Source: Gammaproteobacteria bacterium
GTDB taxonomy: Bacteria > Pseudomonadota > Gammaproteobacteria > Eutrophobiales > Eutrophobiaceae
Direction of reading: 5' to 3'
DNA length: 64,000 bases
Assembly: GCA_965238225.1 (NCBI GenBank)
Contig: OZ250183.1
Location: 928,001 to 992,000 of the forward strand
Of the stretch, positions 1 through 64,000 are shown in pieces (positions within the stretch are counted from its first letter, which is position 1; the number at the start of each line of letters is the position of its first letter). Below the pieces are notes generated by a model. The model was not told the DNA's origin. It was given only the letters and a program-made list of their open reading frames with translations, and searched no databases. The translations under genes were made by a program, and so were the position numbers.

Positions 1-1
1 A

Positions 2-988
2 CGTGCTGAGGCGACTCGATTTGCTTATAAACTAAAACAAGCGCTTGACGATAGCAATGCATTTGGTGCGGTACGCGTTACACCGGACAAAACGGCATCA
101 GGTGATTTATACGTGCTTGGTAAGATTAAAGAATCAAACGGTAAAGACGTAAAGTTTGCGCTGAATGTTATAGATATAAGTAGTAAATCATGGCTTAATC
201 GTAGTTTAAAACATGAAGTGAGAGAATCTTTTTACAAGAATTACAGGAACAGAGGTACAGACCCCTATACTCCAGTTTTTGAGCAGGCAGCTGATGAAAT
301 TATTGCTGCATTAAAAAAGCGCGATCCTTCAGAACTGGCTGACCTCAAATATATTGCAGATTTAAGATTCGGGGCGAGTTTTAATGATGCCGTTTTTATG
401 GAATACATGAATACCGATGGCAAATATATCAAGTTAAGAAGTAAGCCAAGCGACGATGACCCAATGCTGCAACGCGTGACATCAATACGTGTGCGCGAAC
501 AATTATTCGTTGATAGCCTGCAGCAAAACTACGCATCTTTTTCACAAAATATGGACGAAAGCTACTCGAAATGGCAAGAAGCTAGTTTTACTGAAAATAA
601 ACTACACAGTGCAGCAAAAACGGACAGCATCATGAAAGGGCTGGGGGGCGCATTGCTTCTTGGCTTATCAATAGCTGTTGCTATAGCATCCAAAGATACT
701 GGCAGTGTTGGTGCTGAAACCGCGCTCGCAACTGCTGCTATAGGAGGAGGTCTTGCTGGCGCATGGATGTTATCAGGTAGTTTCAAGTCTAAAGAAGAAG
801 CAAAATTACATAAAGATGCCATTAACGAGCTAGGAGAATCAATGAATGCCGATCTGGCTCCACGTGTAATATCTTTTGAGAATGAAACGATAGAATTAAC
901 TGGCAATATGCAAGAACAGTTCACTCAATGGAGAGGATTTCTTAAACGTATTTATAATCAAGAAGCAACCCCTGACACAGCTTTATAA
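2..988 (+). CDS. Hypothetical envelope protein, 5'-truncated by the window edge, with a glycine-rich hydrophobic hairpin near the C-terminus
   Basis: The frame of ORF 113..988 is open back to position 2 (RAEATRFAYKLKQALDDSNAFGAVRVTP...). Hydrophobic segments GLGGALLLGLSIAVAIAS and ALATAAIGGGLAGAWML. First visible gene of a tightly packed operon. Confidence 0.75.
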   Translation, partial: RAEATRFAYKLKQALDDSNAFGAVRVTPDKTASGDLYVLGKIKESNGKDVKFALNVIDISSKSWLNRSLKHEVRESFYKNYRNRGTDPYTPVFEQAADEIIAALKKRDPSELADLKYIADLRFGASFNDAVFMEYMNTDGKYIKLRSKPSDDDPMLQRVTSIRVREQLFVDSLQQNYASFSQNMDESYSKWQEASFTENKLHSAAKTDSIMKGLGGALLLGLSIAVAIASKDTGSVGAETALATAAIGGGLAGAWMLSGSFKSKEEAKLHKDAINELGESMNADLAPRVISFENETIELTGNMQEQFTQWRGFLKRIYNQEATPDTAL

Positions 989-1005
989 TTCGCAGGTGTA
1001 TAGTC

Positions 1006-2487
1006 ATGCTTGAGCAAAAACTCGCTGAAGTTAAGGCAAGCCAGCGCAAGAAATTTATCAATTTGTCTATTGGCTTTGTTGTAACCATACTGGTTTGCAG
1101 TGCGATTTTTATTATTGTTTCCTATTTCCAAGCACAGCCTGAAGTGGCTAAATCGATTTCTCCAAGCCCCGTTAAAGAAATAGAAGAAACCACTGCGCAA
1201 GCTGGCTTGGGAAAATCCCCATCAAGATCACTCGATGCCTTACAGGCAATGGACGATGAAGGACTGCGCCAGCGATACATAGATATTCTGAATGATTTTG
1301 AAAAAACTATTAAACCGCAACTTAATAAAATTGATCTAAACAAGCGGGATAAATCTCGTTTAAATCATCTTGCGATGTTAGAAGAACAAGCGCTTGCAAA
1401 ATTTAGCATTGCTGATTATGCGCAGGCATTAAATTATATTGAAGAATTAAAGCAGCTTGCCGAGGCAATTATCTTTGCTAGCGAAAAGCAATTTGAAGAG
1501 GCATTCTCTAATGCGCAGGAGGCATTTAATGCAGATAATTACGACGATGCCAGATTTTTTATAGATAACGCATTAATGCTCAACAATCAATCCGAAGATG
1601 CAGTTCATCTGTCAAATAAAATAGATGATCTGTCTGAAATTTTACCGCTACTTAGAAAAGTAAATATCGTCAGAGTCGAAAATAACCATGAGAAAGAACT
1701 TAAGCTTATAAAACATATCCTTAAATTAAACCCAAAACGAGAGTCGTCCATCGGGCGCAGGCATGAATTGGAAGGCATCATTAACAGGAAAAATTTCAAG
1801 TCATATGTTATTCAATCTTATAAAGCTATAGAGAAAGCTAATGTAAAAAAAGCAAAACAAAGCCTCAGAAAAGCAGGAAATATTTATCCTAATCGTCCAG
1901 AAATTACAGATATTACAATAGCACTACAGGCGCTTGAGAAAGATCAAAACTTTAAGAAGTATCAGCAGGCAGCACAAGCGGCAATAACATCTGATGATTG
2001 GGAAACGGCAAAACAACAATTGGAGTTGGCTCTGCAAGAACGAGCCAATGATAAATTAATTCAAGAATCACTAGCTGATGCGACAATGATTGTTTTTTTG
2101 CAAAACGATCTTGATAAACACATAGCCAATCCATATCGTTTGTCGAACAAACCGGTTTTGTCTACTGCAAAGTCTAAAATCTCAAAAGCTAAACCATTCA
2201 TTGATATGAGCTTATCACTGAAGAATAAAATAGAAACCTTATCTGGGCTTATCGAGAGCATGAACAAAAAAATTAATGTGGAGATTCTCTCTGATAACCA
2301 AACAAATATAATCGTTCGCAGGGTGGGTGTCGTTGGTAGAATACAATCAAAAACGATTCAACTGGCACCTGGGCATTATAAATTTGAAGGTAAACGAGAA
2401 GGCTTTAAATCAAAATTAATAGATGTGTTCATTTCCCATGAAGAAACAGATCATCAATTAAGCATTATTTGTGATGAATCCATTTGA
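1006..2487 (+). CDS. Membrane-anchored helical (TPR-like) protein with a C-terminal PEGA-like beta domain
   Basis: 493 aa. One N-terminal TM (FINLSIGFVVTILVCSAIFIIVSYF), TPR-like helices (ADYAQALNYI, DNYDDARFFIDNAL, DDWETAKQQLELAL) and a C-terminal beta segment (SDNQTNIIV...LAPGHYKFEGKREGF). Confidence 0.65.
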   Translation: MLEQKLAEVKASQRKKFINLSIGFVVTILVCSAIFIIVSYFQAQPEVAKSISPSPVKEIEETTAQAGLGKSPSRSLDALQAMDDEGLRQRYIDILNDFEKTIKPQLNKIDLNKRDKSRLNHLAMLEEQALAKFSIADYAQALNYIEELKQLAEAIIFASEKQFEEAFSNAQEAFNADNYDDARFFIDNALMLNNQSEDAVHLSNKIDDLSEILPLLRKVNIVRVENNHEKELKLIKHILKLNPKRESSIGRRHELEGIINRKNFKSYVIQSYKAIEKANVKKAKQSLRKAGNIYPNRPEITDITIALQALEKDQNFKKYQQAAQAAITSDDWETAKQQLELALQERANDKLIQESLADATMIVFLQNDLDKHIANPYRLSNKPVLSTAKSKISKAKPFIDMSLSLKNKIETLSGLIESMNKKINVEILSDNQTNIIVRRVGVVGRIQSKTIQLAPGHYKFEGKREGFKSKLIDVFISHEETDHQLSIICDESI

Positions 2488-4480
2488 TCAAAAAATACAT
2501 GTGGCAAAGAAAAAACAACGCCTGTTTTATATCAGGGTATTTGTATCACTACTAATAAGTGCGGTTATTATTTTAATGATTATCCTCGCCTCACGAGGCA
2601 CACGCATTGAAGTGAAACCTGATGATGCCGCCATACAAGCATCCATACATATAAATGCAGGGGTTGCCATGGTGATTGGTGAAACACTTTATTCAATATT
2701 AAACAATCCAGCTATTGCTGTTTCAGCAGAAGGCTTCCATACAAAGACGCAAGTGCTGGATAATAACGACTTTGGTAAAGTCATGCGTATTACTCTGAAA
2801 CCACTGCCTGCAATAGTAGAACTTGGCACAAACATTGACGATGATAAAACAGGCTGGATCATTGATGGTAAAACACTCGCTACTGGAAATATTTTTAAAT
2901 ATGAATTGCCCGCAGGTATTTACAAGCTCACCGTGATGCATCCTCATTATCATATAAAAACCGTGCCGCTATCTTTAATACGAGGTGAAACCTTCAAGAA
3001 AATCATTGAAGGTACCCCTATAGACGGCACGATAACCGTCAATACCAAGCCAAGTGGTGCCAGTGTATCAGTCAATACTGTTAAGAAGGGACTGACACCG
3101 ATCACTTTGACCGTACAAGGCGGTTATCATGATGTCATTGTTGCACACGACAAATATGAAAATATTAATGACACGATTGAAATCAGCCGCGCCACATCTG
3201 AGGTTCATCGAGATTATGTATTAGAGTTAAAAAAGACAAAGGTTGGTGTCACTTTAAAACCTGCTGGTGGAAAATTAAGTCTGGACGGTATCATACTCAA
3301 AGAAACAGACAATATCACTGTTGCAACAGGCATCAAGCATCGACTAACTTATTCTAAACAAGGTTATTTCACAAAAAGTGAAACCTTTAATATAACAGCT
3401 CGCGATACCTTGCTTTTATACTTTGAATTGACAAAAGAAATGGGAATGGTTGATATTGAATCAACACCAGAAGCTGAGGTTACATTGAACGGCGAGCCCA
3501 TGGGCACAACGCCGTTGCAATTATCCTTGCATGCTGTTCCCCAAGATATCACCCTGAGCAAACCGAAATATCGCAGTGTTACAAAGACTATTATTCCAAA
3601 GGCAGCGAGTAGCAAGAAAATTAGCGTAACCTTAACCTCTGAACTAACCGCGCGACTCAAAGAAGCACCCAAGCTATACACCAATAAAGCCGGCGGCAGA
3701 TTAAAACTATTTACACCAAATGATACTTTCACAATGGGGGCAAAGCGCAGTGAACCCGGTCAACGGATAAACGAGTTTATAAAAGAAATTAAACTTACTA
3801 GGCCATTTTATGCAGGCGTTTATGAAGTTACAAATGCGCAATACAGCCAATATGACAAGAGCAGGCAAGGTGACCCCGAAAAGCCAGTTACTTCTGTATC
3901 ATGGACAGATGCGGCCGGATTTTGTAACTGGCTTAGCCTGTCGGAGGGCTTAGAACCCGTTTACCATATTATAAATAACCGGCTGCAAAATATAAATACA
4001 AATATTGATGGCTATCGTTTGTTGACCGAAGCTGAATGGGAATGGTTAGTCAGAAAATCTGGCAAGTCGGCGCAAACTACATTTGTGTGGGGTGATGAGC
4101 GTACCATACCAAAGGGTGCTGTTAATATTGCAGATGAATCGGCCAAGGGCAAGGTCGAGAATATAGTGTCAAAATATAATGATGCTTATGCAGAGGCGGC
4201 ACCAGTGGGAAGTCTCGCACAGGAAAAATCTGGACTCTATGACCAAGGTGGTAATGTGAGTGAATGGACACATGATAGCTACTCGATAGTGCCGCCTAAA
4301 TCAGGTAAAGTGCTTCAAGACCCATTTGATTCGGCCATGGGCAATACCCATGTGGTTAAGGGAGCAAGCTGGCGCTCAGGCTCTATTACTAAGCTTCGAG
4401 CATCATTCAAGGACGGTTTAAACGATCCTCGGGATGATCTTGGTTTTAGGATTGGACGATATATCTATGCAGGAAATTAA
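2471..4480 (+). CDS. PEGA-repeat protein with a C-terminal FGE-sulfatase (SUMF1/EgtB/PvdO-type) domain
   Basis: N-terminal TM. PEGA motifs (TKPSGASVSVN..KGLTP; ESTPEAEVTLNGEPMGTTP). FGE-fold motifs FTMG, YEVTNAQY, PVTSVSW, RLLTEAEWE, GLYDQGGNVSEW, KGASW, GFRI. Confidence 0.85.
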   Translation: MMNPFDQKIHVAKKKQRLFYIRVFVSLLISAVIILMIILASRGTRIEVKPDDAAIQASIHINAGVAMVIGETLYSILNNPAIAVSAEGFHTKTQVLDNNDFGKVMRITLKPLPAIVELGTNIDDDKTGWIIDGKTLATGNIFKYELPAGIYKLTVMHPHYHIKTVPLSLIRGETFKKIIEGTPIDGTITVNTKPSGASVSVNTVKKGLTPITLTVQGGYHDVIVAHDKYENINDTIEISRATSEVHRDYVLELKKTKVGVTLKPAGGKLSLDGIILKETDNITVATGIKHRLTYSKQGYFTKSETFNITARDTLLLYFELTKEMGMVDIESTPEAEVTLNGEPMGTTPLQLSLHAVPQDITLSKPKYRSVTKTIIPKAASSKKISVTLTSELTARLKEAPKLYTNKAGGRLKLFTPNDTFTMGAKRSEPGQRINEFIKEIKLTRPFYAGVYEVTNAQYSQYDKSRQGDPEKPVTSVSWTDAAGFCNWLSLSEGLEPVYHIINNRLQNINTNIDGYRLLTEAEWEWLVRKSGKSAQTTFVWGDERTIPKGAVNIADESAKGKVENIVSKYNDAYAEAAPVGSLAQEKSGLYDQGGNVSEWTHDSYSIVPPKSGKVLQDPFDSAMGNTHVVKGASWRSGSITKLRASFKDGLNDPRDDLGFRIGRYIYAGN

Positions 4481-4482
4481 AC

Positions 4483-4635
4483 ATGAAATTATCAAGAAAT
4501 ATTAATAGAAGAGTGATCGTTACGGGGCTGTGCGTCATTTTCATGATGCTTGCGATTACAGTGATTCACAAAGTCTATGCAGAAAAATTCAAAATCAGTC
4601 TTAATTCACCGGTTTCTTTTCCAATTGATATATAA
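4483..4635 (+). CDS. Small 50-aa protein: signal peptide/TM plus a short C-terminal peptide ending SPVSFPIDI
   Basis: ATG 2 nt after the upstream stop and TAA 9 nt before the next ATG. Translates to MKLSRNINRRVIVTGLCVIFMMLAITVIHKVYAEKFKISLNSPVSFPIDI. Below the ORF-track cut-off but fills the operon gap exactly. Confidence 0.75.
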   Translation: MKLSRNINRRVIVTGLCVIFMMLAITVIHKVYAEKFKISLNSPVSFPIDI

Positions 4636-4644
4636 CTTATTGTC

Positions 4645-5394
4645 ATGATTAAAAATTTTATTGCGCTGGTTCTCTCTATCATCATCGTACATATGGTTTA
4701 CATTGGTTATGTGCGCCCTAAAGCCAATACATTAATAGAAATGGCCGAGCAACAAGGTCGGCAATCTGTATCCAGAAGTGTGGTGGTTATTGTGAAAGAT
4801 TATGAACAGGAAATCTGTTTCATCTTGATGTTCTGGGGCTTCTTCCTTGTTGCAAATAGTTATCGAGAAATATTAAAAACCAAACACTTGTTCTCGGTTG
4901 ATATGATTGAGGGTAAAGACAAAGACAGCGTGGATGTCGATAGTATTATCAAAAAATTGGACGAACAAATTCCGCAAGATTGTTTGTCGTCACCACTTGT
5001 CCAGACATTACGCTCATCGTTATGGCGATATTCAGCAACAAGAAACGTACAAAACTTATCTGATGCAATTGAAAGCAATCTTAACGCATTAGCCGCGAGA
5101 CAAGATTCTGAAAACACCATGATCCGTTATTTGATATGGGTGATTCCGTCCATCGGTTTTATCGGTACGGTACGTGGTATCGGGCAGGCATTATCCGCAG
5201 CAGACCAAGCGCTTGCTGGCGATATATCGGCAATGACAAATAGTCTCGGTGTTGCGTTTAATTCAACACTGGTTGCACTGCTGATTAGTATTTTTTTGAT
5301 GTTTCTTTTTCATCAATTACAAAGGCTGCAAGATAGTCAAATACTTGATACACAAGAATATTGTGAAAAATATTTACTCAGGCGTATAAGGTAG
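4645..5394 (+). CDS. MotA/TolQ/ExbB proton-channel family protein
   Basis: Motifs IPSIGFIGTVRGIGQAL and SLGVAFNSTLVALL match the last two TM helices of ExbB/TolQ/MotA. Confidence 0.9.
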   Translation: MIKNFIALVLSIIIVHMVYIGYVRPKANTLIEMAEQQGRQSVSRSVVVIVKDYEQEICFILMFWGFFLVANSYREILKTKHLFSVDMIEGKDKDSVDVDSIIKKLDEQIPQDCLSSPLVQTLRSSLWRYSATRNVQNLSDAIESNLNALAARQDSENTMIRYLIWVIPSIGFIGTVRGIGQALSAADQALAGDISAMTNSLGVAFNSTLVALLISIFLMFLFHQLQRLQDSQILDTQEYCEKYLLRRIR

Positions 5395-5404
5395 CTTCTC
5401 AGGA

Positions 5405-6466
5405 TTGGGCCAACGTAAGCAATCGGAAGGATTTAATCTCGCTTTTCTCGATATTATGTCGTGTGGTCTCGGCGCTGTCGTTCTTGTGTTTATGTTGGTA
5501 AAGCACAACATTAATGACTCTTCAGTTGAGCTTAAAAATCTTGAAAATGATATTCAAAATTTCGAAGTAATAAAACAAGATTCCATCCAGTTTTTGCAAA
5601 AAATTGAGACACAGATTTCTGAAGAAAGTTCGCAGGCAGAAGCGATCAAGAAAAAGCTTGCCAAGCTACAATCAGTTTTGACGAATAAGAATACCAATAT
5701 TGGAAAAATATCCAGAGAAATAGAAAGCCTTAAATCTAATATTGTAGATATAGAAATTGGAAAGAAAGAAGATTTAGTAGAAACCGAACAGGTTAATGAA
5801 GAAAATTATCTGTTGGGCCTTAAGGTTGAGGGACAAAAAATTGCGATTTTGTTAGATAGCAGCGCATCAATGACAAACGAAAAATTGATCGACATTATTA
5901 AAACTAAAAATAGTTCTAAAAAAGATAAACAACAGGCAGACAAATGGGTCAGAACAAAAAAGATTGTAGCGTGGTTGTTGGCACGTTTACCTAAAAACAG
6001 TGATATAGTTGTTGTGACCTTTAATGAAAAGGCGAAGATATTAGGTAAGCAAGGATGGATGAAAGCGATCGATCCATTAGGTTTGTCCTCAATCTTGTCT
6101 GATTTGAACAAACTGGTTCCCGAGGGTGGTACGAACCTTCAATCTGGACTACGCATGGCAAACAAATATTCACCGTCGAATTTATATCTTATCACTGATG
6201 GCTTGCCGACTAAGGGTGAGTCACGTTACAAAAACCTGAACCCATTTGCGAGCTGCAATTCTCTGCTGGGCACTTCAAACACGATTTCGGGCGAGTGTCG
6301 GATAAAACTGTTTAAGAAAACTATTGCTGAAAGTAAACAAGAAGGTGTTCAAATAAACGTTGTGTTATTACCTGTTGAAGGTGATCCTGATGCGGTAAAT
6401 CAGTATTGGTATTGGTCGGCATCAACAGGAGGATTGGTGATTAGCCCCGCGAATAATTGGCCATGA
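5405..6466 (+). CDS. vWA-domain protein with an N-terminal ExbD/TolR-like TM and a coiled coil
   Basis: TM FNLAFLDIMSCGLGAVVLVFML containing Asp, then a coiled coil. MIDAS elements DSSAS, GGTNL, ITDG. Confidence 0.85.
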   Translation: MGQRKQSEGFNLAFLDIMSCGLGAVVLVFMLVKHNINDSSVELKNLENDIQNFEVIKQDSIQFLQKIETQISEESSQAEAIKKKLAKLQSVLTNKNTNIGKISREIESLKSNIVDIEIGKKEDLVETEQVNEENYLLGLKVEGQKIAILLDSSASMTNEKLIDIIKTKNSSKKDKQQADKWVRTKKIVAWLLARLPKNSDIVVVTFNEKAKILGKQGWMKAIDPLGLSSILSDLNKLVPEGGTNLQSGLRMANKYSPSNLYLITDGLPTKGESRYKNLNPFASCNSLLGTSNTISGECRIKLFKKTIAESKQEGVQINVVLLPVEGDPDAVNQYWYWSASTGGLVISPANNWP

Positions 6467-7413
6467 AACTACGTAAACGAGCATTCGACATCTTTAATCT
6501 ATCATTCTTGGATATCATTTCATGTGGATTCGGTGCCGTAGTAATGTTAGTGCTGATTTCAAAACCATATGATAATATTTCAATTACAGGACAAGAAGAA
6601 ATCAAAGATTTATTAAAAACAGTTATCACACTTAAAAATACAATTTTCGAAATGGAACAAACTATAGGAAGTCAATCTTTAAAGGCGAGAAAATTATCAA
6701 ATAAAAATAAACAGCTGGAAATAACTGCAAATCAACTTGAGCGTAAAATACAGAATCAAGAAAAGCAACAAACATCACTTGCTGATGATCTACAAGGTTT
6801 AGCACTGGTTCAATCGACGTTGAAGAAGGCATCACTTTCAATTCAAGAATCGATTAATACGATGCGTGATGAGGAAGTAGGAGGGATTCCTGTTGATAGT
6901 GATTACCTTATCTTCATTGTCGATACATCTGGCAGTATGCGACAGATATGGAACCGTGTTTCTTCGGAGATTATAAATGTCTTGAATATTCATCCAGAGG
7001 TGAAGGGCTTTCAGATATTAAATGACATGGGTAGGTCGCTGGTATCTGGATACGATGGCAAATGGATGTCGGATACTCCCAAAAGAAGGAAGAGTGTAAT
7101 CAATATATTCGATAGCTGGGCAGAGATGTCAAACAGCAGTCCAGTAGAAGGTATCGAGACAGCACTACGAAAATATGCAAAAAAAGATATAACAACATCA
7201 ATCTATGTATTTGGTGATGATTATACAGGTTCATCTTATGACTCTGTTATTGAGAAAATAACCAAACAAAATAATTTAACTGGCACTAAAAACAGGTTCG
7301 CCAAGATTCACGGTATCGGTTTTATTTCGCCAGGGGCAACAGACCAATTTGGTATATTGATGCGTGAGTTGACAAAACAAAACGGCGGGACATTTCTAGC
7401 CTTGCCACTTTAG
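6463..7413 (+). CDS. Second vWA-domain protein with an N-terminal ExbD/TolR-like TM and a coiled coil
   Basis: ATGA overlap with the previous stop. TM FNLSFLDIISCGFGAVVMLVLI, a coiled coil, MIDAS DTSGS and FGDD. Confidence 0.85.
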   Translation: MKLRKRAFDIFNLSFLDIISCGFGAVVMLVLISKPYDNISITGQEEIKDLLKTVITLKNTIFEMEQTIGSQSLKARKLSNKNKQLEITANQLERKIQNQEKQQTSLADDLQGLALVQSTLKKASLSIQESINTMRDEEVGGIPVDSDYLIFIVDTSGSMRQIWNRVSSEIINVLNIHPEVKGFQILNDMGRSLVSGYDGKWMSDTPKRRKSVINIFDSWAEMSNSSPVEGIETALRKYAKKDITTSIYVFGDDYTGSSYDSVIEKITKQNNLTGTKNRFAKIHGIGFISPGATDQFGILMRELTKQNGGTFLALPL

Positions 7414-7818
7414 GTTAATAATTTTTTGAACTTAATTCAGAGCTTGCAATAAAAAACTAAGGAAATTTCATAGTTTAAGATCTCGTTAACAAATAGATGA
7501 GTGATTGTCATAGGAAGCAAAAGAGGCTTGAAGATACCTTTGATAAGTTTTCTTTATTTTAGTACAGCAAAGGTTTAGAGACTGCTGCATAGGAAACGGT
7601 GCCTATTATTTACTTAACCATTATAAGATTAACGAGTTAGCTCAGTGTTTACCGTAAGGTGCTGCGTTTTGGCTTTTTATTCGACAGTCTTAATGTTAAT
7701 ATAGACATCGTACGTAATCAAAATATGTAATACAGATCACATAAACAGTTAGGATAAATTTTTTATTTATTATAATCCTGTTTTATTATCAGCGATACAA
7801 AATCAGGGACAGTCTGTT

Positions 7819-7852
7819 TTTTTATAGCCTGTTAATTTTTATAGCTTGTTAA
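7819..7852. repeat. Imperfect 17-bp tandem duplication upstream of the pilin gene
   Basis: tttttatagcctgttaa / tttttatagcttgttaa. Confidence 0.7.
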
Positions 7853-7891
7853 ATAGTTTGTCAATGCGTTTGTAGTTTATGGAGGCAAAAC

Positions 7892-8344
7892 ATGAACAGT
7901 AGAAAACAGCACAGGCAGAATAATCATCAACAGGGTTTTTCCATGATAGAGCTGATGGTAGTAGTTGCGATCGTTGGCATTATGGCCTCAGTCGCGCTGC
8001 CAACCTATCAAAATTATACCGAAAAAACTCAGCTAGCGGCGGTTTCATCAGAGCTTGCAAGCGCCAAAAAAGCGTATCATATAATCAAAGCTGCGGGAGA
8101 GGAACCACAGTCTCTCCGAGATCAAGACAACTGGATTGGCGTGAATATTGAATCTGACTCCGGTGCATGCTGGATGCAGATCCACTTATCCCCAACAATA
8201 GACTTATCGTGCCGTATCAATAAAGGGCACTTTAAGGGAGCATACATTTATTTAGATTATGATTCTAATCCTCCTTGGAATTGTAGTTTTGAAGGCACAC
8301 CACTCATACCCAGTGATCTTCAAAAGTATGTGACCGCCTGCTAG
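7892..8344 (+). CDS. Type IVa pilin-like protein
   Basis: Prepilin cleavage/methylation motif QG|[28 protein letters not shown]-terminal cysteines, and a GGAGG RBS at about 7881. Confidence 0.9.
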
Positions 8345-8723
8345 CATTTAAGTTACCCGCAAAGTTCCCCTGTTCAAGTTGGTTTGCGCAATCAAGACTA
8401 TAATGGTCTTGTATTGCTATAAAAAAACGCTGTGGATAATACAGATAACAATCTATATTCCGTTTATGATAATTTCTAGAAGTGAAGCTACTGTCATTGA
8501 GTAACCGTTTGAGCGTAATTTTCAAGTAGAAGTACACAATCTATGACAAAGAATCGCTTGCAATATTGACGCTAGTGATTCACATAGAAATTAAGAATCC
8601 ATAAAGTTTATTTTATAAATATGAAGTAGAAATATCCATATATATCAATTATATACCTGTATCTACAGTACTAATTAATACCAGTCAGAACGTTCAGATA
8701 CGTCACAAGCGCAGCTACAAAAT

Positions 8724-8755
8724 ACTGGCAATATCCATAACTGGCAATATCCATA
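8724..8755. repeat. Perfect 16-bp tandem duplication upstream of nuoA
   Basis: actggcaatatccata x2. Confidence 0.85.
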
Positions 8756-8917
8756 ATAATTTATTAATTTCAATGATTGTTTCGATGCAAGTATTGTATA
8801 CTGTCAACAGCATTGCACCAACGCAGGTAAAGATGAGCGGTTTATTGTTTGTGTACGAGATTATTTACGTGTTTTTTTCTTTTATTATTTAGATTGATAA
8901 AGGGTATAACAAACCAG

Positions 8918-9286
8918 ATGTTGGAAAATTATTTCCCCATTCTTGTATTCATTATTATTGGCTTGGTGCTGGGTACCACGATGATCATTATTGGGTTTGG
9001 TTTTGGTAAGTTGATGGGTCATGCTCGTCCGGATTCTGTAAAACAGTCTCCTTATGAATGCGGCTTCGAAGCATTTGAAAATGCCCGTATTAAATTTGAC
9101 GTTCGTTATTATCTTGTTGCCATCTTATTTATTATCTTTGATCTTGAAATTGCATTTCTCTTTCCATGGGCAGTTGTGCTTGAAGAAATAGGCTTGGCTG
9201 GGTTTTGGGCAATGATGATTTTTCTTGGCGTGCTTGTGATTGGTTTTATTTATGAATGGCGCAAAGGAGCTCTTGAATGGGAGTAA
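8918..9286 (+). CDS. nuoA: NADH-quinone oxidoreductase subunit A
   Basis: [11 protein letters not shown]..., [32 protein letters not shown]. Start moved to ATG 8918. Confidence 0.97.
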
Positions 9287-9795
9287 CACAACAAACTGGA
9301 GTATTGAATATGACTCAGGATATGGAAGGCACCGTTCATGAAAAAGGCATTGTCACTACAACAGTAGATAACGTTGTTAATTGGGCCAGAACAGGATCCC
9401 TATGGCCGATGACCTTTGGTTTGGCATGTTGTGCCGTAGAGATGATGCAGGCGGGTGCTTCTCGTTATGATATGGATCGTTTTGGTGTCATTTTCAGGCC
9501 CAGCCCTCGTCAATCTGATGTAATGATAGTTGCTGGTACGCTGGTTAATAAGATGGCACCTGCACTACGAAAAGTTTATGACCAGATGGCAGAACCACGT
9601 TGGGTAATATCCATGGGTTCATGTGCAAATGGAGGTGGTTATTATCACTACTCTTATTCTGTGGTCAGGGGTTGTGACCGAATTGTTCCTGTGGATGTTT
9701 ATGTGCCAGGCTGCCCACCTACGGCAGAGGCGCTTTTGTTTGGGATCATACAACTGCAAAATAAAATCAAACGCACTAACACGATTGAGTGTTAA
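9277..9795 (+). CDS. nuoB: NADH-quinone oxidoreductase subunit B
   Basis: [30 protein letters not shown]. Confidence 0.97.
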
Positions 9796-9827
9796 CTTGA
9801 AACACTTGAAATAATAATTTCAAAAAT

Positions 9828-10508
9828 ATGGCAAGTTCTGTTGTGAAACTGGTGGATTTTATCAAGCAGCGTTTTGGTGAAAAGGTGCTTGATGTGCAGG
9901 TTGCTTTTGGGCAGGTAGTGATTGAGTTAACACCGGATCATTTGCTTGCAGTTTGCCAGTCACTTAAAAATGAAGAGGAATTCTCCTTTCAGCAATTAGT
10001 TGATCTGTGTGGCGTTGATTACTCAACTTTTGGCAAGGCAGACTGGGAAACCAAAAGTACGTCAAGCACAGGGTTTAGTCGTGGCGTGAGTAAAGAAATT
10101 TTTGATGATGAAACACAAACGCAACTACGATTTGCTGTGGTCTATCATCTACTGTCTATTAAGCACAATCAGCGATTGCGTGTTCGCTGCATGATTAATG
10201 AAACACCCGCAAAGATTGAATCTGTAGTTAGACTCTGGGCATCAGCAAATTGGTATGAGCGTGAGGCTTTTGATTTATTCGGTATTCTTTTTGAAGGCCA
10301 TCCTGACTTAAGGAGAATTTTGACCGATTATGGTTTTATCGGGCATCCATTTAGGAAGGATTTTCCGTTGGAAGGAAACGTTGAAGTGCGTTACGACCCT
10401 GAACAAAAACGTGTGATCTATCAGCCTGTGACTATTACTAACCGTGTTTTGGTGCCACGAGTCATTCGTCATGATAATCGTTATGAGGAAGCGAGCGATG
10501 ATACATAA
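9828..10508 (+). CDS. nuoC: NADH-quinone oxidoreductase subunit C
   Basis: [35 protein letters not shown]. Confidence 0.97.
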
Positions 10509-10622
10509 AACAATGACGCATAAAAAGATATTTAAGATGAGCATCAACATGAAATTACTATGTGTTTGTATATAAAAATTAAAGCGCAACGATTGTTATT
10601 TTTCATTTTGGATGTATGAAAA

Positions 10623-11876
10623 ATGCCTGATATTAGTAATATGACAATGAATTTTGGGCCGCAGCATCCTGCTGCCCATGGTGTCCTGCGTTTGGTGTTG
10701 GAAATGAACGGTGAAGTGATTGAAAGAGCCGATCCGCATATTGGTTTATTGCACCGAGGTACGGAAAAATTAGCTGAGTATAAACCATACAATCAAAATA
10801 TCGGTTATATGGATAGGCTTGATTATGTTTCCATGATGTGTAATGAGCATGCTTATGTGATGGCAATTGAAAAACTCATAGACGTTACACCGCCACCTCG
10901 CGCGCAATATATCCGTGTTATGTATGCAGAAATTACCCGTATATTAAATCATTTAATGTGGCTCGGAACCCACGCGCTGGATATCGGCGCTATGACTATG
11001 TTTTTATATTGTTTTCGTGAACGTGAAGATCTCATGGACTGTTATGAAGCAGTCTCGGGCACACGCATGCATGCAACTTATTTTCGTCCAGGAGGCGTTT
11101 ATAGAGATCTCCCTAAAACGATGCCTCAATATGAAATATCAAAATGGCATAACGAAAAAGAAGTGAAAAAAATGAATCAAAGCAGACAAGGTTCTTTGCT
11201 TGATTTTATCAAAAGATTCACAGAGAAATTTCCTGGTTGTGTTGATGAATATGAAACGCTATTAACGGACAATAGAATCTGGAAACAGCGTACTGTTGAC
11301 ATTGGTGTTGTTTCGGCAGAAAGAGCATTACAGCTAGGGTTTACTGGTCCGATGTTAAGAGGTTCTGGCGTTGAATGGGATCTGCGTAAAAAACAAACTT
11401 ATGATATTTATGACCAAGTTGAGTTTGATATTCCGGTTGGAGTCAATGGTGATTGTTATGATCGCTATCTAGTTCGAATTGAGGAAATGCGTCAATCTAA
11501 TAGTATTATTAAACAATGTGTAGACTGGTTAAAACAAAATCCAGGACCAGTAATCTTGGATGACTCCAAATTAATCTCACCAAGACGTGAAGATATGAAA
11601 GGCGATATGGAATCTCTTATTCATCACTTTAAATTATTTACTGAAGGCTATTGTGTGCCAGAAGGTGAAACTTACTCAGCAGTAGAGCATCCAAAAGGCG
11701 AATTTGGAATTTATTTAATTTCTGATGGAGCAAATAAACCGTACCGATTGAAAATTCGCGCTCCTGGTTTTGCACATTTATCAGCCATGGATGAAATGGT
11801 CAGGGGTCATATGTTGTCTGATGTAGTAACAGTGATAGGAACACAGGATATTGTCTTTGGAGAAATAGATCGATGA
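10623..11876 (+). CDS. nuoD: NADH-quinone oxidoreductase subunit D
   Basis: [33 protein letters not shown]. Confidence 0.98.
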
Positions 11877-11996
11877 TTTCAGTTTTTTTCTTTTATCTTA
11901 ATACATTGCTGTTTTATTTTTTTAAACTATTCATGTCTTACCTTAAAGAAAAAGTATTTGCTAAAAATTTACCTGTTAAAATTGAATTTATCTATA

Positions 11997-12479
11997 GTGA
12001 GCGATCTGAGTCCACACGTTAAAACCGAGATTGATCGTTGGGTTGCGAAATACCCTGCAGATCGAAAACAGTCTGCAGTTTTGGCTGCCTTGCGTTCTGT
12101 GCAACATGAAAATCAGGGGTATCTGAATGTTAATCTGATGGATTTAGTGGCTGAGTATTTAGGTATGCCAGCTATTGCTGTTTATGAAGTTGCCTCTTTT
12201 TATTCTATGTTAGAAACAGAAAAATGTGGTCGGCATAGTATTTCTGTTTGTACCAATATCTCATGTATGTTGAATGGTTCTGGAGAAATCATGGAGTACA
12301 TAGAAAAAAAATTGGGCATTAAGGAAGGTGAATCAACAGAGGATAATCGTTTTTATATCAAACAGGAGGAGGAATGTCTTGCTGCCTGTTGCGGTGCGCC
12401 GATGATGATGGTTGATCATATTTATTACGAAAACTTGACCCCTGAAAAAGTTGATAAAATCTTGGATAATCTGGAGTAG
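11997..12479 (+). CDS. nuoE: NADH-quinone oxidoreductase subunit E
   Basis: 2Fe-2S motifs CTNISC and CLAAC..AP. The start (GTG 11997) is uncertain. Confidence 0.95.
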
Positions 12480-12486
12480 TTTGCAC

Positions 12487-13770
12487 ATGGAGAAATTAAA
12501 TCAGGTTTGCTACGCAACATGCCAATTTGATAAATCGTGGACACTGGAAAATTATATTCGAGTTGACGGTTATGAGGCGTGGTCAAAAATTATCAATGAG
12601 AGAATCCCCCCTGAAGATATAATTGAAATCGTAAAAAAATCTGGTTTACGTGGTCGCGGTGGCGCTGGTTTTCCAACGGGACTGAAATGGAGTTTTATGC
12701 CACGCGATATTGATATTGCAAAGTACGTTGTTTGTAACTCGGATGAAAGCGAGCCAGGTACTTGCAAAGACCGTGATATTTTGCGTTTTAATCCGCATTC
12801 TTTGGTAGAAGGTTTGGCAATTGCTTGTTATGCCATGAATACCAAAGTGGCTTATAACTATATTCGCGGCGAATTCATGGATGAACCTTATCAACGTTTT
12901 GAGCAAGCATTAAAAGAGGCTTACCAACAAGGTTATCTGGGTAAAAATATTATGGGATCTGGAGTAGAAGTAGATATTTATAGCACTTTAGGCGCTGGCG
13001 CTTATATCTGCGGTGAGGAAACTGCATTACTCGAATCATTGGAAGGTAAAAAAGGTCAGCCACGTTTTAAACCACCTTTTCCTGCCAATTTTGGCTTGTA
13101 CGGCAGACCCACTACTATCAACAATACCGAGTCTTTTGCTTCTGTGCCATCTATTGTAAAAAATGGTGCCGACTGGTTTGCTAAAATGGGCGTGCCTAAC
13201 AGCGGTGGCAGCAAATGCTTTTCAGTGAGCGGACATGTAAATAAACCAGGTAACTTTGAAGTGCCCTTGGGTATGCCTTTTACGGATTTATTGAATCTTG
13301 CTGGCGGCGTGCGTCATGGTAATCAACTAAAAGCCGTGATCCCAGGCGGTTCTTCTGTTCCTGTAATGCATGGCAAAGACATGATGGATGTAAAGATGGA
13401 TTATGAATCCATTCAAGAAGCTGGCTCCTATCTTGGTTCCGGTGCTGTGATTATTATGGACGAGACCACATGCATGGTGCGCATGCTTGAACGTATTGCT
13501 CGTTTTTATTATTCAGAATCTTGTGGCCAATGTACGCCATGTCGTGAGGGAACTGGTTGGCTGTATCGAATGATTAAACGCATTGAACATGGAGCAGGTG
13601 AGCAAGAGGATCTGGATAAATTAATTGATGTTGCGAATAAAATAGAAGGTAGAACTATTTGTGCTTTGGGTGATGCAGCAGCATGGCCGGTGCAAAGTTT
13701 TGTTAAAAGGTTTCGTGATGAATTTCAATATCACATAGACAATAAATGTTGTATGCCAGGAATAGTATGA
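12487..13770 (+). CDS. nuoF: NADH-quinone oxidoreductase subunit F
   Basis: [47 protein letters not shown]. Confidence 0.98.
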
Positions 13771-16172
13771 CAAATGATATTTTAAATATTGAAGTAGATG
13801 GTAAGTCTTTAAAGGCGCGGTCTGGGCAGATGCTCATTGAAGTGACAGACGCCAATGATATTTATATCCCTAGATTTTGTTATCACAAAAAATTAACTGT
13901 TGCTGCTAATTGTCGTATGTGCCTAGTTGAGGTTGAGAAAGCACGAACTCCATTGCCTGCCTGCGCTACATCGGTAACGGATGGCATGAAGGTGCAGACT
14001 CGTTCAAAGCTTGCCATTGAAGCACAGAAATCTGTCATGGAATTTCTACTTATTAATCATCCGCTTGATTGTCCAATTTGTGATCAAGGTGGAGAGTGTG
14101 AGTTACAGGATCTTGCAGTTGGATACGGCGAGGGCATTTCGCGCTATCAGGAAAGCAAAAGAGTTGTTAAGGATAAAAATCTTGGTCCATTGATTCAAAC
14201 AGATATGACTCGCTGCATCCATTGTACGCGTTGTGTTCGATTTGGTGAAGAGATTGCAGGTCTACGTGAGATGGGTTCCGTAGGACGAGGTGAACGCATG
14301 GAGATAGGCACCTACATAGAAAAGGGCGTATCCTCTGAAATGTCAGGCAATATTATTGATATTTGCCCCGTTGGTGCATTAACCTCAAAACCTTTTAGAT
14401 TTTCAGCACGTGCATGGGAAATGGTACAACATGAGAGTATTGCACCTCATGATTCTGTTGGTTCGAAAATGGCGTTGCACATCAAGGATGGTCGCGTTAT
14501 GCGCGTTGTTCCAGCAGAGAATGAAAGTATTAATGAAGTTTGGTTATCAGATCGCGATCGATTTAGTTACGAGGGAATGTATAGCGATGATCGTTTGCAA
14601 ACACCAATGATTAAACAAAATGGTGTTTGGGAAGAAACAGATTGGCAGACTGCGCTTCAGTATTTAAGTGAAAATCTAGATAATACTTTGGTAAAACACG
14701 GCGGCGATAAGCTAGGCGGATTAATATCTCCCACATCAACACTTGAAGAACTTTATTTATTCCAGAAATTATTACGCGCACTTGGAAGTAATAATATTGA
14801 TAGTCGTTTACGTCAAAATGATTTTTTGCAACAAGATGGAGATCCACCATTCCCATATCTGGGTCAGTCGATTGCAGCATTAGAAGATCTTGATGCGGTA
14901 TTGGTGATTGGCAGTAATGTTAGAAAAGAGCAGCCGATAATCAATCATCGTTTACGTAAGGCATCATTAAAAGGTGCCTGTGTGATGATGGTTAATTCAG
15001 TTGATTATGAGTTTAATTACGATATTTCTGAGAAGATCATCTTATCACCATCAGAAATCACAACGGTATTGTCAGGTATCATCAAGGCATTATCTGAAAT
15101 AGGGGGTCGTTCAGTAGATGCTGCTGTCCAATCACTAATAAGCGATGTGAGTATAAATGCATCACATCGCAAGATAGCCGAAAAATTATTTAAAGCTCAA
15201 GCAGGGTCAGTTTTATTAGGCAATCTAGCTACAGCACATGAAAAATTTTCAACATTAAAAATATTAGCATTAGAAATTGCCAAATTTGCCGATATTAAAT
15301 ATGGCTTCATCAGCGAAGCATCAAATACAAGTGGCGCATATTTGGCGGGTGCATTGCCTCATCGAGGCGCAGGCGGTGGAATGCTTAATGGTTCATCAGG
15401 ATTAACAATTGGGGCAATGTTGGAGCAATCTTTAAATGCCTATTTATTGCTTGGTGTTGAGCCAGAGATGGATTGCTGGGATGGTGGCAAAGCACTTAAG
15501 GCATTGGAAAATGCAGAGTTTGTTGTTTCAATGACAGCATATCAATCAGAACTCATGAAACAATATGCCGATGTGCTTTTACCTATTGCACTTTTTGCAG
15601 AAACTTCCGGCACCTACATTAATGTTGAAGGACAATCGCAAAGTTTTACAGCAGCAGTAGACCCTGCGGGTGAAGCACGGCCGGCATGGAAAATTCTCCG
15701 TATCATGGGTAATTTGATGGGTCTTGAACAATTTGAATACAACAGTTTCAAAGAAGTTAAAGACGAAATTGCCAGTGTTATTGATAGCGTTGCTTTAGAT
15801 AGTATAGGTAACTGGACGATGCCAGAATCTTTAAAAAATGACACAATGAATGCTGACATGGCTAAAAGTGGTGTATTGCAAAGAATTACAGAAATCTCAA
15901 TGTACAGTATTGACGCTATGATCAGAAGGGCGCAAGCACTGCAAAATACAGATGACAGTAAAAGCATGATTCAAATCAATTCTTCACTGGCGCATAAGGT
16001 TAATGTTGCGGCAGGAGATACTGTTGTCGTTAAGCAGGAAGGAAATAGCATCAGCGCACCTGTAATGATTAATGATAGGGTCTCAGATAATTGTGTATCG
16101 ATTCATTTAGCACAAATGAGCCATTCCAGATTAGGCGCATGGCATGGAAATGTCAGCTTAAGGAAAGCATAA
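13767..16172 (+). CDS. nuoG: NADH-quinone oxidoreductase subunit G
   Basis: [42 protein letters not shown] overlap with nuoF. Confidence 0.98.
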
Positions 16173-16174
16173 GT

Positions 16175-17296
16175 ATGATGGAATGGATACAGCCTAATTT
16201 GATTACACCCTTAGTGGAACAACTGTTCCCGACCGCAATACATGTTTATGCTGCACTGACGATTGAAGTTATTTTGAAAATTATGCTTATTGTTGCAATA
16301 GTGTTATTTGCGGTTGCCTATTTAACTTACGCAGAACGTAAGGTGATTGGTTTTATTCAAGGACGTATCGGACCTAATCGCGTGGGTTTATTCGGCCGAT
16401 CATTATGGGGGCTCGGGCAACCGATTGCCGATGCCTTTAAGTTAATTTTTAAAGAAATTATTATCCCAACAGGATCCAGTAAGATTCTGTTTATTATTGC
16501 ACCGATTCTATCATTCGCGCCCTCTCTTGCTGCTTGGGCAGTGATTCCTTTTAGCGATACTCTGGTATTAGCAGATATCAACGCCGGATTGCTTTATATT
16601 TTAGCGCTGACATCTTTGGCTGTCTATGGCGTGATCATTGCTGGCTGGGCATCGAACTCAAAATATGCTTTTCTCGGAGCTATGCGCTCTGTTGCCCAAG
16701 TTATATCTTATGAAATTGCCATGGGGTTTGCCTTAGTGGGCGTATTGATTGCAGCGGGCAGTTTGAATCTGGGTGATATTGTCAACGCTCAAAATGGCAG
16801 TGTCATACACTGGTTCTGGTTGCCGTTATTACCACTTGCCGTAGTTTATTTTATTTCTGGTGTCGCTGAAACCAATCGCGCACCGTTTGATGTTGCTGAG
16901 GGTGAATCTGAAATTGTTGCTGGTTTCCACGTGGAATATAGCGGCATGGCTTTCTCAGTTTTCTTTATGGCTGAATATGCCAATATGATAATTATTTCAA
17001 TCTTGATGTCCGTGTTGTTTTGTGGTGGTTGGTTATCACCGATACAGGGAATATTGCCAGAGATAATTTTTAAAGTGCCAGTCGTTGGAATTTTACTTGG
17101 AGAGGGCATTCACTGGCTGCTATTAAAAACTTCATTTTTTTTGTTTATGTTTTTATGGTTACGTGCGACTTTCCCACGTTATCGTTATGATCAGATCATG
17201 CGCTTAGGCTGGAAAATATTTATTCCAATTACTATTGTCTGGTTAATCGTTGTTGCCGTAATGGTCATAACAAAAATGCCACCATGGTTTACTTAG
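16175..17296 (+). CDS. nuoH: NADH-quinone oxidoreductase subunit H
   Basis: [45 protein letters not shown]. Confidence 0.97.
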
Positions 17297-17332
17297 ATGC
17301 TGAGAATTATTAAAGAGAGTAGTTGAAGATAT

Positions 17333-17824
17333 ATGATTAAAAACTTAACCAGATACATAAAAAGTTTATTCCTTCTTGAATTAATCAAAGGTTTGAGATT
17401 GACCGGACGTTATTTATTCAAAAAAAAAATAACTGTTCAATATCCAGAAGAAAAAACACCACAATCACAACGATTTCGCGGATTACATGCGCTGCGTCGT
17501 TATGCGAATGGTGAGGAACGATGTATTGCCTGTAAGTTATGTGAAGCAGTGTGCCCGGCAGTTGCGATTACCATTGAGTCTTCGCAACGTGAAGATGGTA
17601 GTCGTCGAACAACTCGTTATGATATCGATCTATCTAAATGTATTTACTGTGGTTTCTGTGAAGAATCTTGTCCGGTTGATGCTATTGTCGAAACTCGAAT
17701 TTTTGAATATCACGGTGAGAGGCGTAGTGATTTGATAATGACAAAAGAAATGTTGCTTGAAGTTGGCGATCAGGAAGAAAAACAAATTGCAAAAGATCGC
17801 ACAGAAGAAGCGCCTTATAGATGA
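17333..17824 (+). CDS. nuoI: NADH-quinone oxidoreductase subunit I
   Basis: Two 4Fe-4S motifs, [12 protein letters not shown] and [12 protein letters not shown]. Confidence 0.98.
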
Positions 17825-18456
17825 TCGAACAAACAGTTTTTTTTGTTTTTTCTGCTTTATTACTCATGTCCGCTGGACTAATGATCACCGTACGCAACCC
17901 AGTATTCGCAGCCTTATTCTTGATTTCTGCTTTTTTCTCAAGCTCCGCTATCTGGCTATTACTTGAGGCAGAATTTTTGGCTATTACCCTAGTTCTGGTT
18001 TATGTTGGAGCGGTAATGGTTTTATTTATGTTTGTGGTCATGATGTTGGATATAAATTTATCTGCCATGAGAGAAGGTTTCGCAAAATATTTACCTATTG
18101 GCGCGCTCGTTGCCATTTTAATGGCTTTTTCTATGGGCTTAATAATTAACGCTGGTGAATTTGACTCGATAAGTGATTCTACCCAACGACATGGCGCAGA
18201 TTACAGTAATACAAAAGATCTCGGCACAACTTTATATACAAATTATTTATATCCCTTTGAGATAGCAGGTACTATTTTACTGGTTGCGATCATTGCTGCA
18301 ATTTCATTGACAATGCGTAGTCCACGTTCTAGAAAAACACAAAAGCCTAGCAATCAAGTTGCTGTTAAAAATACTGATAGACTTAAGATTGTTAAAATGA
18401 AAGCTGAAAAACAAGACTCCGATCCAATGCAGGAAGTAGAGGATGAATCAATATGA
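17821..18456 (+). CDS. nuoJ: NADH-quinone oxidoreductase subunit J
   Basis: [17 protein letters not shown], and position in the operon. Confidence 0.96.
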
Positions 18457-18758
18457 TTAGCTTATCTCAGGTATTAGTCCTCGCGGCCTTGCTTTTTTGC
18501 ATCAGTGTTGCAGGAATATTTCTTAATAGAAAAAATATTTTAATCTTACTGATGTGTATTGAATTAATGTTGCTGTCAGTGAATATGAATTTCATTGCCT
18601 TTTCATATTTTCTTGGTGATATAAATGGTCAGGTATTTGTCTTTTTTGTCTTAACTGTAGCTGCTGCAGAATCTGCAATTGGATTGGCGATTCTTGTTGT
18701 CCTATTTAGAAACAGGAATACGATTAACGTTGATGACTTGAAGAGTATGGATGGTTAG
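18453..18758 (+). CDS. nuoK: NADH-quinone oxidoreductase subunit K
   Basis: [20 protein letters not shown]. Confidence 0.97.
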
Positions 18759-18764
18759 GAAAAT

Positions 18765-20759
18765 ATGAATCCATTTGAAAACATGGAGAATATTTATCTC
18801 ACTATTGCTTTGGCGCCCTTGGTTGGATCAATTATTGCGGGACTGTTTGGAAAGTTAATAGGTCGTAGCGGCGCACATTGGGTTACTATTATAGCTGTTG
18901 GCATATCATGCATTCTATCCTTACTAGCCTATTATAATCTTTTTTATAATGACGGCGATATCTATAACGTTTCAGTCTACACTTGGTTAAACAGTGGTAG
19001 TTTGAAGCTTGAAATTGGTTTTTTAATTGATCAACTCTCTGTTACCATGATGGTAGTTGTCACGTTTGTTTCGTGGATGATTCATATCTATAGCATAGGT
19101 TATATGCATGATGATCCGGGCTATCAACGCTTCTTTAGTTATATCTCCTTATTTACCTTTGCCATGTTGATGTTGGTAATGTCAAATAATTTTCTACAGT
19201 TATTCTTTGGTTGGGAAGCAGTTGGTTTAGTCTCTTATTTGTTGATTGGTTTTTGGTATACACGTGAAACTGCAATTTTCGCCAATATGAAAGCGTTTCT
19301 GGTGAACCGAATTGGTGATTTCGGGTTTCTACTGGGGATTGCCGCAATATTCATGCATTTTCATTCCATGGATTATATTGAAGTATTTGAGCAAGCACCG
19401 GTTTTGGCTAATACAACAGTAAATATCTGGGGCGATGAATTATGGTCATTGATGTCGGTGATTTGTATTTGTCTTTTTATTGGTGCTATGGGTAAGTCAG
19501 CACAGGTTCCTTTACATGTATGGTTGCCAGACTCCATGGAAGGCCCAACACCTATATCAGCATTGATTCATGCTGCCACCATGGTGACTGCGGGGATATT
19601 TATGGTGTCACGCATGTCACCACTTTATGAATTATCTGAAACAGCTTTGAATTTTATTTTAATTATCGGCGCAATAACTGCGTTCTTTATGGGGTTTCTG
19701 GGTTTGGTGCAAAATGATATCAAACGCGTCATCGCCTATTCAACCTTGTCGCAACTGGGTTACATGACAGTTGCTTTGGGTGTTTCTGCTTATGCCGCCT
19801 CTATGTTTCATTTAATAACACATGCCTTTTTCAAGGCTCTATTATTTCTAGCTGCTGGTTCTGTCATCATCGCCATGCATCATGAGCAGGATATGCGCAA
19901 AATGGGCGGGCTTTATAAATATCTGCCGATCACATGGATGGTCTGTTTGATAGGTTCAATTGCTTTGATTGGTTTTCCTGGAACATCGGGATTTTTTTCC
20001 AAGGATGCCATTATTGAGGCTGTATCTTTATCTACATTACCTGCTTCTCGTTACGCTTATTATGCGGTTTTATCAGGAGTCTTTATTACAGCGCTCTATA
20101 GCTTTCGTCTTTTTTTTATGACCTTCCATGGCAAGGAAAGAATGGATAGACATGTATGGGAGCGTCTACATGAAAGTCCACGAGTAGTTTTGTTTCCTTT
20201 AATAGCCTTGGCGATTCCATCTCTAATTCTTGGGGTGTTCTTGGTCGAGCCAATGTTATTTGGTGATTATTATGCTGAGGCAATTCAAGTTGCAGGGAGT
20301 CATGACGTATTGCTTGAAATGGGGCATCATTATCACGGAGCGTGGTATGCTGTCGCATGGCAATTTTTTGTTCACGCAATCAGCCATCCAATAATCATAC
20401 TATTAGCTTTTTCTGGTGTATTTACAGCTTGGTTGTTGTACGTCAAATTTCCTGAGTTACCTCAGAAGATAGCCGTTGTCCTGTATCCTGCTCATCGTCT
20501 TCTTAAAAATAAATATGGTTTTGATGACCTTTATCAAAAGATTTTTGCCGGCAGCACAAAAGGAATTGGGCAATTATTTTGGCAAATAGGTGATGTCAAA
20601 ATCATTGATGGTTTTATCATTAATGGTTCTGCGTTATCTGTTCGATGGTTTTCTAGCGTCATCAGGAAAATACAGTCAGGTTATTTGTATCACTATGCGT
20701 TTGCCATGATTTTTGGCTTATTGCTTTTGCTTACAATTTTTGCATACCAATTAATTTAA
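18765..20759 (+). CDS. nuoL: NADH-quinone oxidoreductase subunit L
   Basis: GKSAQVPLHVWLPDSMEGPTPISALIHAATMV, KRVIAYSTLSQLGYM. Confidence 0.98.
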   Translation: MNPFENMENIYLTIALAPLVGSIIAGLFGKLIGRSGAHWVTIIAVGISCILSLLAYYNLFYNDGDIYNVSVYTWLNSGSLKLEIGFLIDQLSVTMMVVVTFVSWMIHIYSIGYMHDDPGYQRFFSYISLFTFAMLMLVMSNNFLQLFFGWEAVGLVSYLLIGFWYTRETAIFANMKAFLVNRIGDFGFLLGIAAIFMHFHSMDYIEVFEQAPVLANTTVNIWGDELWSLMSVICICLFIGAMGKSAQVPLHVWLPDSMEGPTPISALIHAATMVTAGIFMVSRMSPLYELSETALNFILIIGAITAFFMGFLGLVQNDIKRVIAYSTLSQLGYMTVALGVSAYAASMFHLITHAFFKALLFLAAGSVIIAMHHEQDMRKMGGLYKYLPITWMVCLIGSIALIGFPGTSGFFSKDAIIEAVSLSTLPASRYAYYAVLSGVFITALYSFRLFFMTFHGKERMDRHVWERLHESPRVVLFPLIALAIPSLILGVFLVEPMLFGDYYAEAIQVAGSHDVLLEMGHHYHGAWYAVAWQFFVHAISHPIIILLAFSGVFTAWLLYVKFPELPQKIAVVLYPAHRLLKNKYGFDDLYQKIFAGSTKGIGQLFWQIGDVKIIDGFIINGSALSVRWFSSVIRKIQSGYLYHYAFAMIFGLLLLLTIFAYQLI

Positions 20760-20784
20760 TCATAAAAAGCAATAAATATCAAAA

Positions 20785-22302
20785 ATGTTTGCTGAATTAC
20801 CGATTCTAAGTTTGTTGATCTGGGGTCCAATCTTTGGTGGTCTCTGTGTACTGTATGTAGGTGACAGACAGGAAGAAACGGCTAAAATACTGGCCTTTAT
20901 GATCACGATAGTGATATTTCTATTATCCACCTTACTGTATAAAAATTTCGACACCACTACACATGCAATGCAATTTGTTGAGTTCGCACACTGGATAGAG
21001 TCATTCAATATTAATTATTACTTAGGTGTCGATGGCATTTCTATGCCGTTAATTATACTGACTACGTTTACTACAGTATTGGTTATTCTTTCTGCATGGG
21101 AAGTGATAGAAAAAAAGATTTCGCAATATCTTGCAGCATTTTTGATTATAGAAGGGTTGATGAATGGTGTTTTCTCTTCTATGGACGCCATGTTATTTTA
21201 TGTTTTTTGGGAAGCAATGTTGATTCCAATGTTTTTAATTATTGGTATCTGGGGTGGACTAAGGCGTGTATACGCCACTATTAAGTTTTTTCTGTATACC
21301 TTTTTTGGCTCGGTGTTTATGTTGGTAGCCTTTCTCTACCTGTATTCACAATCAGGCACTTTCAATATTTTGGAATTACACAATCTATCGTTAGATGTAG
21401 AGGCTCAGAAATTTATTTTCATTGCTTTCTTGCTTGCCTTTGCAGTAAAAATTCCTATGTGGCCCGTACATACATGGTTGCCAGATGCTCACGTTGAAGC
21501 GCCAACAGGTGGCTCAGTAATATTGGCTGCGATTATGTTAAAACTTGGTGGGTATGGTTTTCTTCGTTTTAGTTTGCCGATTACCCCAAATGCCAGCTTA
21601 TATTTTTCTGATATGATGATTGTCTTATCATTAATTGCTATTGTTTATATTGGTTTTGTTGCCTTGGTACAACAGGACATGAAAAAATTAATTGCCTATT
21701 CGTCTATCTCACATATGGGTTTTGTGACTTTAGGATTCTTTGTCTGTTTGGCTATTTATACAGCAACGAATTCAATAGAAAGCGCTGTATTTGGGCTTGA
21801 AGGTGGCATGGTACAAATGATTTCTCATGGCTTTATCTCTGCAGCATTGTTTTTTTGTGTTGGCGTTATGTATGACCGAGTACATAGCCGAGAGATTAAA
21901 GATTACGGTGGAGTGGTCAATACCATGCCTCATTTTGCCGCCTTTATGATGTTATTTGCTATGGCAAATGCAGGACTGCCGGGGACATCAGGTTTTGTGG
22001 GTGAATTTGTTGTTATTCTTAGCGCATATCAAGCTAATTTCTGGATCGCTTTCTTGGCAGCGCTTACCTTGATACTAGGTGCCGCTTATACATTGTGGAT
22101 GTATAAAAGAGTTATCTTTGGTGATGTTGTCAATGATAATGTAGCAAATTTAAAAGATATTAATTCAAGAGAAACATTTATTTTGTCTATGTTGGCTATT
22201 GCAGTTTTAATATTTGGTCTTTATCCAGCGCCATTGTTTGATGTCATGCACCCTACACTGACTCATTTATTTGAGCATGCATTGCAATCTATAGGTGACT
22301 AA
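20785..22302 (+). CDS. nuoM: NADH-quinone oxidoreductase subunit M
   Basis: P.HTWLPDAHVEAPTGGS, KKLIAYSSISHMG. Confidence 0.98.
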   Translation: MFAELPILSLLIWGPIFGGLCVLYVGDRQEETAKILAFMITIVIFLLSTLLYKNFDTTTHAMQFVEFAHWIESFNINYYLGVDGISMPLIILTTFTTVLVILSAWEVIEKKISQYLAAFLIIEGLMNGVFSSMDAMLFYVFWEAMLIPMFLIIGIWGGLRRVYATIKFFLYTFFGSVFMLVAFLYLYSQSGTFNILELHNLSLDVEAQKFIFIAFLLAFAVKIPMWPVHTWLPDAHVEAPTGGSVILAAIMLKLGGYGFLRFSLPITPNASLYFSDMMIVLSLIAIVYIGFVALVQQDMKKLIAYSSISHMGFVTLGFFVCLAIYTATNSIESAVFGLEGGMVQMISHGFISAALFFCVGVMYDRVHSREIKDYGGVVNTMPHFAAFMMLFAMANAGLPGTSGFVGEFVVILSAYQANFWIAFLAALTLILGAAYTLWMYKRVIFGDVVNDNVANLKDINSRETFILSMLAIAVLIFGLYPAPLFDVMHPTLTHLFEHALQSIGD

Positions 22303-22306
22303 TCGC

Positions 22307-23746
22307 ATGTTATCAATTACAGAAACAATGATATGTGCACCTGAAATATTTATGCTGGTGATGGTCAGTCTTATATTAGTGATTGATACCTTCAGTCATG
22401 ATCCCTTGCATAGAGTAACTTACTACTTAACGCAGCTGACACTTATCTTGACTGCAGTTTTGGTTGTTCAATTATGGCCAGAACAAGCGATTTATGCCTT
22501 TGATAATAGCTATACCAATGATGGTATGGGAACTGTGCTGAAGACGACCGTCTGTATTGTCGGTTTCTTCGTGTTTCTGTATTCGTACGACTACTTAAAA
22601 GAGCATGGCTGGCTAAAAGGAGAATATTTTGTTCTTGGGTTATTTGCGATTCTTGGTGAGATGATACTAATTTCAGCATACAGCTTATTAACGGTTTATC
22701 TTGGGCTGGAATTATTATCACTTTCACTATACGCCATGATTGCCATGCATAGAAAATCAACGGAAGCTACGGAAGCCGCAATGAAATTCTTTGTATTGGG
22801 TGCGTTGGCTTCGGGCATATTGTTATATGGCATGTCGATGATATATGGTGTCACTGGAAGCTTAGAGTTCACAGCGATCGCAACAAATATTGAAAATGAC
22901 ACCGATAATATATTACTCATCTTTGGACTGGTGTTTATTATAGTCGGTATAGCATTCAAACTTGGCGCTGTACCATTTCATATGTGGGTCCCTGATGTTT
23001 ACCAAGGCTCGCCGACTTGTGTGACATTATTTATTGCCAGCGCACCTAAGCTGGCAGCCTTTGCGATGGCAATAAGATTATTGGTTGACGGTTTACAACC
23101 TTTGATAAATGATTGGCAAGGGATGTTGGTTATTTTATCTATTATTTCCATGGCCACAGGCAATATTGTCGCCATATCCCAGACCAACATTAAACGCATG
23201 CTGGCTTATTCTGCTATTGCACATACAGGCTTTCTATTATTGGGTCTGTTATCTGGTACACCCTCTGCTTATGCAGCCTCCATGTTTTATGTCATTAGTT
23301 ATACTCTGATGAGCATGGGGGCGTTTGGTATGGTTATCTTACTGGGGAGAAAAAATTCTGAAGCAGATAAACTAGAGCATTTCAAAGGTTTAGCTGACAG
23401 AAATCCATGGTTTGCCTTTGTGATGTTGATGCTGATGTTTTCCATGGCAGGTGTACCGCCATTTCTCGGTTTTTGGGGCAAATGGTTCGTGTTGAAAGAA
23501 TTAGTTGACAGTGGTTTTATCTGGTTGGCGGCAATGGCGGTATTCTTTTCTATTATTGGTGCTTATTACTATATACGCGTGATTAAACTTATATATTTTG
23601 ATCAAGCAGATTCAATGACTGCAATAAAATCATCAAAACAAATGCGCTTTGCTCTGAGTATCAATGGATTGGCATTATTTATTCTAGGCTTAATGCCTAG
23701 TGCATTGCTGACTATTTGTGTTAGCGTGATGTTAACCGCTACCTAA
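22307..23746 (+). CDS. nuoN: NADH-quinone oxidoreductase subunit N
   Basis: FKLGAVPFHMWVPDVYQG, KRMLAYSAIAH. ATG 22307 lies downstream of AGGTGA. Confidence 0.97.
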   Translation: MLSITETMICAPEIFMLVMVSLILVIDTFSHDPLHRVTYYLTQLTLILTAVLVVQLWPEQAIYAFDNSYTNDGMGTVLKTTVCIVGFFVFLYSYDYLKEHGWLKGEYFVLGLFAILGEMILISAYSLLTVYLGLELLSLSLYAMIAMHRKSTEATEAAMKFFVLGALASGILLYGMSMIYGVTGSLEFTAIATNIENDTDNILLIFGLVFIIVGIAFKLGAVPFHMWVPDVYQGSPTCVTLFIASAPKLAAFAMAIRLLVDGLQPLINDWQGMLVILSIISMATGNIVAISQTNIKRMLAYSAIAHTGFLLLGLLSGTPSAYAASMFYVISYTLMSMGAFGMVILLGRKNSEADKLEHFKGLADRNPWFAFVMLMLMFSMAGVPPFLGFWGKWFVLKELVDSGFIWLAAMAVFFSIIGAYYYIRVIKLIYFDQADSMTAIKSSKQMRFALSINGLALFILGLMPSALLTICVSVMLTAT

Positions 23747-24170
23747 TGGTCGCAAGCATTGCAATTTACTTGATCATCGTTATAGTCTTAATATTGCCAC
23801 TAATTTTCTGGGTCTTAATGAATGCTTTCGGTTCTATGATGAACCAAAACCCAGAAACCTGTAGATGCGCCTGCTGGAGGTGTCTCAGGGTTAAATGCAA
23901 TTCCTGATTTACAACCATTTTCATGAATGAGTCGCAAGCTTTCATCCATATGCTCGCTGGTTTCTGGATGAGTGGTTATTGTTTTATTTTATTATCGGAT
24001 TTATTGCTTTAGGGTTTGAGAAAAAAATAACGAGCCAGTTGCATTCTCAAGATTAGAATTTTTATGCAATAGGATTTCTCTTGTTTGTCGTTTTCGCTTT
24101 GCCTGATTTTATCTATCGCGATGATTTCTTATGGCATCTGCAGCGTTGGAAAAGATATCAGTTGAAGTAA
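23746..24170 (+). pseudogene. DUF2818-family membrane protein pseudogene (gene usually found after nuoN)
   Basis: ATG overlaps the nuoN stop. Pieces read MVASIAIYLIIVIVLI / [10 protein letters not shown]...L*MRLLE / [19 protein letters not shown]...HSQD*NFYAIGFLLFVVFALPDFIYR. Lesions: one frameshift, TAG at 23862 and 24054 where Trp is expected, and a 93-bp insertion. Confidence 0.75.
23878..23970 (-). pseudogene. rpe: Internal fragment of a ribulose-phosphate 3-epimerase gene inserted antisense
   Basis: The minus strand reads [31 protein letters not shown], closely matching the Rpe segment [31 protein letters not shown] (recalled, not searched). Confidence 0.8.
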
Positions 24171-24260
24171 CTATTGACTAAGAGGCTTAAGCGCAAAACG
24201 ACACTGCAGTTACTGTGATAATATGACTCTTAGAGTTACCACCGGAGAACAAGAAAAATA

Positions 24261-25436
24261 ATGAAAATTGTATTGGCACCTGATTCTTTCAAAGGAAACT
24301 TGACATCCTTGCAGGTTGCTTGTGCATTCGAAGAAGGTATTAAGAGGGTTATTCCGAATGCAAATTGCATTAAAATTCCAATGGCTGATGGTGGTGAGGG
24401 GACTGTCCAGTCTCTGGTTGACGCAACAGGTGGTAAATTTATTCGAAAGAAAGTCAAAGGCGCTACAGGTGCGCTGCTGTTTGCACGTTATGGAATTTTG
24501 TCAGATAAAAAGACAGCAGTGATTGAAATGTCTGAAGCCTCCGGCCTACCAAGTGTCGAAGGAACTAAAAATAAAAATCCTTTAGAAACAACAACATATG
24601 GAACTGGTCAGTTAATGATGGATGCAATTAATAAAGGCGCGAACCATATTATTCTAGGCTTGGGCGGATCTGCAACAATAGATGGCGGCGCCGGGATGGC
24701 GCAAGCACTGGGCATTAAGTTTTTAGATAAAAGAGGTCTTGAATTAAAAGAGTTAGGCGCAGGCGGTATGCTGAACAGGATAGCCAATATTGATATGAGC
24801 AGGATAGATAGCAGGATAAAGAGGGTCAAAATTACTGTGGCTAGCGATGTAAACAATCCTTTTTGCGGAAAAAATGGCGCTGCATACATCTTTGGTTCAC
24901 AAAAAGGAGCAACACCAACAATGATATCAAAGCTGGATGCAAACCTGAAATACTTTGCCGCTATTATTAAAAGAGACTTGCGCAAAGACGTTATGAAATT
25001 AAAATGGGCAGGGGCTGCTGGGGGTCTAGGCGCGGGTTTGGCCGCCTTTACGGGCGCAAAACTAAAAAGCGGGATTGATATTATCATTCAATCAACCGGA
25101 TTAGAAAATCATATTAAAAATGCAGACCTAGTTATTACAGGTGAGGGTCGAGTTGATTTTCAAACGGCTTTTGGCAAGACTCCAGCAGGTGTTGCTAGGA
25201 TCGCCAGAAAACAAAAGGTGCAGACTGTTGTAATAGGTGGTGGGATTACAGATGATGCCCGTGACGTGTTTGAGCACGGAATAGATGGATTGGCCAGTGC
25301 ATGTGCAAGAGATATGTCTCTTGAAGAAGCAATGAATTATTCCAGAGCGCATTTAGCAAATGCGGCTGAACGAGTAATACGGCTAGTTTTGATCGGTAAA
25401 AAATTATCAAAACCTAAAAAATACAAAAGAAAATGA
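24261..25436 (+). CDS. glxK: Glycerate kinase (GlxK/GarK family)
   Basis: MKIVLAPDSFKG, PMADGGEGT, GLGGSAT.DGG.G, ADLVITGEG..D.QT..GK.P. Confidence 0.93.
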   Translation: MKIVLAPDSFKGNLTSLQVACAFEEGIKRVIPNANCIKIPMADGGEGTVQSLVDATGGKFIRKKVKGATGALLFARYGILSDKKTAVIEMSEASGLPSVEGTKNKNPLETTTYGTGQLMMDAINKGANHIILGLGGSATIDGGAGMAQALGIKFLDKRGLELKELGAGGMLNRIANIDMSRIDSRIKRVKITVASDVNNPFCGKNGAAYIFGSQKGATPTMISKLDANLKYFAAIIKRDLRKDVMKLKWAGAAGGLGAGLAAFTGAKLKSGIDIIIQSTGLENHIKNADLVITGEGRVDFQTAFGKTPAGVARIARKQKVQTVVIGGGITDDARDVFEHGIDGLASACARDMSLEEAMNYSRAHLANAAERVIRLVLIGKKLSKPKKYKRK

Positions 25437-25547
25437 GTGTAAGATAAGAAATAAAGAAGTAAAAGCACAGAAATTTTCTTCCCGTAAATACAGTTTTATT
25501 CTATTATATGAGAATAGGACTGTATCGCATATTACTGAAATAGATCA

Positions 25548-26065
25548 ATAAAAATTTCAAAATTTGCATTCCGATTTGATGTGAATGCAGGCATCATCCA
25601 GCTAATGGGTGACTTGGGCGATGCCTTATCTGAGAATAAGGATATATTGATGATGAGGGGGGGGGGGGAGTAACCCAAGCCATGTTCCTGAAATACAAAA
25701 ATTTTTCCATGATAGAACGCAGCGCGTTCTGGATCGACCTGCAGAGTTTGCACATATGATTGGTAATTATGGCCTGCCTCAGGGGCAAGCCATTCCTCGA
25801 GGCGATTTCAGTATTATTAGATAAAGAAAATGGTTGGGACATTAATTTAAATAATATGACCCTGATTTCTGGAAGTCAGTCAGGATTCTTCTTACTTTTT
25901 AATATTTTTTTACTGTAAGTATGCTGATAGAATTAAAAGATAAATATTATTATCTATGGCATACAGAATGTATCGGCTATAAGCGATGTAGGTTTATTCA
26001 ATGAAGTGCTTTTTCTGGCAAATCAAATATAGAGACGTTTGATGATTACACTTTTGAATACCACT
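25548..26065 (+). pseudogene. avtA: Valine-pyruvate transaminase pseudogene (5' part only)
   Basis: Reads (I)KISKFAFRFDVNAGIIQLMGDLGDAL...MMRGGG / SNPSHVPE...IGNYGLPQG / FLEAIS...GWDI..NMTLISGSQSGFFLLFNIF...FEYHLD, colinear with the AvtA N-terminal half. Start codon is ATA, there are several frameshifts (one in a G12 run at 25657-25668), and it ends at the IS left end. Confidence 0.85.
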
Positions 26066-26911
26066 TAGATTCATACAAATAAGCGCAATTTTTTAGAGTG
26101 AGGCGGTCAGTTGTTATGGTTGATTATTTGCTAACCAAAGGGAGATTGCTGATGCATTATAAATAACTGACCAAAATAGAACGATAGCAGATGTATATGA
26201 TTAAGAAAGCGAGGCGAGAAGCACGGAAAGCTATCACAAAATTACTGGCAGGAAGTTCTACGATTAGTCGCAAACTCTCGTAATTAAAGAGAAAAGAAGC
26301 TGCAAACGGTATAGACGCTATGCATGGTGAGGCAAGATCCCAAACTGGGTCAATATTGGTCTACGCCCCAAGGCAGTGAAAAGATATCAACGGATAGGTG
26401 ACTGGGAAGGTAATGTGGTGATGGGCAAAAAATAGAAAAAGTGCTTTGTTGGTCTTGATCTTGGCTAAATGCAGAACGCTTTACGCGGTGATTACACGGT
26501 TAACGGGCAAACTGATCAGACCTTACTGGCTGAGGCAGACATTTACAGCATGAAGAAGCTGAAATCAAAGGCAAAGACTATTGCCTGAAGACAATGACTT
26601 AGAATATGTGCATCATGAACATATAGGAAAACAACTAAAATGCAGGCATTTATTTTGCTTATTCTGATGCTCCATGGGAACAGGATATCAATGAAGATGC
26701 CAATAGGTTAATACACCAATATTTTCCTGAGGGGTGGAGTTTGATTAGGCGACAGATGAAGAGATAACGTATTTGATGGCGCGACTTAATAATCGATCAA
26801 AGAAAACCTTTGGGCATCGATCACCAAATAAATTATTTTCTTTAAGGTTTCTAGAGTAGCGGTTGATTTACTCGTTGCGTAATTTAACATTGCATTTATT
26901 GTGTGAATCTA
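26066..26911 (+). mobile_element. Decayed IS30-family insertion sequence
   Basis: Imperfect terminal IRs: tagattcatacaaataagcgcaat (26066-26089) and attgcatttattgtgtgaatcta (26889-26911). Transposase remnants from ATG 26152: MHYK*LTKIER*Q, STISRKL, GKIPNWVNIGLRP..RIGDWEG, YFAYSDAPWEQDINEDANRLIHQYFP, RLNNRSKKTFGHRSP. Many stops and frameshifts. Confidence 0.88.
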
Positions 26912-27140
26912 GGACATTTTGAATATGGTTTCTCGATTTTCAATCGACAGTGGCGTAGACACCACTCCGAGCGCTCGACTAAAATATCTACTAAAGTAAA
27001 ATCGACCGCAAAAAACTGATTTAAAAAGGTAATAGCTGAGATAGGGGTATCTGTACAGACTGGTTTTTTACATGGGCGCAAGTAATACGTTTTTGATTGA
27101 TATATCTAAGTGGCGAGTGTCTCATGGTGTTTAAATTTTC

Positions 27141-27986
27141 TCAATCACAAGAAATAATAGTCTGTGTTTGTTGACCTAAACCATCGACACCCAAGGTCAT
27201 GATGTCTCCAACTTCCAAGTAAACGGGTGGTTTTTGTCCAAATCCTACGCCTGGAGGCGTACCAGTAGAAATAACATCACCCGGCTGTAGACTCATAAAT
27301 TGACTCAAGTAGCTGACAATGCAGGCAGGTTGAAAAATCATGGTTTTAGTATTTCCATTCTGGTAACGCTGGCCATTGACCTCAAGCCACATATTCATAT
27401 CCATCACATTCTGGATTTCATCACGCGTAACAAGCCAAGGACCAATCGGGCCAAAAGTATCACACCCTTTACCCTTGTCCCATTGCGTACCATGGTCAAA
27501 TTGAAAAGTACGCTCTGATACATCATTAACCACACAAAAACCAGCAATATGTTCCATGGCCTCTTCTTTTTTCACATAAGCCGTTTGCTTGCCAATTACC
27601 AAGCCGAGCTCCACTTCCCAATCCAGTTTGGTAGCGTTGCGTGGTTTTATGACATCATCATTTGGTCCGCAAATGGCACTGGTAGCCTTGGTAAATATTT
27701 CAGGAAATTCTGGCACGACCATCCCGGATTCTTCGGCATGATCAGCATAGTTTAAGCCGATACAGAGAAACTTACCGACACTGCCAATGCAGGAACCATA
27801 ACGTACGTTATGGTCTACTCGCGGAAGTTTGGAAATATCTATTTTACGAAGCGCATCCAACCCGTCAGCCGTTAATGCGTCACCGTTGATATCTGCTAGA
27901 TTATTCGATAGGTCGCGTATATTTCCTTCATTATCCAACATGCCGGGCTTCTCTTGCCCAGCTATGCCGTAGCGTAATAATTTTAT
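27141..27986 (-). CDS. Fumarylacetoacetate hydrolase family protein (probable 2,4-diketo-3-deoxy sugar-acid hydrolase); start codon appears to be ATA
   Basis: KLLRYG..G.EKPG, CIGLNYADH, DWEVEL, NDVSER, KGKGCDTFGP.GP, TGTPPGVG. GAGGAG lies 7 nt before ATA 27986. Confidence 0.85.
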   Translation of the reverse strand: MKLLRYGIAGQEKPGMLDNEGNIRDLSNNLADINGDALTADGLDALRKIDISKLPRVDHNVRYGSCIGSVGKFLCIGLNYADHAEESGMVVPEFPEIFTKATSAICGPNDDVIKPRNATKLDWEVELGLVIGKQTAYVKKEEAMEHIAGFCVVNDVSERTFQFDHGTQWDKGKGCDTFGPIGPWLVTRDEIQNVMDMNMWLEVNGQRYQNGNTKTMIFQPACIVSYLSQFMSLQPGDVISTGTPPGVGFGQKPPVYLEVGDIMTLGVDGLGQQTQTIISCD

Positions 27987-28003
27987 TTTATTACTCCTCT
28001 TAT

Positions 28004-28732
28004 TTAAATAGACCAACCGCCATCTACCGGGATGATAGCGCCTGTCGTATAGGAAGATTCATCTGACGCAAGGTGTACGGCGAGACCCGCAATTTCCTCT
28101 GCCGATCCTATGCGATTCATTGGCTGGCGTGCTTCAAAAGCTTTGCGAGCCTCATCAGGATCATCGAACGCATTAAGCCGATTTTTCAGAGAAGGAGTGT
28201 CGACAGTGCCGGGACAAATAGCATTACAGCGTATTCCCTTGTCAACATAATCCAAGGCTATTGATTTAGTCATGCCAACTATTGCGGCTTTTGTTGCAGC
28301 ATAAACAAACCTGTTGGGAACTGCAGTAATTGAGCTTGCAATGGATGAAACATTAATAATGGATCCGCCACCAGAATTTATTATTCTTGGCAAAAAGGTC
28401 TTAATTGTACGATACATTGCCTTTACGTTCAATTCAAAAGAAAAGTCCCACTCTGACTCTTCACAGTCTAATATTGATCCGTCGGCGACAAAGCCTGCGC
28501 AATTAAACAGGATATCTATGTTTTTAAATTCAGCTGCCAAATCCTGGATCATTTTAATGTTTTTTACATCTAAAGTTCGCGATTGACATCCTTCTAAAGT
28601 TGCTAATGCTTTACTGTTAATATCCGTTGCAATAACATTTGCCCCTTCTGATATAAATTGTTCAGCTGTACTTCTACCAATACCTTGTGCGGCGGCCGTG
28701 AGCAACGCTGTTTTACCTTTTAACCTATCCAT
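28004..28732 (-). CDS. SDR oxidoreductase (2-keto-3-deoxy-L-fuconate dehydrogenase-like)
   Basis: TAAAQGIG, LFNCAGFV, YAATKAA, CPGTVDTPSL, and pathway context. Confidence 0.85.
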   Translation of the reverse strand: MDRLKGKTALLTAAAQGIGRSTAEQFISEGANVIATDINSKALATLEGCQSRTLDVKNIKMIQDLAAEFKNIDILFNCAGFVADGSILDCEESEWDFSFELNVKAMYRTIKTFLPRIINSGGGSIINVSSIASSITAVPNRFVYAATKAAIVGMTKSIALDYVDKGIRCNAICPGTVDTPSLKNRLNAFDDPDEARKAFEARQPMNRIGSAEEIAGLAVHLASDESSYTTGAIIPVDGGWSI

Positions 28733-28749
28733 ATTTAAGCCCTCCCTCC

Positions 28750-30189
28750 TTACTGGGCATTCACATAACTGGTTTTGACGGCCGTATAGAACCCTTTGGC
28801 ATAACTGCCTTGTTCGCGCGGTCCGAAACTCGATCCCTTGCTGCCACCGAAGGGGACATGGTAGTCAACTCCGGCTGTCGGCAGATTGACCATCACCATA
28901 CCGGCACGAGCATTCCTCTTGAACGCACTGGCAGCCTGCAAAGATTGTGTGCAAATACCGGCCGATAACCCGAATTCGGTATCATTGGCAACGTGAATGG
29001 CCTCATTAAAATCGCTCACTTTTATAACTGTTGCTATTGGTCCAAATATTTCTTCCCGGTTAATACGCATATCATTATTTGTGTTGGCGAATAAAGCTGG
29101 TGACAAATAAAAGCCTTTGGTTTCCCGTTGCAATTGTTCACCGCCAAAAACCAGTTCAGCCCCTTCATTTTTACCCGTTTCAATGTAATGGAGATCTTGA
29201 TCCAGTTGAGATTTGCTAGCTACTGGTCCAATATGGGTTCCTTTGTTGAGCGCATTATCAACGGTGAGAGATTCTAATTTACTAACACAAGCCTCTACAA
29301 ATTGATCATGGATGTTTTCAGTTACAATTAATCGACTTGACGCGGTGCAACGCTGACCAGTCGAAAAGAATGCACCATTTACTGCACAATCAACGGCTAT
29401 ATCTAAATTTGCATCATCAAGAACAACCAGAGGGTTTTTGCCACCCATTTCGAGCTGATATTTAGCGCCTCGTTGACTGCATGCTGTTGCTACTTTAGCA
29501 CCGGTTTCTACAGATCCGGTAAAGCTAATTGCACTGACATCGCTGTGATGTAATAAGGCATTGCCAATGAGACTTCCAGTCCCCATTACTAGGTTAAATA
29601 CGCCCGCGGGCAGCCCGGCACGCTGTAGAATATCTGTTAATAACCAAGCACAGCCATTTACCAGACCTGCGGGCTTGAAAACCACTGTATTGCCATAGGC
29701 GAGAGCAGGCGCGATCTTCCAGGCAGGGATGGCAATTGGAAAATTCCAAGGAGTAATAATGCCAACTACACCAAGAGGCTCATGCGTTATCTCGACACTG
29801 AAACCAGTTCGTACTGAAGGAACGATATCCCCATTGAGACGTAATGTCTCTCCGGCAAAGAACTTAAAGATTTGTCCTGCCCTAGCAGCCTCACCGATTC
29901 CTTCTGCTAAAGTTTTCCCCTCTTCGCGAGCCAGTAAAGTTCCTAACTCTTCTTTGCGCGCCAAGATTTCCGTCGCAGCAGCATCCAGGATATCAAAACG
30001 TTGTTGAATGCCGCTAACCGACCAAGTTGAAAAGGCGGTAGTTGCGGCAGCAATAGCTTCTATAGTTTGTGATTCATCTGCTTGAGCATATTCGCCAACC
30101 ACGTCGTCCACATCAGAAGGATTAATATTATTAAGGTAGTGTTTGGTTTTTGCCCATTCACCATTTATATAGTTATCAAACTTTGTCAT
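28750..30189 (-). CDS. Aldehyde dehydrogenase (alpha-ketoglutaric semialdehyde dehydrogenase-like)
   Basis: ITPWNFP, SFTGS, LEMGGKNP, GQRCTA, EEIFGP. Confidence 0.88.
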   Translation of the reverse strand: MTKFDNYINGEWAKTKHYLNNINPSDVDDVVGEYAQADESQTIEAIAAATTAFSTWSVSGIQQRFDILDAAATEILARKEELGTLLAREEGKTLAEGIGEAARAGQIFKFFAGETLRLNGDIVPSVRTGFSVEITHEPLGVVGIITPWNFPIAIPAWKIAPALAYGNTVVFKPAGLVNGCAWLLTDILQRAGLPAGVFNLVMGTGSLIGNALLHHSDVSAISFTGSVETGAKVATACSQRGAKYQLEMGGKNPLVVLDDANLDIAVDCAVNGAFFSTGQRCTASSRLIVTENIHDQFVEACVSKLESLTVDNALNKGTHIGPVASKSQLDQDLHYIETGKNEGAELVFGGEQLQRETKGFYLSPALFANTNNDMRINREEIFGPIATVIKVSDFNEAIHVANDTEFGLSAGICTQSLQAASAFKRNARAGMVMVNLPTAGVDYHVPFGGSKGSSFGPREQGSYAKGFYTAVKTSYVNAQ

Positions 30190-30235
30190 TTATTGAGTTA
30201 CCTGTTTCATTGATTAATAAAAAGTAAATTATTGT

Positions 30236-31408
30236 TCACAACAAATTTCGTTGCTTTAGATTTTGCATAAACGCCCACAGTCCAAACTCCCAAGGCGAAG
30301 CTTGGTCGCTGGTGATCACATAATTGGTTAATGTGCCGAGTTTATCTGATGAGATAATAACTTTATCTCCTATGTGATGAGTAAAACCCATATCAGCGAT
30401 GTCCCTGTCTTGGGTCGGGGCGAACAGAGTGCCGGTCATTAATACAAAACCATCCGGATACTGATGTGATGTTCCAATTGTTTGCTTGGCGAGGTCAAGT
30501 ACGTCACGGCTAATCTTTGACATTGTGCTTGACCCATCCAAGACATAATTATTGTCACCCTCTACACGCAATGTAACATCCAGATTGCGAACATCATCTA
30601 TTGTAAAATGCTCATCAAGGAGGCGAATAAAAGGTCCAATAGCACAAGACGCATTGTTATCTTTACCGCGAGCAAGAAGTAGAGCGCTGCGTCCTTCAAA
30701 ATCGCGTAGATTGACATCATTGCCAAGAGTAACTCCCACCGCCTCACCCATGTGATTTACTGCCAGCACCACCTCTGGTTCAGGGTTATTCCATTCAGAA
30801 GCAGGGTTGATACCAATATATTGCCCCTGTCCGACAGAAGACAAAACAGGTGCTTTTGTAAAAATCTCTGCGTCTGGACCAATACCTACCTCCAGATATT
30901 GAGACCACATTCCCTGAGACTTTAGATGCTGTTCAATTTTTTTTGCATTGTCTGTCCCTGGTTTCACTTCCGATAAATCAAAACCAATAATGTCTGCTAA
31001 TCCAGTACGGATTGATTTCGCCTTACTAAAATCACCTGCAGCACGTTCTTCTATAATTCTTTCAATCAAACTATCTACAAATGTAACGCCAGCAGCCTTA
31101 ATGCATTGTAGATCGATGGGGGATAAGAGGTAGGATAGATCGGATTGTGGTGTTGGAATGCTATTCTGCAAAACGTCAGCAAGAGAAAGTAAAGGTTCGT
31201 CCTGCGTGGCTTTACTTATAATATTTAATTTGTTTTCCATTGCCAATAATTGGGAGCAAGTTGGTACATAGGGCGTCAAATCATAGAGTTCCCCGTCTTT
31301 CACGGTTACGACACACGGTCCGGACAAAGATGGGTTATCGTTGACATGCCAGATGCGACCAATAAGATTCGCGTTATCACTATCTTCAGGGAAGGTTTCG
31401 CCTTTCAT
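30236..31408 (-). CDS. FAH-fold protein, XylX-like 2-keto-3-deoxy-pentonate dehydratase
   Basis: KAAGVTF..S.IER.IEE, WSQYLEVGIGPDAEIFTKA, WNNPEPE, NDVNLRDFEGRSALLL, GTLFAP. Confidence 0.8.
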   Translation of the reverse strand: MKGETFPEDSDNANLIGRIWHVNDNPSLSGPCVVTVKDGELYDLTPYVPTCSQLLAMENKLNIISKATQDEPLLSLADVLQNSIPTPQSDLSYLLSPIDLQCIKAAGVTFVDSLIERIIEERAAGDFSKAKSIRTGLADIIGFDLSEVKPGTDNAKKIEQHLKSQGMWSQYLEVGIGPDAEIFTKAPVLSSVGQGQYIGINPASEWNNPEPEVVLAVNHMGEAVGVTLGNDVNLRDFEGRSALLLARGKDNNASCAIGPFIRLLDEHFTIDDVRNLDVTLRVEGDNNYVLDGSSTMSKISRDVLDLAKQTIGTSHQYPDGFVLMTGTLFAPTQDRDIADMGFTHHIGDKVIISSDKLGTLTNYVITSDQASPWEFGLWAFMQNLKQRNLL

Positions 31409-31447
31409 TTTTTCTTTTCGCAAATTGAATACTAATTCAGGTCAGAA

Positions 31448-32644
31448 TTAGTGTGGCGGCAGACACGAGGGACTAATAGGATCAAAGGATTTATAGGTCA
31501 AAATAAACTCCTGATGATCGAGCGCTTCCGATTTACTCTGTTTGTAAGTAGCTATTGACATAACCTCTTCATAGATTTCATCCCTAATCTCTTCAAGACT
31601 GGCAACTCCATCAATGATACGTCCTGCATTGATATCCATATCATCTGCCATGTTTTTGTATGTCTCAGGGTTTGCGCAAATCTTGATGACTGGGGAAATA
31701 GCAGAACCCACGACAGAACCGCAACCGGTGGTAAACAAGATAACATGGCTGCCACTCGCGATGAGTTCAACAATCTCGGCGTTGTCAGAAATATTAGGAA
31801 AGCCAAAACGGGGCTCCCCATCCGGCACAACATCCATCAAGTAGAGCCCGCCTTGAGGAGGGATATCGCCAGGTTTAATCAAGCCATGGATCTGCGATGA
31901 GCCAGACTTTGCATAGGCCCCCATAGATTTTTCTTCTTGTGTGGTGAGACCACCTTCGGCATTTCCAGGAGCAAAACTGCCATAACCCATGATCTGATAA
32001 TAACGTGCCGCTTTAGATACTGATTGTTCTATTGCTTTGCCTAATTCAGGAGTTATTGCCCGCTCAACCATCACCTGCTCGCAACCAATTAATTCGCCAG
32101 TTTCTTCGAAGATACAGGTAGCACCATTTTTGACCAATTTATCGAAACATTTGCCCACAGCAGGGTTGGCAGATATTCCGCTGGTACCATCAGATCCGCC
32201 ACAAATGGTGCCAACGACCAGTTCATCCAAGTTCATATTAACTTGTTTAACATTGGCAATTTCAGATAATATTTTTTTGACAGATATAAGGCCAGCATCG
32301 ATGGTTTTTTTGGTTCCTCCAGTTTTCTGAATGATCAGAGTTTCAACCGGTCGACCGCTATCTCGGATAATTTGATGAAGAGATTCACGATCAAAACCTT
32401 CACATCCTAATGACATCAGTAACACACCGCCAACATTCGAATGAGTACAAAGTGCTTTCATGATTTTTAATGCATAGTCATTAGGAAAACAACCAGGGAA
32501 ACCGATTAAATGTACTGAAGGATCATTGCTCTGGGTAACTATTGATCGTGCGACATGATGGGCGCATTCAACCAAATATACGACGATAGTGACATTGCGA
32601 ATGCCTTTTTTATTGTCTTTTCGGAGAAAACCTTTCACATGCAT
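31448..32644 (-). CDS. UxaA/GarD-family sugar-acid dehydratase, large subunit
   Basis: GIRN, LVECAHHVA, SLGCE, CGGSD..SG..ANP, GN..GGLTT.EEKS.G, FTTG.GS. Confidence 0.9.
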   Translation of the reverse strand: MHVKGFLRKDNKKGIRNVTIVVYLVECAHHVARSIVTQSNDPSVHLIGFPGCFPNDYALKIMKALCTHSNVGGVLLMSLGCEGFDRESLHQIIRDSGRPVETLIIQKTGGTKKTIDAGLISVKKILSEIANVKQVNMNLDELVVGTICGGSDGTSGISANPAVGKCFDKLVKNGATCIFEETGELIGCEQVMVERAITPELGKAIEQSVSKAARYYQIMGYGSFAPGNAEGGLTTQEEKSMGAYAKSGSSQIHGLIKPGDIPPQGGLYLMDVVPDGEPRFGFPNISDNAEIVELIASGSHVILFTTGCGSVVGSAISPVIKICANPETYKNMADDMDINAGRIIDGVASLEEIRDEIYEEVMSIATYKQSKSEALDHQEFILTYKSFDPISPSCLPPH

Positions 32645-32663
32645 GTTCCTATTTTAAATCTTG

Positions 32664-32960
32664 CTAATTCTCCAGCAGTTTTTCGCGCGTGTGTGGGGAT
32701 ATGTAATCACTCTTCATGTTGTTAAAGTGAATATGTTCACCCGGCTGAATATCCTGCAGGGCAGAACCAATAGCGACACCGTACTTAATAACTTTATCCC
32801 CTTGTTTGATATTACGTCGAGACACCTTGTGACCAAGGTCTATTTCATTTATCAGCACTAGTTTCTCATTTTCAATGCTAATATTTTCACCCGCCTTGGA
32901 ATATTGACAACATACTAATACGTTATCGTTTGGGTGTAGCAGAATAAATTTACTTCGCAT
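32664..32960 (-). CDS. UxaA-family SAF-domain small subunit
   Basis: LLHP.DNV, GHKV, KYG..IG.A...I..GEHIH..N. Confidence 0.88.
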   Translation of the reverse strand: MRSKFILLHPNDNVLVCCQYSKAGENISIENEKLVLINEIDLGHKVSRRNIKQGDKVIKYGVAIGSALQDIQPGEHIHFNNMKSDYISPHTREKLLEN

Positions 32961-33011
32961 TCAACGACTTGTTTCTATAATTTGTTATGTTTGCCAGCCT
33001 CGATCAAAGGA

Positions 33012-33848
33012 TCAAAGACTATAAAAAGTCTGAGCATTATGACCTAGAATACGAATTTGTTCATCCACGCCTAACGACTGTATAAACCGATCCACCATAT
33101 TGTACCACGAGCGGTAATTAGAAGACATATTCACAACCGGCCAATCACTGCCCCACATTAGTCTTTTTGCTCCGAAGCTGTCCAACAGATGCTGCATATA
33201 GGGTTCTATTACCTCGTATGATGGATTATCTCCAGTTTCGGTCAAAAGACCAGACAGCTTGCAGTAAGCATTGGTGTCACTGGCAATCAAACTAATGTTA
33301 TCCGCCCAAGGTTGAAAGGAGTTGTTGAAAATTTCTGGTTTGGCACCATGATCAATGACAACCTTCAGGTTTGGATGACGACGCAATAAGGCGTGCAGAT
33401 TTTGTATGTGTTGAGGTTTTATCAGCGCATCAAATGTTAGCCCCAGATCGGTCAATTTATCGTAGATGAGTTGTAATTCAGGGAGTAGCATCCATTCTGG
33501 ATCAGCAATGTCCTGTATCATTGGGCGAATACCTAGGAAAAAAGAATGTTCCGATAATTGTTCGATATTAGATATTGCGGTCTTCTTTTCTAAGTCAACC
33601 CAACCTACAACGCCCGCTATGAAATCCGTTTCTTCAGCCAATTCTAACAGATAAAAGGTTTCTTCAAGAGTCGGTGCAGCCTGCACTAGGATAGTTTTAT
33701 TAATTCCAGCCTGCTTCAGATGAGGTAGTAAGTCGGATGGCTGAAAGTTCTTGTACAAGGTTGTCAGTTTTTCTGTCAACCAGCCGTAATCACCACGACT
33801 TATCTGCCAGAAATGTTGATGACTGTCAATACATACTGAATGCGGCAC
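33012..33848 (-). CDS. Amidohydrolase (L-fuconolactonase-like)
   Basis: IDSHQHFW, LVQAA, GVVGWVD, IDHGAKP, CKLSGL, MWGSDWPV. Confidence 0.88.
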   Translation of the reverse strand: MPHSVCIDSHQHFWQISRGDYGWLTEKLTTLYKNFQPSDLLPHLKQAGINKTILVQAAPTLEETFYLLELAEETDFIAGVVGWVDLEKKTAISNIEQLSEHSFFLGIRPMIQDIADPEWMLLPELQLIYDKLTDLGLTFDALIKPQHIQNLHALLRRHPNLKVVIDHGAKPEIFNNSFQPWADNISLIASDTNAYCKLSGLLTETGDNPSYEVIEPYMQHLLDSFGAKRLMWGSDWPVVNMSSNYRSWYNMVDRFIQSLGVDEQIRILGHNAQTFYSL

Positions 33849-33852
33849 CCAC

Positions 33853-34890
33853 TCAATCTCCTTCTACCGGCACAGGCGCGGACGGATGCAATAACTCACC
33901 GTCCTTGAGTGCCTGCCAAAATTCTGCTGGGATGGAGTATGTGAATAATTCCAGTGTTTGTTTAACCCTTTGGGGTTTACCCATGCCGACAGTCACGTTG
34001 ACGACGCTGGGATGGGCGAGAGGAAATTGTAATGCCGCTGCGGCTAAAGGAATCTGATAGCTGTCACAGATTAATTCGATTTGACGGATGCGGTCAATAA
34101 TCTCTGCCGAAGCTGGCTCATAATCGTAGTGAAGAGGTTTTTCGGATTTGCTGCCTAGAGCAAGAATTCCAGAATTATAGACACCGCCTGCAATGACAGA
34201 GGATTTTCGAGATTCGCATTTAGGCAGGAAAGTATCAAGCGCTTTTTGTTCAAGCAAGGTATATCGTCCAGCCAATAAGAAACAATCAAAATCCCCGTAT
34301 TCCATTGCCTCTTCACAAACCTCATACTCGTTCACACCAAGACCAAAAGCACGTATTTGACCAGAAGAACGTAATTCATCTAATGCTTTATACCCGCTGT
34401 TCATGGCTATCTTAAACAGATTCGCGTGATCTTTACCATGGGTTAGCTTGCCAATATCGTGCATGTAAATGATATCGATACGACTTAACCCAAGACGTTG
34501 CAGGCTGTCTTCAAAAGAGCGCATAATACCGTCATAACTATAGTCATATACTGCCTCAAAAGGCATAGCGGAATAATAAGCACACCGGCCAATATTTTCA
34601 TCGACTGGTGCACAGGGCGCTAACATGCGTCCAACCTTGGTGGACAGGATAAAGCTCTTTCGATCTTGCTGTCGCAATACATCGCCAACCCTTCTCTCGC
34701 TAAGACCGAAGCCATAGTAGGGAGCTGTATCTATGTAGCTCAGACCACTATCAAGCGCGCAACGCACTGTTTCCCTAGCATCTTCATCGCTTACTGGATG
34801 ATACAGGTTACCCAAAGTGGCGCAGCCGAGTCCCAGCGTTACAATGTCAAGATCGGTACTGCCAATTTTTCGAGTGCTCAGGTTCTGCAT
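33853..34890 (-). CDS. Aldo/keto reductase (D-threo-aldose 1-dehydrogenase / L-fucose dehydrogenase-like)
   Basis: GNLY, DTAPYYGFGLSE, STKVGR, DYSYDG..RS..DSLQRLG, LLAGRYTLLEQ. Confidence 0.88.
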   Translation of the reverse strand: MQNLSTRKIGSTDLDIVTLGLGCATLGNLYHPVSDEDARETVRCALDSGLSYIDTAPYYGFGLSERRVGDVLRQQDRKSFILSTKVGRMLAPCAPVDENIGRCAYYSAMPFEAVYDYSYDGIMRSFEDSLQRLGLSRIDIIYMHDIGKLTHGKDHANLFKIAMNSGYKALDELRSSGQIRAFGLGVNEYEVCEEAMEYGDFDCFLLAGRYTLLEQKALDTFLPKCESRKSSVIAGGVYNSGILALGSKSEKPLHYDYEPASAEIIDRIRQIELICDSYQIPLAAAALQFPLAHPSVVNVTVGMGKPQRVKQTLELFTYSIPAEFWQALKDGELLHPSAPVPVEGD

Positions 34891-34942
34891 AGTAAAATTT
34901 ATGTTGTATATGTGAAATCATGTAATAATATCAGAGGGCTGT

Positions 34943-34968
34943 CAATCAGCAAACGCAATCAGCAAACG
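34943..34968. repeat. Perfect 13-bp tandem duplication
   Basis: caatcagcaaacg x2. Confidence 0.8.
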
Positions 34969-35024
34969 TAAAGATGATAGCTGTTTTTTTTACTGTTTTA
35001 ACCGTTCAATTTAATTGTTAGATT

Positions 35025-35370
35025 TTATTGGTGTTTGCTGAAGCGTCTCGACAAATTAGAATGTTCGAGGAACATTTAAGCAACTGGAAAGCATTTAGAT
35101 TGTCTAAAGCAAAAATAAGCACTATTATCAAAGGAGTTCGTAAATAGGGATTTGAAAAAATTAAAAGCCTGCAAGTACAAGGCGTTATTGGTATCGGTTG
35201 TCCCGTCTTTAATTTTTTTCGGTGAGATTATTGCAGCATTAGTGACCCCTTTTCCTGAACATTTGGATGGTTCTCAATAGTGTTAATTTTGCTGCAGCCA
35301 AGGAAAATACTCGGTAAAGTCGCGCAATCAATTCCTGTAGAACTCGGATATACACAACCAGATAAACTGA
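35025..35370 (+). pseudogene. IclR-family regulator remnant (C-terminal effector domain only)
   Basis: LVFAEASRQIRMFEE ... KGVRK*GFEKIKSLQVQGVIGIGCPVFNFFGEIIAALVTPF..HLDGSQ*. Internal stops; no HTH region found. Confidence 0.65.
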
Positions 35371-35398
35371 TGTATTTATTTTTAAAGATGCAAAAAGA

Positions 35399-35836
35399 AT
35401 GTTAAAAAATGTCGATCCGATATTAGGACCTGACTTGCTTCAAGTATTGCGGGCAATGGGTCATGGGGATGAAATTGCCATTGTTGATGCTAATCATCCT
35501 GCTGAAACACGGGCAAAACGATTAATCAGAATGGATGGTCTCACCGCGACAAGAACGCTGGAAGCAATATTATCACTGTTACCATTGGATACTTTTGCAG
35601 AAACACCGGTACATACCATGCAGGCAGTAGATGCGCCAGATGAGATACCTGAAATTGTTACTGATTTTCAAGACATTGTTGCAAAGCGATCAGATGCAAC
35701 AATCAAATTTGGTGCGTTAGAGCGATTTGTTTTTTATGATCGTGTTTCTGCAGCATTTGCAGTTATAGCAACTGGCGAGCAACGTTTATATGGCAATATC
35801 ATCCTGAAAAAGGGCATTATTGAGCCTGATAAGTGA
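35399..35836 (+). CDS. fucU: RbsD/FucU-family sugar mutarotase
   Basis: MLK..DP.L.PDLL..L..MGHGDEI..VDAN, ERF.FY, TGE.RLYGN.ILKKG. Confidence 0.88.
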   Translation: MLKNVDPILGPDLLQVLRAMGHGDEIAIVDANHPAETRAKRLIRMDGLTATRTLEAILSLLPLDTFAETPVHTMQAVDAPDEIPEIVTDFQDIVAKRSDATIKFGALERFVFYDRVSAAFAVIATGEQRLYGNIILKKGIIEPDK

Positions 35837-35916
35837 TTTGTAACTACTATTTAGACAAGGTAAGCAGTCTAGTTAACTTACATACCATTTAAAGTAGTGA
35901 AATAGGAATACAGTTT

Positions 35917-37053
35917 ATGACAAAGTTTAATGGTCTTGGTATGACACTGGGGAACCTGTCCCGTTTATCATCTGCGAAATCACGTTCTATCTCACCTGAA
36001 AATTTTACTGGTGAATCTGGAAAAGGCGGGATGGCGACCGAGGGGACTGGAGCTTCAGCAGCAAGGGAGCTTGGTCAGGGCTGGAAAATATCACCATCGG
36101 TTGAACTTGCGCCTGGTGTTGATTTTACTTTAGCCGATATTCAGACAGGTGGCGCAATTCAGCAGATATGGATTACATCAATGGGGACTAAAAAACGTGA
36201 CCTCATTTTGCGCATGTACTGGGATGATCAAAAACAGCCATCAGTGGAAGTACCGATTGGAGATTTTTTTTGTTGTGGATTGGAACATTACGCCCACGTG
36301 TCCTCATTACCTGTGTGTGTCAATCCAGGTTTGGCATTTAGCTGTTTCTGGGAAATGCCTTATCGGAGTAACGCTAGAATCACCTTAGAAAACCGAGATC
36401 CAAGCCAATCTGCGACGGTGTATTACCAGATCAATTATACAGAAACAGAGGTGCCAAAAGACTGCGCCTATTTCCACGCACAGTTTCGTCGTACTAATCC
36501 AGTACCTTACAAGGGATTACATGTGCTGCTTGATGGTGTGCAGGGCAGGGGGCACTATGTAGGCACCTATATGGTTTGGGGGGTTCATAATTCTGGTTGG
36601 TGGGGCGAAGGTGAGATTAAGTTCTTCATTGACGACGACACGGATTTCCCAACGATCTGCGGCACGGGAACCGAGGATTATTTTCTAGGTTCGCATAATT
36701 TTGATGTTGGCACTGCAAAAGCAGAAAATGGGTATCCGAACGCCTATTCAGAATACTCGACAGCTTATGCGGGCGTCCCAGAAATACGGCGCCCGGATGG
36801 TGTTTATCAGTCTCAACTACGCTTTGGAATGTATCGTTGGCATATTCCAGATCCCATTCGCTTTGCGAAAAAACTCGACGTAACTATCCAAGCTCTGGGT
36901 TGGCGAGACTTCTGCAACTGGGGCGGGGACATCAAACAGCGGCGGTATCTACCCTTGCAGGACGATCTCTCATCTGTAGTTTTCTGGTATCAGACCTTGC
37001 CGACCGCTATTTTTCCTGAATTACCTGACCGAGATACTCTGGAACTGAACTAA
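35917..37053 (+). CDS. DUF2961 / glycoside hydrolase family 172 protein
   Basis: SRSISPENFTGE.G.GG, GAIQQIWIT, PSVEVPIGDFF, WWGEGEIKFFIDDD, GTGTEDYF, YRWHIPDPIRF. Confidence 0.9.
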   Translation: MTKFNGLGMTLGNLSRLSSAKSRSISPENFTGESGKGGMATEGTGASAARELGQGWKISPSVELAPGVDFTLADIQTGGAIQQIWITSMGTKKRDLILRMYWDDQKQPSVEVPIGDFFCCGLEHYAHVSSLPVCVNPGLAFSCFWEMPYRSNARITLENRDPSQSATVYYQINYTETEVPKDCAYFHAQFRRTNPVPYKGLHVLLDGVQGRGHYVGTYMVWGVHNSGWWGEGEIKFFIDDDTDFPTICGTGTEDYFLGSHNFDVGTAKAENGYPNAYSEYSTAYAGVPEIRRPDGVYQSQLRFGMYRWHIPDPIRFAKKLDVTIQALGWRDFCNWGGDIKQRRYLPLQDDLSSVVFWYQTLPTAIFPELPDRDTLELN

Positions 37054-37059
37054 ATCTGG

Positions 37060-37490
37060 ATTCAGTTCTCGCTGCCAAAGATCAATGCGCGGTCTCACAA
37101 ACCACCACATGCATGTCAAGCTGCTTCCTTAGAGTATCAAATACTGATTGGCGTATTTGTAACCTGCCAAGGATCGTGTGGTCATTCCTTAGTTTTCGAG
37201 CGCCAGTCCTTCAGGCAAACCTAAAGCGCGAGATTCTTGCAGTTGATCCAGAACGCACTAAGCGCATAACCTAGAGTTAATAGACAGATTTGCGTTCTGT
37301 CCTGCACAAACGCAGGGGCATAGTCATCGACAATTTTAATACCCGAAAGCGTTGCCTATCTGCCAACCGGTCAGATATAAAATTCAGGGACTATAACGTT
37401 CATTGGACTTGCCCAATACCGACCAGAATATGCAACCGAATCGGTCTTTTTTATTTCTTCGCGTGCACTTACATCCCAAACTTATAGGGG
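37060..37490 (-). pseudogene. Probable highly degraded GntR/FCD-family regulator
   Basis: Minus-strand fragments GIG/ASPM, FISDRLADRQRFRVLKLS and LQESRALGLPEGLALEN resemble the GntR HTH-to-FCD junction. Multiple frameshifts. Confidence 0.35.
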
Positions 37491-37508
37491 CAAGATCACA
37501 TACATTTA

Positions 37509-37539
37509 TGTATATACAACAATGATGTTGCATACACAA
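37509..37539. promoter_or_regulatory. Candidate GntR-type operator: palindrome plus a degenerate second copy
   Basis: Perfect palindrome TGTATATACA (37509-37518) and ttgcatacacaa (37528-37539), upstream of the TBDR gene. Confidence 0.4.
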
Positions 37540-37608
37540 TATTGCTATGGTACTCTGGCGTAGCGTTCGATGCTAATAGTGATTACTGTAATTCGTTAGC
37601 TATCCTTA

Positions 37609-37634
37609 GTTAATAGTGTTTGTTAATAGTGTTT
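37609..37634. repeat. Perfect 13-bp tandem duplication upstream of the TBDR gene
   Basis: gttaatagtgttt x2. Confidence 0.8.
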
Positions 37635-37691
37635 AGGATACAGCTTTTATTTTGTTATCTTATAAATTAATGTATTGGGGGATTTAGTCCA

Positions 37692-40559
37692 ATGATGAAA
37701 CTTCAGTTAGAAAAACCGTTATTTGCAGTTCTTGTCACGCTACTTATAGGCACCGCGCCTGTATTTGCGCAAGAAGAGCCTTCGAAAGAAAAGGCACAGG
37801 AAGAAGAAGTAGTAGTAAGGGGCATTAGGCAATCGGTAGAAGAATCTCTTAATATCAAACAGGATGCGACAAATTTTGTTGATGCTATTAGCTCAGAAGA
37901 CATTGGCAAATTACCGGATCAAAACGTCGCAGAAGCTCTACAGCGTGTAGCTGGTGTTGCGATTCAGCGTAGCCGAGGTGAAGGTGATTTTATTTCAATA
38001 CGCGGATTAGGTCCAGATTTTGTCCGCGGTACCGTAAATGGCCATTCCCTTTTAAGTGCTACAGAAGCGGTTGACCCGATTTTCAATGGTAATTTTATAA
38101 CCAGCACTGGTCGTGCAACCAATTTCGATATTCTCCCATCCGAAATTGTTAAGACCTTGGAGGTTTTCAAATCATCATCGGCTAAGCATGTTGAAGGTGC
38201 TATTGGCGGCAGCGTCAATGTAGTAACGCTTGATCGTTTGGCTTCAGACGACACTTATGTTGCCTCTACGACCGGATCATACCGACGTTTTAACGAAGAG
38301 TTCGATCCATCCGTTGCTGGTGTAGGCAGCTGGACAAACGAAGCCGGTGACCTGAGCGGGCTGTTATCAATTTCCCATAATACACGTAATATTCGGGAAG
38401 ATTTCTCTCGTATGTTTGGTTGGTTTCCTTCTTTTGGTATAGTAGATACTATGTTGGATACCGACAATGATGGTGTCGCTGATACTGCGCCTTCAGCAGT
38501 ACCATTTCCCTTGTCCAATAATGCCGAGGTCTATGATGAAGATAGGCAGCGCAATACCCTAGTAGGTACCATTACATGGCAACAGTCCGACAATACAGAT
38601 ATCGTTCTTGATATGCTTTACAGTAAGCGCAATGTGGATGAATCGCATTCTAACCTGATTTTTCTACCTATCATCCGACATGGACCTGCTGCGGATAATG
38701 GTAATGATCTGGCATCAAGCACGGTTAATACCGATGGCAGTATCCAAGTCAGGGATCTTCTAACCAATGGTGCTTTTTCTACGCTTCCTACCACTCTCCG
38801 ACCGGAATTGACTACTGATCTGCAGGATTATGAGGATTCATTGCTGTCTTTTTCTATTAACATGGCTAAGCGTATCGATGTTTGGACACTTACGGCGGAT
38901 GCAAGTTACTCGAAGGCGGAAGGCAAAAATAGATTTGATAGAGTCAGGATCGATGGCGATAACGGTACGTTCGCATTCAATACCACCATTGGCGATGATG
39001 GGTTTGACATTACACAGACAAACCAAAATGGCACTGCCAGCAATCTGGGAAATCCTGGGAATTTTGTGATATCCGTTTTCGATGATCGTTCTGCTACCAA
39101 CGAAGATGAGGAAGTTGCCTTACAATTTGATATAGAGAGGGCAATAAATAGTGATGTTTTCTCATCTCTCAGTTTTGGCGGGCGCTATAGAACCCGTGAA
39201 AAAAATGTTGAGCGTGCCACCAACGGTAACGGTATTTCCGTTACAGGTGCCGATATTACATTGGCATCTGCTGGTAGTTACTTGACGGGCGCAGATAATT
39301 TTCTAGATGGTACTTGGAACGGCACTATTGACTATTCCAGCTTGGTCTTTCCGGGCAACGCAGCGGCAAGGGCTGCGCTAGCAAGTTATATGGCGACCAA
39401 TAATTTATCGACGGCGCTTAGCGCGGATCCCTTCGGCACCTTCAGCATAACAGAGGACACCTTAGCGGCTTATGTGCAGATTGATCTAGATGGCGCAATT
39501 GGCAGTGTAAATTATGTTGGTGATATTGGTTTTCGAGTAGTATTAACAGATACTATTATTGGAGGCAATGATGCGGAGTTCCGTATTACGGATACTGGCG
39601 GAACGGATACGACTGTTTTTGATACTTTAACCACAGGTGAGGCCACGCCTATTGAGTTCGAAGAATCGTATACAAATGTGCTGCCGAGCATGAATTTTCG
39701 TTTCGAGTTAATAGAGGAGTTATTCCTTCGCGTCTCTGCGTCGAGAACTTTAACACGACCGACATTTAATAACCTAGCGCCAGCTTTTCAAATCAATGCG
39801 AATTCATCTACCAATTTGAATGGAGATAACTATGCGGTTTCTTTGTCAGCAGGTAACCCAGATTTGAGACCATATGATTCCGAGAATTATGACATTGGTA
39901 TCGAGTGGTATTTTGCAGAAAGTAGTGCGGCGTATCTCGGTCTGTTCCACAAAGAGATAGATAATTTTATTGCTGTGACTACCAGCAATGATGTCTCAAC
40001 ATTGGCAGGCAAATCAATACGGGCGATTGGTGTAGAACAGGACGGTACGTCTGCGCCAATTAATATTGACCAGGTGAGCCAGCCGAGTAACCAAGGTAAA
40101 GCCGATATTACTGGTCTTGAAATGGGTTATCAGCAAGCATTTGACAATGGCTTTGGGTTTATCGGAAACATAACCTTGGCCGAGAGTTCAGCTAAACTTA
40201 TTACAACAAATGATGATATTCGTTTTCCTGGTGTGTCTGATATGAGCTATAACCTAACTGGATATTTTGAAAGAGGTCCATTTTCCTCACGCGTTTCTTG
40301 GAGTTATCGTGGTGAATATTTAATTGTCCCTGATGCTATCGGTTTTGGAGGTCAAATATTTCAAGATGGTTATGGTCAGCTTGACGCAACAACAAGCTAC
40401 CAGCTATCAGACAGCCTGACTTTATTTGCAAATGCTGTCAATCTAACTGATGAAACTGCGAAACAATATCAGGTCTTGCCGAATGGGATTGGCTCAAGAT
40501 TCCACTCAAATGCAATAGTCGGTCCACGTTTCGCAATTGGGATCAGAGCTTATTACTAA
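37692..40559 (+). CDS. TonB-dependent receptor (carbohydrate-uptake type)
   Basis: Signal peptide, TonB box EEVVVRGIR, plug DAISSEDIGKLPDQNVAEALQRVAGV..GEG..ISIRGL, GNPDL.P, NLTDE, C-terminal aromatic residue. Confidence 0.95.
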   Translation: MMKLQLEKPLFAVLVTLLIGTAPVFAQEEPSKEKAQEEEVVVRGIRQSVEESLNIKQDATNFVDAISSEDIGKLPDQNVAEALQRVAGVAIQRSRGEGDFISIRGLGPDFVRGTVNGHSLLSATEAVDPIFNGNFITSTGRATNFDILPSEIVKTLEVFKSSSAKHVEGAIGGSVNVVTLDRLASDDTYVASTTGSYRRFNEEFDPSVAGVGSWTNEAGDLSGLLSISHNTRNIREDFSRMFGWFPSFGIVDTMLDTDNDGVADTAPSAVPFPLSNNAEVYDEDRQRNTLVGTITWQQSDNTDIVLDMLYSKRNVDESHSNLIFLPIIRHGPAADNGNDLASSTVNTDGSIQVRDLLTNGAFSTLPTTLRPELTTDLQDYEDSLLSFSINMAKRIDVWTLTADASYSKAEGKNRFDRVRIDGDNGTFAFNTTIGDDGFDITQTNQNGTASNLGNPGNFVISVFDDRSATNEDEEVALQFDIERAINSDVFSSLSFGGRYRTREKNVERATNGNGISVTGADITLASAGSYLTGADNFLDGTWNGTIDYSSLVFPGNAAARAALASYMATNNLSTALSADPFGTFSITEDTLAAYVQIDLDGAIGSVNYVGDIGFRVVLTDTIIGGNDAEFRITDTGGTDTTVFDTLTTGEATPIEFEESYTNVLPSMNFRFELIEELFLRVSASRTLTRPTFNNLAPAFQINANSSTNLNGDNYAVSLSAGNPDLRPYDSENYDIGIEWYFAESSAAYLGLFHKEIDNFIAVTTSNDVSTLAGKSIRAIGVEQDGTSAPINIDQVSQPSNQGKADITGLEMGYQQAFDNGFGFIGNITLAESSAKLITTNDDIRFPGVSDMSYNLTGYFERGPFSSRVSWSYRGEYLIVPDAIGFGGQIFQDGYGQLDATTSYQLSDSLTLFANAVNLTDETAKQYQVLPNGIGSRFHSNAIVGPRFAIGIRAYY

Positions 40560-40608
40560 AAAAGCTCGGCCTATTGTTTCTCCCGCGTTAGGAAGCTAAA
40601 AGACAAGC

Positions 40609-40645
40609 GCGCTTTTTTGCCCCCGCCCATATCACAAAAAAGCGC
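40609..40645 (+). terminator. Stem-loop after the TBDR gene (terminator or stabilising hairpin)
   Basis: gcgcttttttg ... caaaaaagcgc, 11-bp stem with a 15-nt loop. No classic U tract follows. Confidence 0.4.
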
Positions 40646-40754
40646 TGTGTCTCTCTTCATGCCTGCCGTGTGCCCCGTGTGCGTGTAGTCGTGTTCTTCG
40701 GTATGAGTTACGCATTAATAGTCTTCATTAATTTCCCTGATATTGGTATTCGTT

Positions 40755-42101
40755 GTGAACGTTAAGTTAAGTGTTAAAGAGAAAGTTGGTTTTAGCTTAG
40801 GCGATATGGCTGGCAATTTTGTTTATCAATCTGTTGTCCTTTTATTAGCGTACTATTATACCGAATTCTATGGTCTTGATGCTGCCGTTGTTGCGAGTAT
40901 ATTTTTGTTTGTTCGGATATTTGATGCAGTGACAGACCCTGTAATGGGGATCATAGTTGACAGAACCAATTCTCGGTGGGGTAAGTATCGACCCTATTTA
41001 TTATTCTTGTGTGTCCCATATGCCGTGATGTCCATTTTGGTCTTCACGGTTCCTGATTTCGAGGTTCAAGGCAAGATTATATATGCTTATGTCACCTATA
41101 GCATGTTAATGGTTCTGTTCACTGCTACAAACATTCCCTATTTTGCGCTAGGAAGTGTGATGACCGCAGATCCTGCGGAACGTATCTCTCTAAACTCATA
41201 TCGTTTTGTGGCAGCGACTGGCGGAGGTCTTGTTGTCACGGCATTACTGATTCCAATGGCAGATTATCTGGGGCAGGGGAATAAGGCGATGGGTTATCAG
41301 TTGGCAATGATGGTTATGGCAGTTATCTCTGTCGTGTTGTTCTTGATTTGTTTTAGCTCGACAAAGGAGCGGGTGAAACCGACTAATACTGGATATAGGA
41401 ATTTTAAGAATGATATAAAACAGGTTTTTCAAAACGATCAATGGAGATTATTAGGGTTAGCGGTTTTTGTCATGGTAACTGCACAAACGATAAAAGCCAC
41501 GATCAGTATTTATTACATAACTTATTATGTTGAAGATGCATCCAAGATGGTTTCCCTATTTCTTTCTCTATGGATGATTGGCGGTATGTTTGGCAGTGCT
41601 TTGTCCAGCAAATTGACTCAGATAATATGTAAAAAACGATCTTGGGTTATGTTATGCGTGATCAGTGCAATTTTATCGTCTATGACATTTTTAATTGCAC
41701 CACAATATTTTATTGCTGTTCTGGTTATGCAATTTTTTGTGGGATTTTTCAACCAAATGATGGCACCATTAATATTTTCCACTATGGCGGAAGTGACTGA
41801 TTACGGTGAATTACAAAATAATCGTCGACTGGATGGGCTGATATCATCATTTACGCTATTTACTTTAAAAATGGGGCTAGCTGTAGGTGGTGCGATAGCT
41901 GTATATTTATTATCCGTTTATGGCTATCAGAGTGGAGGGGTTGAACAATCCTCAGAAACAATAAATGGTATGTTGATGATATTTACATTGATCCCAGCCG
42001 TTGGTTTTCTAATTACGGCCGGCATTATACAGGTTATGAAATTAGACAGTAAGACTGTGCAGGAAAACGCATCTTTATTACAGGCACTCAGGGTAGGTTG
42101 A
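40755..42101 (+). CDS. MFS glycoside-pentoside-hexuronide (GPH):cation symporter
   Basis: KEKVGFSLGD.A.N, RIFDAVTDP.MG..VDRT.SRWGKYRPY, NIPY.AL, DYGE. Confidence 0.93.
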   Translation: MNVKLSVKEKVGFSLGDMAGNFVYQSVVLLLAYYYTEFYGLDAAVVASIFLFVRIFDAVTDPVMGIIVDRTNSRWGKYRPYLLFLCVPYAVMSILVFTVPDFEVQGKIIYAYVTYSMLMVLFTATNIPYFALGSVMTADPAERISLNSYRFVAATGGGLVVTALLIPMADYLGQGNKAMGYQLAMMVMAVISVVLFLICFSSTKERVKPTNTGYRNFKNDIKQVFQNDQWRLLGLAVFVMVTAQTIKATISIYYITYYVEDASKMVSLFLSLWMIGGMFGSALSSKLTQIICKKRSWVMLCVISAILSSMTFLIAPQYFIAVLVMQFFVGFFNQMMAPLIFSTMAEVTDYGELQNNRRLDGLISSFTLFTLKMGLAVGGAIAVYLLSVYGYQSGGVEQSSETINGMLMIFTLIPAVGFLITAGIIQVMKLDSKTVQENASLLQALRVG

Positions 42102-42114
42102 CTATCTAGAATCC

Positions 42115-43263
42115 ATGAGACTCAGTGATTGTCATAATATCAACGATATGCGCAAATTCGCTAAGCAGCGGTTGCCAGCACCTGTATTTCATTACATAGA
42201 CGGTGCTGCTGATGACGAAGTGACCTATCGACGGAACACACAGGCGTTTGAAGACTGTGATTTAGTTCCCAACGTGTTAACAGGAGTAGAGAATATTGAT
42301 GTGTCAACTACTGTTATGGGACGCAAAATTGATATGCCTTTCTTTCTCTCGCCAACTGCGTTACAAAGACTTTTTCACCATGAAGGTGAACGTGCAGTAG
42401 GGCGCGCCGCTGAGAAATTTAATATTTACTTCGGCCTATCATCACTTGGGACGGTCAGCATAGAAGAAATTGGCAGCCTGATTAAAACGCCTAAATTTTT
42501 CCAACTCTATGCGCATAAAGATAAGGGTCTGACAGAAAATATGATCGAACGCTGTAAGGATGCAAAATTTGATGCTTTAGTCTTAACTGTTGATACGATT
42601 GTCAGTGGTAATCGTGAGCGAGATTTATATACCGGGTTTACAAGCCCGGTTAAGTTAACATTGGGCAGTTTATTCAGTTTTGCGACTCACCCAAATTGGA
42701 CTTTGAATTATTTTTTACGTGATAAATTTGAGTTGTCTCAAATAAAAGACTACCTTGATGAAGGAACCAGCATACCACTGTCAATTGCAGAGTATCTTAA
42801 TACGATGCTTGATCAATCAATAGACTGGAAAGCGGCTGAAGAGATCAATAAAAATTGGGGAGGCCATTTTTGTATCAAAGGTATTATGTCGGCAGAAGAC
42901 GCTAAACACGCAGTAGACATAGGGGCAACGGCAATTATGGTGTCTAACCACGGAGGCAGACAACTTGATGGCTCAAGGACTCCGTTTGAACAACTTGCCG
43001 AAGTCGTCGATGCGGTCGGAGATAAAGTTGATGTTATCTGCGACGGAGGCATCCGAAGAGGCACGCATGTACTTAAAGCACTATCAGTTGGTGCAAAAGC
43101 ATGTTCGGGCGGTAGAATGTATTTATATGCACTCTCTGCATTTGGTGAAGCTGGTGTTGATCGCCTGCTCAATCTCATGAAAAATGAGATTGAACGAGGC
43201 ATGAAATTGATGGGTTGTAAATCGGTAAATGAGTTAAGTCGTCATGCTCTACGGTTTCGATAA
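42115..43263 (+). CDS. lldD: FMN-dependent alpha-hydroxy acid dehydrogenase (L-lactate/glycolate)
   Basis: YIDGAADDE, LTVDT, KGIMS, SNHGGRQLD, DGGIRRG. Confidence 0.85.
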   Translation: MRLSDCHNINDMRKFAKQRLPAPVFHYIDGAADDEVTYRRNTQAFEDCDLVPNVLTGVENIDVSTTVMGRKIDMPFFLSPTALQRLFHHEGERAVGRAAEKFNIYFGLSSLGTVSIEEIGSLIKTPKFFQLYAHKDKGLTENMIERCKDAKFDALVLTVDTIVSGNRERDLYTGFTSPVKLTLGSLFSFATHPNWTLNYFLRDKFELSQIKDYLDEGTSIPLSIAEYLNTMLDQSIDWKAAEEINKNWGGHFCIKGIMSAEDAKHAVDIGATAIMVSNHGGRQLDGSRTPFEQLAEVVDAVGDKVDVICDGGIRRGTHVLKALSVGAKACSGGRMYLYALSAFGEAGVDRLLNLMKNEIERGMKLMGCKSVNELSRHALRFR

Positions 43264-43477
43264 GTAGTATTTAGATGTCAATTTCACGCCTAGCACTGCA
43301 AGTTTATTTTATACCCGGCTACAGGGTTGATGGGCGGTTTTGCACAATCTGATTTACGGTATTAACTTAACGCTCTTTCTCCGCGCCAACGTTCATTAGT
43401 CTCTATTTTTTCAATGCCTATGCATTTATTGATAGGTATTAAGCAGACAATATTAATCAGGGGTTTATATTTTAATT

Positions 43478-44128
43478 TTAGTTATTATGTTTTTTTCTGT
43501 GTTTTTCTGCAATCAATTCATCCATTTCTTTTTTTCGTTGATTTATGATGGAGCTAAAGGTTAGGGCACTTTGAGGGATATGTTCAAAATATTCAGTTAA
43601 CTTATTGTATTGAATCTGCAATAGCTGAGTTGTTTTCAGAGTGCGGACGTAAGCAGTTCTTGCTTCACCTGAAAAATAGCCCATTTCCCCTATAGAATCA
43701 CCAGTGCCGACTTTTGCAATGAAAATTTCTTCTCCGTTATTATCCACATGGAAAACTTCGGCAAGCCCGTAGGCAATCACAAACAAAGAAGCATCTTTTT
43801 CTCCTTGAATGATAAAAGTTTCATTGGGCAGATAACTTACTTCCGTAAAATATTTGCTTAGCGTAGCAAGCTCCATGGGTGACGATTCCGAGAAGATGGG
43901 GCATGCCGCTAATCTATCAATGCGTTGTTTTCGCAGACTGTTGTCGAGTTCCTCTTGGGTTATTATGGACTCTTTCACAAGCAGCTCTCCAATGCGCAGG
44001 CTTTTTTTGTCACCCACAAATGAAGAATTCATTTGTTTTTCGACCACATTATTTATCGCGCCCTTGGATAATAGAAGATATTCTCCAAGTTTAAACTCGC
44101 CTGTTCTGTCTAGATCATTGTCTGCCAA
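43478..44128 (-). CDS. Protein with an MshEN-like N-terminal motif and a cyclic-nucleotide-binding domain
   Basis: RIGELLVKESIITQEELDNSLRKQ, then IIQGEKDASLFVI..G..EV and GDSIGEMGYFSGEARTA. Confidence 0.75.
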   Translation of the reverse strand: MADNDLDRTGEFKLGEYLLLSKGAINNVVEKQMNSSFVGDKKSLRIGELLVKESIITQEELDNSLRKQRIDRLAACPIFSESSPMELATLSKYFTEVSYLPNETFIIQGEKDASLFVIAYGLAEVFHVDNNGEEIFIAKVGTGDSIGEMGYFSGEARTAYVRTLKTTQLLQIQYNKLTEYFEHIPQSALTFSSIINQRKKEMDELIAEKHRKKHNN

Positions 44129-44406
44129 AGCATTTGTTCTCTAAAATAATTCATTTTTTCGTAAAATCAGACCTTTGTAAGGTTAAAGTTTAGGTGAAAT
44201 TTATCAGTCAATCAATATTTTTTTGAGGTAAATATCTCTCATTTTAAACTAACTCAGTCCGAACATAACTCCGAGTATAACCATTTTCATGCAGGAGTAT
44301 AGCTATTCTTATGCAATAGTATCGCAAGGAGGCTACATATTTGTCTCATATATAACTGAATTCATGTTAATTTTGACATTAAATTTGATGTCAAGGAGAC
44401 CGCACT

Positions 44407-45036
44407 ATGTTTAACTAGGTAAAAAATTAGAAATTCTGGCTGCTGGCGAGGCTTTGCCTAGACATCAAGAAAAAATGGTCGTGATAAATAAGCATTTTGT
44501 TAATAACACACCAATACAAAAACCATTTCCAGACGGTATGAAGATAGCCATATTTGGTTTAGGCTGTTTTTGGGGTGCTGAGAGGATATTCTGGCAAGTT
44601 GATAGTGTGTATTCAACAGCGGTGGGGTATTCCGGTGGGTTTCACAATCAACCCAATATATAAAGAGCTATGTACTGGAATGACAGGCCACAACGAAGTT
44701 GTACGTGTTATTTATGACCCAAGGAAAATAAACTATGAATCTTTGCTTAAGATTTTTTGGGAATCGCATGACCCAACGCAAGGTATGCGACAGAATAATG
44801 ATATCGGGACACAATATCGTTCAGCTATCTATACTTGTGAAGATAAAGATTTGATTATAGCAGAAAAATCAGCAACAGAATATCAACAAGCATTATTTGA
44901 AGCTGGTCATGGAAAAATAACCACGGAGATTTTGCCTGCTTCTGAATTTTATTATGCTGAAGATTATCATCAGCAATATCTTGCCAAAAATCCAACAGGG
45001 TACTGTGGTTTAGGTGGTTTAGGTATTTGCTACTGA
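44407..45036 (+). pseudogene. msrA: Peptide methionine sulfoxide reductase A, frameshifted
   Basis: [40 protein letters not shown] and GYCG are split over two frames (shift near 44640). ATG 44407 after AGGAG is also out of frame (ATG TTT AAC TAG). Confidence 0.88.
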
Positions 45037-45144
45037 ATCTTTTACCACGGTTCAACTAACCCTTAGTATTAATGCTAAATTATGCCTTTAAATTAAGATG
45101 AACTTCAAACCAGAGAACTAAAATTTTTAATAACGCATATAAAA

Positions 45145-45404
45145 ATGAAACCAAAAAACATTAGAATAATATTTTTTACATGCGTAGCGTTGATGTTAAG
45201 CGATGTAATGGCTCTTGAAATCACCATTGAACAAGGCGTGGAAAATCCAATCCCTGTTGCTATCGTCCCCTTTGCCTAGTCACAAGTAACAATGCCACCT
45301 GATGATCTGTCAGAAATAATTGCAGGGGATCTTAGGCGCAGCGCACGCTTTGAGATAGTGGACTTTAAAGACTTGCCACAATACCCAACTTTATTGGGTT
45401 CATA
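45145..45404 (+). pseudogene. tolB: Truncated tolB remnant (N-terminus only)
   Basis: Signal peptide, then LEITIEQGVENPIPVAIVPFA*SQ...DLSEIIAGDLRRSARF....KDLPQYPT. TAG at 45277 where Trp is expected; the beta-propeller is missing. Confidence 0.75.
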
Positions 45405-46111
45405 AGAAACATGGCGCTTGTCTCTAAACTTTATTCTTTGAAACCTTGCTATTGTCAGGTTTTTTCGATGTCTTTGGATTCAATGATTTTTTCTGTGATA
45501 AGTTTTCTTGTCATGATGTATTGTAGACAAACGGGCATCATGCTGTCAGATGAGGTTCTTATATACTTTATTTTATTCATACATTAGTCTCGCGTTTTAT
45601 TTAATAAAAAATAATATAGATGAGCGATGGATAAAGCCTGAAAACAATAGATTTATCGTTAATCATTATAAAAACAGATGTTTGTGAAAACGTGCTGTCT
45701 TCACTATACTTGGGAACCTTTTTTGCATCCTGAACTAGCATATTGACTACTTTAAACCCCCTTATGGATTGGTTTTGTTAGTTTGTTTTGGTGTATTTGC
45801 AGATCATCAGAAAAAATAAATCAAGTAAAAATATTTAGATTTTTTATAGTTGATGGAAATATTTACATTAATTTTATTAAAAATATTTGCTTAATTTTAA
45901 TTGTGCAAACTATTAAAAAATATAATTATTTTGAATATTGTTATACAATGATATAATGACAAATGATTAGAATAGGCTTTATAATCAATAGGATATAGCC
46001 TAAATGAATGGTTTTGTGTCATAATCCCGCGACAAGGTTTTTAATGCTGAATGTAAGGCTGGCTTCTTAAATCTGCAAAAAACAGAAAATGTGATATTTG
46101 GAGTGATGCAA

Positions 46112-46567
46112 ATGAAGTATATCCTGATTATTGTCTTAGCCTTGATAATAGCTACAGTGGCATTTATTTTTATATGGTTTGATGACAGCGAGGATATTGT
46201 GGTGAGTGCGCCTGTTTTTAGGACTGAAACAGTGCAAGATGTAGCGAATGAAGATGAAATCTCTCAAGATAAATACTATGTAGAGATTAAGGTTGAATAT
46301 AAGAAACTGGAAAAGGCAAGAAAGAATCTGGGTAGAAGATTAGCGCGCATTAAGGGTGTTATGTGGAATATGGAATTACCTGCCAAAGAAACAGAGGAAA
46401 TAGTGCGCAAGATGAGGAAAGCTTATATGCTTTTGAAAACAAAAAAACTTCTTGGTGCATTTTCAGGTTTAGAAAGCATCAGTAATGAGGTGGCACGTAT
46501 AGAGTATGCGTATCAAGGTCTGGAAGGTGTGGTTGAAAGAATTAAAATTGCAAAATTAGCATCTTAA
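46112..46567 (+). CDS. Hypothetical membrane-anchored coiled-coil protein
   Basis: GGAG RBS, N-terminal TM, helical remainder. Confidence 0.65.
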   Translation: MKYILIIVLALIIATVAFIFIWFDDSEDIVVSAPVFRTETVQDVANEDEISQDKYYVEIKVEYKKLEKARKNLGRRLARIKGVMWNMELPAKETEEIVRKMRKAYMLLKTKKLLGAFSGLESISNEVARIEYAYQGLEGVVERIKIAKLAS

Positions 46568-46575
46568 ATTCAAAT

Positions 46576-47868
46576 CTATATTTTTACAGTCACGACATTC
46601 TCACCATTTTTATTTACGGACGTTGCCCTAGTTTTTTGTATTGTATTTGTGAGGATTTCGTCGGAATCAACATCAATCTGCGCACGCACAAAATTCGCAG
46701 TATAACCAAAATATCTGGTTAATTCTGTTTGTTCTATTTTCGAGCCTCTTTCCCACAGAATTTGCAGCGTTTTATTGATATGTTTTTGCAGGTAGGCTCT
46801 TTTCATTTTTGCCGTTAATTGATGAAGCTCAACGCTGCGCATTTTTTTTACATTTTTATCAACTTGATTAGGTAATCCAGCAGCTTTTGTGTCCTCGCGC
46901 TTAGAATAACTAAAGATATGTATGTGTGAGAATTCCACGGCACTGATATATTCTATACTTTCCCGCCATTCTTTTTCCGTTTCACCAGGAAATCCTACGA
47001 TTACATCGGTAGTGATATTAAAATCGGAAATCTCGCTTCGTGCGTACTCTATCAATCTTTTAAAGTCGTCCGTTTTGCAACGGCGAGACATTCTTTTTAA
47101 AACACTATCACTGCCACTTTGTAAGGGTAAATGCATATGTGGCATTAACCTTGGATTTGAAAATAATTCAAAGAATTTATCTGGTATGTCCCAAGGCTCA
47201 ATTGAAGCTAATCTGAGCCTTGGTAAGTCAGTCTCACTGAGTATTGCTCTAATTAACTCATAAAGATTACTATTGATATCATTACCATAGCCGCCGACGT
47301 GAACACCTGTGAGTACCGCTTCATGGACGCCTTGCATGGTTAAATTATTTATCTCAGAAACAATTTCTACAATTGCTCGGCTACGCTCATTGCCTCGCGC
47401 AATAGTCACTACACAATAGGTGCAACGGTGACGACAACCATCTTGTATTTTAATAAAGGCACGTTGGCGCCCACGTTCAAATAATGATGTCTTGCCAGGA
47501 ATCGTTGCGTCCGATGACATAGTCAGAAGACATAATTCTTGTGTGGTAATATCAACTAGATTTTCTTTGTCCTGATTTGAGATTACCAAATCAATCCCTT
47601 CAATTTCATTTGCAATTTCCTGATTCAGGCTACTGTAGCAGCCACTAACGACAAGCTTTGCAGTAGGATTATTTCGGTGTGTGCGTCGTATCAACTGTCT
47701 TGATTTACGCACCGCATCTTGGGTGACTGCACAGGTATTGATAATAACGACATCGGCTTGCTCTGATTTTTTTGTGATGGTATGGCCTTTAGAAATAAAA
47801 CCGCCAGCCCAGCTTTGCAGCTCGGCTTCGTTTAGTCTACAGCCCAGCGTGGTTAAATGTACTTGCAC
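46576..47868 (-). CDS. mtaB: tRNA t6A37 methylthiotransferase (MtaB-like radical SAM)
   Basis: TLGCRLN..E, INTCAVT, KIQDGCRHRCTYC, HLPLQSGS, IVGFPGET, HIFSYS.R. Confidence 0.88.
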   Translation of the reverse strand: MQVHLTTLGCRLNEAELQSWAGGFISKGHTITKKSEQADVVIINTCAVTQDAVRKSRQLIRRTHRNNPTAKLVVSGCYSSLNQEIANEIEGIDLVISNQDKENLVDITTQELCLLTMSSDATIPGKTSLFERGRQRAFIKIQDGCRHRCTYCVVTIARGNERSRAIVEIVSEINNLTMQGVHEAVLTGVHVGGYGNDINSNLYELIRAILSETDLPRLRLASIEPWDIPDKFFELFSNPRLMPHMHLPLQSGSDSVLKRMSRRCKTDDFKRLIEYARSEISDFNITTDVIVGFPGETEKEWRESIEYISAVEFSHIHIFSYSKREDTKAAGLPNQVDKNVKKMRSVELHQLTAKMKRAYLQKHINKTLQILWERGSKIEQTELTRYFGYTANFVRAQIDVDSDEILTNTIQKTRATSVNKNGENVVTVKI

Positions 47869-47871
47869 GAG

Positions 47872-48819
47872 TTATATTCCGTAAGTGTTTAAAGTAAAGA
47901 GATGTTTTTCAACGCATATCGGCAGCATGTCGAGATTATAACCACCTTCGAGCACAGAAATAATTCGTTTGTCTGAATATTGTTCGGCTTTTTCCATGAC
48001 TCGTTCTGTCATCCATGTATAAAAATCTGCGCTCAAATTCACTTGCCCAAGAGGATCGTCAATATGTGCATCAAAACCTGCAGAGATGATAATAGCTTCT
48101 GGTTTGAATGTATCTATCTTAGGCAGGATTTTATCTTTGAAGGCCAATTTGTAGTCATTATCATTTGCTCCTGCAGGCATGGGGCAATTAAGCGTTAAAC
48201 CTGCTCCTTTGCCTATACCTGTTTCGCTGTAGGCGCCTGTTCCTGGATAGAAAGGGTATTGATGCGTGCTGATATAAAGTACGGAAGGGTCTGACTCGAA
48301 GCTGTGTTGTGTGCCATTACCGTGATGCACGTCCCAATCAAGGATTAAGATTTTATCCAGTTGGTGTTGCTTCTGTAGATATTTAGCAAGGATGGCGACA
48401 TTATTAAAAAGACAAAAACCAAGCGCCCTGTCTTGTTCGGCATGGTGCCCAGGAGGTCTGATCAGCGCCAAACCGTTATTTATCTCTTTGCTGATAACTT
48501 TATTAGCTATTTCAAGCACGGCGCCTGCTGCCATAAGTGCAATCTCGTACGACCGCGCAGATACACTGACATCCATTGAATCAAGAAAATTATTACCAGC
48601 AAGACATGTTGCTTTTGCACGTTTTATATAATCAAAATTGTGAATTGATTCAATCCATTTTAGTTCAGCCGTTTTAGGCGCTAAATGTGTGAGTGAATTA
48701 AACCAGGGTTGTTGTTTTAGGTGCCGTACAGAAATATCCAAACGCTCGCTACACTCCGGATGCCCAAGGCTGGTTTTATGTTGAAGAAACACAGGATCGT
48801 AAAGTAAACCAGTGGTCAT
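47872..48819 (-). CDS. Histone deacetylase-family protein
   Basis: HPE..ERL, RPPGHHA, GFCLFNN, DWDVHHGNGTQ, SAGFDAH..DPL, LEGGY. Confidence 0.93.
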   Translation of the reverse strand: MTTGLLYDPVFLQHKTSLGHPECSERLDISVRHLKQQPWFNSLTHLAPKTAELKWIESIHNFDYIKRAKATCLAGNNFLDSMDVSVSARSYEIALMAAGAVLEIANKVISKEINNGLALIRPPGHHAEQDRALGFCLFNNVAILAKYLQKQHQLDKILILDWDVHHGNGTQHSFESDPSVLYISTHQYPFYPGTGAYSETGIGKGAGLTLNCPMPAGANDNDYKLAFKDKILPKIDTFKPEAIIISAGFDAHIDDPLGQVNLSADFYTWMTERVMEKAEQYSDKRIISVLEGGYNLDMLPICVEKHLFTLNTYGI

Positions 48820-49077
48820 AAAATTTATACCAACCTTTTTTTTGAAAATTTAGCTCTTGGAGTCCAGACAGAAAATCAGAGTAAGACGTAACTCTCAGCG
48901 AATAACTGTTTCTCATTTTTCTGAGATTTACATTTGGCAAGTAGTTGGGATATGCATCCAATCACAAATTAGCTAAGTCTCTTGATTATGCTTTCTGTGT
49001 ATCCTACGGTTTTGTTGCATCACCACGCTATTAGTGTTGCAGGTATTTTATAAGTTTTTGTCATCTCTCAAAGTAAT

Positions 49078-51225
49078 TTACATATCGACTAAAATATTTT
49101 CTTGTTTAATTTTCAATGCTTGAAGCGCAGAAGGATTAGAGTTTTGCAATTGGATTAGATCATTTAGAATACGAGCAGTCTCTTGTAACAGAATGTCATG
49201 AGGTTTTTCTTTACCATCTTCTTCCTCAAGCTCATCAATTTCCAGTGAGCCATTTCTTTGTGGAAGTGGAGAAAGTCCCTGAGCGATCCTTAATTTGTTC
49301 TCAAGCTCATGCTTCATATCCAGCATATTTTCACGCTCGATTTCCCTTTTGCTCCTTTTTAGGGAAATTGTTTTCTTATTATTATTCGCTTTAATAAATT
49401 CTAATTGCTCTAGAAGCAGTTCAAAAATTTTATCAGAACTTAAACGTTTTTCGTGTAAAAATATTATATTGTCATAAAAATTTTCTAGTGAAACCATTTT
49501 TACATAGTTTGCTGGCTTAATTTTATCCCAAGACAAAGCATTACCCAATGATCGTTCCCCGGAATTCTCTATATCTATCGCTGTGGGAAATACAATATCA
49601 GGGATAACACCTTTATTTTGAGTGCTGTTTCCACTGACACGGAAAAACTGAGCGATCGTTGATTTAAGTTTACCGTGGTCTTTTTGGGGATTTCTAATAA
49701 AATTATTGATATCAGTAATATTTTGTACAGTCCCCTTACCAAAAGTTGGTTCACCGACGATAATGCCACGTTGATAATCCTGAATAGCACCTGCAAAGAT
49801 TTCTGAAGCAGAGGCACTGTTTCTATCGACGAACACCGCCAAAGAACCTGCATAAAAAAGATCGGGGTCAGGATCATTATTAATGTTAATCTCCCCTGAT
49901 AAATTTTTTGTTTGTACTACAGGGCCTGCTTCAATAAAGAGACCTGTCATTGCAAGTGCTTCGGAGAGAGAGCCACCACCATTGCCGCGTAGATCAATAA
50001 TGATGCCATCAACGCTTTCTTTATTGAGGTCTGTAATAAGCTTACGAACATCCTTGCTGGTGCTTCTAAAATCAGAGTCGCCTTTAGCTTGAGCTGCAAA
50101 ATCTACATAGAAAGTAGGGATATCAATAACGCCAATTTTTTTATTTATATCAGGTAGATCAATCAAGGTTGATTTTGATGCAGACTCTTCAAGTTTTATC
50201 TTGTTTCTAGTTAGTGTGATAACTTTACTCAGGTCTTCGGTAGCTGATTTCCTAGGAATGATTTCAAGTCGTAGTACAGTATCTTTTGGGCCACGAATAA
50301 GCGCAACAACATCATCAAGTCGCCAACCAACAATATCAATAATTTCACCATTATATCCTTGCCCAACACCGATTATTTTATCTTTACTGTGTAATTTTTT
50401 GCTTAGGTCTGCTGGTCCGCCAGGGACAATCTTATGGATAAACGTATAATCATCTTCACTTTTTAAGACAGCACCGATTCCCTCCAAGGAAAGCCGCATG
50501 CTGATATCAAAATTTTCGGAAGCTCTGGGTGAAAAATAAGCAGTATGTGGATCTATGGATGTTGTGTAAGAATTAATGAAACTTTGAAATATATCATTTG
50601 AATTAAATTGAAATATGTTTGTGTAAATCCTGTTATATCGTTTCTTCAAAGAATCTTTTACTTCTTTTTCTGTTTTTCCCTTGCCGGATAATAAGAGATT
50701 AAGCACATCGTTTTTTACGATCTTTCGCCAAAGTTTATTTAATTCTTTAGGATTTTTAGCCCATAGAGATTCATGACGGTAAAACACATAGTCTTCATCA
50801 ATTTCAAAATCAAATTCATTTTCTAATTCTAAAATTGCAAAATTCACCCGATCTTCAACTCTCTTTCTATAGATTTTGAAAATATCAAAAGCAGGGTCTA
50901 ACTTAGATGTAAGCAGGGCATCGTCTAGTTTATATCGGTATTTTGAAATATTCTGTATATCTTCATCCAGAAAGAATTTTCGATTTGGATCCAAGCTATC
51001 TATATAGATATCAAATATTAATGAAGATAAAATATTGTCAACAGGTTTTTTGCGATAATGGTAGTTATTGATTAGGGATGTAATTATCTTTGTGACTTTG
51101 ATATGTTCTTCAGCAGGGGTTAGATCTGATGAGAGAACTAGTGATACTTCAGAACAGACGTTAGCACAGAAAAAGACTAAGAAGAATGTCAAAATTAATG
51201 TAATGGATGGCGAGGGCTTTTTCAT
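49078..51225 (-). CDS. prc: Carboxy-terminal processing (tail-specific) protease
   Basis: DPHT.YFSP, SLEGIGA, PDZ region, DLRGNGGG, SASASEI, GKGTVQ, TQNKGV.PDI. Confidence 0.93.
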   Translation of the reverse strand: MKKPSPSITLILTFFLVFFCANVCSEVSLVLSSDLTPAEEHIKVTKIITSLINNYHYRKKPVDNILSSLIFDIYIDSLDPNRKFFLDEDIQNISKYRYKLDDALLTSKLDPAFDIFKIYRKRVEDRVNFAILELENEFDFEIDEDYVFYRHESLWAKNPKELNKLWRKIVKNDVLNLLLSGKGKTEKEVKDSLKKRYNRIYTNIFQFNSNDIFQSFINSYTTSIDPHTAYFSPRASENFDISMRLSLEGIGAVLKSEDDYTFIHKIVPGGPADLSKKLHSKDKIIGVGQGYNGEIIDIVGWRLDDVVALIRGPKDTVLRLEIIPRKSATEDLSKVITLTRNKIKLEESASKSTLIDLPDINKKIGVIDIPTFYVDFAAQAKGDSDFRSTSKDVRKLITDLNKESVDGIIIDLRGNGGGSLSEALAMTGLFIEAGPVVQTKNLSGEININNDPDPDLFYAGSLAVFVDRNSASASEIFAGAIQDYQRGIIVGEPTFGKGTVQNITDINNFIRNPQKDHGKLKSTIAQFFRVSGNSTQNKGVIPDIVFPTAIDIENSGERSLGNALSWDKIKPANYVKMVSLENFYDNIIFLHEKRLSSDKIFELLLEQLEFIKANNNKKTISLKRSKREIERENMLDMKHELENKLRIAQGLSPLPQRNGSLEIDELEEEDGKEKPHDILLQETARILNDLIQLQNSNPSALQALKIKQENILVDM

Positions 51226-51391
51226 TAATAGTTTGAAATTAATAAATTTAAATTGATTTAAAAATCTTATTTAATTAAATAGAGCTGTTCCATAGCATGT
51301 GCATTATATCTTAATTTTTCTTATAGTACTGGTAGTTTTTAGCTGTTATTTCTGATCGATGACTACATAACGATTATTATTTTGACGATTG

Positions 51392-51850
51392 TTATTTAGT
51401 GACAGGCTGTTTTTCTTTATTTAATTTTTCTATGCGTTCGTTAAGCTCTGCAGCTTTTCTATTATTTCCCCCAAGAAATATGGGCGCTTGTTTATAGTAT
51501 TTTGCAAGATCTGTGAGTGCAGCGATATTGTTTGCATCTAATTCAATGGCATGTTCAAGGGATTCTCTTGAATCTTTAGCCAGATTTATAGCCTCTAACC
51601 ATCCGGATATCTCCGCAAGTTCTCCATAAGTTTTTGCAAGCCAGTGGTGATAACGTGAATCATTAGATGACAGGCTGATTGCTTTTAAAAATTTATCTGC
51701 AGCAGCTTCAAATTTATTGTTTTCGTACAAGATCTGACCTTGTTTAAAATTTTCTTCTGCAACAGAATCATGCAGTACTTCTTCGTTAGCTAAACTGCTG
51801 GAAATTGCCAATAAGATATATGTTATGACTGCAAGGTACGTTAACTTCAT
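51392..51850 (-). CDS. Secreted TPR-repeat protein
   Basis: Signal peptide MKLTYLAVITYILLAISSSLA, followed by TPR helices (FEAAADKFLKAISL, YHHWLAKTYG, LEHAIELD). Confidence 0.7.
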   Translation of the reverse strand: MKLTYLAVITYILLAISSSLANEEVLHDSVAEENFKQGQILYENNKFEAAADKFLKAISLSSNDSRYHHWLAKTYGELAEISGWLEAINLAKDSRESLEHAIELDANNIAALTDLAKYYKQAPIFLGGNNRKAAELNERIEKLNKEKQPVTK

Positions 51851-52093
51851 GTTATTAAATAACGGTCTCAAGGATAGCCTTAGCGATAATCTCAAGTAGC
51901 TAAATTTCTTAATGAGTTCTTTGTGATGAAATTTTAATGGACAATACATTTCTTTAGACATCATTATACCTTAATTAATATAAATCAATTCTATATCAAA
52001 CACCAAAATAGAAGCAGATCCAATAAATCTCGTTCACAATACGATCTCATAGATGATCCCTGACAGGACATAAATTTTCCATAAAGGCTGGCG

Positions 52094-52747
52094 TTATAAT
52101 GCGCCAGCATCCCGCAATGCACTTGCTAAGCTAGAGGCTATTTCCTGATATCCCATTTTGTTGGGGTGAACTATATCTGATTTCATAGAAGTATTTGACA
52201 ATACATCCGCTATAAGGTTCGGGATGAAAATTACATCACTGCTTTCTGCGATATTGGTATATAGTTTTGCGGACTTAAGAAATAATCCAAGTTTAGGCAC
52301 GCCAAGCAGAATTGTTGAGATATTTTTATTTTTAGCTAGTGTGATCATCTGCCGAATATTTTTTTCTGTCTCAGCAAGGTCATACTTTTTTAAAATGTCA
52401 TTACCGCCATGACAAAGAATCAATAAATCTGGTTGATGTTTATCAAGGAATTTTGGTAAGCGTTGCAGCCCATGTATAGACAATTCTCCAAGCACGCCAG
52501 CATTAATGACTTTGCGATTGACCAAGGTTTCCAAGATAGCGGGATAGCTTTCATTCTTCTTTGCGCCAGTACCAAACGTTAGACTATCCCCAAAAGCGAG
52601 AATAACGGCATCATCAGGTAGTTTAGCAAGCTGTTGTTGCGAGTCACCACAGGCGGTCGGTAGTAGCAGAAATAATAAATAGTAAGCTAAGCTGCAGGAA
52701 TGTCCGAGCGAAGCTCTTCGTAAAAAGAAACTCATTTTTAAATTCAT
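52094..52747 (-). CDS. GDSL/SGNH arylesterase (TesA-like), possibly a lipoprotein
   Basis: FGDSLT, NAG, GGND, D.VHPN; PTAC lipobox-like motif. Confidence 0.88.
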   Translation of the reverse strand: MNLKMSFFLRRASLGHSCSLAYYLLFLLLPTACGDSQQQLAKLPDDAVILAFGDSLTFGTGAKKNESYPAILETLVNRKVINAGVLGELSIHGLQRLPKFLDKHQPDLLILCHGGNDILKKYDLAETEKNIRQMITLAKNKNISTILLGVPKLGLFLKSAKLYTNIAESSDVIFIPNLIADVLSNTSMKSDIVHPNKMGYQEIASSLASALRDAGAL

Positions 52748-52846
52748 TAATATGATTACCCAAAGCAGAAAGTAATGTTATAGCGCGACAAGTTATTTTT
52801 ATCCTTAATGAAGGAATGAATAATTTAAGAAACTAATAATTTTTTA

Positions 52847-53848
52847 TTAAATTAACTGTGTTTCCTCTATCGCAGTTTGAACAACCTCAATTCCAGCTCC
52901 TTTTTTATAAGCATTTTCACTAATATGTCGACGATAAGCGCGAGCACCGTACTGACCTGAATATAAACCAAGGATATGACGAGTTATATGCCCAAGATAA
53001 ATACCTTGATCTAGATTTATTTGAATATATTCCATAAATCTTTCCAAGATTTCATTGCGTGTGAGTAGCGGAATTTCGTTAGCAAATAATGTTTGTTCAA
53101 GCTCTGCTAGAAGATAAGGGTTTTGATAAGCTACGCGACCAACCATAACACCATCGATATGTTTATATTGTTCCATAATTGAATTTTGCATCGTGAAACC
53201 ACCATTAATAATAAAATCAAGTTCAGGAAAATCTTTTTTCAGCTGATAAACTGTTTCATATTGCAACGGCGGTACTTCGCGATTTTCTTTTGGACTCAGG
53301 CCATTTAACCAAGCTTTACGCGCATGAATAATAAAAGTATTACAACCTGCTTCTTTTACGTAGCGGACAAACATAGCCAATTCTTCATAACTATCTTGAT
53401 AGTCAATGCCAGTTCGCGTTTTGACTGTTACAGGAATACTCACCTGTTGTGACATTCTGGAAATACCTTCAGCAACAAGTTCTGGCTCTGCCATTAAACA
53501 AGCGCCAAAGCGCCCTGATTGTACCCTGTCACTGGGACAGCCGATATTGAGATTTATTTCATCATATCCAGCATCTTCTGCAATCATGGCACAAGTTGTA
53601 AGCGCGTCAGAGTCGCTGCCACCCAATTGGATGGCTAATGGATATTCATCAGCGCTATGTTCAAGAAGGTGCTGTCTGTCACCGTGGATAAGCGCGTCAG
53701 TCGTTATCATTTCGGTGTAAAGCAGAGCATGTGGTGAGATAATGCGCATAAAATAACGAAAATGCCTATCGGTATGATTCATCATTGGCGCGACGGTTAA
53801 TTTTCTATTTAATCTTGATGACATGAGTTTTAGTGTTTGTTTGGTCAA
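52847..53848 (-). CDS. dusA: tRNA-dihydrouridine(20/20a) synthase
   Basis: VAPMM..TDRH.R, QLGGS, NLNIGCPSDRVQSGRFGACLM, HARKAWL.GLSPKENR. Confidence 0.95.
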   Translation of the reverse strand: MTKQTLKLMSSRLNRKLTVAPMMNHTDRHFRYFMRIISPHALLYTEMITTDALIHGDRQHLLEHSADEYPLAIQLGGSDSDALTTCAMIAEDAGYDEINLNIGCPSDRVQSGRFGACLMAEPELVAEGISRMSQQVSIPVTVKTRTGIDYQDSYEELAMFVRYVKEAGCNTFIIHARKAWLNGLSPKENREVPPLQYETVYQLKKDFPELDFIINGGFTMQNSIMEQYKHIDGVMVGRVAYQNPYLLAELEQTLFANEIPLLTRNEILERFMEYIQINLDQGIYLGHITRHILGLYSGQYGARAYRRHISENAYKKGAGIEVVQTAIEETQLI

Positions 53849-53901
53849 ATGTGTATTTTAAATAAAAAATATATTCAGAAATGGTGCAGTGATTATTTGT
53901 A

Positions 53902-56565
53902 TTACGAAAGAGCTTTAACAATAAGGTTTGTTAAGCATTCAAACTTAGCCGAATCCATAATAGGTTTATTTTTTTTGTCGGTGATGAAAAAAATATCTTC
54001 AACACGTGAACCATAAGTAGCAATCTTTGCCCCATGCAAACGAACATCACGCTTAGCTAGAGCAACACCAATTTGAGATAGCAATCCAAATCTATCCGAT
54101 GCAATTACTTCCATTACTGTTCTATTATTTTTATTATCTTGTGTGAATTTGACAGTTGTTGGAATAGAGAATATTTTTTGTTTTCGTGTTCGTGGATATG
54201 GTAAATATTGAGAATATTGTTCCAGCTGCGACAGTGTTTCATTAAGTTTACTTATAATATCTTCCCTATGATTTTTCTCTTTAATTGCTCTGCCTGATTT
54301 ATCCAGAATGATATAGGTATCCAGTGTGTATCCATGTATTGATGTTATGATTCTAGCGTCAACAATAGTCAGTCCAAGTTGAGCCAACATATGTGTTGTT
54401 GCCGAAAAAATATTATCCTGATCTTTCATGTATACAAAAATTTCTGTGCCTCCTCGAGCAGTTTGTTGACGAGTTTTAATCAAGGGATATTTTTTTTGTG
54501 TATTATTTGCGATGGATTTAGCGTGCCATGCTATTTCATCCGGCAAATAGCGAATAAAGTAATCTTCACCCAGAGACATCCAGAGCTTGTCAATATCAAA
54601 TTTTGATTTGATTCGATCGCTAATGAGCTCCAGTGTAGAGTGTTTGGTTTTTTTGATACGGTCTTTTCTATTAAACGGATTTTCCAGACCACGCCTAAGC
54701 GCACGTGCCGTCTCACTATATAGCTTATTAAACAATGAATCTTTCCATGCATTCCAGAGCCCAGGGTTAGTGCCATTGACATCAGCAACAGTCAGCAGAT
54801 ACAGATAATTCAAGTGCTCCAGATCGCCTATTTTTATTGTGAATTTATTGATGACTTCCGGGTCGTTAATATCTTCACGCTGTGCCGTTTTTGACAAGAT
54901 CAAATGATTTTCAACCAGCCAGCCAACAAGATCTGTGTCGTATGTGCTTAGACTGTGTTGCTTACAAAAATCAACAGCATCTTTTATGCCTAATTTGCTA
55001 TGGTCTCCTTGTCGACCTTTAGCAATATCGTGGAACAAACCAGAAAGATAGAGCAGCTCTTGTTTCGGCAATTTTTTTAAAATTTCATGACACAGCGGAT
55101 AAGTATCAGCATATTCTGGCAATTCAAAATGTCGCATATTTTGAACTACAAAAAGAATATGTTCATCAACACTGTAAACATGGAATAGATCAAATTGCAT
55201 TTGTCCTTCAATTCGACCAAAGGCTGGCAGGTATTTACTGAGTATGCCGTAACGATGCATGCGTCGAAGTTCATGACCAACATATCGTGGTTGTCTAATG
55301 ATTTCCATGAACAGGCTTTTGTTACGAATATCGGCCCTAAATTTGTCATCAATCAAATAGGAATATTTCCAAATCAAGCGAATGGTATTCGCTCGAATAT
55401 TTTTGATTGACAAAATTTGCTGTTTAAGTAGGAATATCTCTAATAATGCAAAGGGATACCGTTTAAATACTTTATCATGACAAACTTCGATACAATTATT
55501 ACGGATTTGAAAACGTTTATTGATAGGTTTTATTTTTTCTTTACGTGTCGGATAAATAATCACCTCATGGAAATTCTGCAAAAACAGTTCGTTTAGACGG
55601 CGTAACTCGCGCACCATCTGGTAATACAATTTCATGAATTGCTCAACACCGCTATTATCTTTCGTGCGAAAGCCAAAGATTTGTGCCATGTGACGTTGTT
55701 GATCAAATGAAAGTCTGTCGTCACACCGACCCATTAAATTGTGTAGAGCGTAGCGAATGCGCCAGAGAAATGTTTGGCCTGTTTCCAGCCTTGAATGTTC
55801 TTCGTTAGTCAAAAAATCATGCTTAACCAGATCATGCAGCTTCTCAATACCAAAATGTCGTTTAGCGATCCAGCCAATCATTTGGATATCTCTTAGCCCT
55901 CCAGGACTTTCTTTGATGTTTGGTTCTAGATTATGTTCAGTATTGGCATATTTTTTATGGCGTTCGATTTGTTCTTGCAGCTTGGCCTTAAAAAATTTCT
56001 TGCTTGGCCAGATTTTTTTTGGTCCAGTCAATTTACGCATGGAATCAAATAATTTTTGGTCGCCCTCCAAAAGACGTGCTTCCATCATATTTGTGGTTAC
56101 GGCAATGTCAGATTTTCCTTCAGAGATACAATCTTTTATGGTGCGGACACTTTGTCCAACCTCAAGACCTATATCCCACAAAAAAGTCAGGAACTTCTGA
56201 ATTTGTTCATTTGTTTCTTTGTTACTTCTGTATTTCTCAAGAATGAGCAGATCAATATCAGATGCAGGATGTAGTTCATTTCTGCCATAACCGCCCACCG
56301 CTAATAAAGTCAGATCTTTGCAACTTATCATAGACTGCCAAGCATGTATCAGAAGCTGGTCGATAAATTCTGCACGTTTATGTACGAGATCTACAACAGT
56401 TCTTCCTTTATCAAACGCATCGTTTAATGCCTGAGATCCTTCTTGTAAGGTATTTTTAAAAACACTGACTGGGGATGTGCTGGATAATAATTCTTCTGCG
56501 AAGTAATCGCTTCTGAATAAAAATATTTCTTCTTTGGAGTCTTTTTGCGTGCTAATAGATATCAA
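53902..56565 (-). CDS. glnD: [Protein-PII] uridylyltransferase/uridylyl-removing enzyme
   Basis: AVGGYGR.ELHP.SDIDLL, EPNIKESPGGLRD, HDIAKGR.GDHS, two ACT domains. Confidence 0.97.
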   Translation of the reverse strand: MISISTQKDSKEEIFLFRSDYFAEELLSSTSPVSVFKNTLQEGSQALNDAFDKGRTVVDLVHKRAEFIDQLLIHAWQSMISCKDLTLLAVGGYGRNELHPASDIDLLILEKYRSNKETNEQIQKFLTFLWDIGLEVGQSVRTIKDCISEGKSDIAVTTNMMEARLLEGDQKLFDSMRKLTGPKKIWPSKKFFKAKLQEQIERHKKYANTEHNLEPNIKESPGGLRDIQMIGWIAKRHFGIEKLHDLVKHDFLTNEEHSRLETGQTFLWRIRYALHNLMGRCDDRLSFDQQRHMAQIFGFRTKDNSGVEQFMKLYYQMVRELRRLNELFLQNFHEVIIYPTRKEKIKPINKRFQIRNNCIEVCHDKVFKRYPFALLEIFLLKQQILSIKNIRANTIRLIWKYSYLIDDKFRADIRNKSLFMEIIRQPRYVGHELRRMHRYGILSKYLPAFGRIEGQMQFDLFHVYSVDEHILFVVQNMRHFELPEYADTYPLCHEILKKLPKQELLYLSGLFHDIAKGRQGDHSKLGIKDAVDFCKQHSLSTYDTDLVGWLVENHLILSKTAQREDINDPEVINKFTIKIGDLEHLNYLYLLTVADVNGTNPGLWNAWKDSLFNKLYSETARALRRGLENPFNRKDRIKKTKHSTLELISDRIKSKFDIDKLWMSLGEDYFIRYLPDEIAWHAKSIANNTQKKYPLIKTRQQTARGGTEIFVYMKDQDNIFSATTHMLAQLGLTIVDARIITSIHGYTLDTYIILDKSGRAIKEKNHREDIISKLNETLSQLEQYSQYLPYPRTRKQKIFSIPTTVKFTQDNKNNRTVMEVIASDRFGLLSQIGVALAKRDVRLHGAKIATYGSRVEDIFFITDKKNKPIMDSAKFECLTNLIVKALS

Positions 56566-56567
56566 AA

Positions 56568-57335
56568 TTAAAAATCTTCTTCATCTCGTTTGGTTAAGAC
56601 TTCATATCCATCAGCAGTTACAAGAATGGTATGTTCCCATTGCGCAGAAAGGTTCCGGTCTCTGGTGACGACAGTCCATTCGTCGGGTAATAATTTAACA
56701 TGGCGTTTGCCGATATTAATCATTGGCTCAATAGTAAATGTCATACCTTTTTCGATGATTAACCCGGTATCTTTGCGTCCATAGTGTAGCACCTGAGGGT
56801 CTTCATGGAATGCTTTGCCAATGCCGTGGCCGCAATATTCGCGAACGATTGAATAATTATTGCTTTCTGCATATTGCTGAATCGCATAGCCAATATCTCC
56901 AAGACGTGTGCCAGGCTTCACCATTTCAATGCCCAATTTCATGCATTCATAAGTGATGTTTGTCAGTCTTTTGGCCTTGATTGAAGGTTCTCCAACAAAG
57001 AACATCTTGCTGGTATCTCCATGATATTCATTTTTGATGACTGTGATATCGATATTTATGATGTCCTTATTTTTCAGTTTCTTGTTTCCAGGGATGCCGT
57101 GACAAACAACATGATTCACTGAGGTGCAAATAGATTTTGGGAATCCCCGATAATTTAAGGGGGCAGGGATCGCATTTAGTTCATTAACGATATAATCGTG
57201 ACAGATACGATCTAGTTCATTGGTCGTAATTCCTTCACAGACATGAGGTTTTACCATTTGCAGAACATTCGCTGCCAAATGGCCTGCAATACGCATTTTT
57301 TCGATTTCTTCTGGTGTTTTAATAGTGATGGTCAT
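56568..57335 (-). CDS. map: Methionine aminopeptidase
   Basis: CTSVN.VVCHGIP, DITV...HGDTS, GHGIG..FHE, TIEPMIN, AQWEHT. Confidence 0.97.
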   Translation of the reverse strand: MTITIKTPEEIEKMRIAGHLAANVLQMVKPHVCEGITTNELDRICHDYIVNELNAIPAPLNYRGFPKSICTSVNHVVCHGIPGNKKLKNKDIINIDITVIKNEYHGDTSKMFFVGEPSIKAKRLTNITYECMKLGIEMVKPGTRLGDIGYAIQQYAESNNYSIVREYCGHGIGKAFHEDPQVLHYGRKDTGLIIEKGMTFTIEPMINIGKRHVKLLPDEWTVVTRDRNLSAQWEHTILVTADGYEVLTKRDEEDF

Positions 57336-57430
57336 AGGTTATCTCTGGATATGTCCTGTAAACAAGCTGAGCGATTGTTGTCAATAGTCTTCTATGTTAT
57401 AAAACACCTATAGTTTTGCAAATTAATGTC

Positions 57431-57503
57431 ACACGCACAACTGCAACTATGTATTGGGTGCCTGACAAGGTTGGTGCATAGTGTGTGCGGAGGCGTAACC
57501 CTA
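57431..57503 (+). ncRNA. rpsB 5' leader (t44 / S2 autoregulatory RNA)
   Basis: cacacgcaca...actatg..gggtgcc...catagtgtgtgcggaggc.taaccc layout matches gammaproteobacterial rpsB leaders. Confidence 0.75.
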
Positions 57504-57518
57504 ATTGGAGAGATTATA

Positions 57519-58604
57519 ATGTCAAACGTTACCATGCGTGAAATGCTGGAGGCTGGTGTTCATTTTGGCCATCAGGCTCGTTACTGGAACCCCAAGATGG
57601 CACCGTATTTGTTCGGCCAGCGTAACAAGATTCACATCATCAACCTTGAACTATCCTTGCCGATGTATTGCGAAGCCGTTAATTTTTTGGGTAAATTGGC
57701 TGCCAAACAAGGCAAGATCATGTTCGTTGGGACTAAGCGTACTGCTCAAAATGTGATTCAGGAAGAGGCTCTTCGTTGTGGCATGCCTTTTGTAAATCGT
57801 CGTTGGTTAGGCGGATTATTGACGAACTACCAAACGGTCAAGAAATCTATTAATAGAATGAACAGCTTGGAGGTTAAGGAGACAGACGGTACATTGGAAA
57901 AAATGACCAAAAAAGACCAGCTCAGGCATAAAAGAGAATTGGAGAAGCTATCGCGCGGTCTTTCCGGGATTAGGGATATGAATGGTTTGCCAGATGCCTT
58001 ATTTATTGTTGATGTAGGTTATGAAAATATTGCAGTAAGTGAAGCTAAGAAATTGGGCATTCCAGTCGTAGGCGTTGTTGATAGCAATAATAGTTTGGAT
58101 AATGTTGATTACATTATTCCTGGTAATGACGATGCAGTTCGTTCTATTCGTCTATACGCCAAAGGTATTGCTGATGCGATACTTGATAGTCGTGCAGCAG
58201 CACAGATGGGCACAGCCAAGGAGGATGATTTTGTTGAGCTGGATGATCTTGGTCAACCAATCATTCGGGAAGTTGCAGATAAAACGACAAACAAAGAGCC
58301 TGCGACCATAAAAAAGATCACTAAGAAAATAATAGAAAAAGTTTCAACTGATTCAAACACGCCTTCTGATAAAATAACCAAAGAAACCAAAGAAGTTGCA
58401 GTATCTGCTGAAGCAGCAGTAATTAAGAAAAAAGTAATCAAGAAAAAAGTGATCAAGAAAAAGGTGAGCAAGAAAAAAGTGATCAAGAAAAACGTGATCA
58501 AGAAAAAGGTGAGCAAGAAAAAAGTGATCAAGAAAAAAACTAAAAAACAGTTTGCTAAAAAAATTACTAAAGCCGAAAAAACCAAAGAAGGTGAGGGAGA
58601 ATAA
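57519..58604 (+). CDS. rpsB: 30S ribosomal protein S2 with a long lysine-rich C-terminal extension
   Basis: [29 protein letters not shown]. 361 aa. Confidence 0.97.
58425..58538 (+). repeat. Coding 15-bp tandem repeat, 7 full units plus a partial one, encoding KK(K/N)V(I/S)
   Basis: Consensus aagaaaaaagtgatc with variants aagaaaaaggtgagc and aagaaaaacgtgatc. Confidence 0.95.
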
Positions 58605-58607
58605 AAA

Positions 58608-60228
<1,621 letters not shown>

Positions 60229-60261
60229 GCTATTCGAGTAAAACTTAAAGAGAAAATTCCA

Positions 60262-60819
60262 ATGATTGACGATATATATAAAGATGCTGTTAAGCGCATG
60301 CTCAAGAGCTTGGAGGTGCTTAAACAGGAGTTAAGCAAAATACATACAGGTCGTGCACACACCAGTCTTCTGGATCACATTATGGTTAGTTTTTATGGCA
60401 CTAATACCCCCTTAAAACAGGTGGCAAACATTGGTATACAAGATGCACGAACTTTAAGTGTGACTGCCTTTGACAAAAACGTCATTCCGGATATCGAAAA
60501 AGCAATTATGAGTGCGGATATTGGATTAAATCCTGTCACTGCAGGTGAAGTAATTCGTGTTCCACTGCCTTTACTTACTGAAGATAGGCGTAAAGAATTG
60601 ATTCGAGTAGTGCGCAGAGAGGCAGAAAAAGGAAAGATTGCAATACGTAATATTCGACGTGATGCAAACCACGCCTGTAAGGAGCTTCTTAAAGGGAAAG
60701 AAATCTCAAAGGACGAAGATCGAGCTGCTGAAGACAAGATTCAGAAATTGACTGATAGCAATATTCATGAACTTGATAAGTTTTTGACAGATAAAGAAAA
60801 GGAAATGATAGAAATTTGA
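60262..60819 (+). CDS. frr: Ribosome recycling factor
   Basis: [26 protein letters not shown]. Confidence 0.97.
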
Positions 60820-60858
60820 CTGGCATATTACATGGATATGCTAACAAATTATTATTAA

Positions 60859-61611
60859 ATGACCAGTAAACATGTATTGCGTAGTAACAGAGGTGGCTCA
60901 CCAAAGCATATTGCCATTATTATGGATGGTAATGGTCGCTGGGCAAAACAGAAAGATTTACCAAGAATTGCAGGTCATAAGGCAGGTGTTGCAACACTAC
61001 AGAAGATCGTTAATTTTAGTGTCAAAGAGGGTATAGAAATATTGACGGTCTACGCTTTCAGTAGCGAAAACTGGAAAAGACCAAGCGGTGAAATATCCGT
61101 GTTGATGGAGTTATTCAATACGTCCCTGCAAAAACACCTTCAAGAACTTCATGATAATAATGTCAGGCTTCGCTTCATTGGTAATTTGTCTGTCTTTTCT
61201 GAAAAACTTCGCCAATTAATGACTGATACAAAAAATATGACGACAAATAATGCAGGTCTGGAATTAGTCATTGCCGTGAACTATGGGGGGAGATGGGATA
61301 TCACTAATGCCTTTAAAACCCTCAATCAAAAAATCAGTAACAAAGAGCTAAAGCCAGAGGATATTTGTGAAGACTTAATTGGTAAATTTATGTGTCTTTC
61401 TGATCTTGCAGATCCAGATCTTTTTATCCGCACAGGTGGTGAAATGCGAATCAGCAATTATCTCCTTTGGCAGTTAGCGTATACTGAATTTTATTTTGAT
61501 GATTGTTTATGGCCAGATTTTGACACAATAAATTTGGAAAAAGCTCTAGAATGGTACGCTGGACGAGAAAGAAGATTCGGGCGCACCAGCAAGCAAATAG
61601 AACATGATTAA
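60859..61611 (+). CDS. uppS: Undecaprenyl diphosphate synthase
   Basis: HIAIIMDGNGRWA, YAFSSENWKRP, NYGGR, IRTGGE.RISNYLLWQ. Confidence 0.97.
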   Translation: MTSKHVLRSNRGGSPKHIAIIMDGNGRWAKQKDLPRIAGHKAGVATLQKIVNFSVKEGIEILTVYAFSSENWKRPSGEISVLMELFNTSLQKHLQELHDNNVRLRFIGNLSVFSEKLRQLMTDTKNMTTNNAGLELVIAVNYGGRWDITNAFKTLNQKISNKELKPEDICEDLIGKFMCLSDLADPDLFIRTGGEMRISNYLLWQLAYTEFYFDDCLWPDFDTINLEKALEWYAGRERRFGRTSKQIEHD

Positions 61612-62449
61612 ACAACGTGTGATAACAGCAATCATACTGGCAAGTGTGATGATAAGCGCAGTTATTTTTTTGTCCACAGAAAAGCTCGCTTTCATATTTA
61701 TTGCAATTGTCTGCGTGGCTGCGTGGGAATGGGCTTCTTGTGCTGGCTTATATACCATGTCTCAAAAAATTATCTCTTTCTTATTCATTTTTTTATCTTT
61801 AATGGCTTGTATGTATCTTCTTGATACACAGTGGATTCTTATAGTGATAGCTTGCGGTATTGTGTGGTGGTTTGTGGCTATGTTTCTGGTGGTTCGCTAC
61901 CAGATAAATAAAAACATTAATATATCATCAAAGTTTCTTAAAATCATGATGGGCGGTGTCATCCTTGTCCCTGCTTGGTTGAGTTTAATTTTGATTCACT
62001 CTGGTAAAGTTGGATCTTCTCTGGCGGATGTATCTGGCACATCGTTAATGCTATTTTTATTTTTTCTTATATGGTTGTCTGACAGTGCAGCATATTTCTC
62101 AGGTAGAAAATTTGGCAATAAAAAACTTGTAAGTAACGTGAGCCCTGGTAAAAGTTGGGAGGGTGTATATGGTGCCCTGTCTGCCTCATTATTATTTCCC
62201 ATTATCTATGCGTTTTATACAGATATGAACTTTATAACCACTATTTATTTTATTTTACTGGCCTTGATTACAGTGAGTTTCTCAATTTTAGGTGATTTGA
62301 CAGAAAGTATGTTCAAGCGGATGGCCAAGATTAAAGACAGTAGCAATATTTTGCCCGGACACGGTGGCGTACTAGACCGTATCGATAGCCTCACATCTTC
62401 TGCGCCTGTATTTTTTGCAGGTCTATGGGCAATGGAAAAGATTTTATGA
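61604..62449 (+). CDS. cdsA: Phosphatidate cytidylyltransferase
   Basis: [40 protein letters not shown]. Confidence 0.96.
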
Positions 62450-63630
62450 TTGGGCTAACGTTACTGGGTGCGACAGGAAGTATCGGCATCAGTACTTTAG
62501 ACGTGGTCTCTCGCCACAAAGATAAATATGAGATTATTGCGCTGACTGCAAATCAAAATATTGAATTGCTTATCGAGCAGTGTGAAACATGGCAACCAAA
62601 ATATGCTGTTATTGCTGATCATGATCTTGCAGAATCATTAAGCAACGGTTTAAAAGAGAAAGGTTTAGATATAGAAGTATTGTCTGGGTCAGAAGGCTTA
62701 CGGACTGTTGCTGTTTTGGCAGAAGTAGATTATGTCATGGCCGCTATTGTTGGTGCAGCGGGGCTATTGCCAACACTTGCAGCAGCAGAAGCTGGGAAAC
62801 GGGTGTTATTGGCTAACAAAGAATCATTAGTCATGTCTGGAAAATTATTTATGGATACCGTACACGAATCTGGCGCTTCCTTGTTGCCAATAGACAGTGA
62901 GCACAATGCTATTTTTCAGAGCATGCCGATAAATTATCAAGACGGTTTGTCAAAGACTGGCGTTGAAAAAATACTTCTAACTGCATCAGGAGGGCCATTT
63001 AGAACAACTCCTCTTGATGAATTAAAGAAAGTCACGCCCAAACAAGCGTGCGCACATCCAAATTGGGATATGGGTAGAAAAATTTCAGTAGATTCTGCAA
63101 CAATGATGAATAAAGGCCTTGAAGTTATTGAAGCGTGTTGGTTATTTGACACAAGTCCGGAGAAAATACAAATTGTTTTGCATCCACAGAGTGTTATTCA
63201 TTCTTTGGTTCAATATATCGATGGCTCTGTTTTAGCTCAATTGGGAAATCCTGATATGAGAATACCTATTGCACATGCTCTTTCTTGGCCTGAACGTATT
63301 GATTCGGGTGTTGAATCACTTGATTTATTTGATGTAGCGCATCTTGATTTTGAAATTCCAGATATTGATAGATTTCCCTGTTTGAAACTGGCAAGCGAAG
63401 CAATGACAGCAGGAGGCACATCAACTGTAATATTAAATGCTGCAAATGAAGTTGCGGTTGAAGCATTTTTAAATAACCAGATAAGATTTACAGGGATACC
63501 TGAGTTGATAAAGGCAGCCTTGGAAAATATCTCCAAGGTTGAAGCAGATTCAATTGAGACTGTGTTGGCTGTTGACGTTGAAGCGCGTCTGTTTGCTAAT
63601 CAATATATTAAAGATGCACTTTCCTTGTGA
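62446..63630 (+). CDS. dxr: 1-deoxy-D-xylulose 5-phosphate reductoisomerase
   Basis: [41 protein letters not shown]. Confidence 0.97.
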
Positions 63631-64000
63631 TCTCTTTTTTGCAACATCTTTCTGCATTTATTTTCGCCTTGGGAATTTTAGTAATTTTCCATGAATTTGG
63701 TCATTTTTGGGCTGCACAAAAATGTGGTGTCAAAATTTTAAGGTTTTCAGTTGGATTCGGTAAGCCTTTATGGTCAAAGCGAATAGGCAAGGATAAATTT
63801 GAATTAGTTATTGCAGCGTTGCCTTTAGGCGGTTACGTTAAGATGTTGGACGAACGAGAAGGAGATGTTGCAGAGTCCGAGCTTGACCGTACGTTCAATA
63901 GAAAATCATTAGCTCAACGAACAGCTATCGTTCTAGCGGGTCCTGTTTTTAATTTTATCTTTGCTATTGTTGCATTTTGGTTCATGTTTATGATTGGTTT
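63627..64000 (+). CDS. rseP: RIP metalloprotease RseP, 3'-truncated by the window edge
   Basis: GTG overlaps the dxr stop. [27 protein letters not shown]. Confidence 0.93.

Follow-up and report, generated by a model that had tools for sequence, protein, structure and literature searches.

A conserved eight-gene operon for a probable proton-driven cell-envelope motor with a two-protein shaft ending in metal-dependent binding heads

RESULTS

Eight genes in a conserved order

The window analyzed here is a 64,000-nt stretch of a gammaproteobacterial genome (assembly GCA_965238225.1, contig OZ250183.1). At its start lie seven ORFs on the + strand, which we number g1 to g7 (2-988, 1006-2487, 2471-4480, 4483-4635, 4645-5394, 5405-6466, and 6457/6463-7413). 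From g1 to g7, successive genes are 17 nt apart, overlap by 17 nt, stand 2, 9, and 10 nt apart, and overlap by 4 to 10 nt, which bears out the description of seven co-directional, tightly packed genes in an earlier note on this DNA. All seven of these genes are present, but the total is eight. The ORF at 2-988 accounts for the last 328 residues of a 415-aa lipoprotein, whose gene (g1, 13741-14988 of locus L002) starts 259 nt before the window and is truncated by the window edge, so that its 3′ part occupies 1-988. Because a further gene, g0, which encodes a 219-aa secreted acidic protein and lies wholly upstream of the window (13085-13744 of L002), overlaps the start of g1 by 4 nt, the operon contains one gene more than had been counted.

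The gene-neighborhood survey that the earlier note had proposed found g0-g7 collinear, in identical order, at 55 of the 56 related loci that have room for all eight genes. These 56 loci come from Gamma-, Beta-, and Alphaproteobacteria, Desulfobacterota, and Myxococcota, and on this basis the clustering is far beyond chance. The order g5-g6-g7 is kept at 76 of 80 related loci; at the other four, where g6 or g7 is missing, the sequence stops at a contig edge. No conserved neighbor was found outside the cassette among 119 flanking ORFs of 20 loci; the flanks hold mostly housekeeping, transport, and signaling genes and are not defense islands. Carriers of the cassette include cultured, non-pathogenic strains, namely Methylophaga thiooxydans, M. 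muralis, M. sulfidovorans, and Magnetovibrio blakemorei, and Idiomarina according to Williams-Jones et al. (2025; PMC12204202).

The probable motor core: g5, g6, and g7

The g5 gene (4645-5394, + strand) encodes a 249-aa channel subunit of the MotA/TolQ/ExbB family, presumed to be the pentameric part of a 5:2 motor, and exceeds the Pfam gathering score for MotA_ExbB (PF01618, 57.7 bits against a cut-off of 22.9; E 1.3e-15). The family has a mean column identity of 76%, with 61-83% identity across classes. Residues P168, G171, G174, T175, V176, G178, A204, and T208 are shared with the host's TolQ and with two host ExbB proteins, and these pore-helix Pro/Gly/Thr residues are invariant in 12 g5 homologues. 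The 5:2 complex that PMC12204202 predicts with AF3 for homologues has a Thr ring enclosing the Asp pair.

Both proteins encoded downstream of g5 have the makings of an axle. The first, g6 (5405-6466, + strand; 353 aa), consists of a TM helix with Asp16, a coiled coil at about residues 35-125 (coiled-coil matches cover 33-132), and a vWA head that matches VWA_2 above its cut-off (40 bits against 27; E 6.7e-10). Asp16 is invariant among 53 sequences, as is a complete MIDAS (D151, S153, S155, T243, and D265), and the head also carries a Cys284/Cys298 pair. The second, g7 (6463-7413, + strand; 316 aa), has the same plan, with an Asp17 in the TM helix that is invariant in 51 sequences, a coiled coil, and a divergent vWA-like head. 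Its D154, S156, S158, and D252 are invariant, while NSSPxEG occupies the place where GGT would stand, leaving the position of the MIDAS Thr ambiguous. No Pfam match of g7 rises above cut-off; its own VWA_2 match has an E of 0.037, and weak matches occur in 30 of the 51 family members. The N-termini of g6 and g7 are paralogous over the first ~157 residues (hhalign probability 99.2, E 3.6e-19), and we call g7 a vWA protein because of this paralogy and its invariant DxSxS motif. Of the two vWA heads claimed previously, that of g6 holds by its profile score, and that of g7 is a putative assignment by motif and paralogy.

A Pfam search of the operon at E <= 0.01 found no ExbD (PF02472), TonB, TolA, or OmpA domain, in agreement with the earlier note, which had seen no ExbD/TolR, MotB-type OmpA, TonB, or TolA. 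Its domain calls (MotA_ExbB; VWA_2 at 5405-6466; PEGA and FGE-sulfatase at 2471-4480) likewise hold by their Pfam scores, and its central claim of one conserved envelope module, combining a MotA/TolQ-type subunit with two Asp-bearing TM proteins with vWA heads, is supported.

We also considered g6 and g7 as members of ExbD/TolR (PF02472) and rejected the assignment, there being no Pfam match at E <= 0.01. When the g6 family was aligned with the host's three ExbD/TolR proteins, no homology was detected (hhalign E 0.68, on an unrelated stretch). By eye, N-L-x-F-L-D-I-(M/I) of g6 can be set beside N-(V/I/L)-(V/T)-P-x-(I/L)-D-V-(M/V) of the host proteins, a likeness limited to the short motif around the Asp.

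Putative periplasmic partners and a predicted exported peptide

The g2 gene (1006-2487, + strand) encodes a 493-aa bitopic inner-membrane protein, in which an N-terminal TM helix and a disordered linker are followed by TPR-like helical repeats spanning ~335 residues; a transthyretin/PEGA-like β-sandwich forms the C-terminal part (AF2 pLDDT 90.5). The sandwich superposes on the transthyretin-like domain of carboxypeptidase D (Z 8.6, rmsd 2.2 over 70 residues). The repeats match TPR structures at Z <= 10.6, which is inside the helical background, and the Pfam match to TPR_14 is below threshold (E 0.0096).

The product of g3 (2471-4480, + strand; 669 aa) is also a bitopic inner-membrane protein. 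Its N-terminus is a TM anchor without a lipobox, followed by two stretches of β-sandwich PEGA repeats (E 1e-27) and a C-terminal FGE-sulfatase, or C-type-lectin-like, fold (PF03781, 113.1 bits, E 2.3e-32). The nearest solved chains are FGE (4.5e-10), TvpA (5.5e-10), and PorK (3e-9). When the FGE motif RGGSYLC is paired with KGASWRS of g3, the first catalytic Cys corresponds to Ser636, which is invariant; the second, which we take to be spaced five residues on, falls on Lys641. Judged from its sequence, g3 lacks the FGE catalytic cysteine pair, and its fold is presumably non-catalytic. The identification of g3 as GldK/PorK was rejected, as its NCBIfam score (TIGR03525) is 72.7 bits against a cut-off of 350 and the protein has a TM anchor instead of a lipid.

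Between g3 and g5 lies g4 (4483-4635, + strand), which encodes a 50-aa precursor of a small exported peptide. A variable signal peptide leads to a conserved (V/A)-x-(A/G/S) signal-peptidase site, and ~17 residues remain to the end at SFP(V/I)DI-COOH; the predicted product is therefore a 17-residue exported peptide. Across 37 sequences, S39, L40, S45, F46, P47, D49, and I50 are invariant. The tail is found at 78 of 80 loci, and the remaining two have no DNA upstream of g5. No second ORF in the whole 1.72-Mb genome has a C-terminus of this type. FP(V/A)DI is also the C-terminus of a longer secreted protein at five of the seven loci examined of a divergent, nine-gene form of the cassette. That form encodes an extra cytoplasmic protein with weak profile matches to DnaK-NBD (E 0.008) and FHA (E 0.0024).

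The lipoprotein g1

The lipobox Cys25 of g1 is invariant among 45 sequences and is followed by an α/β domain, a glycine-rich hydrophobic hairpin, and a conserved C-terminal α/β module. Lipoprotein sorting in E. coli is decided by the +2 residue, a non-Asp residue being read as outer membrane; from the lipobox and a non-Asp +2 residue, g1 is predicted to reside in the outer membrane. The AF2 model has a pLDDT of 71.5 overall, ~90 in the core (60-290), and < 50 in the hairpin (298-351). Residues 55-234 of the model superpose (VIA, Z 8.8 to 11.1) on an LPHT-ring chain, CT253, DUF330, PelC, a curli complex, TolB, and PqiC. These matches include the LPHT-ring chain (Z 11.1), PelC (Z 10.7, rmsd 2.4 over 109 residues), the curli complex chain (Z 10.6), and the TolB N-domain (Z 10.0, rmsd 2.7 over 101 residues). 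Foldseek gave E-values of 6.9e-4 to 3e-2, with DUF330 and FlgT at 6.9e-4. For TraT, the VIA Z is 7.1 over 107 residues and the Atlas lead 0.75, with weak Pfam matches in 12 of 45 family members (best E 0.013). A search of g1 against PDB sequences gave no match at E <= 10. On the strength of the model, the α/β domain has the lipoprotein fold of PelC, CsgG, TolB-N, and LptE. Ring-forming lipoproteins of the TraT/PelC/CsgG type resemble g1 in combining a lipobox with an α/β domain of this fold, whereas g1 has an extra conserved C-terminal module and no sequence-level membership in that group. Hydrophobic helices are a further likeness; in TraT, according to PMC11733297, they form an α-helical barrel that anchors the decamer in the outer membrane.

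An accessory cassette in a host with its own Tol-Pal and Ton systems

Here, the cassette lies within an insertion of ~11.6 kb between tRNA-Leu and nuoA, an interval of ~0.77 kb in a same-genus genome. We found g6 in 1 of 10 other same-genus genomes and in 22 of 300 class-level genomes. Cross-phylum transfer is suggested by the g6 tree, since Nitrosomonadaceae nest with Thermodesulfobacteriota and Myxococcota (support 98/94). A search for plasmid or phage copies of the cassette found none. Taken as a whole, the eight-gene cassette is best explained as an accessory element that spreads by horizontal transfer.

The host has Tol-Pal and Ton systems of its own. The first occupies a separate ybgC-tolQRA-tolB locus; for the second, a separate ExbB-ExbD locus precedes an ORF that we judged TonB-like from its sequence. 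Consequently, a redundant envelope role for the cassette is not obviously needed. The host has four further MotA-family genes, and each of its three ExbD/TolR genes adjoins one or two of them; all three ExbD matches of the genome are at these other loci, and none is beside g5.

DISCUSSION

A published core with five additional partners

The locus had been put forward as an undescribed system. For its three-gene core this does not stand: Williams-Jones et al. (Mol Biol Evol 2025;42:msaf138; PMC12204202, section 8 and Fig. 4c-d) have already predicted, in silico, 5:2 motors in which a TolQ-like pentamer surrounds a heterologous pair of "trans-pore-helix" vWA (TPH-vWA) proteins. As described there, a tolQ-like gene without adjacent tolR or exbD is followed directly by two heterologous vWA genes with a conserved TM Asp, and such loci are spread across Proteobacteria. 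The genes g5-g6-g7 have this order, a TolQ-like gene and then a heterologous TM-vWA pair, and the core shows no difference from the published one. The five partners (g0-g4) are absent from the text and one supplement of that article, where the terms "PEGA," "FGE," and "sulfatase" do not appear at all, and the text offers neither a function nor an experiment for TPH-vWA motors.

Proposed machine

We propose that the operon most likely builds a proton-driven cell-envelope motor with a two-protein shaft ending in metal-dependent binding heads. The best overall explanation, to which we give a probability of roughly 0.55, is a self-contained eight-gene envelope motor with a scaffold, a peptide, and a Tol-Pal-like output. 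The core is its firmest part: by analogy with the 5:2 motors of Ton, Tol, and Mot, five copies of g5 probably encircle a g6:g7 heterodimer whose N-terminal helices would bear the proton-binding Asp. If these residues do bind protons, ion flow would turn or cycle the dimer in the manner of those systems. Each axle subunit would carry a vWA head with its MIDAS beyond a ~90-residue coiled coil, where ExbD, TolR, or MotB has its periplasmic domain.

The chances are about even that g2 (TPR-like repeats and β-sandwich) and g3 (PEGA and a non-catalytic FGE/C-type-lectin fold), both anchored in the inner membrane, form a periplasmic scaffold that reaches the outer-membrane lipoprotein g1. PorK and GldK use an FGE fold like that of g3 in their role as ring scaffolds, and the domain of g1 appears to have the fold of ring-forming PelC, CsgG, TraT, and parts of the flagellar H/T-ring; its glycine-rich hairpin could insert into the outer membrane. 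We only tentatively suggest that the g4 peptide, with its Asp-Ile-COOH end, is a dedicated ligand or adaptor for the vWA MIDAS, or a strand completing a periplasmic domain.

The output is the weakest step. It is doubtful, though conceivable, that proton-motive force is converted to mechanical work on the machine's own outer-membrane lipoprotein ring, which would imply a Tol-Pal-like envelope function and not uptake, secretion, or defense. This output is guessed from architecture alone, because the cassette encodes no outer-membrane β-barrel, peptidoglycan-binding domain, or enzyme. Tol-Pal likewise combines an inner-membrane 5:2-type motor with a periplasm-spanning transducer, an outer-membrane lipoprotein, and a TPR-type accessory protein, and the α/β fold of TolB-N resembles the g1 domain. 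The cassette differs in lacking the TolR periplasmic domain, TolA, a β-propeller, and an OmpA-like peptidoglycan-binding domain, and in having vWA/MIDAS domains as the force-bearing heads. The earlier note held that the operon matches none of Ton, Tol-Pal, the flagellar stator, Zorya, Agl, and T9SS, and we agree, as the defining parts of each are missing.

Other readings of the cassette

The patchy, accessory spread of the cassette (1/10 and 22/300 genomes, above), its island-like insertion beside a tRNA gene, and the g6 tree would all suit a Zorya-type sensor of phage attack or envelope stress, in which the motor would idle until the vWA heads or the scaffold detected envelope damage, and would afterward either leak protons (abortive infection) or pass a signal into the cell. 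Zorya is itself accessory and horizontally spread and has a MotAB-type 5:2 unit, and the cytoplasmic protein of the nine-gene form could carry such a signal. We nevertheless consider this reading improbable. PADLOC gave just a weak ZorA2 match on the MotA domain (E 8.6e-5, 19.7 bits) and no further protein of Zorya or any other system; g5, at 249 aa, is missing the long ZorA tail, and the ZorB peptidoglycan-binding domain and ZorC/D/E are absent. Effectors such as a nuclease or protease are missing from the cassette, the flanks of the 20 loci are not defense islands, and plasmid or phage copies were not found.

It is distinctly improbable that the cassette is an adhesion or surface-motility machine built on Agl-Glt or T9SS/gliding logic, with a TolQ-type motor driving vWA adhesin heads along an FGE-fold scaffold. 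GldLM (PorLM) with PorK/GldK-PorN does resemble the cassette in its MotA-like motor, periplasmic shaft, and Ig-like periplasmic repeats, and PorK/GldK, like g3, employ an FGE fold without FGE chemistry. The FGE fold of g3 is about as close to PorK as to true FGE, GldK is its best NCBIfam match, and in the TolQR-type-driven gliding machine of Myxococcus, the role of adhesin falls to a vWA lipoprotein, CglB (PMC9946355). That best match nonetheless stays far below its cut-off, and g3 has a TM anchor without a lipobox. The vWA heads are tethered at the inner membrane, with the cell surface beyond their reach. Pfam and NCBIfam searches of the operon found no GldL/M/N, PorL/M/N-type, or Sov component, and Glt proteins and an outer-membrane barrel are also lacking. 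Furthermore, the hosts are Proteobacteria and Desulfobacterota, whereas those of T9SS/gliding are Bacteroidota.

A Ton-like energizer of an outer-membrane transporter encoded elsewhere, with vWA heads replacing the TonB C-terminal domain, is very improbable. Williams-Jones et al. (PMC12204202) place the vWA proteins among TonB/TolA-like force transducers, and a TonB-dependent receptor lies ~2 kb downstream at 1 of 20 loci (L019). However, no receptor is conserved with the cassette across these 20 loci, five dedicated partners lie within it, and the host has a separate ExbB-ExbD locus with a TonB-like ORF.

Least credible is peptide maturation, in which the FGE-like domain of g3 would modify the Ser of the g4 S-F-P-x-D motif to yield a signal or cofactor: g4 does begin 2 nt after g3, and its invariant S-F-P-(V/I)-D resembles what we take to be the sulfatase FGE target, C/S-x-P-x-R, but both FGE catalytic cysteines are replaced in g3 (invariant Ser636, Lys641), the g4 peptide is Cys-free, and the cassette has no other maturation or export gene.

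Implications

To our knowledge, 5:2 ion motors are the only known route by which energy is delivered to the outer membrane of Gram-negative bacteria, and each new output of such a motor (uptake, division, rotation, gliding, or defense) has opened a field. The proposed envelope motor might, though we think it unlikely, add a fifth functional class to the ion-driven machines of the envelope, after Ton, Tol, Mot/Gld, and Zorya. The heterodimeric axle would then rotate, with its two MIDAS sites gripping the C-terminal Asp-Ile-COOH of the dedicated 17-residue peptide, and a cage of PEGA and FGE folds would pass proton-motive force to a TraT/PelC-like lipoprotein ring with glycine-rich hairpins in the outer membrane. 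If this were true, the operon would encode an energized outer-membrane gate or tether in a self-contained, horizontally mobile cassette. As it stands, the cassette is a probable 5:2-type ion motor in compact form, strictly conserved and broadly distributed, and its parts list of eight genes, among them a previously overlooked gene for a 17-residue peptide and one for a putative ring-type lipoprotein, is sufficient for testing. Since cultured strains carry it, both genetics and cryo-EM are feasible.

An eight-gene cassette

Seven co-directional ORFs occupy positions 2-7413 of the forward strand, with junctions of +17, -17, +2, +9, +10 and -4 to -10 nt, in keeping with the tightly packed gene set described in the earlier note. 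The host genome is a single contig of 1.72 Mb, in which the ORF at 2-988 proved to be the 3' end of a 415-aa lipoprotein gene (g1) that begins 259 nt before the window. The start of g1 is overlapped by 4 nt by g0, a gene for a 219-aa secreted protein that lies upstream of the window. Because the upstream DNA shows this longer g1 and the adjoining g0, we extended the operon to eight genes (g0-g7); the next ORF upstream of g0 is 340 nt distant. Promoter and terminator scans at both operon ends returned nothing exceeding shuffles. ExbD, TonB, TolA and OmpA domains were absent from the seven ORFs at E ≤ 0.01 (Pfam), in line with the earlier note, which saw no TonB, TolA, classical ExbD/TolR or OmpA-type MotB domain.

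The same note had proposed a survey of gene-neighbourhood conservation. At least 7,864 relatives of g5, the channel subunit, were found at E ≤ 0.001 among 8,000 candidates scored, and the best 120 of these are 74-100% identical. Taking one genome per species, we obtained 211 stretches encoding a g5 relative and used the best 80, among which g5 identity is 61-83%. Their labels comprise Methylophaga, Thiotrichaceae, Crenotrichaceae, Methylomonas, Nitrosomonadaceae, Desulfocapsaceae, Desulfobacteraceae, Myxococcota, Rhodospirillales, Magnetovibrio and Sneathiella. Single-sequence phmmer recovered all eight genes, in unchanged order, at 48 of the 56 loci having enough DNA on both sides, and at 7 additional loci the small g4 gene was recovered through its C-terminal motif. 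The genes therefore do co-occur, with eight collinear at 55 of 56 loci. The sole exception (L013, from a MAG labelled Methylomonas) lacks g0-g2, which reflects either truncation of the cassette or an error in joining the contig; upstream of its position 7813, unrelated opposite-strand genes abut g3. The module is self-contained, since no conserved neighbour gene was found among 119 flanking ORFs of 20 loci (from 131 ORFs at 22 loci, leaving out the 12 ORFs of L035 and L053), and the flanks are heterogeneous.

The probable motor core and its published prediction

The product of g5 (4645-5394, + strand) carries a MotA_ExbB domain (Pfam, 57.7 bits against a cut-off of 22.9). Eight of its residues (P168, G171, G174, T175, V176, G178, A204 and T208) are common to the host TolQ and two ExbB proteins, and these eight are invariant among g5 homologues. 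The two genes that follow, g6 (5405-6466, + strand) and g7 (6463-7413, + strand), are paralogous over their first ~157 residues (hhalign probability 99.2, E 3.6e-19). Each product has an invariant Asp in its N-terminal TM helix (D16 in 53 g6 sequences, D17 in 51 g7 sequences), and the stretch after that helix resembles coiled-coil proteins in profile matches. The earlier note had read both as Asp-bearing TM proteins with vWA heads. This was upheld in full for g6, which matches VWA_2 with 40 bits (Pfam cut-off 27) and has a complete and invariant MIDAS (D151, S153, S155, T243 and D265) as well as a conserved Cys pair. The Asp of g7 was likewise confirmed, but its own VWA_2 match is sub-threshold (E 0.037), with 30 of 51 members matching and a best E of 5.9e-4. 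With D154, S156, S158 and D252 invariant, the g7 head is best called divergent vWA-like.

No homology was detected by hhalign between g6 and the host ExbD/TolR proteins (E 0.68), and the only likeness is a short motif around the Asp, seen by eye. Because the profile comparison fails and the Asp motif alone is common, we do not count g6 and g7 as ExbD/TolR members; they are predicted axle subunits that would act like ExbD, TolR or MotB from outside that family. The host genome has five MotA-family genes and three ExbD/TolR genes, and each of the latter adjoins one or two of the four MotA-family genes other than g5. These lie in ybgC-tolQ-tolR-tolA-tolB, in exbB-exbB-exbD followed by a TonB-like ORF (so labelled from reading its sequence), and in an exbB-exbD pair, which leaves g5 as the only host MotA-family gene without an ExbD partner.

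Such a core has been predicted in silico. In PMC12204202 (Williams-Jones et al., Mol Biol Evol 2025), vWA homologues with a TM anchor are described in tight co-occurrence with tolQ homologues that lack tolR/exbD. Most form heterologous pairs and bear a TolR/ExbD-like "trans-pore helix" with a conserved Asp, which AlphaFold3 positioned within the Thr ring of a pentamer of the TolQ-like protein. The function of the vWA/TolQ-like pairs is stated there to be unknown, with no deletion phenotypes reported. The sequence and gene-order features stated in that paper are all present at our locus. The reading of the operon as a distinct ion-driven envelope machine was judged sound, but the earlier note's "undescribed system" has to be given up, as a 2025 paper had already predicted the three-gene core. 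The terms "PEGA" and "FGE" have no occurrence in the main text of PMC12204202, nor do "PEGA" and "sulfatase" in one supplement. A literature search for the gene combination or later experimental work found nothing besides this paper; a 2026 review that cites it (PMC12905483) leaves vWA unmentioned.

Partner proteins

The remaining partners named in the earlier note were also recovered: two long inner-membrane-anchored periplasmic proteins with TM helices (g2, 493 aa; g3, 669 aa), a protein with a glycine-rich hairpin (g1) and a 50-aa peptide (g4), whose secretion is supported by conserved signal-peptidase positions and a conserved tail.

The most striking of these partners is g4 (4483-4635, + strand). 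Its hydrophobic core is freely variable, positions -3 and -1 before the junction are V/A and A/G/S, respectively, and its last 13 residues are nearly invariant, with S39, L40, S45, F46, P47, D49 and I50 invariant in 37 sequences. This pattern is that of a cleaved Sec signal peptide, and the predicted product is a ~17-residue periplasmic peptide ending FP(V/I)DI-COOH. The FP(V/I)DI tail was found at 78 of the 80 loci, the remaining two being without DNA upstream of g5, and g4 is the only ORF of at least 25 aa with such a C-terminus in the whole 1.72-Mb genome. Because the tail is kept with the cassette and is unique genome-wide, we take g4 to be a dedicated part and not a tag common to many substrates.

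In the secreted g0 protein, a signal peptide is followed by a module of ~40 residues that contains two invariant Cys, then by an acidic linker rich in Ser and Gly, which varies, and by a conserved helix motif at the C-terminus ending LWNEYRKYKG. Among 33 members, Pfam gave no family at E ≤ 1 apart from chance-level matches, and Atlas returned only unnamed clusters.

The g1 lipoprotein (3' end at 2-988, + strand) has a lipobox with an invariant Cys25, and no PDB entry matched it by sequence at E ≤ 10. Its AlphaFold2 model has a pLDDT of 71.5 overall and about 90 at residues 60-290, and its alpha/beta domain superposes (VIA) on a flagellar LPHT-ring chain (Z 11.1), CT253 (Z 10.9), DUF330 (Z 10.7), PelC (Z 10.7, rmsd 2.4 over 109 residues), a curli-complex chain (Z 10.6), the TolB N-domain (Z 10.0), PqiC (Z 8.8) and TraT (Z 7.1). 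Foldseek was concordant (E 6.9e-4 and weaker). Many of these chains are ring-forming outer-membrane lipoproteins. Residues 298-351, the hairpin, form a glycine-rich hydrophobic helix pair modelled at pLDDT < 50. The TraT decamer is anchored in the outer membrane by an alpha-helical barrel, according to PMC11733297. Of 45 g1 homologues, 12 match the TraT Pfam family weakly (best E 0.013), and we treat the relationship as a lead and not as membership.

The model of g2 (1006-2487, + strand) is confident (pLDDT 90.5): a TM helix and a linker precede helical repeats at 84-419 and a beta-sandwich at 423-486. The sandwich resembles the carboxypeptidase D transthyretin-like domain (Z 8.6, rmsd 2.2 over 70 residues); TPR matches (Z ≤ 10.6) fall within the helical background, and Foldseek gave no match at E ≤ 0.001. 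The g3 protein (2471-4480, + strand) joins a TM anchor to PEGA repeats (Pfam E 1e-27, two stretches) and an FGE-sulfatase domain (E 2.3e-32). Two of the repeats are significant in Pfam, and by eye there may be up to five. The FGE fold of g3 is as far from true FGEs (4.5e-10) as it is from the DGR target TvpA (5.5e-10) and from PorK (3e-9). The catalytic motif RGGSYLC of FGE aligns to KGASWRS in g3, in which the first catalytic Cys is replaced by the invariant Ser636; the position of the second we take, from its spacing, to be Lys641. These substitutions point to a scaffold or binding domain and not an FGE. Modification of the g4 peptide by this domain was rejected, as the catalytic cysteines are absent.

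A divergent nine-gene form

Genome searches gave ten further loci, three of the eight-gene form and seven of a divergent form, whose g6 is 33-38% identical among those listed in the relatives search. All seven (L093-L095 and L098-L101) carry, between the homologues of g5 and g6, an extra 308-453-aa gene (L094:7974-9335, + strand, is one example), the product of which has no signal peptide and no Pfam family. A profile of the seven sequences matched the DnaK nucleotide-binding domain (E 0.008) and FHA domains (Ki-67; E 0.0024) weakly and concordantly, and the protein may regulate the motor from the cytoplasm or relay its signals. At five of the seven loci, the peptide gene is replaced by one for a 70-97-aa secreted acidic protein, probably disordered, that ends FP(V/A)DI (L093, stop at 11367; L094:6863-7156; L095:7428-7643; L099:7281-7517; L101:7344-7598). 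Since it is kept across both architectures, the FPxDI C-terminus appears to be the functional element.

Insertion and distribution

Upstream of the cassette lie tpiA, secG and tRNA-Leu(GAG), and downstream are a lone pilin-like gene and nuoA-nuoE (NADH dehydrogenase I; 8849-12479, + strand). The distance from tRNA-Leu to nuoA is ~11.6 kb here versus ~0.77 kb in G004, a complete genome of the same genus that lacks the cassette, and the cassette is therefore part of an insertion that occurred within the genus. We found no direct repeats flanking the insertion and saw no integrase-like ORF between tRNA-Leu and nuoA (ORF list, Pfam); GC content does not stand out.

Two other genes were noted beside the cassette. 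The pilin-like gene (7892-8344, + strand) encodes a 150-aa prepilin-type protein (N_methyl motif E 4.7e-9), lies between the cassette and nuoA and has no further pilus genes nearby. A 391-aa ORF with hydrophobic C-terminal helices and no Pfam family (L002:11570-12745, + strand, on the upstream-extended locus) is placed 5.3-6.4 kb before the window begins, with tRNA-Leu(GAG) on one side of it and the cassette on the other; this ORF lies inside the same ~11.6-kb insertion and is not conserved with the cassette. Both were rejected as module members, as the search found them at none of the 80 loci.

A g6 gene was found in one of ten other same-genus genomes, in 12 of 41 relatives (this genome included) and in 22 of 300 genomes drawn evenly at class level (this one counted, one genome not scored, and one positive, G063, flagged unpublished). 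The g6 tree of 76 rows, which carries submitters' labels and is rooted only by midpoint, places the window in a starred clade of 37 rows; the remaining 36 belong without exception to Pseudomonadota, and those with finer labels are gammaproteobacterial. The tree nests Nitrosomonadaceae with Thermodesulfobacteriota and Myxococcota (support 98/94), which suggests cross-phylum transfer, with the direction not proven.

Proposed mechanism

From these parts, their conservation, topology signals and folds, we propose a working model. By analogy with known MotA/ExbB/TolQ 5:2 motors and with the 2025 prediction, a g5 pentamer would surround a g6:g7 dimer, and ion flow via the Asp/Thr sites would drive that dimer. 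Coiled coils of ~90 residues would raise both MIDAS heads into the periplasm. Tethered next to the motor, g2 and g3 would form a beta-sandwich/lectin-like scaffold toward the outer membrane, where g1 would assemble as a lipoprotein ring. The MIDAS sites may take the g4 peptide, and perhaps the acidic g0, as ligands or adaptors; a vWA MIDAS that binds a C-terminal carboxylate has precedent in complement C3b and factor B.

As to output, we rank first a Tol-Pal-like mechanical role at the outer membrane, tentatively and with a probability of roughly 0.3. Defence or sensing comes second and is unlikely: the PADLOC defence library returned nothing beyond the MotA domain, and the cassette was found neither on PLSDB plasmids (g5, tblastn E ≤ 1e-20) nor in phage records (g6, tblastn E ≤ 1e-8). 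Adhesion or motility is slightly less probable again. Uptake is improbable, and peptide maturation we consider the least credible output.

The present analysis adds to the published three-gene core a ring-lipoprotein fold for g1, a model of g2, an FGE site without Cys in g3, the signal-peptidase logic, the genome-wide uniqueness and the cross-architecture conservation of the FPxDI C-terminus, together with the extra, DnaK/FHA-like gene in the nine-gene form and the tRNA-Leu/nuoA insertion context.

Follow-up and report, generated by a model that had tools for sequence, protein, structure and literature searches.

Does the short open reading frame (ORF) that lies between an FGE-fold gene and a TolQ-like channel gene in a gammaproteobacterial genome encode a part of the machine to which its neighbours belong and, if so, what could that part do? 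The ORF lies in a stretch of 64,000 nucleotides (contig OZ250183.1, positions 928,001 to 992,000 of the forward strand), hereafter called the window. The original prediction, made from the letters of the window, described a 50-residue product with a signal peptide, and proposed that the secreted remainder may be a ligand, plug or substrate of the machine encoded around it.

TolQ-like motors with a heterologous pair of "transpore-helix" vWA proteins (TPH-vWA) have been predicted in silico (Mol Biol Evol 2025;42:msaf138, PMC12204202). Going by the main text of that paper, the window holds the same core: a TolQ/MotA gene followed by two TM(Asp)-coiled-coil-vWA genes that differ from each other, tolR/exbD being absent. 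Its cassette adds to this three-gene core the peptide described here and four other conserved partners. The terms "FGE", "PEGA", "sulfatase", "small protein" and "small ORF" do not occur in the main text, supplements aside. A peptide with an FPxDI tail was not found in the literature searched.

Results

The cassette and the small ORF

The operon begins before the window, and the cassette therefore consists of eight genes. The seven neighbours of the small ORF are the following; coordinates are those of the window unless preceded by a locus name.

L066:5086-5745, preceding orfA: 219-aa secreted acidic low-complexity ORF, no Pfam match
1..988, + strand: 3' part of orfA (complete at L066:5742-6989), a 415-aa lipoprotein with lipobox FLAGC, no Pfam match
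1006..2487, + strand: orfB, with a TM helix, a disordered linker, TPR-like helical repeats and a C-terminal PEGA-like beta-sandwich (AF2 pLDDT 88.6)
2471..4480, + strand: TM-PEGA-FGE-fold gene, with an N-terminal TM helix, PEGA repeats (PF08308, 1e-27) and a C-terminal FGE-sulfatase-fold (PF03781, 2.3e-32)
4645..5394, + strand: TolQ/MotA/ExbB-family channel gene (PF01618, 1.3e-15)
5405..6466, + strand: vWA1, with an ExbD/TolR-like TM helix carrying Asp (FLDIMSCGLG), a coiled coil, and a vWA domain with DxSxS..GGT..TDG
6457..7413, + strand: vWA2, a paralogous TM(Asp)-coiled-coil-vWA gene with FLDIISCG and DTSGS..SSPVEG..GDD

The upstream stretch L066:5086-6989 corresponds to G000:C1:927085-928988. 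orfA starts about 260 nt before the window, overlaps the 219-aa ORF by 4 nt, and has a glycine-zipper-like hydrophobic region at its C-terminus. The model of orfB gave weak Foldseek matches to TPR proteins and to carboxypeptidase regulatory domains. In the two axle proteins, the Asp of the TM helix is invariant (D16 of vWA1, D19 of vWA2), and DxSxS and further MIDAS-type motifs are kept in both paralogues in 27/27 aligned loci. Searches with Pfam and NCBIfam revealed no PDZ domain in the operon. PADLOC returned weak matches only (ZorA/ZorB TM regions and coiled-coil noise), and a defence system is thus unsupported.

True FGEs carry a catalytic Cys pair near the C-terminal end of the domain. 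In the FGE-fold domain encoded here (residues 394-669), C485 is the sole Cys, and the region towards the C-terminal end has none; with the pair absent, the neighbour was rejected as a catalytic formylglycine-generating enzyme. By sequence, its nearest solved relatives in the PDB are FGEs and PorK (E about 1e-9 to 1e-10).

About 480 nt past the cassette lies a type IV pilin-like gene with an N_methyl motif (window 7892-8344), followed by the start of a nuoA-D NADH dehydrogenase operon (window 8849-11876). An extra gene of about 440 aa, with no Pfam match, stands between the TolQ-like gene and vWA1 in many cassettes (L151:2729-4042, minus strand; L051-L065) and is absent from that of the window.

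The small ORF itself, whose translation is MKLSRNINRRVIVTGLCVIFMMLAITVIHKVYAEKFKISLNSPVSFPIDI, has these parts.

4471..4474, + strand: AGGA, Shine-Dalgarno-like, 8 nt 5' of the ATG and within the end of the upstream gene, read from the sequence
4483..4635, + strand: small ORF, pre-peptide of the FPxDI-tail family (ATG, 50 codons, TAA)
4483..4581, + strand: residues 1-33, predicted Sec signal peptide or else uncleaved membrane anchor (heuristic (-3,-1) scan)
4582..4632, + strand: residues 34-50, predicted mature 17-mer EKFKISLNSPVSFPIDI, assuming cleavage after VYA33
4594..4632, + strand: residues 38-50, ISLNSPVSFPIDI, family-defining C-terminal motif (family comparison)

It starts 2 nt past the stop of the FGE-fold gene and ends 9 nt ahead of the TolQ-like gene. 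Since the former ends at 4480 and the latter starts at 4645, the ORF fills the gap between the FGE and ExbB-like genes, as had been claimed.

The way in which the tail varies bears on whether the ORF is protein-coding. Among 66 loci, the 12-codon tail occurs in 60 DNA versions and 6 peptide versions, and pairwise comparison of the versions gave 12368 synonymous against 1118 non-synonymous codon-position differences. The tail is thus conserved at the protein level. As these 66 loci were selected by the peptide pattern, the figures speak for protein-level conservation rather than for independent conservation of each residue. Within the 1.72-Mb genome, read in six frames, the window ORF is the only one among ORFs of at least 30 aa to end in [FLWMIY]PxDI, so the tail is not a general sorting tag. 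The sequence evidence indicates that the 50-codon ORF is a real gene, previously unannotated.

A large family of peptides with an FPxDI tail

The small protein has no match in Pfam or NCBIfam, and the scoring clusters of the ESM Atlas (0.81-0.85) were all unnamed. A first profile was built from three members, the window ORF and two syntenic relatives from related genomes, and out of 281 candidates, 244 proteins 25-90 aa long matched it at E<=1. The 121 short-form sequences read from this set all end NSPxxFP[VI]DI. The source labels of the matched proteins are unnamed or hypothetical, save for one automatic permease label on an over-long gene call, and the taxa in the source names of the matches to this profile were Methylophaga, Thiotrichaceae, Thioglobus and Chromatiales.

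With a 26-member profile built from diverse loci, 4165 cluster representatives were obtained at E<=0.001, and 69 at E<=1e-10, from 1.84 billion searched. The best 150 of the 4165 are 66-107 aa long, and each was matched through its last residue; 134 of these 150 end in FPVDI, and 150/150 fit hydrophobic-P-x-[DN]-[IMLV]. The original prediction had suggested that small proteins ending in FPVDI occur in such loci, and this proved correct. To judge from the two profiles, the FPxDI-tail peptides are a large family not previously described.

The majority of members are of a long form, composed of a classic signal peptide, a linker of 30-70 residues rich in Pro, Ala, Glu, Gln and Lys, and the motif F-x-P-[ST]-E-x-I-S-x-D-x-x-V-x-F-P-V-D-I-COOH. 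In the short form of the window the linker is gone and the last 13 motif residues are retained. The family can be defined as proteins of about 38-110 aa with a signal-type N-terminus, ending I-S-x-[DN]-x-x-V-x-[FLIMW]-P-x-D-I, and the window ORF has all of these features. Within the tail, Pro at -4 is invariant, and Asp at -2 and Ile at -1 are nearly so. Asp -2 is present in 35/36 loci of the class sample described below and in 150/150 of the best representatives; Asn replaces it in two loci, L056 and L215. Position -6, two residues before the invariant Pro, is variable (S 13, A 10, T 4, D 4, P 2, R 1; n=34). The tail, counted as 13-20 residues, is among the most conserved sequences of the operon.

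Natural fusions of the peptide to a larger protein were sought as well, and none was convincing. The short-form profile gave one match among longer proteins (E 0.088), and the long-form profile 10 matches of 162-285 aa, of which 8 were read; most look like over-long N-terminal or chimeric gene calls. One of them, P0275, is a metagenome gene call from ENA (285 aa) with an FGE-sulfatase Pfam match and the peptide tail at its end. It was rejected as a true fusion: apparently a frameshift in the FGE gene lets the gene call run on into the small ORF. Weak profile matches in genomes G048, G126 and G198 (E 0.003-0.007) covered the hydrophobic part only and are probably spurious. In genome G402 (L071:6403-6681), the small ORF is tandemly duplicated and fused in one 93-aa frame; the tail of the first copy is degenerate (...LGLHSPASLYSAI...) and the second copy is intact (...LNLNSPAAFPVDI).

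The small ORF accompanies the motor genes

In order to score synteny independently of the peptide, loci were picked by the vWA gene alone. A vWA1 homologue is present in 36/400 genomes of the class. The class sample comprises 35 of these 36 genomes (G063 was left out) and 36 loci, one genome having two cassettes. In 36/36 loci, an ORF with a signal peptide and the tail directly follows the PEGA-FGE gene, which bears out the claim that the small gene belongs to the MotA/ExbB-vWA-FGE gene set. The tails read [FLIMW]PxDI in 34 loci, IPANI in one and IPSDM in one. The peptide profile alone found 9 of these genomes, and in the rest the ORF was recognised by its position.

A second sample consisted of 80 metagenome loci retrieved with the vWA1 alignment. 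The 3' end of the FGE gene is present in 56/80, and the tail ORF in 55/56; at the exception, L203, an 88-aa signal-peptide ORF with a divergent end, MYADM, occupies the same place. The FGE frame is broken in L175, where the ORF is present, and in L205, on one metagenome contig, the ORF precedes motA with no FGE gene upstream. The remaining 22 loci have no FGE match. In 70/71 genome loci collected by the tail pattern, the ORF stands between an upstream FGE gene and a downstream MotA gene; the other locus is at the beginning of a contig. The record titles of these loci add Sneathiella and Rhodospirillales (alphaproteobacteria), Arenicellales, Poriferihabitaceae and one MAG labelled Spirochaetales. 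In the related loci in which it was looked for, a small ORF occupies this position.

Peptide and vWA1 are also absent together, as 8/9 same-genus genomes without the ORF are without vWA1. Within the genus, vWA1 occurs in 2/11 genomes, G000 (the genome from which the window comes) and one in which it is truncated by the contig; the cassette is found in several other genera of the family. This patchiness, together with the presence in other genera, suggests an accessory, possibly transferred gene set.

Stop and start codons of the FGE gene and the small ORF overlap in 10/25 loci, with start codons chosen by us. In two rearranged clusters, G153 and G298, the ORF remains with the FGE gene. In G298 (C6, about 119.5-142.5 kb; L149 and L155), unrelated genes spanning about 20 kb, a 1251-aa ORF among them, separate the cassette into two parts on the same strand, orfA..FGE+peptide and motA-vWA1-vWA2. 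Genome G214 has two complete paralogous cassettes, L055 (C1) and L056 (C2), with different peptides: a long form with the end SFPVDI, and a short form of 38 aa in which Asn takes the place of Asp (DIPANI). Both cassettes retain the MIDAS motifs.

Export signal or membrane anchor

The N-terminus of the window protein is of the signal-peptide type, with a positively charged n-region (K2, R5, R9 and R10 within residues 1-10), an uncharged core (residues 11-28) and a c-region HKVYA. The sequence V31-Y-A33↓E34 fits the (-3,-1) rule, with no Pro from -3 to +1, in a heuristic scan. The basic N-region, hydrophobic core, VYA↓E site and 17-residue remainder listed in the original prediction were all recovered, and the relatives are alike. 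By a simple scan, a (-3,-1) site lies right behind the core in 121/121 short-form members, and is of the type [AV]xA in 117; 31/31 class-sample members scanned also have one. The mature length predicted for short forms by the heuristic scan has a median of 17 and a range of 14-19. In long forms the signal peptides are classic (AHA↓QDD, AYA↓QEE, VNA↓EEN) and are followed by Pro/Ala/Glu/Gln-rich linkers, and alphaproteobacterial members read ...FAYA↓QSGISLNSPVSFPVDI. The identity of a lipoprotein, processed by SPase II, was rejected: no lipobox L-[AS]-[GA]-C closes the h-region, and the sole Cys, C17 (TGLCV), is inside the core and is not kept in relatives.

The hydrophobic segment could also stay in place as an anchor. 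The product would then be an uncleaved single-pass inner-membrane mini-protein, N-in C-out, and its 17-residue tail a membrane-tethered ligand close to the TolQ-like pentamer or to TM helices of neighbouring proteins. The uncharged stretch measures 18 residues in the window protein, as does the median of the 121 short forms (range 15-28), which exceeds the usual length in signal peptides and would suit an uncleaved anchor. In the AF2 model, a helix spanning residues 3-35 continues through the VYA site; the tail that follows is non-regular (pLDDT 61-65) and, as modelled, has no fold of its own. One subgroup (...AGVVGYSLSLNSP...) is without a good AxA site. However, the [AV]xA directly before the motif, kept in 117/121 short forms, would be needless for an anchor. 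Moreover, the long forms, which are more numerous, have short, classic signal peptides ahead of disordered acidic linkers, and anchoring is thus not conserved in the family. We consider the anchor unlikely.

Substrate, pore helix or chance ORF

The peptide might be a substrate, RiPP-like or FGE-type, that the neighbouring FGE-fold domain modifies. The small ORF adjoins the FGE-fold gene and is often translationally coupled to it, and the sequence S-F-P-V-D is formally like the FGE motif (C/S)-x-P-x-R. However, C485 leaves the domain without the Cys pair, position -6 varies (S/A/T/D/P/R), and the window tail S-F-P-I-D has Asp where Arg is required. The pattern expected for a RiPP is reversed too, since there the core usually varies and the leader is conserved. 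Because the Cys pair is absent, position -6 variable and Arg missing, an enzyme-substrate relation is very unlikely, and the suggestion of a substrate in the original prediction is weakened. Even less probable is a pore helix or plug of the MotB/ExbD type, which would make the peptide a third stator subunit in the channel. Residues 12-38 did match the TM region of the PADLOC model for ZorB (MotB) weakly (E 0.0021, 15.8 bits), most likely by composition. Against this role, the hydrophobic segment (residues 11-33) contains neither Asp nor any other acidic residue, which is the defining feature of such helices, its sequence is not conserved across the family, and the Asp-bearing helices come from the two vWA proteins. 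It is the missing Asp that makes a MotB-like function so improbable. Finally, being short and having no Pfam or NCBIfam match, the ORF might have arisen by chance or be no more than non-coding sequence that separates two genes. Its thousands of homologues, whose tail is conserved at the protein level, its strict synteny and its ribosome-binding site leave this next to no probability.

Discussion

A proposed docking subunit of an envelope machine

The small ORF probably encodes a missing part of a predicted ion-driven envelope machine, because it is present in the related cassette copies examined. Our preferred reading, to which we give a probability of roughly 0.6, is that its product is an exported and cleaved periplasmic mini-subunit or ligand whose tail docks on one of the machine's periplasmic domains. 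The Sec pathway would export the product, and signal peptidase I would most likely cut after VYA33, leaving 17 residues as a periplasmic peptide. Its functional part would be the C-terminal 13 residues (I-S-x-[DN]-x-x-V-x-F-P-x-D-I-COOH), an extended short motif of the docking type. This tail, with its terminal Asp-Ile carboxylate, would insert as a strand into the periplasmic domain of a neighbour. The envelope machine, with its eight genes, would need the peptide as an obligatory subunit or ligand of small size. Its other parts are the secreted acidic protein, the lipoprotein, the TPR-like membrane protein, the TM-PEGA-FGE-fold protein, the TolQ-like channel and a pair of TM(Asp)-coiled-coil-vWA "axle" proteins. 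Taken as a whole, the interpretation given in the original prediction is partly supported.

As for the domain that receives the tail, we tentatively place the FGE-fold domain encoded upstream first. The argument from linkage is mixed here, as the ORF stays with the FGE gene in G153 and G298, but with motA in L205. The MIDAS site of a vWA head comes second as a possible, somewhat less probable candidate, and the TPR-like protein is a doubtful third; the rest of the probability goes to other partners. An association scan of tail variants (positions -2, -3 and -5) against all columns of six neighbour proteins gave no clear signal. The columns that scored highest belong to the smallest alignments (orfB, n=23; orfA, n=51) and seem to mark clades.

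The MIDAS candidate, the first idea of the original prediction, implies that one vWA head would receive the missing ligand of its metal site from Asp -2 or from the terminal carboxylate, much as integrins do from the acidic motifs of their ligands. The near-constancy of Asp -2 and the motifs kept in both vWA paralogues are consistent with this, and V-D-I may be likened to integrin ligands of the L/I-D-V/S/T type. On the other hand, two loci have Asn at -2, and in one of them, L056 (tail ...IPANI), the MIDAS motifs are intact, so that a strict Asp-metal pairing is not favoured. Metal binding alone would also leave the invariant Pro -4 and Phe -5 unexplained. A bolder combination, which we regard as improbable but worth stating, is a "TonB box in trans": the docking peptide would be a free, exported mini-subunit, its acidic C-terminal strand gripped by the rotating vWA heads through their MIDAS and its other face held in the Cys-less FGE-fold domain, and it would act as a clutch between the ion-driven axle and a static PEGA/FGE/TPR scaffold.

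Relation to known systems

The cassette varies a theme, the 5:2 motor, that is known from Ton, Tol, Mot, GldLM and Zorya. We know of no counterpart of the peptide in these systems. In Ton and Tol, the TonB box and the N-terminal peptide of TolB are gripped by the C-terminal domains of TonB and TolA. Like the FPxDI tail, they are short, extended, conserved linear motifs, and by analogy the tail might be a handle for the periplasmic head of a protein driven by a 5:2 motor. They are parts of large proteins, outer-membrane transporters and TolB, whereas the FPxDI tail, unlike the TonB box, is C-terminal, and would either form the mature product in its entirety or terminate a disordered protein of 50-90 aa.

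The type IX secretion and gliding machinery (T9SS) offers another likeness, as there GldK/PorK, likewise an FGE-fold protein of non-enzymatic appearance, is encoded beside a MotA-like motor, the 5:2 motor GldL/PorL-GldM/PorM. The FGE-fold protein of the window scored below the cutoff of the GldK model TIGR03525 (3.4e-20, 72.7 bits against 350) and matched PorK in the PDB at 2.8e-9. The two systems differ in that GldK/PorK is a lipoprotein, whereas the window protein is TM-anchored and has PEGA repeats, and in that the axle proteins of the window carry vWA heads. To our knowledge, T9SS has no peptide of the FPxDI type.

Recognition of a C-terminus or short motif by a dedicated domain is well known from the "carboxylate clamp" by which TPR domains bind EEVD-COOH, from class II PDZ ligands, and from the binding of LDV/RGD to the MIDAS of integrins. 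The FPxDI tail resembles these acidic or hydrophobic C-terminal or short motifs by analogy. The window operon encodes a TPR-like protein and two MIDAS-type vWA domains, comparable to the TPR clamp and integrin modules, with no claim of membership.

Implications

Ion-driven 5:2 envelope motors with vWA heads were first predicted in 2025 and are themselves uncharacterised; the tiny gene described here accompanies them in the cassettes examined, and gene callers often miss it. The evidence points to the peptide being a new conserved component of the machine predicted in 2025. A structural model, co-fold or reconstitution that omits it is likely to be incomplete. A synthetic peptide of 13-17 residues offers a cheap handle for finding what the vWA heads or the FGE-fold domain hold. 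If the "TonB box in trans" were true, the machine would be the first known case of a 5:2 motor that depends on a diffusible coupling peptide.

What the first reader, a model, noticed from the sequence alone, without database searches (positions are those of the whole stretch)
5405..7413. Two paralogous ExbD-like subunits with a coiled-coil stalk and vWA/MIDAS head instead of the usual periplasmic domain
Seen: both proteins start with a near-identical TM, FNL(A/S)FLDI(M/I)SCG(L/F)GAVV, with an Asp placed like the essential Asp of ExbD/TolR/MotB. A long coiled coil and a vWA domain follow (DSSAS..T..DG in one, DTSGS..DD in the other). Inference: a heterodimeric central pair that couples ion flux to a metal-dependent ligand-gripping head, which could pull on or rotate a periplasmic partner. 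The shared TM Cys is also notable.
Basis: partly seen in the sequence, partly recalled or inferred. Interest (0 to 1): 0.7.

Follow-up and report, generated by a model that had tools for sequence, protein, structure and literature searches.

The report
vWA-headed axle pair of proton motor
Two neighbouring genes encode membrane proteins with an aspartate-bearing helix, a long coiled coil and a metal-binding vWA head that most likely replace ExbD/TolR inside a TolQ/ExbB-like proton channel; a 2025 paper already predicted this motor type by computer, and its job in the cell is untested.

Summary
Window 5405-6466 (vwaA, 353 aa) and 6457-7413 (vwaB, 318 aa) are true paralogues (profile-profile E 6e-31). 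Both have a near-identical N-terminal helix (FNLxFLDIxSCGxGAVV), a roughly 76-residue coiled coil and a vWA domain with a MIDAS motif. The helix Asp is present in 131 of 132 diverse vwaA relatives and the Cys in 136 of 141. Both are invariant in 25 of 25 vwaB sequences.

The gene just upstream is a TolQ/ExbB-fold protein. It is the only one of five such genes in this genome with no ExbD beside it. In 400 sampled gammaproteobacterial genomes it occurs in exactly the same 36 genomes as the vWA pair.

A fold of vwaA with vwaB passed its controls (0.79 against 0.00). It gave a parallel coiled coil with joined heads.

Sequence homology of the helix to ExbD or MotB could not be shown. HMM and HMM-HMM tests were not significant.

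The design is already in print as an in-silico prediction ('TPH-vWA' with TolQ-like motors, Mol Biol Evol 2025, PMC12204202). This scan has also noted it on at least ten other genomes. This copy is therefore a new member of a predicted, untested kind. It sits in a conserved seven-gene envelope operon of unknown function.

The parts
1..988 (+). g1: 415-aa lipoprotein (lipobox LAGC) with a C-terminal glycine-zipper-like stretch. Its start lies 260 bases upstream of the window. A 219-aa secreted acidic protein (g0) precedes it, outside the window.
   Evidence: No Pfam family. Homologue upstream in 21 of 24 related loci; g0 in 20 of 24.
1006..2487 (+). g2: membrane-anchored helical/TPR-like protein. 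In some relatives it is fused to an N-terminal Ser/Thr kinase.
   Evidence: TPR_14 weak, E 0.0096. Present in 20 of 24 loci. Pkinase E 1.5e-27 in the L088 copy.
2471..4480 (+). g3: membrane-anchored PEGA repeats plus a C-terminal FGE-sulfatase-fold (GldK-like) domain.
   Evidence: Pfam FGE-sulfatase E 2.3e-32, PEGA E 1e-27. NCBIfam GldK E 3.4e-20, far below its cut-off. Present in 23 of 24 loci.
4645..5394 (+). g4: TolQ/ExbB/MotA-family channel subunit, the presumed pentamer. Invariant P168, G171, G174, T175, N206 and T208 in its last two membrane helices.
   Evidence: Pfam MotA_ExbB E 1.3e-15. AF2 pLDDT 88.7. The top Foldseek hits listed are all 5:2-motor pentamer subunits: TolQ and ExbB first (TM up to 0.61/0.67), then PomA, ZorA and MotA. 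Conservation. It is the only one of 5 such genes in the genome without an adjacent ExbD.
5405..6466 (+). vwaA (353 aa): short basic N-terminus, Asp16/Cys20 membrane helix, coiled coil, vWA domain with full MIDAS (D151, S153, S155, T243, D265).
5432..5503 (+). vwaA membrane helix (residues 10-33). Asp16 codon at 5450-5452, Cys20 codon at 5462-5464.
5519..5746 (+). vwaA stalk helix (residues 39-114), predicted to pair in parallel with vwaB residues 45-122.
5837..6463 (+). vwaA vWA head (residues 145-353). The conserved C-terminal tail (P348, W352, P353) is predicted to contact the vwaB C-terminus.
6457..7413 (+). vwaB (318 aa from the TTG, or 316 aa from the ATG at 6463, which overlaps the vwaA stop as ATGA): Asp19/Cys23 helix, coiled coil, and a vWA domain with D156, S158, S160, S227 and D254.
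6589..6822 (+). vwaB stalk helix (residues 45-122).

Best explanation
vwaA and vwaB form a 1:1 heterodimer that takes the place of the ExbD/TolR/MotB dimer inside a pentamer of the TolQ/ExbB-like protein g4.

Proposed working, all inferred:
- Their N-terminal helices lie side by side in the pentamer's pore.
- Each helix presents an Asp near the cytoplasmic end to the invariant Thr residues of g4.
- Proton flow through this site turns or ratchets the pair relative to the pentamer.
- The motion passes up a parallel coiled coil of about 11 nm to two joined vWA heads.
- The MIDAS sites of the heads hold an acidic residue of a periplasmic or outer-membrane partner, most likely another product of the same operon.

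Shown here: paralogy, motif conservation, the vWA fold, the TolQ/ExbB fold of g4, orphan status and strict co-occurrence of g4 with the pair, and a predicted heterodimer that passed controls.
For: (1) g4 belongs to the MotA/ExbB family (Pfam E 1.3e-15). Its AF2 model matches TolQ and ExbB chains best.

(2) The genome has 5 MotA_ExbB genes and 3 ExbD genes. Each ExbD sits beside its own TolQ/ExbB, there is no MotB_plug match, and g4 is the one left without a partner.

(3) My ExbD HMM found nothing in any of 24 related loci.

(4) In 400 sampled genomes of the class, vwaA (E<=1e-5) and full-length g4 (E<=1.8e-45) occur in the same 36 genomes and in none of the other 364. The count is 35 of 399 without the unpublished G039.

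(5) The Asp is present in 131 of 132 vwaA relatives and 25 of 25 vwaB.

(6) The commonest count of uncharged residues after the Asp before the next charge is 17 (92 of 130 vwaA). It is 16-17 in 17 of 30 ExbD and 20 in 18 of 23 MotB.

(7) g4 keeps invariant Thr175 and Thr208 in G-T-V and N-S-T motifs. These align with the Thr-bearing motifs of MotA in the PDB alignment.

(8) Co-fold of vwaA with vwaB: score 0.79, best of 3 controls 0.00. That mark was reached by 116 of 157 solved complexes and 2 of 215 mismatched pairs. The runs agree in at least 68% of contacts and the partner pLDDT is at least 74. The interface is a heptad-spaced parallel coiled coil plus C-terminal head-to-head contacts. My own alignments were used, so the calibration holds only roughly.

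(9) The pair is adjacent in 24 of 24 loci. The vwaB ATG overlaps the vwaA stop. Stalk lengths of the two paralogues co-vary (r 0.83, n 24, kin not independent).

(10) An independent paper reached the same model with AF3 for this gene arrangement (PMC12204202, section 8 and the Fig. 4 legend read).
Against: No sequence method links the helix to ExbD, TolR or MotB:
- The vWA N-terminal HMM did not rank the three ExbD/TolR genes among its top 15 of 4301 own-genome ORFs, and the reverse search also failed.
- hhalign gave Prob 3-4%. Its score was reached by 7 of 200 and 8 of 200 column shuffles, and nearly reached by the reversed ExbD alignment.
- No ExbD or MotB_plug family was among the 25 Pfam families most often hit by 122 members at E<=10.

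Other points against:
- The membrane helices were not among the confident contacts of the heterodimer fold.
- The 5:2 assembly could not be folded here because of the chain limit.
- The co-fold cannot tell a heterodimer from two homodimers.
- In 1 of 24 fetched loci g4 was not in the stretch; in that genome (G302), and in G204, which was not fetched, g4 lies on another contig.
- One representative has Ala at the Asp position.
- There is no experiment in print and no RNA evidence.
Confidence: 0.7

Rival explanations
1. The two proteins are only membrane-anchored vWA scaffolds, like BatA/BatB. Their helix is an anchor and dimerisation element that does not enter g4, and g4 works alone or with an ExbD/TolR encoded elsewhere.
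For: No detectable sequence homology of the helix to ExbD or MotB. BatB is among the structural matches of the head (rank 24). The small-residue motif S/A-C-G-x-G-A could be a plain helix-packing motif.
Against: An anchor would not keep an invariant membrane Asp and a motif of about 12 residues across clusters down to about 30% identity. All three ExbD genes have their own partner. Co-occurrence with g4 is 36 of 36 and 0 of 364. No MoxR or DUF58 neighbours appear, unlike Bat operons.
Confidence: 0.15
2. They act like TolA/TonB. The helix binds the outside of the g4 pentamer, and force is passed on while an unidentified small protein fills the pore.
For: The same 2025 paper describes a different vWA family that does this. 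Long stalks and distal binding domains resemble TolA.
Against: Neither helix has a His or the S-H-L-S pattern that marks TolA/TonB (direct reading). No ExbD-like ORF lies in 24 loci. TolA/TonB helices carry no conserved Asp; this last point is recalled, not tested.
Confidence: 0.07
3. The N-termini are cleaved signal peptides, and the proteins are soluble periplasmic or secreted vWA dimers.
For: The N-terminus has a basic start followed by a hydrophobic stretch. 24 of 126 relatives have a small-x-small pattern near the end of the stretch.
Against: The uncharged span is 25-40 residues (mean 28.4), much longer than a signal-peptide core. The sequence is nearly invariant, 102 of 126 lack any small-x-small pattern, and the AF2 helix runs 12-33. 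No signal-peptide predictor was available.
Confidence: 0.03

Closest known systems
'TPH-vWA' proteins with TolQ-like motors, predicted in silico (Mol Biol Evol 2025;42(6):msaf138, PMC12204202, section 8, Fig. 4c-d)
   Same: Membrane-tethered vWA proteins directly beside a tolQ-like gene, with no tolR/exbD. They occur as a heterologous pair, have a conserved Asp in the helix and no SHLS/His motif, and the pentamer protein has conserved Thr residues. They are found in Proteobacteria and Verrucomicrobia; one relative cluster here is named Opitutae.
   Different: Nothing in kind. The paper's query was an Idiomarina protein that I could not compare by sequence. In the section I read, the paper does not describe the other five conserved genes of the operon, and it reports no experiment. 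Its supplementary figure S1.7 was not seen.
ExbB-ExbD and TolQ-TolR 5:2 motors
   Same: The g4 model matches TolQ/ExbB chains best. The partner has a short basic N-terminus and one helix with an Asp near the cytoplasmic end, with 17 uncharged residues after it against 16-17 in ExbD. Gene order is channel gene, then partner.
   Different: There is no ExbD periplasmic domain. Spacing from Asn to Asp is one residue shorter and lacks the Pro. There are two diverged partners instead of one. The stalk and binding head are part of the pore subunit itself, so no separate TonB/TolA is needed. Sequence homology is not demonstrable.
GldL-GldM (PorL-PorM) motor of the type IX secretion system, with the GldK/GldN ring (recalled, apart from the GldK profile hit)
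   Same: A pentamer surrounds a dimer whose long periplasmic part reaches a distal assembly. The operon holds an FGE-sulfatase-fold protein that matches the GldK profile (E 3.4e-20).
   Different: There is no GldL/GldM sequence match. The stalk is a coiled coil rather than stacked domains. The charged pore residue is an Asp on the inner pair. g3 is anchored by a helix and scores far below the GldK cut-off (72.7 against 350 bits).
MotA-MotB / PomA-PomB flagellar stators and ZorA-ZorB
   Same: hhalign at low stringency aligns F-L-D-x-M-S with Y-A-D-F-x-T of MotB without gaps, Asp on Asp. MotA and ZorA are the two best PDB sequence matches of g4 (E 0.27 and 0.91).
   Different: No MotB_plug, OmpA-like or peptidoglycan-binding domain. 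This genome has no MotB_plug match. Only weak ZorA hits appear in PADLOC (E 8.6e-5).
BatA/BatB membrane-anchored vWA pair of the Bacteroides aerotolerance operon
   Same: Two paralogous helix-anchored vWA proteins with TPR partners. BatB is a structural match of the head.
   Different: Bat operons carry MoxR and DUF58 and no MotA/ExbB gene (recalled). Bat proteins are not known to have the Asp/Cys helix motif or the coiled coil (recalled).

Membership tests
ExbD/TolR (Pfam PF02472) | Match to the ExbD profile (periplasmic ExbD fold) | tested here: not met
   No hit at E<=0.1 for either protein. ExbD is not among the 25 families most often hit by 122 members at E<=10.
ExbD/TolR (Pfam PF02472) | Single N-terminal helix with a conserved Asp near its cytoplasmic end | tested here: met
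   Asp in 131 of 132 vwaA relatives and 25 of 25 vwaB. Commonest count of uncharged residues after the Asp is 17, against 16-17 in ExbD.
ExbD/TolR (Pfam PF02472) | Detectable homology of the helix region (HMM or HMM-HMM) | tested here: inconclusive
   HMM searches both ways were negative. hhalign gave Prob 3-4% with Asp aligned to Asp only at mact 0.05. Shuffles reached the score 8 of 200 (ExbD) and 7 of 200 (MotB).
ExbD/TolR (Pfam PF02472) | Gene directly beside a MotA/ExbB/TolQ-family gene | tested here: met
   g4 ends 10 bases before vwaA. g4 lies in the stretch in 23 of 24 loci.
ExbD/TolR (Pfam PF02472) | Sits as a dimer in the pore of the pentamer | not testable with these tools
   A 5:2 co-fold needs 7 chains and the tool takes 6. 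Only the vwaA-vwaB dimer was folded.
MotB (MotB_plug PF13677 plus OmpA-like domain) | Match to the MotB_plug profile and a peptidoglycan-binding domain | tested here: not met
   No hit. The C-terminal domain is vWA.
TPH-vWA / TolQ-like motor (PMC12204202) | Membrane-tethered vWA next to a tolQ-like gene, with no tolR/exbD in the cluster | tested here: met
   My ExbD HMM gave 0 hits in 24 loci.
TPH-vWA / TolQ-like motor (PMC12204202) | Heterologous pair of vWA genes | tested here: met
   Both paralogues are adjacent in 24 of 24 loci. Profile-profile E 6e-31 at 18% identity.
TPH-vWA / TolQ-like motor (PMC12204202) | Conserved Asp in the helix, no SHLS/His motif, and conserved Thr residues in the pentamer protein | tested here: met
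   No His in either helix. T175 and T208 are invariant in 24 g4 sequences.
TPH-vWA / TolQ-like motor (PMC12204202) | Sequence relationship to the paper's Idiomarina query | not tested
Membership rests on matching the paper's description.
vWA domain with MIDAS | D-x-S-x-S, Thr and Asp metal-site residues on a vWA fold | tested here: met
   vwaA: 146/147, 147/147, 146/146, 138 T plus 8 S of 146, and 146/146; fold. vwaB: D156, S158, S160 and D254 invariant, with invariant S227 at the Thr position by profile alignment. The vwaB Pfam hit is below the cut-off (E 0.038). No separate model of vwaB alone was made and no fold search was run on it.
BatA/BatB aerotolerance vWA proteins | Operon with MoxR ATPase and DUF58 | tested here: not met
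   None of the seven own-operon products matches these (and for g0 and g1). Neighbours in the 24 loci are g0-g4.
TolA/TonB-type force transducers | S-H-L-S helix motif with the essential His | tested here: not met
   The helices read FNLAFLDIMSCGLGAVVLVFMLV and FNLSFLDIISCGFGAVVMLVLI, with no His.

The most novel reading that the evidence does not exclude
The pair is the rotating axle of a so far undescribed trans-envelope machine encoded by the whole conserved cassette. The parts are a secreted acidic protein, an outer-membrane lipoprotein, a TPR protein, a PEGA plus catalytically dead FGE-fold protein, the TolQ-like pentamer and the two vWA proteins.

In this reading the joined MIDAS heads grip an acidic residue of the lipoprotein or the acidic protein. 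Proton-driven motion then remodels or tensions the outer membrane or cell wall, in the way of Tol-Pal or the type IX GldLM-GldKN pair. In the longer form of the cassette, this activity would be switched by a Ser/Thr kinase and an FHA protein.
Probability: 0.25. Interest if true: 0.75.

Novelty: new member of a known kind. Interest (0 to 1): 0.4.

Why it matters
Ion-driven 5:2 motors power flagella, TonB-dependent uptake, Tol-Pal, gliding with type IX secretion, and Zorya defence. A further class whose pore subunits themselves carry a stalk and a metal-dependent binding head would be a compact, self-contained force transducer. It occurred in about 9% of the sampled gammaproteobacterial genomes, including this small 1.7 Mb one, so it probably does something important for the envelope.

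Its function, ligand and even its assembly are untested. The operon is small and well defined: seven genes here, with no kinase or FHA layer. That makes this short form a convenient minimal version for reconstitution.

Tried and rejected
Sequence link to ExbD or MotB:
- HMM searches both ways over 4301 own-genome ORFs found nothing.
- hhalign local at default settings gave a 9-column alignment that missed the Asp. Permissive settings plus shuffles were not significant.
- BLASTP of g4 against the genome's own TolQ gave E 7. Family membership of g4 rests on Pfam and on its fold instead.

Other searches:
- PADLOC gave only weak ZorA-like hits for g4 and coiled-coil noise for the vWA proteins, so I did not file the operon as a defence system.
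- The search for related loci in genome contigs gave only 4 close loci.
- The ESM Atlas look-up of a g1 homologue returned only unnamed clusters.
- Sequencing runs: no RNA holder listed.
- The listing of cluster members on 10 distant representatives gave names for only one cluster, Opitutae.

Not done:
- A 5:2 co-fold was not possible because of the chain limit.
- A 4:1:1 ring was considered and rejected as unphysical.
- A check for a genomic island was not pursued. GC content (0.36-0.42) does not stand out from its neighbours.

Literature:
- Two full-text searches found no paper on this system other than PMC12204202. One search used exbb, vwa, pega, fge-sulfatase and mota, at least 3 of 5, and returned 11 papers. 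One search used transpore helix, vwa and tolq, at least 2 of 3, and returned 10 papers.
- The other papers were seen only as listings and abstract starts.
Full report
WHAT IS THERE

The window's first 7.4 kb carries one plus-strand operon. Reading upstream in the genome, it starts with a 219-aa secreted acidic protein (g0, outside the window). Next is a 415-aa lipoprotein (g1) with lipobox LAGC, whose start lies 260 bases before the window.

The remaining genes are:
- g2 (1006-2487): helix-anchored, TPR-like.
- g3 (2471-4480): helix-anchored, PEGA repeats plus an FGE-sulfatase fold. Pfam E 2.3e-32 and 1e-27. The GldK profile matches at E 3.4e-20, far below its cut-off.
- g4 (4645-5394): MotA_ExbB, E 1.3e-15.
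- vwaA (5405-6466) and vwaB (6457-7413): the two genes of the finding.

The vwaB ATG at 6463 overlaps the vwaA stop as ATGA. A type IV pilin gene and the nuo operon follow.

THE OBSERVATION

It is correct in every point. The helices read FNLAFLDIMSCGLGAVV and FNLSFLDIISCGFGAVV. The two proteins are paralogues over their whole length:
- BLASTP gives E 2e-8.
- Profile-profile comparison gives Prob 99.85%, E 6.2e-31 over 282 columns.

The family is large. There are 1564 proteins at E<=1e-3 among 6847 candidates in the 90% clusters. Among 50% cluster representatives, 864 score E<=1e-3 and 207 score E<=1e-30.

I aligned the 150 listed representatives plus self without selecting on the motif:
- Asp16: D in 131, A in 1, no residue in 19 (short N-termini).
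- Cys20: C in 136 of 141.
- The five MIDAS positions are kept in 146/147, 147/147, 146/146, 146/146 (138 Thr, 8 Ser) and 146/146.

An earlier count was circular, because my filter demanded the Asp, so I do not use it.

In 25 vwaB sequences, F17, L18, D19, C23, G26, A27, D156, S158, S160 and D254 are invariant. The profile alignment puts invariant S227 at the place of the MIDAS Thr, so both heads may bind metal.

AF2 on a 122-row alignment gives vwaA a mean pLDDT of 88.7. It has helix 12-33, one helix 39-114, a linker, and a domain 145-353. That domain's best solved matches are vWA domains: ITIH1, CLCA1, CMG2 and BatB, with E about 1e-7.

IS THE HELIX ExbD-LIKE?

By sequence statistics this cannot be shown.
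- Pfam and NCBIfam give no ExbD or MotB_plug hit.
- Neither family is among the 25 most often hit when 122 members are scanned at E<=10.
- A 42-residue HMM of the vWA N-terminus, run over all 4301 ORFs of the genome, finds the two vWA proteins and then noise. The three real ExbD/TolR genes are not in its top 15.
- The reverse search with an ExbD N-terminal HMM does not find the vWA proteins.
- hhalign gives Prob 3-4%.
- Only at a permissive setting does it put Asp on Asp, ungapped against MotB and with two gaps against ExbD.
- Column-shuffled templates reach the real score in 7 of 200 (MotB) and 8 of 200 (ExbD) trials. The reversed ExbD alignment scores almost as high.

What is alike is the geometry. 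The N-terminus is basic, with mean net charge +2.5 before the Asp. The Asp lies 7-12 residues after the last charged residue. The commonest count of uncharged residues after it is 17 (92 of 130), against 16-17 in ExbD and 20 in MotB.

The uncharged span is 25-40 residues (mean 28.4) and nearly invariant in sequence. That speaks against a cleaved signal peptide, although no dedicated predictor was available.

CONTEXT

The genome is one contig of 1.72 Mb. It has five MotA_ExbB genes and three ExbD genes. The three ExbD genes sit in a TolQ-TolR-TolA-TolB cluster, an ExbB-ExbB-ExbD-TonB cluster and an ExbB-ExbD cluster. No MotB_plug match exists. g4 is therefore the only family member without a conventional partner.

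The AF2 model of g4 (pLDDT 88.7) matches TolQ and ExbB chains best (TM up to 0.61/0.67). PomA, ZorA and MotA follow. These Foldseek E-values are 2e-3 or weaker, so the Pfam hit is the firmer evidence.

In 24 g4 sequences, P168, G171, G174, T175, N206 and T208 are invariant. These lie in the G-x-G-T-V and N-S-T motifs of the last two helices. Those motifs align with the Thr-bearing motifs of MotA in the PDB alignment.

CO-OCCURRENCE

In 400 scored genomes drawn across the class, vwaA has a match at E<=1e-5 in 36, covering 30 of 321 genera. A full-length g4 match at E<=1.8e-45 occurs in exactly the same 36. Ten further genomes have only partial hits, at E 1e-22 to 3e-11, to the C-terminal half; I read these as other family members. 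One of the 36, G039, is unpublished; without it the count is 35 of 399.

In a phylum-wide sample, 19 of 401 genomes match, including 15 from one family of another class. One distant cluster is named Opitutae.

NEIGHBOURHOODS

I fetched 15-16 kb around 20 of the 35 other matching genomes, chosen for long contigs and a spread of similarity. The other 15 were not fetched. I added the 4 MAG loci.
- vwaA and vwaB are adjacent in 24 of 24 loci.
- g4 lies in the stretch in 23 of 24. It comes after vwaB in one, and in G302 it sits on another contig.
- g3 is present in 23, g2 in 20, g1 in 21 and g0 in 20.
- My ExbD HMM hits nothing in any of the 24.

Thirteen loci have a gap of 0.9 kb or more upstream of vwaA: between g4 and vwaA in 11, and in L090 and L092 after g3, because g4 lies elsewhere there. 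An extra ORF of 303-464 aa fills the gap in 12 of them. One of three copies scanned has a C-terminal FHA domain (E 2.3e-11). In the same locus g2 carries an N-terminal protein kinase (E 1.5e-27). The window has the short form, without these.

THE PAIR

A co-fold of vwaA with vwaB, each with a 25-row alignment of my own, scored 0.79 (three runs: 0.81, 0.79, 0.79). The best of three controls scored 0.00. That mark was reached by 116 of 157 solved complexes and 2 of 215 mismatched pairs. The runs agree in at least 68% of contacts, and the partner pLDDT is at least 74.

The confident interface has two parts:
- A parallel coiled coil with heptad spacing, vwaA 39-116 on vwaB 45-122.
- A head-to-head contact of the C-terminal tails, vwaA 338-352 on vwaB 310-318. 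This includes the nearly invariant P348, W352 and P353 of vwaA.

The model supports binding but does not show it. It cannot tell A:B from A:A plus B:B, and the membrane helices are not among the confident contacts.

The distance from the helix Asp to the MIDAS Asp is 134-156 residues in vwaA and 131-146 in vwaB. The two co-vary across genomes (r 0.83, n 24, kin not independent).

MECHANISM

Most likely, at about 0.7, the pair fills the pore of a g4 pentamer as ExbD, TolR and MotB do in their motors. Protonation of the two Asp residues against the Thr residues of g4 would drive stepwise motion. The coiled coil would carry that motion to the joined MIDAS heads. A helix of 76 residues is roughly 11 nm (inference).

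What the heads hold is unknown. The operon's own lipoprotein, acidic secreted protein or PEGA/FGE-fold protein are the obvious candidates (inference).

The Cys lies four residues after the Asp, on the same helix face, inside an S/A-C-G-x-G-A run of small residues. Its role is unexplained; it may serve packing of the two helices or the proton path.

WHAT IS KNOWN

A full-text search led to Mol Biol Evol 2025;42(6):msaf138 (PMC12204202). I read its section 8 with the Fig. 4 legend, plus passages. It describes exactly this arrangement:
- helix-tethered vWA proteins tightly linked to tolQ homologues without tolR/exbD;
- mostly in heterologous pairs;
- a conserved Asp, and AF3 models with a Thr ring;
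- found in Proteobacteria and Verrucomicrobia;
- no experiments.

I did not see its supplementary AF3 figure. A second search found no other paper. Earlier notes of this scan record the same system on at least ten other genomes, all citing that paper and several noting the larger operon. I reached the paper before reading them, and my results agree with them.

VERDICT

This is a real and well-conserved feature.

New here are:
- the negative outcome of the HMM-HMM test;
- the one-to-one co-occurrence count;
- the heterodimer fold with controls;
- the fact that this small genome carries the minimal seven-gene form.

It is a new member of a known, though only predicted, kind.

Noticed in passing
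L080-L093 (e.g. L088:8627-9994, L086:8625-9986); absent from the window between 5394 and 5405: Thirteen of 24 related loci have a gap of 0.9 kb or more upstream of vwaA, and an extra cytoplasmic-looking ORF of 303-464 aa fills it in 12. It lies between the channel gene and vwaA in most, and after g3 in L090 and L092. The L088 copy ends in an FHA domain (E 2.3e-11); two other copies have no Pfam hit. The window has the short form without this gene.
   Followed up: partly
L088:2490-4976 (homologue of window 1006-2487): In some relatives the TPR protein g2 carries an N-terminal Ser/Thr protein kinase domain (Pkinase E 1.5e-27). Together with the FHA protein, this suggests phospho-signalling control of the long form of the cassette.
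   Followed up: partly
window 2471-4480 (C-terminal end): The FGE-sulfatase-fold domain of g3 ends in ...GFRIGRY. It lacks the Cys that, as I recall, follows GFR in active formylglycine-generating enzymes, so it is probably a binding domain and not an enzyme, like GldK. Conservation was not checked.
   Followed up: no
L013:9085-9744 and L013:9741 to window 988: The operon really begins outside the window. It starts with a 219-aa signal-peptide-bearing, very acidic protein whose stop overlaps the start of the 415-aa lipoprotein g1. Both are conserved upstream in 20 and 21 of 24 loci.
   Followed up: partly
window 7892-8344: A type IV pilin / pseudopilin gene (N_methyl E 4.7e-9) lies 480 bases downstream of vwaB, before the nuo operon. 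It has no homologue in the four close loci checked, so it is probably unrelated.
   Followed up: no
window 5462-5464 and 6523-6525: The membrane Cys, four residues after the Asp, is kept in 136 of 141 vwaA relatives and 25 of 25 vwaB. It lies within a run of small residues (S/A-C-G-x-G-A). No explanation was tested.
   Followed up: partly
G302 (L092) and G204: In two of the 36 carrier genomes the channel gene g4 lies on a different contig from the vWA pair. In G302 the pair's contig is 58 kb long, so the genes are truly unlinked there.
   Followed up: no
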